Positions 1 to 32,101 are shown, counted from the stretch's first letter. The stretch: DNA of 32,101 bases from Methanobacteriota archaeon (GCA_018650165.1 JABIGM010000030.1:1-32101); one strand, 5' to 3'. The notes: generated by a model from the letters alone, not told the origin. Numbers and translations: made by a program.

Positions 1-54
1 GGCAATGTCAAAAATGACATCGATTCTAAAAGGTGCATTCGGGAGTGATTAAGC

Positions 55-1209
55 ATGGGTGCACCAATAATCGACGTTGATGAGAATTTGCGATTACTAG
101 GGACTGCTCATGTTGCAACAGCATCTGTTGAGGCTGTTCGTGAAAATATTACTGAGTGGCAACCTGATATTGTTGCGGTAGAACTTTGCCAAAGCAGATA
201 CAATGCACTTACGCAAGACCGACGGCTCGACAAGGAAGGCCTGCTCAAAGTAATCAAGGAAGGAAAGGCACCGATGGTATTGCTTCAATCTTTGTTAGCT
301 GCGGAACAACGCCGACTGGGAATCGATGAAGGCCAGCAACCTGGGGCGGAACTTCTCGCCGCAGTCACTGCAGCAGAAGAATCAGGTCTAGAAGTGGCCC
401 TTGTCGATAGAGACATCCAGACTACACTCCGCCGTGCATGGAATAAAATGGGGTTCCGTGAAAAGTTCAGCCTGATGTGGGCACTCATCGCAGATGATGA
501 TTCAGAAGAGGAAATTGAATTAGAAGAAATGCTAGCAGACAAAGACCTCCTTACTTCGCTCATGGAAGAACTCAGAGAAGTATCCCCCGGCGCTGGAGAA
601 GTACTAATCGATGAACGTGACGAGTACATTGCAAGAAAAATATCGAATGTAAGGTCAAAGGGAAAGGTGCTAGCGGTTCTTGGTGCTGGCCATTTAGATG
701 GAGTTTCCAAAATACTAAACAAAAGAATCGAGGCAGATGAAGAAAGAATTTCCTCTTTATCAGTTGTTCCAAAGGGTGGACGTCTCTTGAAAACTATTTC
801 GTATGGAATCCCACTTGTATTGTTGGGATTATTGGGTTGGTTTGCATACAATGGTGACTTAGATTCGATTAAGGAAAACGGAATATATTGGTTCGCTGGA
901 AATTTCATTGGTGCGGCTCTATTCTGCATGTTAGCAGGCGGTCACCCAATTGCAATCCTCGTAGCAGCCCTCGCTTCACCAATAACTTCACTCAATCCAG
1001 CCTTAGCTGCTGGTTGGTTTGCTGGTTATGCACAAATGAAGGTAAAGGAGCCGACAGGCGAAGACCTTACCGAGTTTCTTAAACTCGATTCTGCAAAGTT
1101 GTTTTGGACAAACCGCGCAGGAAGAATACTGCTAGTTACCGCACTTACAAATCTCGGTTCAATGGCAGGTGCTTGGATTTCAATGGGACTTATTGCTTCA
1201 GGTCTCTGA
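55..1209 (+). CDS. TraB/PrgY (TraB/GumN-family) protein with C-terminal membrane helices
   Basis: 384 aa. N-terminal LLGTAHV, D.VAVELC, PGAELLAA, LVDRDIQTTLRR, LIDERDEYIA and VLAVLGAGHL match the TraB family. C-terminal hydrophobic segments include GGHPIAIL...ASPITSLNPALAAGWFAG. Confidence 0.9.
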   Translation: MGAPIIDVDENLRLLGTAHVATASVEAVRENITEWQPDIVAVELCQSRYNALTQDRRLDKEGLLKVIKEGKAPMVLLQSLLAAEQRRLGIDEGQQPGAELLAAVTAAEESGLEVALVDRDIQTTLRRAWNKMGFREKFSLMWALIADDDSEEEIELEEMLADKDLLTSLMEELREVSPGAGEVLIDERDEYIARKISNVRSKGKVLAVLGAGHLDGVSKILNKRIEADEERISSLSVVPKGGRLLKTISYGIPLVLLGLLGWFAYNGDLDSIKENGIYWFAGNFIGAALFCMLAGGHPIAILVAALASPITSLNPALAAGWFAGYAQMKVKEPTGEDLTEFLKLDSAKLFWTNRAGRILLVTALTNLGSMAGAWISMGLIASGL

Positions 1210-1338
1210 AAACACTGTAGCACTCAAACATTTAGATGGGTACTCCAAAGGATTAACAAACAGACTCTCACGAACAGGGAAGATTCGTACAATTTGAGGC
1301 CACACCGGTTGAATGGTGACCACACTGTCCATTTAGCC

Positions 1339-1914
1339 TCAGAATTGAATCTGGACTGCTTCACGCTGAACTGGGTCTGTAACCTCGAAAAGGTCACGAC
1401 GCATTGCATTCTTCATTCCAGCAACGATACTGGTAGGAATCATCTGTATGCCTGCGTTCCAGTTAGTTGCGCTTGCGTTGTAGAATTCACGGCGATCCGA
1501 GACTTGGTTCTCTAGTGCAACTAGTTGATTCTGTAAGTTAACGAAAGATGTGTCGGCCTTCAATTCAGGGTATTGCTCAGCGACCATGTTGATACGAGGC
1601 ATTAGTCCTGCGAGAGTACCTTCTGCTGCACCAACTGCCTTGACATTTCCAGATGAAAGAGCACCGGATGCTGCTTGGCGAGCAAGAGCAAACTGCTCGA
1701 AGATTTCTCTTTCGTGCTTTGCATATCCTTGAACGATGTTAACAAGGTTTGGAATCATGTCATATCTCTGCTTAAGAAGAACATCAATATCTGCCCATGA
1801 TTTGTTTACATTTTCTTCTAGGCGAACCAAGCGATTCCATGTGCTGATAAACCAAATCAGTACAATTAATACTACGACTCCAGAGATTATTCCAATTACA
1901 AGACCTGCGCTCAT
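1339..1914 (-). CDS. lemA: LemA family protein
   Basis: N-terminal TM helix, then WNRLVRLEENVNKSWADIDVLLKQRYDMIPNLV, AEQYPELKAD and ENQVSDRREFYN. Start moved to the ATG at 1914 (MSAGLVIG); the ORF track starts at 1977. Confidence 0.92.
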   Translation of the reverse strand: MSAGLVIGIISGVVVLIVLIWFISTWNRLVRLEENVNKSWADIDVLLKQRYDMIPNLVNIVQGYAKHEREIFEQFALARQAASGALSSGNVKAVGAAEGTLAGLMPRINMVAEQYPELKADTSFVNLQNQLVALENQVSDRREFYNASATNWNAGIQMIPTSIVAGMKNAMRRDLFEVTDPVQREAVQIQF

Positions 1915-1998
1915 ATACCGACGACTGGCGGTTTGCACTTCAACTATTCCTCTACACCAAAGAGGAGACTTCATCAATATGAGTACTGAGGGAAGGGC

Positions 1999-3438
1999 AT
2001 GCGCACCGGTGTATTGTTTACACTATTGATTCTGTCAACCCAAGCCTTAGCAGGTTGCTTTGGAGATGATGAAGTGGAAAGTGAGGCTGTTGTTAAAACA
2101 CCTTTAGATGGATTGTTCTCATCTACTACCTGGTACCACTACCCCGGCGGAGTCAACGCTTCTAATTCCTCTATTGGCTATGCTAATCTCACTGGTAATT
2201 CTACCCCTTACCCTGCAATTGGGACTTACTATGGAATTGGTGCTACTACCTTTGAACCAACGATTGGTGTAACCTCTACGGGGGGCATTCATTTCTCATC
2301 TTATGGTGGAACTGGGTCGGGAACTATGGTCTATACATCGATGGACCAAGGGCAAACTTGGAACAATATGGGGCCTTTTAATCCGATTGTTGATGTTGGA
2401 CAAGTACCATCGTCCAACGACCCTTACATCTACGTCGATAAGTGGACTGACCGAATATTCAAATTCGATATGCACGCACTAACTGCAATGTTTGTTGAAT
2501 ACTCTGATGATGATGGCCAATCATGGTCGATCCCATTTTCCGCTGATGGCTACTACAGCCCTCAAGACCACCAATCGATTGCTTCAATGCCTGATGTAGA
2601 TGGAATTGGATTCTATGATACCATAATCGTATTTTGCATAAACACAGGCTCTTCGGCAGCAGGTCCACAGTGCTCTCGTTCACTTGATGGAGGGCATGTT
2701 TGGGATATTCAGCGCCCTGGATATCCAACCGGAACACCTCAATGTTCTGGACTTCATGGCCATGTTGCCGGCTCAAATGATGGCGCAGTGTACCGTGGCA
2801 ATCCATCTTGTGATGGACCTGCTGTATACCGTAGCTTAGATGGAGGATACTCTTGGACTGAGCACACAATCACAACAACTGTTCCAATGCAGCAAGGCTG
2901 GCATAGCCACGAGGTTGCTGTTGCAACCGATGAGGCAGGTAACCTCTTTGCTTCATGGATTAGTGTAGACCAAATGCCTTGGATGGCATATTCTCGTGAC
3001 CAAGGCGATACTTGGTCGGAGCCAATTATGGTCGCACCACCTGGAGTTAACGAAACTGGATTCCCAACTATCTTTGCTGGCGATGAAGGTCGAGTTGTGG
3101 TTGGTTATATCGGCGAAGGTGATGATCTATCGGGTTGGGGCGGTTACATGTCTGTTATGACTGATGCATTTGCAGATAACCCGCTAATTACCACTGTTGC
3201 AGTAAATTCACCAGATGACCCTCTGGACATTACTGATGATTGTGGAAATGTAAGATGTGGCGGTTTTGGTGATTTCATCGATGTAGAAATTGATGATGAA
3301 GGACGTCCATGGATTGCTTTAGCCCATAATACCAATGGCGAACTTGGAATTGTTGGAACATATGTCACTGGGCCTGCATTATTTGGAGAGCTTAGATTGC
3401 TCCCTGAAATCCTACCCGGTGGGCCTGCTACTCTCTAA
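1999..3438 (+). CDS. Secreted lipoprotein with BNR/Asp-box repeats (sialidase-like beta-propeller)
   Basis: Signal peptide ends in a lipobox-like LAGC. Five Asp-boxes SxDxGxxW: SMDQGQTW, SDDDGQSW, SLDGGHVW, SLDGGYSW, SRDQGDTW. Confidence 0.8.
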   Translation: MRTGVLFTLLILSTQALAGCFGDDEVESEAVVKTPLDGLFSSTTWYHYPGGVNASNSSIGYANLTGNSTPYPAIGTYYGIGATTFEPTIGVTSTGGIHFSSYGGTGSGTMVYTSMDQGQTWNNMGPFNPIVDVGQVPSSNDPYIYVDKWTDRIFKFDMHALTAMFVEYSDDDGQSWSIPFSADGYYSPQDHQSIASMPDVDGIGFYDTIIVFCINTGSSAAGPQCSRSLDGGHVWDIQRPGYPTGTPQCSGLHGHVAGSNDGAVYRGNPSCDGPAVYRSLDGGYSWTEHTITTTVPMQQGWHSHEVAVATDEAGNLFASWISVDQMPWMAYSRDQGDTWSEPIMVAPPGVNETGFPTIFAGDEGRVVVGYIGEGDDLSGWGGYMSVMTDAFADNPLITTVAVNSPDDPLDITDDCGNVRCGGFGDFIDVEIDDEGRPWIALAHNTNGELGIVGTYVTGPALFGELRLLPEILPGGPATL

Positions 3439-3484
3439 GCAAAGGTACGCAAGCGATGTGTTTAAGATTAAATTGTACAGTGGA

Positions 3485-3832
3485 ATGGATATGGACCTTG
3501 ATACAGCAGCGGCATGGGCGGAAGTTTTCGGGTTAGTAACAATTCTTGGTGCTGCAATCTATTCATGGTACCAAATCAAAGAACTACGTCGTTCAAGAGA
3601 TAGCACGACTGCAATGAGCCTAGCAGCGAACTTTCAGAACGAGAATTTCGTGGTTGGCCTTACAGCGATTATGAACATGGATTTTGATAAAAGCAAGTTT
3701 AAATCTGGAGAGGAACAAGAAAATTTCAAGGCTTTCCGCGCCCATTTTGGCGATGATTGGCCTAAAGTGATGGCCGCAACTGGTGCAAGTGATTCTTGGG
3801 CCATGACGGCACCTCTTTCTCCAACTTTATAA
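3485..3832 (+). pseudogene. N-terminally anchored small protein (DUF4760-like by recollection), apparently truncated after ...DDWPKVM
   Basis: Coding-like from ATG 3485/3491 (MDLDTAAAWAEVFGLVTILGAAIYSWYQIKELRRSR: TM helix plus basic stretch). From memory of similar MGII proteins, the last ~20 codons do not look like the expected continuation. A TTTAAG TATA-like box lies upstream. Confidence 0.5.
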
Positions 3833-3906
3833 TCGATGTTCAGAATATGATAGAAAGTTTGCCATTATTCAGAGAAACTTATGACCTAATTTAGTTTGCA
3901 CCAAAC

Positions 3907-4392
3907 ATGGAATTCCGTTCACTTGTGACAGAGGATATTCCATCGGTTTGGAGAATTAATGAAGAAGGGCTTCCAGGAACTGGTAAAGTTTCTGAGGAGG
4001 AGATAGCCACTCTTCTCGAACTATCGGAGTTGTCTCTTGGAGCATATGAAGGAGGAACACTTCTTGGTTTTGTAATCTGTTTGCTTCCAGAAACCGAATA
4101 CGGAAGTCTCAATTATGCATGGTTCAATCAAAAATTTCAACAGTTCCTTTATGTCGATAGGATTGCGGTTACAGCGGAGCATAGAAGCCGGAAAATCGGT
4201 TCATCACTGTATGCGAAGGTGTTTTTTGAAGCAAATAGACTTCGGGTCCCAGTGGCCGCAGAAGTAAGTCTTGAACCTCCTAATCCTGGTTCAATGCGGT
4301 TTCACTTCCGCCATGAATTTCAGGAAGTTGGAGTCCTGCGCCATGAAAGTAAATCCGTGACAATGATGATGCGCCCACATCAGAAAATCTAA
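3907..4392 (+). CDS. GNAT family N-acetyltransferase (COG3818-like)
   Basis: 161 aa. YGSLNYAWF, FLYVDRIAV, acetyl-CoA loop RSRKIGSSLY, and NPGSMRFH.RH.F.EVG. Confidence 0.88.
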   Translation: MEFRSLVTEDIPSVWRINEEGLPGTGKVSEEEIATLLELSELSLGAYEGGTLLGFVICLLPETEYGSLNYAWFNQKFQQFLYVDRIAVTAEHRSRKIGSSLYAKVFFEANRLRVPVAAEVSLEPPNPGSMRFHFRHEFQEVGVLRHESKSVTMMMRPHQKI

Positions 4393-4407
4393 TCACTTCT
4401 AAAGACG

Positions 4408-4434
4408 AAAAAATCAGCAAGACTGCGAACAGTC
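4408..4434 (-). terminator. Putative gdhA terminator (UUCG hairpin plus U6 tract)
   Basis: The minus strand reads GACTG-TTCG-CAGTC (4434-4421), then TTTTTT (4413-4408), ~20 nt after the gdhA stop. It lies in a convergent gap. Confidence 0.5.
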
Positions 4435-4452
4435 ATGTAATCTATCTTCGCT

Positions 4453-5814
4453 TTAGATTACGCCCTGAGCCATCATTGCATCGGCAACCTTGAGGAATCC
4501 TGCAACGTTTGCTCCAAATACATAATCGCCATCACGGCCGTATTTCTTTGCTGTAGAGTATGCTTGCTCGTGGATAGAAACCATGATTCCACGTAACTTC
4601 GCATCGACTTCTTCACGGGTCCAAGACATACGCAGTGAGTTTTGGCTCATCTCTAGTCCAGAGGTTGCCACTCCACCTGCATTGCTTGCCTTACCTGGTG
4701 CAAATAATACTCCGCCGTCTTGGAAGACAGTTACTGCATCAGGGGTACAAGGCATGTTTGCACCTTCGGCTACTGCGATTACATTGTTAGCGACAAGCAT
4801 CTTTGCTTCACCGCCACTAATTTCATTCTGTGTAGCGCATGGAAGTGCGACATCGACATTGACTCCCCACAGTCCATTAACCGCAGGTTCCGGCGCAGAT
4901 TTGGTGAATGTAACTCCATCGAATTTGTCAGAATATTCACTGATTCGGCCACGACGGTTATTCTTTAGATCCATAATCCAAGCAAGTTTTTCACGGTCGA
5001 TTCCAGCGGGGTCGTAAATCCATCCGGAGGAATCAGACATTGTAACTGGCTTTCCACCAAGGTCCAATACTTTCTCACAAGCAAATTGTGCAACGTTTCC
5101 GCTACCACTGATAGAGACTGTTGCTCCTTCGAAAGACTTGCCTTTAGTCCCAAGCATCTCACGTGCAAAATAAACTAGCCCATATCCCGTAGCTTCTGGG
5201 CGAATGAGAGAACCGCCGTATGAGCGTCCCTTGCCAGTTAAAACTCCAGCCTGGAAATCATTCTGTAATCTCTTGAACATTCCAAACAGGTATCCGATTT
5301 CTCGACCACCGACTCCAATGTCACCAGCAGGTACGTCACAGTTGTGGCCGATATGTCGCCACAACTCCATCATGAATGATTGACAGAACCTCATTACCTC
5401 ACCATCAGACTTGCCCTTTGGATTGAAATCAGAACCTCCTTTTCCGCCACCCATAGGTAGTGTTGTTAGACTATTTTTGAATACCTGCTCGAACGCGAGA
5501 AACTTCAGAATTGAAGCGTTTACAGAAGGATGGAATCTTAGTCCGCCCTTGTAAGGACCAATTGCACTATTGAATTGGATACGGAAACCACGGTTTGTTT
5601 GAACTGAACCATTATCATCGACCCATGGGACTCTAAAGTGAATCAAACGTTCTGGCTCTACAATTCGCTCAACAATGCCTGCTTCTACATATTCTGGGTG
5701 GGCTTTTAAAACCGGTTCTAATGATTCTAACACTTCCCAAACAGCCTGGTGGAATTCAGGCTGGTCGGGATCTCTCCTCTTTACATTCTCAAAAATCTCG
5801 TTTATGACATTCAT
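4453..5814 (-). CDS. gdhA: NADP-specific glutamate dehydrogenase
   Basis: GPYKGGLRFHPSVN, LPMGGGKGGSDF, DVPAGDIGVGGREIG, RPEATGYG, GSGNVAQ, EGANMP and GKASNAGGVATSGLEM. ATG 5814 is preceded by AGGTG (RBS-like). Confidence 0.97.
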   Translation of the reverse strand: MNVINEIFENVKRRDPDQPEFHQAVWEVLESLEPVLKAHPEYVEAGIVERIVEPERLIHFRVPWVDDNGSVQTNRGFRIQFNSAIGPYKGGLRFHPSVNASILKFLAFEQVFKNSLTTLPMGGGKGGSDFNPKGKSDGEVMRFCQSFMMELWRHIGHNCDVPAGDIGVGGREIGYLFGMFKRLQNDFQAGVLTGKGRSYGGSLIRPEATGYGLVYFAREMLGTKGKSFEGATVSISGSGNVAQFACEKVLDLGGKPVTMSDSSGWIYDPAGIDREKLAWIMDLKNNRRGRISEYSDKFDGVTFTKSAPEPAVNGLWGVNVDVALPCATQNEISGGEAKMLVANNVIAVAEGANMPCTPDAVTVFQDGGVLFAPGKASNAGGVATSGLEMSQNSLRMSWTREEVDAKLRGIMVSIHEQAYSTAKKYGRDGDYVFGANVAGFLKVADAMMAQGVI

Positions 5815-5827
5815 TTTAAGCACCTAA

Positions 5828-5845
5828 ATTACACACTTGTGTAGT
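5828..5845. promoter_or_regulatory. Operator-like inverted repeat TACACA-CT-TGTGTA upstream of gdhA
   Basis: Perfect 6+6 inverted repeat at 5830-5843, between a candidate TATA-like element (~5855-5860) and the start codon. Confidence 0.4.
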
Positions 5846-5893
5846 TGCGGCCACCTAAAGACCCTTTACAAGCATTGCCTAGACTCGCGCACC

Positions 5894-6340
5894 TTAGAAA
5901 TATGGACAGACAGTATTGAACCGTTCCAGACGCTTCAATCTGCGTTCGCCATTTGCATCTGATTCAGACATCGACCTAATCGATTCCTCAATCAAAGCAT
6001 GCTGGTCTGACTGAATTCCTAGCAAGGTACGGAGATGTTCTAAAATTGCCCATTCATCCTCCGTAATTACTTCATCATCGAGAGCTGCTACCAAAGCGGA
6101 CTGATATGTCGTTGCATCACCAATATGGTGTTGCGAATACTCGGTAGCATCGGCGATTGGAGAAGGATCGATACCTCTTGCCACATCCATTGCATCCCCC
6201 ACATCAAAAGGAGAAACCCCTAGGGCAATGGCCAATACCTTGAGAATTGAAGCTTCATCATCAGTCACAATCTCATCGCTTAGTGCAGTGGTTAGCACCT
6301 CGATATAGAGATACAGCCCTCGGCTCGCAGTTAGTACCAT
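5894..6340 (-). CDS. Hypothetical protein with two TerB-like helical repeats
   Basis: Internal duplication: TALSDEIVTDDEASILKVLAIALGV and AALDDEVITEDEWAILEHLRTLLGI. This resembles the TerB-fold DG.i...E...L...LG pattern. Confidence 0.6.
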   Translation of the reverse strand: MVLTASRGLYLYIEVLTTALSDEIVTDDEASILKVLAIALGVSPFDVGDAMDVARGIDPSPIADATEYSQHHIGDATTYQSALVAALDDEVITEDEWAILEHLRTLLGIQSDQHALIEESIRSMSESDANGERRLKRLERFNTVCPYF

Positions 6341-6436
6341 GGAATCGTCTTGTAGGGGTTTAGCGTTTGAGCATTGTCATTCTAACACACTTTTTGGATT
6401 CCAATGAAGAGTTTCAAATATCATAAGGGGTAGTCT

Positions 6437-6486
6437 TTGTCATCACTTGTATGTCAATTTGTAATCATCTGTGATACATTGATATA
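6437..6486. promoter_or_regulatory. Array of TTGT..TCA / TGATA boxes upstream of the RHH gene (candidate operator)
   Basis: TTGTCATCA 6437, TTGTATGTCA 6447, TTGTAATCA 6459, TGATAC 6472, TGATAT 6480, in a divergent intergenic region. Confidence 0.45.
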
Positions 6487-6522
6487 CTGGATGTGGGGTG
6501 GAAGTGTTACGGAGGAATGCTG

Positions 6523-6897
6523 ATGACCACCCATAGTACACTCGTCTCACTACGAATTACCGATGAAGAGATGTCTCTTCTCGATGCTCGCGTAGGACTA
6601 GATGGAGCACGAAACCGAAGTGATGTCATCAGAGCAGCTATCCGTTTATTCCTAGATGGACAGCCTCTACTTCCTGACATGGACACAATTACAATTCCAG
6701 TAGGCCGCTCTATGAAGAGTAGGCTAGGAGACCTATACGAAATGCAAGGAGTCAGTCCTGAACAGGCTGCATCTCAAGGATTGCAAGATTACGTACGACG
6801 CCTGATCAAGGAAGAGGCTGAATTGAATGATACTCTCGCTGAAGGATTGTTAGAGTCCCGAAGCAAGACTGTAGGACGCAAGGAGTTCACTGAGTGA
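6523..6897 (+). CDS. Ribbon-helix-helix (CopG/Arc/MetJ) DNA-binding protein
   Basis: LVSLRITDEEMSLLDARVG...NRSDVIRAAIRLFL is a typical RHH. GGAGG at 6511-6515 precedes ATG 6523. A second degenerate RHH-like segment (TITIPVGRSMKSRLGDL) follows. Confidence 0.85.
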   Translation: MTTHSTLVSLRITDEEMSLLDARVGLDGARNRSDVIRAAIRLFLDGQPLLPDMDTITIPVGRSMKSRLGDLYEMQGVSPEQAASQGLQDYVRRLIKEEAELNDTLAEGLLESRSKTVGRKEFTE

Positions 6898-6924
6898 AAA
6901 CAGGGTGAGAGCCACATAATGGAG

Positions 6925-7195
6925 GGGATGGGAAAATGCGCTGGGAGAACGAAATTGGAAACAACCGTACTCCCACCTTCCGAAACGATGTTACACTACC
7001 AGGTAACATCGGTTTCGCTGCACTGCGTCTACGTGCAAAACTTGCACAAACTGGTAACCCAACACACGTCTCCCCGGGCAACCGGGGGGACTCCGATTCC
7101 GATCCTGCTTGTTGAGCAGGATTAGTTCCACACGCATCCGGACCCCACATCCGGGTGCAATTTACTCAAACGGTGCAGCCGCGTATCCAAGAACC
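6925..7195. ncRNA. Putative structured non-coding RNA of unassigned class
   Basis: 333-nt gap with no credible ORF and at least six stems: 6981-6994/7003-7017, 7033-7038/7042-7047, 7068-7077/7082-7091 (GCAA loop), 7101-7109/7115-7123, 7135-7141/7151-7157, and long-range 7017-7023/7173-7179. Confidence 0.7.
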
Positions 7196-7230
7196 TCAAC
7201 CTCAAATACCTTCGACGAAGGCATCACTAC

Positions 7231-9291
7231 ATGCGTGGCGAGCCGGGTCTCTCTTGGTTGGCACATCCCACTCCAAGGGAAGGGCAAATCGAAATGATTG
7301 CCGAATGCCTTGAAACGCTCAAGAAAGGCGGAGCACATCTCGCTAGTGCACCCACTGGTATTGGAAAAACCGCTGCAGCATTAGCGGCAGCGTTAGAGTT
7401 CGCAACCTCGTTTGAAGAGCGAAAAACAATCATGTTCTTGACACCAAGACAAAGTCAACACAGAATTGTGGTGGACACTGTACGCCGGATTAATGCAATT
7501 AGAAAGGGCGAAAAGATCACCCTAGTAGATATGATTGGCCAAGCCAATATGTGTGTTGAACCATTTGCAGGAACAAGAGGTGCTAGTTTCTCATTACTGT
7601 GCTCAAGCCATCGTAAGAATAAGCAATGTCGACCTTGGATTACAAGTGCTCCTGGATTTGAAAAAAGAATTCTTTCCGACCCCATGCATGTTGGTGAATT
7701 AGTTGAAATGAGTAAAACACATATCGAAGATGGTGCGAAACGGCAAACATGCCCGTGGAAGGCTGCAAGAAATGCAGCTAAAGAAGCACAAATTATCGTA
7801 TGTGATTACAATCATCTATTCATCGAAGAAGTCCGCAGTGCTTCACTGAAAGCAATGGACTTGAGATTAGATGATCTGGTAGTAGTCATCGACGAAGCCC
7901 ACAACCTTCCCGACCGAGTTAGGATGGGGATGCAACGTAAACTCACCCCAACAATGGTACGAAATGCTGCCAGTGAGGTTGAAGAGCACCTAGGTAACTT
8001 GCAACGAGTTGCTCAAATAAATGGTGATACAAATACATCAGTCATGGTAAAATCGTGGAGCCTTGCTGTTTGCAAAGAGTTCAGATTAGTGTTGGCAAGG
8101 GAATTCCGCCGCATGCTTTCAGAATTAAAGGATGAAAAGGAAATGCGTATTGAGGCTGAAAATGTTCTAGCATGGTTGGATGAGGCTTTTGATAAGGTAA
8201 ACGCTACTGCAAATCAAGCCACCCTCAACGGTAATGATGTTACAGCAATAACCCCCGACAAAAATACTCGCCTTCAAATGTTCAAGCACCTACTTGAAAC
8301 CAATGAAGTTGAGATTGACGATGACGGAGATAATGAGCCCTCAGCCCACCTTTTGGCCCACTTAATCAATGTTCTAGCACGATTTGGAAATGGCTCCGCA
8401 TTATGCTTGGTTTTCGAAGGTGAAGGAAAGGATGGGCGCATCATCTCACATCTTCTTGATGCAGGCTTGGTTGCGGAACCAATTCTAGAAAAGACCGCAG
8501 GTGCCATTCTAATGTCTGGAACCCTAGACCCACCACATATGTTTGCTGATTTACTAGGAATTCCCAAAGCAGCGCGGGGCGAATCGATTCATTCATCTCC
8601 GTTTGCCAAAGAGCGCAGGCCGATTGTAGTAGCGAGTGACGTTACGACGCTATACCGTGAAAGAGGCGAGGCCAATACTCAGAGAATTCGGGAACACATC
8701 TATTCTCTTGTGCAAAATACCCCTGGGAACGTTGCTGTTTTCGTTCCATCTTATCGCCACTTGGAAAATATCTTTAAATCTGTACACATACCTGGTGTAA
8801 AAAAAATGATTGAATTAAGAAGTTGGACGAAACAGGATATCGGATCTTTGATGATCGACCTAAAAGACGCACCAAGAATGGGCCGTAAAATCCTCTTGGC
8901 AGGAGTATTCAATGGTAAATTATCTGAAGGAATCGACTATGCCGATGGAATTCTGGATGCGGTTGCATGTGTTGGAATTCCGAATGCCCCCCCATCGGTA
9001 TTTCAGAAATCTTTTGGAAATTACATCAAGGATAAATTTGGCTCCACTAACCATTGGCGATATGCAAATTCTCAACCTGCGATTAATTCGATTTTACAAG
9101 CAATGGGTCGCCCGATAAGAGCTATAGGAGACCGAGCACTAATCGTATTGCTAGACAGAAGACATACTGAGCGCACATATTCGATGTGTTATCCCCCCGG
9201 CACTAAGATGAACCAAACATCAAATGCAGAATCAACTGGACGGTTTGCAAAACGATTCTTTTCCAAAGTTCACAGAGAGACTGAAATCTGA
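7231..9291 (+). CDS. xpd: XPD/Rad3-type 5'-3' DNA helicase (DinG family, Fe-S)
   Basis: Q-motif PREGQ, Walker A APTGIGKT, Fe-S Cys cluster (MC...LLC...QC...CPW), DEAH box, MSGTL, SEGIDY and QAMGRPIR. Confidence 0.93.
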   Translation: MRGEPGLSWLAHPTPREGQIEMIAECLETLKKGGAHLASAPTGIGKTAAALAAALEFATSFEERKTIMFLTPRQSQHRIVVDTVRRINAIRKGEKITLVDMIGQANMCVEPFAGTRGASFSLLCSSHRKNKQCRPWITSAPGFEKRILSDPMHVGELVEMSKTHIEDGAKRQTCPWKAARNAAKEAQIIVCDYNHLFIEEVRSASLKAMDLRLDDLVVVIDEAHNLPDRVRMGMQRKLTPTMVRNAASEVEEHLGNLQRVAQINGDTNTSVMVKSWSLAVCKEFRLVLAREFRRMLSELKDEKEMRIEAENVLAWLDEAFDKVNATANQATLNGNDVTAITPDKNTRLQMFKHLLETNEVEIDDDGDNEPSAHLLAHLINVLARFGNGSALCLVFEGEGKDGRIISHLLDAGLVAEPILEKTAGAILMSGTLDPPHMFADLLGIPKAARGESIHSSPFAKERRPIVVASDVTTLYRERGEANTQRIREHIYSLVQNTPGNVAVFVPSYRHLENIFKSVHIPGVKKMIELRSWTKQDIGSLMIDLKDAPRMGRKILLAGVFNGKLSEGIDYADGILDAVACVGIPNAPPSVFQKSFGNYIKDKFGSTNHWRYANSQPAINSILQAMGRPIRAIGDRALIVLLDRRHTERTYSMCYPPGTKMNQTSNAESTGRFAKRFFSKVHRETEI

Positions 9292-9327
9292 AAGGTTCAA
9301 TATGTGCCGGCACTGGAGGGTAGTACT

Positions 9328-9750
9328 ATGGAAGAGTGGGAAGAGGTCGAAATTCAAACTGTCAGCGACGGCTTTGATGCTAGTCCAACTGAACTTCATG
9401 CGGCTTTCGAGATCTCTGGAGACCATCTAGCTGAAGTCCGTGACCGTCATACTATGATGCTAGTTACTTCAGGTGAATTACCTGAAAACCACATGGCAGA
9501 AATTGCTCCTGAGCGTCGATTGAATTGGATGATAGATGAACTAAATGGTCGACGACACAGTGATGGACTTTCACTACCACTTCACGGTGCAGATGATTCG
9601 ATGATTGATCTATCCAAAGGTGAAATCGAAGGCTCTAGCATTCTAAAATTACGCGTAGGGGAAAATTTCGTTCGAAATCTACCACTACCTGCAGGCGTCG
9701 ATTCGATTAAGGCGTCATTCAAAGATGGCGTCTTAAATCTTCGTTGGTAA
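9328..9750 (+). CDS. Protein with C-terminal Hsp20/alpha-crystallin-like domain
   Basis: The C-terminus RNLPLPAGVDSIKASFKDGVLNLRW matches the LP..V...kA.f.dGvL.l motif. GGAGGG precedes ATG 9328. Confidence 0.6.
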   Translation: MEEWEEVEIQTVSDGFDASPTELHAAFEISGDHLAEVRDRHTMMLVTSGELPENHMAEIAPERRLNWMIDELNGRRHSDGLSLPLHGADDSMIDLSKGEIEGSSILKLRVGENFVRNLPLPAGVDSIKASFKDGVLNLRW

Positions 9751-12700
9751 TCAGCGATTTGGAATCTCAATAACCTGTCCAAGTTCACTTACCACTCGTG
9801 TCAATGCTTCTTGTGCATTGGCTTTGTGGCTTTCACCCATCTCGTGACGACTATACCTTGCTTCTTCAAACACATTATCCAGTGCATTCAATGCATCTTC
9901 AGACAACTGCGGCAGAGCAGATCGAATCGCCATTTCGAATTCCCGAACTGTTTCGAAATCACGTCGCAAGAATCCACGTCCCATCAGTACGTGGACAAGG
10001 CTCTCGTAGCATTGGAAGATTGCTTCACGCATTGAATCTCCGGCTGCAAGTAATTCAGCAGTGTATGAGAATATGTCTGCAAGTTCTTTCGCAGCTTCAT
10101 CTGCTCTACGACGCATGATTACAAACGCAGCCCCTGCACCGATTACGAGGAGTGCAACAATATATGCCCACCACGGTACATTTGAACCTTCATCAGCAAA
10201 TGTGTAGTCTGGACTTTTGCCAGCACTGAAATCATTATTGAAGGCATTAACAGACTCCGTAGATAAGATTCCATTGCTAGTAACTGTCATCTTTAGCACA
10301 ATAGGCCCATACTCTGAATAGTCCCCATAAGGTATCTCCGAATTGAATTCAAATTCTGCGAGTCCATCGGAATCAGTTTGTATCGTCAAATCATTGATTC
10401 TAATTCCATTCGCATACTCTAGATATACATTGATGACAATTCCTTCAACACCTTGGCCTGTATCATCTGCAGTAACTGTTATTTCGCCCATTACAACTTC
10501 TTGCTCATCCTCAATAATTGGCTCAATGTCAACATCAAATGTAGCATCGATTGTAATTGCAATCGAGTTTGTCCATGCATCACCTGTACGTAGGTAGAGG
10601 GAGGAATTAACCGGGGTTTGTAACGACAATTGTGTCGGACCAGGTTCCATCCATGATGGCGCTATTGCAGTTAGAGTAAATGTACCACCATTCCAGATAA
10701 TATTCGAATTAATACATCGTGCATCTGAACCACTTGAACCACAGTCTACTCCTTCTCCAAGGATGAGTTCTGCCGCATCGATAGTGACTCCTTGGCCACC
10801 TATCTCAGTTACTCGTCCTGTAATTACAATTGGATTGTTTATTCCGTCGCCACGGACAACATAACTGACGGCAGAATCAATGTGCACGGTAACATCTGCC
10901 CAAACCAGTACTGTCGAATTAGAATCGATAGGTAGGTGCCCTGCACTACCTTCGAAACTGAATGTCATAAGATGTGCACCACGTGCATATGCAGATTCTG
11001 CACGGATATCTGTAGTAAACTCACCATTTATCGAAGTGATAGCAGTAGCAACCTGAGAACCATCGATATAGATCAAAATTGTTTCACCTGGTAAGCCATC
11101 ATTTAGTGCAGTATCGACATCATATAGTGTTCCTGAAACTTCCCAGAAATCATCGCGTGTTGCATCATTATCTACAATATCGATTGTAATTCCAGTACGG
11201 TGTGCAAGGAAGAAGGTTGTATTTCCTTGACCTGCCCGATACCAACCTTGTGCTGGAACTTCTGCATCCACTATGTGGTCACCATCGGTAAAGATATTCG
11301 GAACTTGCCAGTCAAAGGAGAAATTACCATTCGCATCTGTGGTTGCATTACCAATTGAAATTCCTTCAATTGAAACTAGTACAACCATATTCGATAGTGG
11401 ATTCATTTGGTTATCACCAACAAATCCATCCAGCGTAGTCATCTGATCTACTGCTAATGGTGATTCAATATTTATCTCAACAAATATCTTCGAATAAATA
11501 TTCCAAGTACCATTATTGGAAGATGGTAGGTACTGAAGAGTACCGGTAAATCGTGTTTCAAGAAGAACAGGTCCTAGTTCTGCATCTGCAGGAACTGGGT
11601 GTACTGCATTGAATGTACCATCTGCACCGGTTGTGACATTTGTCAGGAATATTCCACCAAGCCAAATCTCAATGGTTTCACCTTCTAGCGGATTATCAAC
11701 AATATCTAGTAAACGTCCTTGAACGGTTAGTGTATCTTCTCGGTCAACTTGCCCACCTTGCGTCAATAACAGAATCTTAGTTGGAACTGCTACTGTAAAG
11801 TTCACTGAATCCACACTTGCATGATAGTATTCAGGGTTTGCACTGTCACCTTCACCAATTGGGTTAACCCAATCTCTTCCACCGGTGAAACTAGTCTGGA
11901 TATTATGTGGCCCAGCTGCTATGTTTTCTGGAGAAGTCCAAGCGAACATGAACACTCCATCTGCAGAATTGGATTGGACACTCGAGACCGGAACGCCGTC
12001 TATGAGTAAGTAGACTACTGCGATTGAATCTACACCATCGATTTGAAGTGGGTTGCCTAAATCATCCAATAGGGTTCCATTGACATAAAGAATATCGCCA
12101 GCGGTAATTGCCGATGAACTCTCAGTGATATTGATTTCAGTTTGTCCTAACACTACAAAGAGTACTGATGTATTATCCCCAATCAATCCTATTGTGCCCG
12201 GAGTCCCAAGGAATTCCGCATTCAAATTATGGAATCCAACAGGTAAGTTTGCAGGTGTTGTCAAATTCACATCAACGATTCCCAAAGCATCGGTAGTACC
12301 AACTGTTGTAACTGGAGTTCCATTCAGTGTTACTGTTACTTGAACTCCAACTACTGGAGAACCTGTGTTATCGAATAATTGCAATCTTGCATTTACATCA
12401 TCTCCTCTATCGGTACGGTCGTTTAGAGATGGCTGATTGACACCGTCAAGAGTTGGCGTCAAGAAAGTCAGCGTGGTGTAACCTCTACTATCGAACGATT
12501 GATTTGCGCTAGAGCCAGAATAATAATTCACAGATGGAATATATTGAGCTTCAGCAATATGTGTTCCAGCCATAAATCCAGAGCCCAAGGCAATTGTTGC
12601 TTCCCATGTACCATTAGCCAGAATTTGGCCATTGGATAATGTGAATCCAGTAGGTTGATCATCAATCAAGAACAAGACTGAGGCGCTTAGAGCAGCACCA

Positions 12701-15700
12701 TTACGCAACTGAAGACCGCTACCATTGTCACTCTCTATGGTTCCAGTTATGGTAAATGCGTCACCTGCCACTGGATTTGCAACAATTGGGTCAACGACCA
12801 TAATTGTAATCGAACGTACTGTGACTGTTGAAAGGTTTCGTTGTGCAGGCAATAAATCGAAACTTCCATTGTAGTAGAATGAAATCGAGATTAGTCCTAA
12901 TGGTTGGTCGAAAGGTATTGTATGAACGAAACTGGTTCTCCCTTGAGCATCGGTTGTATTAGATGCTAGCCAAGTTTCATCAAACTTTACATCGATTGTA
13001 TAACCACCTAAAGGTTGCCACATATTAGAGGATTCAACCATTTGTAAGGTCATGTTAACATCCTCACCGCGGTTGACAACCATTGGGTTAAGCGGTTGCA
13101 TACTCTCGAATAGTGTCACACCTTGAACTAGAATCGAGTGATTACTAGTATCTGTCAGGTAGAATGCTGATGAACCCTCGACTACTGAAATCACGAATGT
13201 ACGAGGTCCACGAAGAGTTCCATTGCTTAGCACATCTGTTGGTACTGAAAGGTTGAAACTTCCATTTATTGCAGTGTATACGCCATTAACTAATTTCTCA
13301 TCTGGGTTGTCCAACCAGAACATTTCAAGTGCTACAGCAGTTGTCAGATTTCTGCTTGCGTTATCGCCATCCTCAACTTGTCCCATTACTTGGAAATTAA
13401 CTCCTGCAGTAATAGTCGATGGTATTGAATCCACTCTGATATTAGATGGCACCTGTACTGTGACATTTACTTCAGTAAAGTTGCCCCAATGCCTTGTTGC
13501 ACCTGCTATCTTTGGAGAAGATACATCGTCAAGAACTTCCATTCGTAAGATGTACTGCCCCGGATCTACACCCGAAACAGTCCACAATAATGTTGCATTT
13601 CCTTCCGCATCACTAATTGCATTACCAATCGAAATATTTGCACCGCCATAGTCCAAGATATAGTTCACTTGCGCACCACTAACATTGGAATTATCAGCTA
13701 CATCACCGACCCAAGAATTGAGATCAACAGAACTATTCATTATCGCAATAATATCTGCCGGTTGGCCTTCTGGAGTTTCTACTATGACGTCGGATTCAAT
13801 ACCCCAAGTCGTAGAAGGCATTTGCGGAAGTGCGGGTGGTACTGCCGCATCGACATACTGGTAGTATGGGCCACCAGGTTGAGATGGTGTGTCGAAATCA
13901 GTCATGATTTGAAGATCATAAACTCCTGATGGCAAATTAGTTGGAGCTACTATCGTGACGTTATAGGTTCCAGTTGTGTTGTTAAGAAGGCCATTTGCCA
14001 AATCAATAGGCCCCATCACTGTAAGCAACTGGACCATTATTATTGAGTCGTTACCAAGTACTGCAGCACCTGTGACATCATCAGAAATATCTCCAACAAC
14101 CCATGTAGTGTTGCCAAGGTATGTCCAATCATTAATGACTACTACATTGACATCAATGGTACCCATTATCCTTAAGGTTGAACTATTACTAGATGGCAAA
14201 TAATACATATTCCCATCAAAGGCCATATCGAATGCATAATCTCCTGCATCCAAACTCGAACTTGTTGTAAAAGTCGGTGATAATGTGCTTGACCCCGGGT
14301 CAGTAGTGGTATTTTCAGTAGTTCCATCAAAGTCGAAAGTGAAATTACCAGATAAATTCAAATCCAATTCACCACCAAGATGGTCGGTTACTTGAACAAT
14401 AATTCCAACAGGATTGCCACGTAATTGAGATTGTGCTTGTAATTCAAGGAACAATAACCCTTGCAACCACCATGGGCTTCCAGAGGTATTCAGCGCATCG
14501 GTTGCATTGAGTGAATCGGGATAGAACACAAGAGATAGTTCGATTTCTCCAGCCTTCACATATGTGGTATTGATATCAAGAATGTGCGATATTGAGAATG
14601 CTCCATTGACTGTTTGATTGAATAATTCGACGAATGTTCCGCCTCCATTCAATTCTCTCATTCCAAATGATAGATTACCAGACAATGCTGACGGTACTGC
14701 TCCAAAGGACATCGTCGAGCCATTAATGTAAACTAATTCATCAATCTGAAGTATTGAATTATTCGCCCCCGGTCCTTCAATTGTTGCAGTTAGATTTGGT
14801 GCATCTCTTATGTCAAGAGTAATTGAATGAGTACTAGGTCGTAAGTGGAATTGTGGAGTTCCTGCAAACGATTGTGATGTATCTTGCCAGCCACTAAATC
14901 CTAGTGTTGCAGAAATATTGGTTTTCGTTTCAAGTTCATCCAGTGTGACATTGATTTCCCACACCCCGCCTGGTCCAACAGTGCCAGACAAGTTAGTTGC
15001 TCCATCCTCTGAAGAAGTGAAATCAAGCCAAACTGTTAGTGGACCAATGTCTTCTGACCCACCGGTTTCATTGTGTGCAAACAATAATTGTCCAGATACC
15101 ACAGTTGTTGCCCCAGCTCCTAAAACTGGAGAGTCTGCTGGACCGGGACTATTGTGAGTAATGTTAGAGTCATCAGTCATGTTGACAAAGACACCCAAAT
15201 CAATTCCATCGTGTGAAACATATCCGCTTTGAATATGTTCAATCACAATACTAGCAAATCCTGGAGTCGCTGGTGTATCCATTGTTCCATTCATTGAGAA
15301 GTTTCCATTTGAATCGGTAGTGATTGTTCCAAATAGGTTACCAATAGATGCTGCCGGTCCGGGTACATCACCAGCGTCGGCAGCGCTTACTACGAAACCG
15401 CGTAGAGTAACATCAGGAATAACAGTAACATTGTCGACATATTGTAACGTACCAGATACATTCATTTCGACTAAACCAGTTCGGTCATATGAGGTAGGCG
15501 TCCAAGTGATGTTGACAATTTCAATTTCTTCTGGAGCCGGACATGCTTCGAAAGGAATCCATCCAAGATCATCGCCGCCACTTCCAGGGCTCATTTCAAG
15601 GCGAACTTCGCCCCATTGGTTGAGATTTGCACCATAAACCGCATATCCATTACCTGTCCAAGAACCTCCGCTATATCCTGTCACGAATCTAGCAGGTAGG

Positions 15701-18645
15701 CCTGCAGAACGTGCCATTGTAACGAATACCGATGTGAACTCAGCACAGGTTCCCTCTTTCGCTCGATTTAGTAACTCATAGGAAATATCTGCTTCAGGTG
15801 CAGCGCCACTACCATTGTAATTACGTTTGAAATCATATGTTGCATTTCCATCTCGCAGGAATGTTGCAATCGCATCGGCCTTGGAATAAGCATCTGTAGC
15901 TCCTGCACTACTGATTACTTCATTTGTAATGTTCATGATAAGCGATTCTGGTAGAGATGAATTCAAGAATTGCTGTGGGAGAATGGTTTCGTAGGAGGAA
16001 TTGGTTCCTGCGATTGTATTAGCAGCAATTGTATCCCAATCGAACCAATATTCGTATTCTTCAACCCACATTTCAGTGAGAAGACCTGCGGTTATGTCAT
16101 AGGAATGGGTATCATTTGATCTTGCTATTGCCAAAGTTGCATCTGACCAGAAAGTGATATTGAACTGATAAGCAGACATTGGAACCTTGCCCGCTAAAAC
16201 AGGGTTTGCAAACGCAATATTCCATGCTACTGTATCATTTCCATAAGTTGACGGTGCCAAGTGTGTCATATTGGTATATGGTACAGTGATATCAGTGTAA
16301 GGATGCACATCGGTTTCCAGACCATATGCGGCACCAGTGTAGAAATCATAGGTATGAACTCTCCAGCGGTGGACTCTCTCCAAGTCGACAACACCACTCG
16401 TGTTGTTGGCCCAGAATACTACCTCGTTTTGGTCAGCATCGTCAGATGGGTCCCATGGGTTGAAAGGTGAACCTGCACAATTAGTGAACCAGAATAGTTG
16501 CGGACATTCGTCACCATCTAACATTCCTCCACCGTCTGTATCTGGGTTCCTCCAGTCTGTTCCGGTTTGATTCTCAACTGCATCAGGGATTCCATCGCCA
16601 TCAAAGTCTTCTGGAAGAAGGTCATCAGTCGGGTCATTTTCGGGATTTGATGAATCGAAATATTCTTGCTTATCGTTAACACCACCAGAATCGGTATCGG
16701 CATTATCATCATCAGTCGACCATATGTCCTGACTGCCATTCGTAATTCCGATCCAAGAATTGTCACATCCTGTTGTGACCTCGAAATAATTGTTTAATCC
16801 ATCACCGTCGTCGTCAAGATTATTGTCACACGGTTCCATTGGGTCTGTTCCAGACATTACTTCATCGTAATCAATGACTCCATCCCCATCTGAATCTGCA
16901 AGTGTCGGATTTGAGAAGTAGCCATACACTCCAAGAGTTTCTTCCCAGTCTGCTAGGCCATCACCATCTGAATCAGAATAGTCGTCATCACAGTAATTCG
17001 GGAAAGAACCGCCTGAAATATCATGGCACCATGAATTGTTTCTGCTTTCTATTGAAGCTCCAGAAGGCGGAGTTACAGATACCCCTTGCAGTACACTGTT
17101 TACCACACCACCATAAGAGAATTGAGTATACGCCCCTGAATTATTGTAGAAGGCGATCCCCCCAGAGGGGCGTAGTCCTGAGGCATCGGTTAGAGTCAAT
17201 TGGCTGGAACCCGAATTGTAGGACACTATGGTTGAAGTAAATTGAATTAGAGAATCACAAGGGTCAGTCCCATGGGAAGCATTTGATTCATCACCATCGT
17301 TTACTCCACCAGAATCGGTATCCGCAACATTCCACGATGTGCAGGAAAGATTCTCTTGCCAATTCTCTAGTCCATCATTGTCAAAGTCACCAGAATCTTC
17401 ACGACGGGTTGGGTCTGTCTCATTGGCATCGATCAAGCCGTTGCCGTTCTTGTCTTCATCACCATCATCAAACGCATCTCCGTCCGTGTTATTGTTACGA
17501 GGGTCACTGGCTTGAGCAGGACTACCATATTGTCCGTTAATCTCAACGCCATCATTTATTCCATCGCCATCGGTATCTGCATTGGTAGGGTCTGTAAGAA
17601 GAGTCAGTGCTTCATGTGAATCGTTTAGTCCATCATTATCAGTATCTGAATCAAGTGGATTAGTTGATGTTACGCCATCGGTTTCTGCTGTCATTGTTGC
17701 ACAGCCACCTGGGCCAATTCCGAGGTGTGGCGAACATGGTGTTGTTGTTTCAGTAAACGAACCTGAAGGTCCTGGCCTGTAACATGGCTGTCCACCACAA
17801 GTAGTTGTCCAAGATGGATTGATATATTCGTAGAGATTGATTAAGCCATCACCATCTGGGTCACCATTAGCACCATCTGCATTTGAAGCAGATGTTGCAT
17901 TCAGATTGTTTGAAGCTTCCCAACCATCAGGCATACCATCACCATCGGTGTCCCAGCCATCAGGGTCTTCGTCGTATAATCCATCGCCATCATCATCATT
18001 GGTGGCACAATCAGCATCCCCATCGAAATCATTGTCAGCTGAATCTACCATGCCATCCTTGTCATTGTCAAATCCATCTGTACAGATATTTCCAACTGGA
18101 TCTTCATCGCAAAGAATGACACTTCCGGTACCATCAGAACCTGAATCGCCACATGCTAACTGGTTGTATTGCATGGCGTTTTCTTCGTCCCAATTATTCA
18201 CTGGAATGGTTCCATTCCACCAAACACCGTTATCTAGTTCAGATGTGGTTGAAGAAAGGTCCCAATTCGAAGGTTGGCCGTAATTATATTCCTGTAAATT
18301 AGAGAAACCATCGCCATCAGGATCACCGATTGCACCGTCACTATTACTGCTCGAAAGTGGGTCTAATCCATACTGCCATTCCCAGCCATCTGGTAACTGA
18401 TCATTGTCAGAATCCCAGTCATTAGGCTGGGTGTTAATGAGGTACTCAAGCCCATAAGTCAAACCATCTCCATCTTGGTCTGTAGCTGCAAGGGCAGTGA
18501 AAGATACGAACTCAATTGACGCAATAGTTGAGAACAACATCAGCATTGCAAGTCCTAGGGACTTGAGCTTCTTTTGATCTAGTTCCCTAATCAATTTAGG
18601 ACGAGCGGAAGATTGGATAGAGGAGATACGCAATGCTGACACCAT
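9751..18645 (-). CDS. Giant (2964 aa) cell-surface protein: Ca-binding DxDxDG repeats, transglutaminase-like domain, Ig-like repeats, TM helix, DUF4129-like tail
   Basis: Signal/TM at the N-terminus and >20 DxDxDG..D..E repeats. Then GTCAEFTSVFVTMARSAGLPARFVTGY (TGase-like core) and repeated ~100-aa beta-rich units (G.L.D..G.PL...T...G.F). C-terminal TM WWAYIVALLVIGAGAAFVIMRRR, then ...ETVREF...FEEARYS. Confidence 0.88.
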   Translation of the reverse strand: MVSALRISSIQSSARPKLIRELDQKKLKSLGLAMLMLFSTIASIEFVSFTALAATDQDGDGLTYGLEYLINTQPNDWDSDNDQLPDGWEWQYGLDPLSSSNSDGAIGDPDGDGFSNLQEYNYGQPSNWDLSSTTSELDNGVWWNGTIPVNNWDEENAMQYNQLACGDSGSDGTGSVILCDEDPVGNICTDGFDNDKDGMVDSADNDFDGDADCATNDDDGDGLYDEDPDGWDTDGDGMPDGWEASNNLNATSASNADGANGDPDGDGLINLYEYINPSWTTTCGGQPCYRPGPSGSFTETTTPCSPHLGIGPGGCATMTAETDGVTSTNPLDSDTDNDGLNDSHEALTLLTDPTNADTDGDGINDGVEINGQYGSPAQASDPRNNNTDGDAFDDGDEDKNGNGLIDANETDPTRREDSGDFDNDGLENWQENLSCTSWNVADTDSGGVNDGDESNASHGTDPCDSLIQFTSTIVSYNSGSSQLTLTDASGLRPSGGIAFYNNSGAYTQFSYGGVVNSVLQGVSVTPPSGASIESRNNSWCHDISGGSFPNYCDDDYSDSDGDGLADWEETLGVYGYFSNPTLADSDGDGVIDYDEVMSGTDPMEPCDNNLDDDGDGLNNYFEVTTGCDNSWIGITNGSQDIWSTDDDNADTDSGGVNDKQEYFDSSNPENDPTDDLLPEDFDGDGIPDAVENQTGTDWRNPDTDGGGMLDGDECPQLFWFTNCAGSPFNPWDPSDDADQNEVVFWANNTSGVVDLERVHRWRVHTYDFYTGAAYGLETDVHPYTDITVPYTNMTHLAPSTYGNDTVAWNIAFANPVLAGKVPMSAYQFNITFWSDATLAIARSNDTHSYDITAGLLTEMWVEEYEYWFDWDTIAANTIAGTNSSYETILPQQFLNSSLPESLIMNITNEVISSAGATDAYSKADAIATFLRDGNATYDFKRNYNGSGAAPEADISYELLNRAKEGTCAEFTSVFVTMARSAGLPARFVTGYSGGSWTGNGYAVYGANLNQWGEVRLEMSPGSGGDDLGWIPFEACPAPEEIEIVNITWTPTSYDRTGLVEMNVSGTLQYVDNVTVIPDVTLRGFVVSAADAGDVPGPAASIGNLFGTITTDSNGNFSMNGTMDTPATPGFASIVIEHIQSGYVSHDGIDLGVFVNMTDDSNITHNSPGPADSPVLGAGATTVVSGQLLFAHNETGGSEDIGPLTVWLDFTSSEDGATNLSGTVGPGGVWEINVTLDELETKTNISATLGFSGWQDTSQSFAGTPQFHLRPSTHSITLDIRDAPNLTATIEGPGANNSILQIDELVYINGSTMSFGAVPSALSGNLSFGMRELNGGGTFVELFNQTVNGAFSISHILDINTTYVKAGEIELSLVFYPDSLNATDALNTSGSPWWLQGLLFLELQAQSQLRGNPVGIIVQVTDHLGGELDLNLSGNFTFDFDGTTENTTTDPGSSTLSPTFTTSSSLDAGDYAFDMAFDGNMYYLPSSNSSTLRIMGTIDVNVVVINDWTYLGNTTWVVGDISDDVTGAAVLGNDSIIMVQLLTVMGPIDLANGLLNNTTGTYNVTIVAPTNLPSGVYDLQIMTDFDTPSQPGGPYYQYVDAAVPPALPQMPSTTWGIESDVIVETPEGQPADIIAIMNSSVDLNSWVGDVADNSNVSGAQVNYILDYGGANISIGNAISDAEGNATLLWTVSGVDPGQYILRMEVLDDVSSPKIAGATRHWGNFTEVNVTVQVPSNIRVDSIPSTITAGVNFQVMGQVEDGDNASRNLTTAVALEMFWLDNPDEKLVNGVYTAINGSFNLSVPTDVLSNGTLRGPRTFVISVVEGSSAFYLTDTSNHSILVQGVTLFESMQPLNPMVVNRGEDVNMTLQMVESSNMWQPLGGYTIDVKFDETWLASNTTDAQGRTSFVHTIPFDQPLGLISISFYYNGSFDLLPAQRNLSTVTVRSITIMVVDPIVANPVAGDAFTITGTIESDNGSGLQLRNGAALSASVLFLIDDQPTGFTLSNGQILANGTWEATIALGSGFMAGTHIAEAQYIPSVNYYSGSSANQSFDSRGYTTLTFLTPTLDGVNQPSLNDRTDRGDDVNARLQLFDNTGSPVVGVQVTVTLNGTPVTTVGTTDALGIVDVNLTTPANLPVGFHNLNAEFLGTPGTIGLIGDNTSVLFVVLGQTEINITESSSAITAGDILYVNGTLLDDLGNPLQIDGVDSIAVVYLLIDGVPVSSVQSNSADGVFMFAWTSPENIAAGPHNIQTSFTGGRDWVNPIGEGDSANPEYYHASVDSVNFTVAVPTKILLLTQGGQVDREDTLTVQGRLLDIVDNPLEGETIEIWLGGIFLTNVTTGADGTFNAVHPVPADAELGPVLLETRFTGTLQYLPSSNNGTWNIYSKIFVEINIESPLAVDQMTTLDGFVGDNQMNPLSNMVVLVSIEGISIGNATTDANGNFSFDWQVPNIFTDGDHIVDAEVPAQGWYRAGQGNTTFFLAHRTGITIDIVDNDATRDDFWEVSGTLYDVDTALNDGLPGETILIYIDGSQVATAITSINGEFTTDIRAESAYARGAHLMTFSFEGSAGHLPIDSNSTVLVWADVTVHIDSAVSYVVRGDGINNPIVITGRVTEIGGQGVTIDAAELILGEGVDCGSSGSDARCINSNIIWNGGTFTLTAIAPSWMEPGPTQLSLQTPVNSSLYLRTGDAWTNSIAITIDATFDVDIEPIIEDEQEVVMGEITVTADDTGQGVEGIVINVYLEYANGIRINDLTIQTDSDGLAEFEFNSEIPYGDYSEYGPIVLKMTVTSNGILSTESVNAFNNDFSAGKSPDYTFADEGSNVPWWAYIVALLVIGAGAAFVIMRRRADEAAKELADIFSYTAELLAAGDSMREAIFQCYESLVHVLMGRGFLRRDFETVREFEMAIRSALPQLSEDALNALDNVFEEARYSRHEMGESHKANAQEALTRVVSELGQVIEIPNR
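16440..18483 (-). repeat. Thrombospondin type-3-like / Ca-binding DxDxDG protein repeats
   Basis: Recurrent DSDNDQLPDGWE, DPDGDGFSNLQE, DTDGDGMPDGWE, DTDNDGLNDSHE, DTDGDGINDGVE, DSDGDGLADWEE, DFDGDGIPDAVE, etc. Confidence 0.85.
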
Positions 18646-18664
18646 TATGACGGCTGATTACAAG

Positions 18665-18676
18665 GCACTTAAGGGA
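18665..18676 (-). promoter_or_regulatory. Candidate archaeal TATA box (CCCTTAAG) for the giant gene
   Basis: Lies ~25 nt upstream of ATG 18645 with no RBS, consistent with a leaderless mRNA. Confidence 0.4.
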
Positions 18677-18712
18677 AATGGAGTATTGTTCATACACAAT
18701 TGTTGGAAATTG

Positions 18713-18729
18713 TCTCCCCTACGGGGAGA
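18713..18729. other. Palindrome TCTCCCC-TAC-GGGGAGA
   Basis: Perfect 7-bp stem with a 3-nt loop, 26 nt after the stop of the 18755-21631 gene. Confidence 0.7.
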
Positions 18730-18754
18730 TAAAATCATAATTTAGCACTGAATA

Positions 18755-21631
18755 TTACAAATCTTCTAGTTCATCTAAAAGTTCTAAATCATCTTCTAAA
18801 TCATCTTCATTAACTACTGCTTCTGGGATTTCTCCAAGTGCTTCATCCATAGCAAACAACGATTTCTGTTCTTCCTCTAATACTGCAAATTCTCGAGCGG
18901 AACTCTGGCCCCTACGATAAACTGCCAAGAATATTACAACGATGATTCCAACATACAATCCAATCGTCTGTGGGCTTTCGAAATCTAGAGCGGAATTTAT
19001 GATACAATCCATGCCTTCGCAAGCCGTCGAGAATATGAACTTGGGTGTTTGCTTTAGATGCGACGTACTTACTTCGCTGTCTAGCGGTTCGATTGAAAAT
19101 TCGACTATTGCATCCTTGCCCGCAACTATATCATCTGCAGCCGTTAGAATCAAAGTAAATTCACTGTAATTAAAAGCTCCAATTTCAAGCAGAATTACGT
19201 TTCCAGATTCTGATGAACCGCTTGTGGTAAAACTAGCAGTCCATCCTTCAGGAAGGCTTTGTGCAGATATTATGACATCCAACTCGATGTTATTTGAATT
19301 CAGAACGCGGAAATCGATACTTTGTTCAGACCCCGGCAAGAAAGGAGTCAATTCAGTAACTCTTTCAACAAAGATTCGACCCGGTTTAACTTCTTCTTCC
19401 ACTATAATTTCAAGAGGTAAATCGAAGTATCTTGGATCGCCTTCAGAGACTTCTTCTGTTACACGCAGGTATAGAGTGTGGTTACCCGCAGTTACCTGGT
19501 CGCGCATTTCAATTGTCAATTCAACATCTCCAGAACTATCTGGCATCAAACGTATTGCAACAATATCACTTCCATTGTCATCTAGCATAGTGTAGTCCCA
19601 TGCACCATATTGAGGATTCTCATCGGTGTTTTTCGCCAGTTTATCAGGGGAGATTAGTCTCCAAGTATTCTGTGTTCCTTCATCTGTACTATCTGTAATT
19701 CGAATATCAAAACTAACTTCGGAACCTGGTGCAACTGGTCCGACACTTCCAATTTCTTGGCCATCAGAATCAGAGATAACTTCGGCAAGAATACCGAATG
19801 TTCGGTGCACAGTAAAAGAAGTCATTGAACTCAATTGATCATCGCCTGTACTGAAACAATTCAATGTAAACATACCAATATCAACATCATCTCTCGAGGT
19901 TGGAGGGTAGATTTTCATTACAACCGACAGAATCTCATGTGAACCGAGGTCAGGGGTAACTGCATAGATTCCTTCTGTTACTAATTCTGCACCGGTATCA
20001 TTGTCGTAAAAGACATACATCCAACTTGAACTTGGCATATTTTCGATTTTTATTTTGAAAGTGTCTGTATCAAAACCTGCATTGAATACATCAATGTAGA
20101 ATTCACCTACTTCATCCGAGTCAATGTAATGGGAGAGTGTTTCATCAAATGCTTCTGGGCGGTTTGAATCTGCAATCTGAATCTGATGTTCTTCATCTTC
20201 ATAGACATTCAATCTAGGGGGGGAGAACACTCCAACCTCTTCAATATCAAGAATCAACTTCTCGATTACAACTTCTTCACGGATATTTTCTTCATTTTCA
20301 ACAAATCCACGTGCCCATACCTCTATTCGGTCTGGAGCTGTTGATAAATCACCATCTGGCGCTTCTATCGATAGAGTTGCAATCTTGAATGAACCCCCGC
20401 CGTTCAATGAATATCCTGCAGGTTGGTCCCAATTAGGTTCAGACCAAGTTCCCGGTAATGAAGTAAATAATTCAAACTCGACTTCCATAGCAATTCCCGC
20501 AGAACCTGTGTGCTCTACCATAAATTCAACACTACTGATTTGACCGGGAGCAATTAGAACATCATCGGGCTGGCCCGTAGGAAGAGATAGGAACATCCCA
20601 TATTCCATGAATTCTAATCCAGGATGACTGTAGACAACTGTATGACCCTGTACATCTGTTATTTCCAATTGTAACGAATATTCTCCAGCTGCAATTCCTG
20701 CATCATAAGTCCAAGTATAATTTCCAACTAAACCGTTGTTATCAAGTCTTAAGTCATCATCTTCAAACTCTTTGTCGAATACTGAATTTGTTCCAGATGG
20801 AGTTGATAATACAAGATCTACTGAATGAATGTCGTCCCTGCCGAAAGCATCTCTAACATCAACCGAAAATTGGATTGTTCTAAATTCAGGACGATGGTTT
20901 GGAGACCATTCTAATTGTTCTGCGTCAGTCCAAATACCACCCGGTGCGTGTACTTTAACACTAGAATCTGCAAGTGCATTTGCTTTCACAGATAATCTGG
21001 AAAAACTGTTAGTACTGTCTAAATCTCCATAGGCGACCTCAACATCACAATCACCTTGCCCTATACCTCCTTGACCTTCACAAGTTGCAGAGGCATCTAT
21101 CTGTAGGCGTAATTGTGAACCCTGTTCTACGGTAAAGCCATCTTCAGGGACATCGAAAGAGATTTCGTTTATTGTCCATGCACAACCGGAACCCGGCAAG
21201 ACACTATCTTGACATGGCGAGGTTAGTTCCTGTGACACTGTATATGCCGCCCCACCTACCGAATTGAGAGTATATGTCAAATCAGCAGTTGAGCCTTCTT
21301 GGCCTTTGAATTTTAGGAAGATGTAAAGATTGACTTCGGAAGCACTTCCTTCACCATAGATTGTGATATCACTAATCAAATCATCAGAACGGAACTCCAC
21401 ACCAGATAGTATGCTTGCCTCTTTCTGGGAACCTTCAGGTTCCATGGTAGAAATCGAACCATCGCCGCCCGAGCCACTCTCCTCATCTAGATACAAATTA
21501 TAATTTTGCAAATTTGCAGGAACTTCCTTTTCAACAGGGTCATCTGCAAGAGTTTCATACTCCATGGCAGGAAGTCCTGAAGACAGCATCAATAGCAGCA
21601 CGAGGACAGGAACAAATCGCGATTTAAGCAT
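18755..21631 (-). CDS. Large membrane-anchored extracellular protein with Ig-like beta-sandwich repeats
   Basis: Signal peptide, Cys pairs in the N-domain, and repeated F.i...N.G...D/NEW3-like units. C-terminal TM (IGLYVGIIVVIFLAVYRR) and acidic tail (DDLEDDLELLDELEDL). ATG at 21631; in-frame TTG/GTG at 21640/21637. Confidence 0.75.
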   Translation of the reverse strand: MLKSRFVPVLVLLLMLSSGLPAMEYETLADDPVEKEVPANLQNYNLYLDEESGSGGDGSISTMEPEGSQKEASILSGVEFRSDDLISDITIYGEGSASEVNLYIFLKFKGQEGSTADLTYTLNSVGGAAYTVSQELTSPCQDSVLPGSGCAWTINEISFDVPEDGFTVEQGSQLRLQIDASATCEGQGGIGQGDCDVEVAYGDLDSTNSFSRLSVKANALADSSVKVHAPGGIWTDAEQLEWSPNHRPEFRTIQFSVDVRDAFGRDDIHSVDLVLSTPSGTNSVFDKEFEDDDLRLDNNGLVGNYTWTYDAGIAAGEYSLQLEITDVQGHTVVYSHPGLEFMEYGMFLSLPTGQPDDVLIAPGQISSVEFMVEHTGSAGIAMEVEFELFTSLPGTWSEPNWDQPAGYSLNGGGSFKIATLSIEAPDGDLSTAPDRIEVWARGFVENEENIREEVVIEKLILDIEEVGVFSPPRLNVYEDEEHQIQIADSNRPEAFDETLSHYIDSDEVGEFYIDVFNAGFDTDTFKIKIENMPSSSWMYVFYDNDTGAELVTEGIYAVTPDLGSHEILSVVMKIYPPTSRDDVDIGMFTLNCFSTGDDQLSSMTSFTVHRTFGILAEVISDSDGQEIGSVGPVAPGSEVSFDIRITDSTDEGTQNTWRLISPDKLAKNTDENPQYGAWDYTMLDDNGSDIVAIRLMPDSSGDVELTIEMRDQVTAGNHTLYLRVTEEVSEGDPRYFDLPLEIIVEEEVKPGRIFVERVTELTPFLPGSEQSIDFRVLNSNNIELDVIISAQSLPEGWTASFTTSGSSESGNVILLEIGAFNYSEFTLILTAADDIVAGKDAIVEFSIEPLDSEVSTSHLKQTPKFIFSTACEGMDCIINSALDFESPQTIGLYVGIIVVIFLAVYRRGQSSAREFAVLEEEQKSLFAMDEALGEIPEAVVNEDDLEDDLELLDELEDL

Positions 21632-21696
21632 GCGCACCAATATACCGTCTGCGTCGGGGTGTTAAACCGTTTTGCACTCATTGTACCCTAAGAGAG

Positions 21697-21711
21697 TCAC
21701 CCTACGGGTGA
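21697..21711. other. Palindrome TCACCC-TAC-GGGTGA
   Basis: Perfect 6-bp stem with the same CCC-TAC-GGG core as 18713-18729, 2 nt after the YHYH gene stop. Confidence 0.7.
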
Positions 21712-21713
21712 AT

Positions 21714-23990
21714 TTAATTCCGCCGAAGAGTCCATGCAGTTGTTACACAAAGTCCGATAATTAGCAGTGCCATAGGGTCGAAACTCCAGTCATCAAGAAC
21801 CGAAATCTCAGCTTGTCCACCAGGTCCGCCTTCACAGCCTTCAGGAGGAGGGCCAATTCCTGGGCCCCACGTCTCTCCAAATCCTTCACAATCTCCACCG
21901 CCTTGGCCACCGCCAGTATCGCTAGACATATCGGCCTCACCATAGTAGCAAATCAAGAAGTAAGGGAATCCCATATCGCCATCTCCATTCTGCATAGCTG
22001 TGTGGTAATGATAGATTCCTTGAGGGAAGTCAGGAGTTGGTCCGAAATGGCCATTACATTGATCTAAATCTCCCAATCCTGGAGTATATTTGTAATCATC
22101 AATACCATTGTATCCTGTTTCACCATTTTTCAATTCATAAGAACTCTTCATTTCTACAATATTCATATTGTCATCATATCCCCAGAACCCATAAATCGGG
22201 TAGCCATCAAAAGCCACACCAATTACCATTGAATGGTTTCCATCATAGGTATTTTGGGCTACTGCTTGTATTGTTGAATCGTCATAATCATTTTCGATAG
22301 ATTCTCCCGGTTCAGCGTGCCAATGCATACAGTTTCCATCTGCATGGTAATGATAGGTTCCACCTTGTGCTGCGTGACCATGACAAATGCCCAATTCAAT
22401 CGGCTGTCTATCTTCATTGTAAGCTCCATGCTCAGCAGCCACCGCATCTCCCCCGGGTCCATCTTCTGGCCCAAATATTGGAACTCCATTGATTGCTACC
22501 GCAACCGCTCCACGCTCGGGTGCGCACTCTTGAGCACCGTTTGCTTCTGGGCAATTTGTGCTATCATGACCACCAGTGGTGTCGTTTACCGGCGTCCTTG
22601 GAATAGACCATGTATATGCTTGTGCAGTAGCGCAATCCCCTGCTTGTGAGCAGGCCAAAGTTGATTCAAAGTCGTGATTTGGTAATCCATTTGTTGTAAT
22701 AATAAGATGGGTCTCGTTCAAAGTGATTGAAACTTCACATTGATGGTTCTCGGTTTCTGAAGTCGTTAAATCATCAACTAAAGGCCGGTCATCTGTCGAT
22801 TGGCACTGGAAAAAGTCAAGCCAAAATTGTGCTAAATCATTGATATCATATCCCAATTCAATTACACTCAATGTAATACTTGCAGTTCCAGACCCGGCTG
22901 TATTATTTGCATATACGGTAAAAATAGTTTCAGGCATAACCATTGTAGGTGTTCCACTGATACGTCCAGAATTGTTATCGAAACTAATTCCAGTTGGTAG
23001 TGCAGGATAAATTTCCCATGACACTATGTGACCACCTACACTTGTGAAAGAAATATCGGTCATCTCAGTATCATTAGTTAGAACTTGAGATGCTGTATAG
23101 GGAGTGATTGAAGGCGATGTAATAACCGCAGATATTTGGATTGTATCCTTACAGAAATCAGTTCCATCATCTACATAGAATTCCATTGTATAATTTCCAA
23201 TAAGATCGGGTGTGAATTCTGCAACAATACTTGAAGGATTGACAATAGTGGCTGTTGAGTTCTCAGGAGCCGATAAAATCACCCATGATGGATTCTCTAA
23301 AACATCATCATCAGCATCGGCTGTATTACTGGCATCAAGGTATGCTAATTCGTTTACATCAGTCGTTAGGTTCTGACCTGCATCACAGACTGGCAGAGTG
23401 TTTACTCCATTGTCGGTTTCATTACCATTATCGGTTTCATTACCATTATCGGTCTCATTCCCATTGCTTTCATTGGATTCATCAGCAGGAATTACAAAAG
23501 TCAAAATTTCAGACCAAGTGTCTTCAGGAAGATTGTGTGCTTGGAAAGTAAGAGTAATATTCGCACTTTTATCTTCAACATCAATTTCAAAAACCCATGA
23601 ACCATCCATATTAGTAGCCAGGTTATCACCACTATCGTTTCCGTCAGCAGATTCTATAGTCCACTGGATACGCACCTCCATTGGATGGTCGTGAATCACA
23701 TTGCCAGATACAAATTGCTCTCCTTCTAGTGACACCAATATTGCTTCGAGTACTGGGGCGGAATGAGGGTGGTTTCTGTGATCAATCACATCCTCATCGG
23801 AACTATCCGAACAATCTTCTTTACCATCATTGCGTAATTCCGCAGATATCTCTTCACCATCGTCACAAGCGAAAATATCTAGATCTGAAGTGGTATTGTC
23901 ATCATCATTTACAGTTTTGTCAATCGCAATATACCCAAAAACCGAACAAACAAGTACAAATGTCAGCACAATTGGCGCCATTTTACTCAT
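21714..23990 (-). CDS. Multidomain YHYH-family surface protein (LDLa-like, PKD-like, putative Ig, YHYH, C-terminal TM)
   Basis: CDDGEEI...NDGKEDCSDSSDE (LDLa-like), CDAGQNLT...LDASNTADADDD (PKD-like), LPTGISFDNNSGRISGTPT (He_PIG-like). YHYH core: NGLPNH, AINGVPIFGP, TYHYH, IGVAFDGYPIYG, LDQCNGHFGPTPDFP.GIYHYH. TM plus RRN tail. Start is likely ATG 23990 or 23981. Confidence 0.88.
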   Translation of the reverse strand: MSKMAPIVLTFVLVCSVFGYIAIDKTVNDDDNTTSDLDIFACDDGEEISAELRNDGKEDCSDSSDEDVIDHRNHPHSAPVLEAILVSLEGEQFVSGNVIHDHPMEVRIQWTIESADGNDSGDNLATNMDGSWVFEIDVEDKSANITLTFQAHNLPEDTWSEILTFVIPADESNESNGNETDNGNETDNGNETDNGVNTLPVCDAGQNLTTDVNELAYLDASNTADADDDVLENPSWVILSAPENSTATIVNPSSIVAEFTPDLIGNYTMEFYVDDGTDFCKDTIQISAVITSPSITPYTASQVLTNDTEMTDISFTSVGGHIVSWEIYPALPTGISFDNNSGRISGTPTMVMPETIFTVYANNTAGSGTASITLSVIELGYDINDLAQFWLDFFQCQSTDDRPLVDDLTTSETENHQCEVSITLNETHLIITTNGLPNHDFESTLACSQAGDCATAQAYTWSIPRTPVNDTTGGHDSTNCPEANGAQECAPERGAVAVAINGVPIFGPEDGPGGDAVAAEHGAYNEDRQPIELGICHGHAAQGGTYHYHADGNCMHWHAEPGESIENDYDDSTIQAVAQNTYDGNHSMVIGVAFDGYPIYGFWGYDDNMNIVEMKSSYELKNGETGYNGIDDYKYTPGLGDLDQCNGHFGPTPDFPQGIYHYHTAMQNGDGDMGFPYFLICYYGEADMSSDTGGGQGGGDCEGFGETWGPGIGPPPEGCEGGPGGQAEISVLDDWSFDPMALLIIGLCVTTAWTLRRN
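23407..23474 (-). repeat. 18-bp tandem repeat encoding (GNETDN)x3
   Basis: CCATTGTCGGTTTCATTA / CCATTATCGGTTTCATTA / CCATTATCGGTCTCATTC plus a partial copy. Each unit contains an N-E-T sequon. Confidence 0.9.
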
Positions 23991-24104
23991 ATCCAAAGAT
24001 ATAATGCAATTGCATATAAGTCTAAAGTACACTTGATCTTATTACTTAAAAAATTGTAATTCGCCCGACTCATTCATTAGTTCCAAGCATAGCCCACGGT
24101 TTAC

Positions 24105-24190
24105 GCAGGGGTAGCCGAGTTGGTCAAAGGCGCCGGGCTTAAGATCCGGTCTCAATGGGTTCGTGAGTTCAAATCTCACCCCCTGCACCA
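24105..24190 (+). tRNA. tRNA-Leu (anticodon TAA), CCA encoded
   Basis: Acceptor GCAGGGG/CCCCTGC, D-arm with GG, anticodon arm CCGGG-CTTAAGA-TCCGG, long variable arm, T-arm GTGAG-TTCAAAT-CTCAC, discriminator A plus CCA. Confidence 0.97.
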
Positions 24191-24191
24191 A

Positions 24192-24905
24192 TCACGTTAG
24201 TGACCAGCCGCCATCAACTGGAAGGATGAATCCAGTGATGTATTCTGCGTTTGCAAGGAATTTTACAGCATTTGCAATGTCTTCTGGTTTGCCGGCTTTT
24301 CCCAATGGAACCTTTTCGAGAATCTTTGCAAATCTCTCTTTCTCCCAAGACGCAGCAAGTATTGCTCCCGGAGCAATTCCATTTACCCTGATTTCAGGAG
24401 CTAATTCACCTGCTAAATTTACAATTAATTGACGTAAAGCCCCTTTTGTTGCGGTATAATGCGCCAGTTCTTCCCAGGCATGATTCCAACTGGTATCAAC
24501 CATACCAATTACACAACCGTTTTTGGCCTTTAATTTGGGTACCAAACCTTGTGTTATGAAGAAGGGGGCATCTAGATGTATAGAGGTGAATCTACGTAGT
24601 TCTTGAGGAGTAACTGTAGCGAAGTCCTCGGTATTATAGATTGAAGCATTATGGATCAATAGGTCGATTCCTCCTGCCGATTCAACCAATTCATGGTCAT
24701 GAATTTCCTCGATAATTCGGAACAACTCTTCATCGCTTGATAAGTCGCCAGAAACGATGGCACCGCGACCTCTTTTTATCAGATGTCGAGCTTGGGTGAC
24801 AGAACGATTGCAATGAATGATTACAGCCCATCCATCGTCGAGTAACATATTGGTAATTGCAGCACCGATTCGGCGAGCACCACCTGTGATTACAGCCACT
24901 CGCAT
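24192..24905 (-). CDS. Short-chain dehydrogenase/reductase, pteridine reductase (FolM/PTR1)-like
   Basis: TGGARRIGAAI, IHCNRS, LIHNASIY, YTATKGAL (YxxxK), IRVNGIAPGAI, YITG.ILPVDGG. Confidence 0.88.
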   Translation of the reverse strand: MRVAVITGGARRIGAAITNMLLDDGWAVIIHCNRSVTQARHLIKRGRGAIVSGDLSSDEELFRIIEEIHDHELVESAGGIDLLIHNASIYNTEDFATVTPQELRRFTSIHLDAPFFITQGLVPKLKAKNGCVIGMVDTSWNHAWEELAHYTATKGALRQLIVNLAGELAPEIRVNGIAPGAILAASWEKERFAKILEKVPLGKAGKPEDIANAVKFLANAEYITGFILPVDGGWSLT

Positions 24906-24969
24906 AACTGGGCGATGCCGACTTGAGGCTTGAATGCTCGTAAACTATCAACACGACTCTTTTTGCACC

Positions 24970-24986
24970 CCATCCCTTCGGGATGG
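24970..24986. other. Palindrome CCATCCC-TTC-GGGATGG
   Basis: Perfect 7-bp stem in the divergent SDR/lipA gap, with a CCC-NNC-GGG core. Confidence 0.6.
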
Positions 24987-25024
24987 TTACAGGGGGGGAT
25001 GATTTGACTGTTCGAAAGTTATCA

Positions 25025-25933
25025 ATGGCCAAAGCGCGCCCCCGTCTGCCTGAATGGTTTCGCACCAGATTACCAACCGGTGATTTGCAGAAAAAATTCA
25101 ATGAAACCAAGAGCACTGTCACTGACAATATGCTACATACTGTTTGCCAAGAAGCAAGGTGTCCTAACATCCATGAGTGCTGGGCTGCAAAGGATGCAAC
25201 CTTCATGGTAGCAGGTCAAGAGTGTACTCGAGGATGTCGTTTTTGTGCTGTTGGGACTATCAAAAGACCCCCCCCTCTAGATGATGACGAGCCTACAAAT
25301 TTGGCAGATGCAATTTCTACAATGGGACTCAATCATGCGGTGATTACCGTTGTTAATCGCGACGACCTTTCTGATAGTGGTGCGTCCCATTACAGAAAAT
25401 GTCTTGAAGCCGTTAGAGCAACTTCATCAGAAGTTACTCTCGAACTACTGTGTAGCGATTTGGCAGGTGACCATCAAGCCTTAGCACAATTACTTGATGG
25501 CCTTGAACTCGAGGTTTTTGCCCACAATGTCGAGTGTGTACCACGTCTGGATTCCCTTGTAAGAGATTCACGGGCCTCTTTCAAGCAATCAATCGGCATT
25601 CTTGTTGAAGCTAAACGATTACGCCCAGACATACTCACTAAATCTTCTCTAATGGTTGGACTAGGCGAGACTGATGAGGAGATTATTGCTGCACTACAAC
25701 TTCTAAGAGAGGCAGATGTCGATCTTGTAACCATAGGTCAATACCTCGCACCCAGCCCTAACCATTTGGCTGTTGATAGATTTCCTGAACCATCAAAATA
25801 TGATGAGTGGAGTATCGAAATTGAGAGGATGGGTTTCCTTGGATGGGCTTGCGGCCCGCTAGTTAGATCATCCTACCGAGCAGGTGACCTTCTAGCCAAG
25901 GCATCGGCAAGGCTTAGAACGGACAAGGAGTGA
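25025..25933 (+). CDS. lipA: Lipoyl synthase
   Basis: CQEARCPNIHEC (CX4CX5C), CTRGCRFC (radical SAM), KSSLMVGLGET, TIGQYL and RSSY. Start is likely ATG 25025. Confidence 0.96.
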   Translation: MAKARPRLPEWFRTRLPTGDLQKKFNETKSTVTDNMLHTVCQEARCPNIHECWAAKDATFMVAGQECTRGCRFCAVGTIKRPPPLDDDEPTNLADAISTMGLNHAVITVVNRDDLSDSGASHYRKCLEAVRATSSEVTLELLCSDLAGDHQALAQLLDGLELEVFAHNVECVPRLDSLVRDSRASFKQSIGILVEAKRLRPDILTKSSLMVGLGETDEEIIAALQLLREADVDLVTIGQYLAPSPNHLAVDRFPEPSKYDEWSIEIERMGFLGWACGPLVRSSYRAGDLLAKASARLRTDKE

Positions 25934-25941
25934 GGCGATAC

Positions 25942-27183
25942 ATGTCGGGGAAAAATGAGGGGGGCATGGACACATATACTGTCCCAACTGCACCGTTCCG
26001 CCCTGGCGATGATGCAGATTTTGGTGGCTCTTGGAAAGAGCAGCCGGGAGATTTATCGCGACCCGATCCTGTAAACTGTACCGCTCCTGAAACACACGAC
26101 CATGCTCATGGACTAATTCGTGTGCTTGGTGATGATGATTCTGCATCTGGTGAATGGAACCCTGAATTGAATGCTGATGAATTAATTCGTGGCCTTGAGA
26201 TGATGATGCGCCTTCGTATTTTTGATGACAGAATGATTAAGATGCAAAGAACTGGAAAACTTTCTTTCTACATGCGTTCATTCGGTGAAGAAGCTATTGC
26301 AATTGCTCAGACCATGGCTCTTGATGATACAGATTGGATTTTCCCTTCATACCGCCAACCGGGTGCACAATTTGTTAGAGGACGAGATATGGTCAGTATG
26401 ATTTGCCACTGTATTGGAAATACCGAAGATAATCTGAAAGGACGTCAAATGCCGGTTCATTACTCGTGGAAGGAAGGACATTTCATTTCAATTTCTAGCC
26501 CTGTAGGCACCCAATTTAGCCAAGCTGTTGGAGTTGCAATGGCTTCAGCATACAAGGGTGATGACCAAGCAACAATCACTTGGCTAGGTGACGGAACAAG
26601 CGCACAGGGAGACTATCACTACGGCCTGAACTTTGCATCCGTATTCAAACCGCCAGTTATTCTCAATGTAGTAAATAACCAATGGGCGATTTCAACTCAT
26701 CGTAATATTGCAACAGGAGGCGAAAACTTCGCTGCCCGTGGTCTGGCATATGGAATCCCGTCGCTAAGAGTAGATGGAAATGATTTCCTCGCCCTTTACT
26801 CAGTCACAAAATGGGCTCGTGAGCGTGCTCGTGCTGGAAAAGGTGCAACTCATATCGAGGTATACACTTACAGAGCAGGCGGACACTCATCATCTGACGA
26901 CCCTTCGATATACAGGCCGGGTAATGAATTCGAATTTTGGCCAGGTGGGGACCCAGTTGCGCGTCTTAAGAATCACTTGATTAGTATAGGTGCATGGTCG
27001 GAAGATAAAGATGTAGAACTTACTGAAAAAATTGATTCTGAAGTTATGGCTGCTTACAAGGAAGCTTGTACGTTTGGTGATTTGGCAAATGGTCCTTTCC
27101 CACCAGCATCAACAATATTTACAGAAGTTTACGAAGAGGTCCCTTGGCATGTTCAAGAACAAAGAGAGGAACTAGGAAAGTGA
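25942..27183 (+). CDS. 2-oxoacid dehydrogenase E1 alpha, branched-chain (bkdA1-like) type
   Basis: QRTGKLSFY...GEEA, FPSYR, GRQMPVHY, ISSPVGTQ, GDGTSAQGD...NNQWAIS (TPP motif), HSSSDDPSIYRP. Alternative starts are GTG 25930 and ATG 25966. Confidence 0.93.
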   Translation: MSGKNEGGMDTYTVPTAPFRPGDDADFGGSWKEQPGDLSRPDPVNCTAPETHDHAHGLIRVLGDDDSASGEWNPELNADELIRGLEMMMRLRIFDDRMIKMQRTGKLSFYMRSFGEEAIAIAQTMALDDTDWIFPSYRQPGAQFVRGRDMVSMICHCIGNTEDNLKGRQMPVHYSWKEGHFISISSPVGTQFSQAVGVAMASAYKGDDQATITWLGDGTSAQGDYHYGLNFASVFKPPVILNVVNNQWAISTHRNIATGGENFAARGLAYGIPSLRVDGNDFLALYSVTKWARERARAGKGATHIEVYTYRAGGHSSSDDPSIYRPGNEFEFWPGGDPVARLKNHLISIGAWSEDKDVELTEKIDSEVMAAYKEACTFGDLANGPFPPASTIFTEVYEEVPWHVQEQREELGK

Positions 27184-27193
27184 GGTGATTATT

Positions 27194-28204
27194 ATGACAG
27201 AGATGAATATGATCCAATCCTTAAATAGCGCTCTTGATAATCTACTTGAGACTGATGAAAATGTCGTTATTTTCGGAGAAGATGTAGGTTATTTCGGAGG
27301 TGTTTTCCGTGTAACAGATGGCTTGCAAAAGAAACATGGAGCACATCGTGTGTTTGATGCACCGCTTGCTGAAGGTGGAATTGCTGCAATCGCATTTGGC
27401 ATGGGACTAAACGGCCTACGCCCGGTTGCTGAAATTCAATTTGCAGACTATATATTCCCTGCATACGACCAAATCGTAAACGAAATAGCAAAACTTAGAC
27501 ACCGTTCTGGCGGTGAATTTTCGACACCTGTCACAATTAGGACACCTGCTGGTGGTGGAATCAAAGGAGGCCACCACCATTCACAAAGCCCAGAATCACA
27601 ATTTACACATACTCCCGGATTGAAAGTGGTTTACTGTTCTAATCCTAACAATGCCAAGGGATTACTTACCAGTGCAATAGAATGCAACGACCCAGTGATA
27701 TTCTTTGAACCAAAGAGATGCTACAGAGGTCCATTTTATGGCGACCCACACAATGTTCCAACTTGGAAAGGCCACCCTAAATCTGATGTTCCAGATGGCC
27801 ATTACTCTATTCCACTAGAGCAGGCAGAAATTGTAAGGGAAGGCGACGCATGTACTGTTATCGCCTGGGGTACTATGGTTCATGTTGCTGAGCAAGCAAT
27901 CAAGAATAGTGGAATAAATGCTGAATTGATTGATTTACAAACACTTCTTCCATGGGACCGTGACACTGTTGTAAACTCTGTAAACAAAACTGGACGTTGT
28001 GTTATTGTTCATGAAGCCCCAAAAACAAGTGGATTTGGTGCAGAGATGAGTGCTTCGATTCAAGAGCGATGCTTCTGGCATCTTGAGGCACCAATCATTC
28101 GCGTAACCGGTTGGGATACGCCTTTCCCTCACACAACTGAGTGGGATTACATTCCAAGCCCTGAAAGAATCGCAGCGGCTATTAAGAAAACACAGGAGGC
28201 ATAA
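27194..28204 (+). CDS. 2-oxoacid dehydrogenase E1 beta subunit
   Basis: GEDVGYFGGVFRVTDGL, LAEGGI, AEIQFADYIFP, HHSQSPE, IDLQTLLPWD, HEAPKTSGFGAE, RVTGWDTPFP. Confidence 0.95.
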   Translation: MTEMNMIQSLNSALDNLLETDENVVIFGEDVGYFGGVFRVTDGLQKKHGAHRVFDAPLAEGGIAAIAFGMGLNGLRPVAEIQFADYIFPAYDQIVNEIAKLRHRSGGEFSTPVTIRTPAGGGIKGGHHHSQSPESQFTHTPGLKVVYCSNPNNAKGLLTSAIECNDPVIFFEPKRCYRGPFYGDPHNVPTWKGHPKSDVPDGHYSIPLEQAEIVREGDACTVIAWGTMVHVAEQAIKNSGINAELIDLQTLLPWDRDTVVNSVNKTGRCVIVHEAPKTSGFGAEMSASIQERCFWHLEAPIIRVTGWDTPFPHTTEWDYIPSPERIAAAIKKTQEA

Positions 28205-28206
28205 AA

Positions 28207-29475
28207 ATGGGAATATTTGCATTCAAGCTACCAGATATAGGAGAAGGAGTCGTAGAAGGAGAAGTTGTCGAATGGATGGTTTCTGTTGGAGATTCTGTAA
28301 AAGAAGATGACCCGATTCTATCGGTGATGACTGACAAAGCAACTGTAGAGATACCCTCTCCCACAGATGGTACCGTCAAATCATTAGTCGGAGAACCTGG
28401 CACTGTACTAGCAGTTGGTCAAGTTTGTATTGAATTTGAAACAGATGGTGAGAGTTCGAGCCCAGCACCTGTAGAAGAGATCGCCGATGAAGTAACTGAG
28501 CCTGAGCCAGCCCCTGAGGTTGAGCCTGAAGTTACCCCTGAGCCAGTTGTAAAACCTGCTCCGGCACCGGTTGCAAAACCAACATCTGTTGCTGTTGAAG
28601 CACCAGGAGCAAGAGCACTCGCTTCACCAGCAGTTCGCCAGCGTGCACGTGAAAGTGGTATTGAACTTTCAACTGTAGCTGGAAGTGGACCTGCTGGAAG
28701 AATTACCCATGCAGATCTAGATTCATGGAAGGAAGCAGGTAGCCCTGTCGCTGCTGCCGGACCTTCGAGAACTGCTCTTTCAGGAGTTACTGAAGTCCCA
28801 GTTATCGGATTGCGCCGTAAGATTGCAGAATCTATGACTGCATCATATACCACAATACCTCATTTCAGTTATTTCGAGGAAGTTGACATCACAGATTTAG
28901 AGACTCTAAGAGTACATTTGAACGCTTCTCGCAAGGAAGGTCAGCCAAAACTAACCTATCTACCATTCATTATGCAAGGACTTGTCAGGGCATTGGGTGA
29001 AAACCCAGTTTGTAATGCTCTATATGATGATGAAAAGGGAGTTGTCTCAAGGCATGAGGCGATTCATCTAGGGATTGCTACACAAACCGATAGAGGTCTG
29101 TATGTACCTGTTGTCAAGCATGTTGAAGCACAGGACATCTGGTCATCAGCATCAGAAATGCAACGAGTTAGCCAAGCGGCACGTGATGGCACTGCTGGAT
29201 TAGAGGAATTGACAGGTTCTACCTTCACAATTACCAGTCTAGGTAGAATGGGAGGCCTAGGTGCAACTCCAATTATCAACAAACCTGAAGTTGGCATCCT
29301 TGGAGTTCACAATGCAGTTGACACACCCGTTGTTCGTAACGGACAAATTGTAATTCGCAAGATGCTTCGACTTTCATCATCTTGGGACCACCGTGTGGTT
29401 GATGGATGGGATGGCGCAGTTCTAGTTCAGAGACTCAAGACATTACTTGAGAATCCGGCTACTATCTTCATGTGA
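28207..29475 (+). CDS. Dihydrolipoamide acyltransferase (E2), single lipoyl domain
   Basis: PDIGEGVVEG...MTDKATVEIPSP (lipoyl Lys), Pro/Ala/Glu linker, ASPAVRQRARE.GI...GSGPAGRI (E3-binding), TPIINKPE and DHRVVDG. Confidence 0.95.
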   Translation: MGIFAFKLPDIGEGVVEGEVVEWMVSVGDSVKEDDPILSVMTDKATVEIPSPTDGTVKSLVGEPGTVLAVGQVCIEFETDGESSSPAPVEEIADEVTEPEPAPEVEPEVTPEPVVKPAPAPVAKPTSVAVEAPGARALASPAVRQRARESGIELSTVAGSGPAGRITHADLDSWKEAGSPVAAAGPSRTALSGVTEVPVIGLRRKIAESMTASYTTIPHFSYFEEVDITDLETLRVHLNASRKEGQPKLTYLPFIMQGLVRALGENPVCNALYDDEKGVVSRHEAIHLGIATQTDRGLYVPVVKHVEAQDIWSSASEMQRVSQAARDGTAGLEELTGSTFTITSLGRMGGLGATPIINKPEVGILGVHNAVDTPVVRNGQIVIRKMLRLSSSWDHRVVDGWDGAVLVQRLKTLLENPATIFM

Positions 29476-29485
29476 GGTGAATTGA

Positions 29486-30907
29486 ATGGATACTCGAAAG
29501 TGTAAGGTCCTAGTAATTGGTGCTGGCCCAGGTGGCTATGTCGCTGCTATTCGTTCAGCACAATTAGGTATGGACACTGTAATTGTTGAAGGAGAGAGAG
29601 CAGGTGGAACCTGTTTAATTCGAGGATGTATTCCATCAAAAGCCATGATTCATGCAGCACACAAATTTCACGATTTAGCAAAGCATGCCAAAGATGGCGG
29701 GCATATGGGAATTTCAATTCCTGGCCCGGCAGAACTCGAAATGTCTAGCCTAAAAGGCTGGAAGGACGGGATTGTTGACCGTCTAAACAAAGGTGTTGAG
29801 CATCTGCTAAAGGCATCTGGTGCTGAATTAATCACTGGCTGGGCCGAATTTAAGGATGCCAAAACTGTGATAGTAGGAGATCTTCAAATCGAAGCCGAAA
29901 ATGTAATCCTTGCAAATGGAAGTGTACCTATTGAATTGCCATTCATGAAATATGGTGATGGGGTTATCTCCAGTAGAGAAGCCCTAGATATTGATGAATC
30001 ACTCGACCACCTCGTTGTTGTTGGGGGCGGATACATTGGCCTTGAATTAGGAATTGTTCACCGTATGCTTGGAGCAAAGGTGACTATTGTTGAAGCAATG
30101 GATAGTATTCTACCAATTTTCGATAAAGAACTACGCAGACCACTCGAACTTTTCCTCAAGAAGAATAAGGTCAAGGTAAACACTGGTGTTTTCGCCAAAG
30201 GTGTCGAAAAACTTGACAATGGTAAACTAAAATTAAACTTCATTGACAAAAACAATGCCGATGATGAATCAAAGATGCAGTCTGTTGAGGCTGACCGAGT
30301 TCTAGTAACCGTTGGTCGTAGGCCACGAAGTGAGGGACTTGCTCCAACTGGAATTGCGCTAAATGAACGTGGATTTGTCAAAGTAAATGATCAGTGTCAA
30401 ACCAACATGAAAGGCGTCTATGCAATTGGCGATGTAACAGACTTAGGAGAAATGCTAGCACACGTGGCTTCATTCCAGGGAGAGATGGTCGCTGAAATTA
30501 TTTCAGGCCAAAACCGTGTATACAATCCAGTTGCGGTTCCTGCAATCGTATTTACAGAACCTGAGATTGTATCTGTAGGTCTGTCGCCAGATGATGCCAA
30601 AGAAGCTGGTCATCCGGTGATTATCGGAAAGTTCCCACTTGCTGCTAATGGACGTTCATTAACTCAAGAGGCTGAGAAGACCGGTGGATTTGTCAGAGTT
30701 GTCGCAAGAGAAGATGACCATCGAATTCTTGGTGTACAAGCCGTAGGAACTCACGTTAGTGAACTCGTAGGTGAGTGGACGCTTGCATTGGAGATGGGGG
30801 CGCTATTGGAAGACATAGCAGGCACAATTCATGCACATCCTACAATGACTGAAATGACTCACGAAGCAGTCCTAGCAACGCTAGGACATGCAATTCATAT
30901 CGCGTGA
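29486..30907 (+). CDS. lpdA: Dihydrolipoamide dehydrogenase (E3)
   Basis: GAGPGGY, GGTCLIRGCIPSK (redox disulfide), GGGYIGLE, YAIGDV and HAHPTMTE. Confidence 0.96.
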   Translation: MDTRKCKVLVIGAGPGGYVAAIRSAQLGMDTVIVEGERAGGTCLIRGCIPSKAMIHAAHKFHDLAKHAKDGGHMGISIPGPAELEMSSLKGWKDGIVDRLNKGVEHLLKASGAELITGWAEFKDAKTVIVGDLQIEAENVILANGSVPIELPFMKYGDGVISSREALDIDESLDHLVVVGGGYIGLELGIVHRMLGAKVTIVEAMDSILPIFDKELRRPLELFLKKNKVKVNTGVFAKGVEKLDNGKLKLNFIDKNNADDESKMQSVEADRVLVTVGRRPRSEGLAPTGIALNERGFVKVNDQCQTNMKGVYAIGDVTDLGEMLAHVASFQGEMVAEIISGQNRVYNPVAVPAIVFTEPEIVSVGLSPDDAKEAGHPVIIGKFPLAANGRSLTQEAEKTGGFVRVVAREDDHRILGVQAVGTHVSELVGEWTLALEMGALLEDIAGTIHAHPTMTEMTHEAVLATLGHAIHIA

Positions 30908-31496
30908 TTACCATTGTTTGTACTGCGTTGGTTGCTCGTACTGTTGCTGTTGCTGGTAGTATTGCTGCTGAGATGAGCGAAGTAAAAATCTAGCTAAAAG
31001 CAATTAATGCGACAATGAGCCAAATTGCAATAATGCTGGCGATTACTCCAAAGATGATATCTAATACCATCCCAGTAACAGAACCTCCATTTGATTGGCC
31101 AGTTGATGCCTGCCACTCTGACTTTCCTTTGTAGAATGCGGCATCTAAGAAACCTGCTACTGCGAATAAACCACAACATGCCGAGGTTCCAAGCATAGAT
31201 ATTAAGTCACTACCACTGCTGCTGACACTACCAAAAACGCTAGCAAGATATATTGTAATTCCAATCCCTAAAGGAAGATATGACCAATTACGAAGATTAA
31301 CTTCAGGGCTATAATTCAATGGAATATATACTACCTGCTGCATTCCAGGATGCGCAATTTGCTGTGAGGCGATTTGCTGCGGGGCAATTTGCTGTGGGGC
31401 AATTTGCTGTGGAGCAATTATCTGAATTTGCTGTGGAGCAATTTGCTGCGGAGGAATTGGTTGATTTTCAGCCAAAATCTGAGTCTCATCATCCAT
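30908..31496 (-). pseudogene. Gln/Pro-rich membrane protein, probably frameshifted (intact ORF 30990-31496; Gln-rich tail in another frame to 30908)
   Basis: N-terminal QQIAP repeats and 3 TM segments, with TAG at 30990. The +1 frame continues LARFLLRSSQQQYYQQQQQYEQPTQYKQW-TAA, ending at 30908 flush with the lpdA stop. Confidence 0.6.
31354..31452 (-). repeat. 15-bp tandem repeats encoding (P/S)QQIA
   Basis: Plus-strand units GCAATTTGCTGTGAG, GCGATTTGCTGCGGG, GCAATTTGCTGTGGG, GCAATTTGCTGTGGA, an interrupted unit, and GCAATTTGCTGCGGA. Confidence 0.9.
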
Positions 31497-31556
31497 GTTT
31501 ATGCTAAATTCTTTTTTTATTTTAATGTTCGGTGCGATTTCAAAGGCTTGTAGTCA

Positions 31557-31616
31557 TCAAAGAGATTCGATGACCATAGCGATTCCTTGACCGCCACCAA
31601 TACAAGCAGTAACTAT
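31557..31616 (-). pseudogene. Thiolase (acetyl-CoA acyltransferase) C-terminal remnant
   Basis: The minus strand encodes IVTACIGGGQGIAMVIESL-stop, the thiolase C-terminal active-site Cys motif. Upstream in-frame sequence (FRDINRSPVYS) is not thiolase-like. Confidence 0.8.
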
Positions 31617-31676
31617 GGAATAAACAGGTGAACGATTTATATCTCGAAAAATAATCTAATATCTTTAATTTCAACA

Positions 31677-31805
31677 TCAGTCTTCTTCAAATTCACTGAA
31701 ATCAGCTTCAATATCGGAACAAAACTCTGCTATACAGAATGGACATTCCCATTTTCCATCGACCAACAGCATAGGAACTGAATGTTTACTACAATCTTGT
31801 GACAA
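31677..31805 (-). CDS. Small zinc-ribbon-like protein (42 aa, below the ORF-track cutoff)
   Basis: TTG start after GGGAGA; LSQDCSKHSVPMLLVDGKWECPFCIAEFCSDIEADFSEFEED gives CxxH...CxxC with an acidic tail. Confidence 0.5.
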   Translation of the reverse strand: MSQDCSKHSVPMLLVDGKWECPFCIAEFCSDIEADFSEFEED

Positions 31806-31807
31806 AA

Positions 31808-32101
31808 CTATTCATCTCCCGAGGTAGTTGGATTATTATTTTCTAATTCCAACAGTTTTTCATCTGAAATATAAATTGCATTTTCATCATCAATAAATGT
31901 CTTGACCGTATCAATTATTTTTGTTGAGAGGTTTTTAGAGTGAGATAATATCTCTCCGCTGGACCAAGATATAATCATTTCATTTTCACCAGAATACCAT
32001 CCAAGTCGCATTTCCAAATTCTCCATATATTCCGTAAGCATTTCATCATGTTCGGGATGACCATCGTTTTCCAATATTTTATCATCGAGTATTACATCAC
32101 C
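31808..32101 (-). CDS. Hypothetical acidic protein, 5' end beyond the window
   Basis: The frame is open from the window edge (GDVILDDKILENDGHPEHD...) to TAG 31808. AT-rich sequence; no family recognised. Confidence 0.6.
   Translation of the reverse strand, partial: GDVILDDKILENDGHPEHDEMLTEYMENLEMRLGWYSGENEMIISWSSGEILSHSKNLSTKIIDTVKTFIDDENAIYISDEKLLELENNNPTTSGDE

Follow-up and report, generated by a model that had tools for sequence, protein, structure and literature searches.

A conserved small ORF interleaved with a pseudoknotted RNA fold downstream of the tandem ribbon-helix-helix gene of Poseidoniales

Genes and signals flanking the interval

The window analysed in this study is a 32,101-nucleotide stretch of DNA from a Methanobacteriota archaeon of marine Group II (GCA_018650165.1, JABIGM010000030.1:1-32101). 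In this window, a gene for a ribbon-helix-helix (RHH) protein is followed by a gap at 6898-7230 and then by a gene for an XPD-type helicase (xpd), all co-oriented on the + strand. The features that frame the gap are the following:

6523-6897, + strand: tandem RHH gene, 124 aa, with Pfam RHH_1 at residues 18-55
7195-7216, + strand: conserved box CTCAACCTCAAATACCTTCGAC, read as a putative BRE/TATA of leaderless xpd, outside the RNA element
7231-9291, + strand: XPD-type helicase gene, 686 aa, with Pfam DEAD_2 and Helicase_C_2

A second beta-alpha-alpha unit is visible in the alignment of the RHH protein, which thus contains two RHH-like units in tandem. This tandem-RHH gene is present as a single copy in 360 of the 401 genomes of the order Poseidoniales, with all 26 genera represented, and was found in none of 45 genomes from other families of the class. 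When the protein was compared with the NCBIfam models of the cell-cycle regulators aCcr1 and CdrS, the best scores reached 16-28 bits, far short of the cut-offs of 60 and 100, and only the generic RHH fold is common to them.

The box upstream of xpd is conserved in genus g1 (CTCAACCTCAAATACC), and CCCAATCCTTTAGAGG is found at an equal distance in other genera. The centre of the box is located ~26 nt 5' of the xpd ATG, and the box looks like a putative promoter of a leaderless xpd mRNA.

A pseudoknotted fold conserved on the + strand

A first-pass annotation of the sequence had described the gap as GC-rich and packed with helices, favouring the + strand. The GC content is indeed 0.53-0.55 in the element versus 0.42-0.47 in the flanks, and the + strand folds at -126.9 kcal/mol with a z-score of -6.6 relative to dinucleotide shuffles, compared with -2.65 for the - strand. 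BLASTN recovered the gap in 19 of the 24 same-genus genomes (74-92% identity) and parts of it in four more genera of the family, and RNAalifold on the 19 same-genus orthologues yielded 71 pairs, 22 of which contain compensatory changes. Because circularity had to be avoided, 43 distinct sequences from four genera were aligned twice without reference to structure: one alignment was protein-guided inside the open reading frame (ORF) described below, and the other (A4) was generated by plain MAFFT. Two of the 45 sequences of family f1 (L019 and L024), which have frameshifted ORFs, one in a G-run, were excluded from the codon analyses. The helices considered are listed below:

6882-6913, + strand: H0, junction hairpin, UUCACU 6886-6891 / GGUGAG 6904-6909
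6926-6931 / 6976-6981, + strand: H1, candidate helix in which the 3' half of the Shine-Dalgarno (SD) sequence and the spacer pair with an internal anti-SD mimic, CCACCUUCC
6942-6947 / 6970-6975, + strand: H2, start-proximal hairpin, 91% paired, three pairs with double changes
6982-6994 / 7003-7016, + strand: H3, long hairpin, double changes in 10 of 13 pairs
6997-7002 (H3 loop) / 7051-7056, + strand: pseudoknot, 81-84% paired versus 5-53% in slid controls
7017-7025 / 7171-7179, + strand: H4, long-range helix that closes the 3' multi-branch domain, ~80% paired, 4-5 double-changed pairs
7033-7038 / 7042-7047, + strand: H6, short hairpin GUGCAA/UUGCAC, 85-96% paired, inner pairs covary
7057-7091, + strand: CA-rich single strand AACCCAACACAC, then GC hairpin H7 (7068-7077 / 7082-7091)
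7101-7109 / 7115-7123, + strand: H8, 75-87% paired, three double-changed pairs
7134-7142 / 7150-7158, + strand: H9, 3'-UTR hairpin with the conserved loop ACCCCAC, 96% paired, five double-changed pairs

Conservation and covariation in relatives had been proposed in the first-pass annotation as a check on its structured RNA, and both were found. Over the 43 sequences, 86.3% of the pairing cells were paired, versus 33-45% in controls slid by 1-3 columns, with both alignments giving like results. Thirty-six of the 73 pairs have changed on both sides (16-22 in the slid controls), and the covariation score was 0.292 (0.06-0.10 in the slid controls). None of 500 column shuffles matched the observed values, save for the count of further pair types, which was matched by 165 of the 500. 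The best supported elements are H3, H7, H9, H2, H8 and the pseudoknot, and the support for the long-range helix H4 is moderate. The pseudoknotted multi-hairpin fold on the + strand is real and has been kept by evolution.

The five local stems drawn in the first-pass annotation are present, and compensatory changes have preserved them in relatives: 6981-6994 / 7003-7017, interrupted by a single bulge, 7068-7077 / 7082-7091 with the loop GCAA, 7101-7109 / 7115-7123, a part of 7134-7142 / 7150-7158, and 7033-7038 / 7042-7047. The pairing of 6997-7002 with 7051-7056, suggested there as a possible pseudoknot, is also present and covaries across relatives, with the variants GCCAG/CUGGC, GUCAG/CUGAC, ACCAG/CUGGU, GUCCAG/CUGGAC, GGCCA/UGGCC, CGUCC/GGACG and GGUCAA/UUGGCC. 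The loop of H3 supplies the 5' strand of this pseudoknot, and the amino acids encoded by the H3 arms vary freely. The arms of H2 are GGGAG/CUCCC in g1 versus UGGCA/UGCCA in other genera, and in family f3 its position is occupied by a GC-rich hairpin with an 11-12 bp G:C helix. H7 is 94% paired, with double changes in five pairs; its GNRA loop, which had been regarded as a feature, is present here but is not conserved, with loops of 4-13 nt of varied sequence among relatives. The arms of H9 are variously GCACCCGG/CCGGGUGC, GUGCUCAGG/CCUGGGCAC and GUGUUGCGCA/UGCGCAACAC.

Two long-range pairings of the first-pass annotation fared less well. The helix now called H4 stands in so far as it is ~80% paired, but it shows few double changes and is weaker outside genus g1, and in g22 an alternative local 3' hairpin is possible instead. 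The closing stem placed at 6955-6963 / 7182-7190 was dropped, with both segments varying freely in relatives. H1 is 92-93% paired and nearly invariant, and is therefore without covariation support and unproven.

Three further candidates were rejected. The RNAalifold pairing of GGAGG 6921-6925 with CCUUC at ~7209-7213 is invariant on both sides, and its 3' side falls inside the putative xpd promoter. The RNAalifold helix GUC 7027-7029 / GGY 7054-7056 was abandoned for the covarying pseudoknot, which uses the same 3' bases. The helix of a 5' hairpin, GGU-GAGA-GCC at 6904-6913, is not kept outside g1, and GGUGAGAG is better taken as SD-like. The conserved unpaired motifs of the element are AACCCAACACAC, GACUCCGAUUCC, GUUCCAC and the loop ACCCCAC.

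A search of 6800-7330 on both strands with the covariance models of Rfam 15 gave no matches, either at the gathering score or at E <= 10, and this includes the two models that had been singled out for checking, RNaseP_arch (RF00373) and Archaea_SRP (RF01857). The element resembles these two as a GC-rich, multi-helix archaeal RNA of ~300 nt with a pseudoknot or long-range helices, but differs from them in having no covariance-model match even at this permissive threshold. The true RNase P RNA (C49:12849-13145, 223.7 bits) and SRP RNA (C1:130-432, 106.3 bits) of this genome are located on other contigs, and the element is therefore neither of them; the first-pass annotation had found their canonical motifs absent by eye.

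A conserved small ORF inside the fold

The same interval contains a small ORF that is preceded by an extended SD sequence:

6921-6929, + strand: extended SD GGAGGGGAU, 6 nt before the start codon
6936-7115, + strand: small ORF (P0001), 59 aa, MRWENEIGNNRTPTFRNDVTLPGNIGFAALRLRAKLAQTGNPTHVSPGNRGDSDSDPAC, conserved frame, stop codon at 7113-7115

The ORF consists of 59-62 codons in 18 of the 19 same-genus genomes, and the exception carries a 1-nt deletion in a G-run. In the codon-blind alignment A4, all 13 gap blocks within the ORF are multiples of three, compared with 3 of 16 in the following 65 nt. At one column, located in the loop of H8, the stop codon is variously TGA, TAA or TAG, and this stop-in-loop arrangement is also found in the f3 genus g4. 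The segment AALRLRA shows only synonymous differences between genera (GCU GCA CUG CGU CUA CGU GCA versus GCC GCU UUG CGU CUG CGU GCC). Both GGAGGGGAU and the AUG are invariant in the 43 sequences, and so is the SD-like GGUGA located further upstream. The 16S rRNA of this genome ends with ...GGAUCACCUCCU, and GGAGGGGAU and this GGUGA match its tail GAUCACCUCCU; on sequence grounds, this match may be taken as a translation signal, not as proof of translation. Homologues form 117 clusters, all of which are Poseidoniales 'hypothetical proteins' of 59-66 aa, and a profile built from 15 members detected one copy in 176 of the 199 family genomes. The ORF is under coding constraint.

Alternative starts at ATG 6919 and ATG 6928 were rejected, as that frame is broken in most relatives, and readthrough beyond the ORF stop was rejected because the indels past the stop are not multiples of three. 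The start of the small ORF shifts by lineage between the two ATGs of GGGGATGGGA(AA)ATG: the frame begins at the first ATG in L066 (genome G027, family f2), and both ATGs are in frame in the g22 loci L037 and L038.

Searches with the 59-aa product found no match in Pfam or NCBIfam at E <= 10 and no usable match in the ESM Atlas. AlphaFold2, supplied with 15 homologues, gave a model with a pLDDT of 57, in which one helix (residues 23-39, NIGFAALRLRAKLAQTG) is formed and the rest is disordered. The product is hydrophilic, has no hydrophobic or transmembrane stretch, and its sole helix is basic. Overall, most of the peptide is predicted to be disordered, apart from the single basic helix (GFAALRLRAKLAQ), and its tail is acidic. 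The predicted tryptic peptides of the ORF include NDVTLPGNIGFAALR and LAQTGNPTHVSPGNR. A complex prediction for the RHH protein and the small protein scored 0.00, which counts neither for nor against binding.

Interleaved protein and RNA constraints

The pN/pS of the whole ORF, 0.70, indicates weak constraint for a protein and is near the values of the other frames. The segments differ widely, as listed below:

MRWE: pN/pS 0.25, protein-like purifying selection
GFAALRLRAK: pN/pS 0.30, protein-like purifying selection
SDSDPAC: pN/pS 0.21, protein-like purifying selection
TPTFR (anti-SD-like CCACCUUCC): pN/pS 3.4, synonymous sites frozen
H7 hairpin: pN/pS 1.7, synonymous sites frozen
H3 arms: pN/pS 0.66, amino acids near neutral, pairing kept
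H2 loop: pN/pS 0.91, amino acids near neutral, unpaired

Given this segment-wise pattern, selection acts on these 180 nt simultaneously as coding sequence and as paired RNA, with the two kinds of constraint interleaved.

The whole-ORF value, together with the predicted disorder of much of the peptide and the freedom of the amino acids encoded in stems, would suit a pure non-coding RNA, with an ORF that escapes translation altogether and stays open only as a side effect of selection on the RNA. We regard this explanation as improbable. The gap blocks in multiples of three inside and not outside the ORF, the stop of varying identity at a single position, the exclusively synonymous changes in AALRLRA and the pN/pS of 0.2-0.3 in three segments argue against it, as do the invariant extended SD and AUG, with an SD that matches the genome's own 16S tail, and the retention of the ORF in two families at low identity. 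The first-pass proposal of a new class of archaeal non-coding RNA thus stands in one part, namely a conserved fold that belongs to no Rfam family, but not in the other, because a conserved, SD-led ORF of 59-62 codons lies inside the fold. The description that suits the element best is a structured coding RNA, of the dual-function or structured-mRNA kind, and not a new class of non-coding RNA. Both its protein and its fold are uncatalogued in Rfam, Pfam and NCBIfam.

Distribution and linkage to the RHH gene

The element is always located 3' of the RHH gene. In most genera it is the immediate 5' neighbour of xpd, in the same orientation, an arrangement that could suggest a cis-regulatory leader or riboswitch of xpd, the former of which had been offered in the first-pass annotation. 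In genus g7, however, a gene of 370-430 aa parts the element from xpd while the linkage between RHH and the element is kept, and a conserved promoter-like box is found between the element and the xpd start. The separation in g7 and the presence of this box indicate that the element is not an xpd leader. Furthermore, the segment from the fold to the box varies freely in both sequence and length, and we give the leader explanation almost no credence. It is the RHH gene, and not xpd, that the element accompanies.

In families f2 and f3, the RHH stop is directly followed by GGTGAGAG...GGGATG and then by a very GC-rich hairpin and an ORF of 36-88 aa; in f3, this stop and the SD share nucleotides (TGAGGTGAGAG). 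The f2/f3 ORF has diverged and is of low identity, and it shares the core G-F-x-x-L-R-x-R-A-(K/R). In the f3 genera g7 and g8, CAACACAC and a GUCCC..GGGAC element are found after the stop codon and covary there. This version consists of the motif AAUCAACACACACACC and the hairpin GUCCCGCCC..GGGCGGGAC, with GCCC/GGGC versus GCAC/GUGC, and it is the counterpart of AACCCAACACAC plus H7, which is coding in this window. CAACACAC and the hairpin are thus kept both in a coding position (f1) and in a 3' UTR (f3 genera g7 and g8), and are therefore maintained as RNA regardless of translation. In g8, the element measures 220-226 nt when counted from GGTGAGAG to the last base of the 3' hairpin.

The g7 loci in which an ORF lies between the RHH/small-ORF module and xpd (L065, L067, L069 and L071) are Thalassarchaeaceae-like.

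A probable structured second cistron of the RHH operon

The explanation that we consider reasonably probable is that the interval is the second cistron of the RHH operon, which is translationally coupled to the first and encodes a small protein of 59 aa here and of 50-88 aa in the order as a whole, and that the fold acts in cis on the expression of the small ORF; this cis action is inferred. The folded mRNA would span from the RHH stop codon to ~7180 and would include the pseudoknot. H0 has the RHH stop codon (6895-6897) in its loop and the first SD-like GGUGA (6904-6908) in its 3' arm. In per-sequence MFE folds, H0 was found in four genera with differing arms (UUCACU/GGUGAG, CACC/GGUG, CCAC/GUGG, CACCC/GGGUG and UACCA/UGGUG), and the synonymous sites of the last eight RHH codons are frozen, with an entropy of 0-0.25 versus ~1.3 elsewhere in the gene. 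An H0 with varied arms together with these frozen codons is a classical arrangement for translational coupling. In such an arrangement, H0 would mask the first SD-like GGUGA until ribosomes that complete RHH translation unfold it, thereby coupling the two cistrons. The extended SD and spacer could in turn pair with the internal copy of the 16S anti-SD (CCACCUUCC), and the hairpin starting 7 nt past the AUG may serve as a further element of the gate. The pseudoknotted 3' domain and the hairpins of the 3' UTR would either determine how stable the RNA is or recruit a factor that adjusts the gate.

Evidence at the RNA level was found in Logan contigs from three runs of three studies, which extend from 6840/6849 to 7063/7075 and are 100% identical to the window, and a Logan contig from one metatranscriptome run covers 6684-6877. 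These contigs are short and carry no ends, strand or level, and the parts that they leave uncovered mean nothing.

The fold, with its covarying pseudoknot and conserved single-stranded CA-rich and C-rich motifs, is more elaborate than simple translational gating would need, which hints at an RNA function of its own; such a role independent of the ORF is also hinted at because CAACACAC and the hairpin are kept both inside and outside the ORF. A rival explanation is accordingly a dual-function RNA, that is, a peptide mRNA that is also a stable, abundant, trans-acting species (scaffold, sponge or base-pairing regulator), acting through the conserved single-stranded CA-rich and C-rich motifs. We regard this as possible but rather unlikely. 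A conserved ORF under coding constraint and a covariation-supported structure, two hallmarks of dual-function RNAs, are both found here. The conserved tertiary architecture with its covarying pseudoknot also speaks for a trans-acting species, as do the conserved unpaired motifs (AACCCAACACAC, GACUCCGAUUCC, GUUCCAC and the ACCCCAC loop) and the retention of CAACACAC and the hairpin outside the ORF in f3.

Comparison with known RNAs

SgrS/SgrT, RNAIII/delta-haemolysin and SR1/SR1P are bacterial dual-function (coding) small RNAs. The element is similar to them in that a short transcript carries a small protein and a conserved RNA structure on one molecule. In contrast to these RNAs, in which the two constraints reside in separate modules, here they are interleaved inside the ORF, and the element is archaeal and a distal operon cistron, whereas the bacterial RNAs are encoded by stand-alone sRNA genes.

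Further comparators are the mRNAs of hok-family type I toxins and the long-range translational control of the RNA phage MS2, with which the element shares covarying helices in coding sequence, a putatively occluded ribosome-binding site and probable coupling to an upstream frame; it differs from them in encoding a non-hydrophobic peptide and in being a single-copy chromosomal core gene. By analogy with hok, the element might be a folded, translationally inert mRNA for a toxic peptide, with RHH as a toxin-antitoxin-like partner. Although its highly structured mRNA, the covariation in the coding region, the possible long-range helix, the predicted SD occlusion and an upstream partner of the RHH fold, which is common among antitoxins, are all compatible with such a role, the peptide is hydrophilic and has no transmembrane stretch, and the module is single-copy, syntenic and core to the whole order, neither patchy nor mobile. 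We therefore consider a type I toxin-like function highly improbable, and retain the structured second cistron as the preferred explanation.

A literature search for structured RNAs of Poseidoniales found nothing except Thalassoarchaea ncRNA 1 (Tan1), which Hou et al. (2016, Sci Rep 6:35470, PMC5069720) describe as a 229-nt structured unknown non-coding RNA of Candidatus Thalassoarchaea, fifth in rank in euryarchaeal RNA-seq. Like the element, Tan1 comes from marine Group II archaea, has a complex structure and a similar size, and is absent from Rfam. It differs in being described as non-coding and in coming from the other family (Thalassoarchaea), and the two were compared by description and length. 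The abundance of Tan1 as given there, and its 229 nt compared with the 220-226 nt of the g8 form, would fit the dual-function explanation, a match that is one of length compatibility only. The element may be the Tan1 RNA. An order-wide archaeal dual-function RNA, possibly Tan1, expressed with its peptide under the control of the Poseidoniales-specific tandem RHH, is a tentative proposal that we put forward with low confidence. If it held, on what we judge to be a minority chance, the element would have no described precedent in Archaea as a deeply conserved RNA that is both coding and structured, and it would belong to a group that ranks among the most abundant archaea of the surface ocean.

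Because marine Group II archaea, although abundant, are uncultured, their biology offers few handles, among which are the conserved genes specific to the order. In this case, ~290 nt are under two superimposed kinds of selection, for a small protein and for a pseudoknotted fold, and are tied to an order-specific tandem-RHH gene. The element illustrates cleanly, in a natural setting, how protein and RNA-structure constraints trade off against each other. Gene callers and non-coding RNA screens each catch half of such an element, which is suited both to Rfam-type and to small-protein catalogues, and it may account for an 'unknown ncRNA' that is highly expressed in metatranscriptomes of the ocean.

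Other features of the window

On the - strand upstream of the RHH gene, a 148-aa ORF at 5894-6340 has no Pfam family, and a Glu/Leu/Phe/Val dehydrogenase gene (ELFV_dehydrog, E = 2e-87) is located at 4453-5823. Just downstream of xpd, a very long ORF of 2964 aa occupies 9751-18645 on the - strand. An 83-nt tRNA gene on the + strand at 24105-24187 (Rfam tRNA, 61.2 bits) has a long variable arm and the anticodon loop CUUAAGA, and probably encodes tRNA-Leu(UAA).
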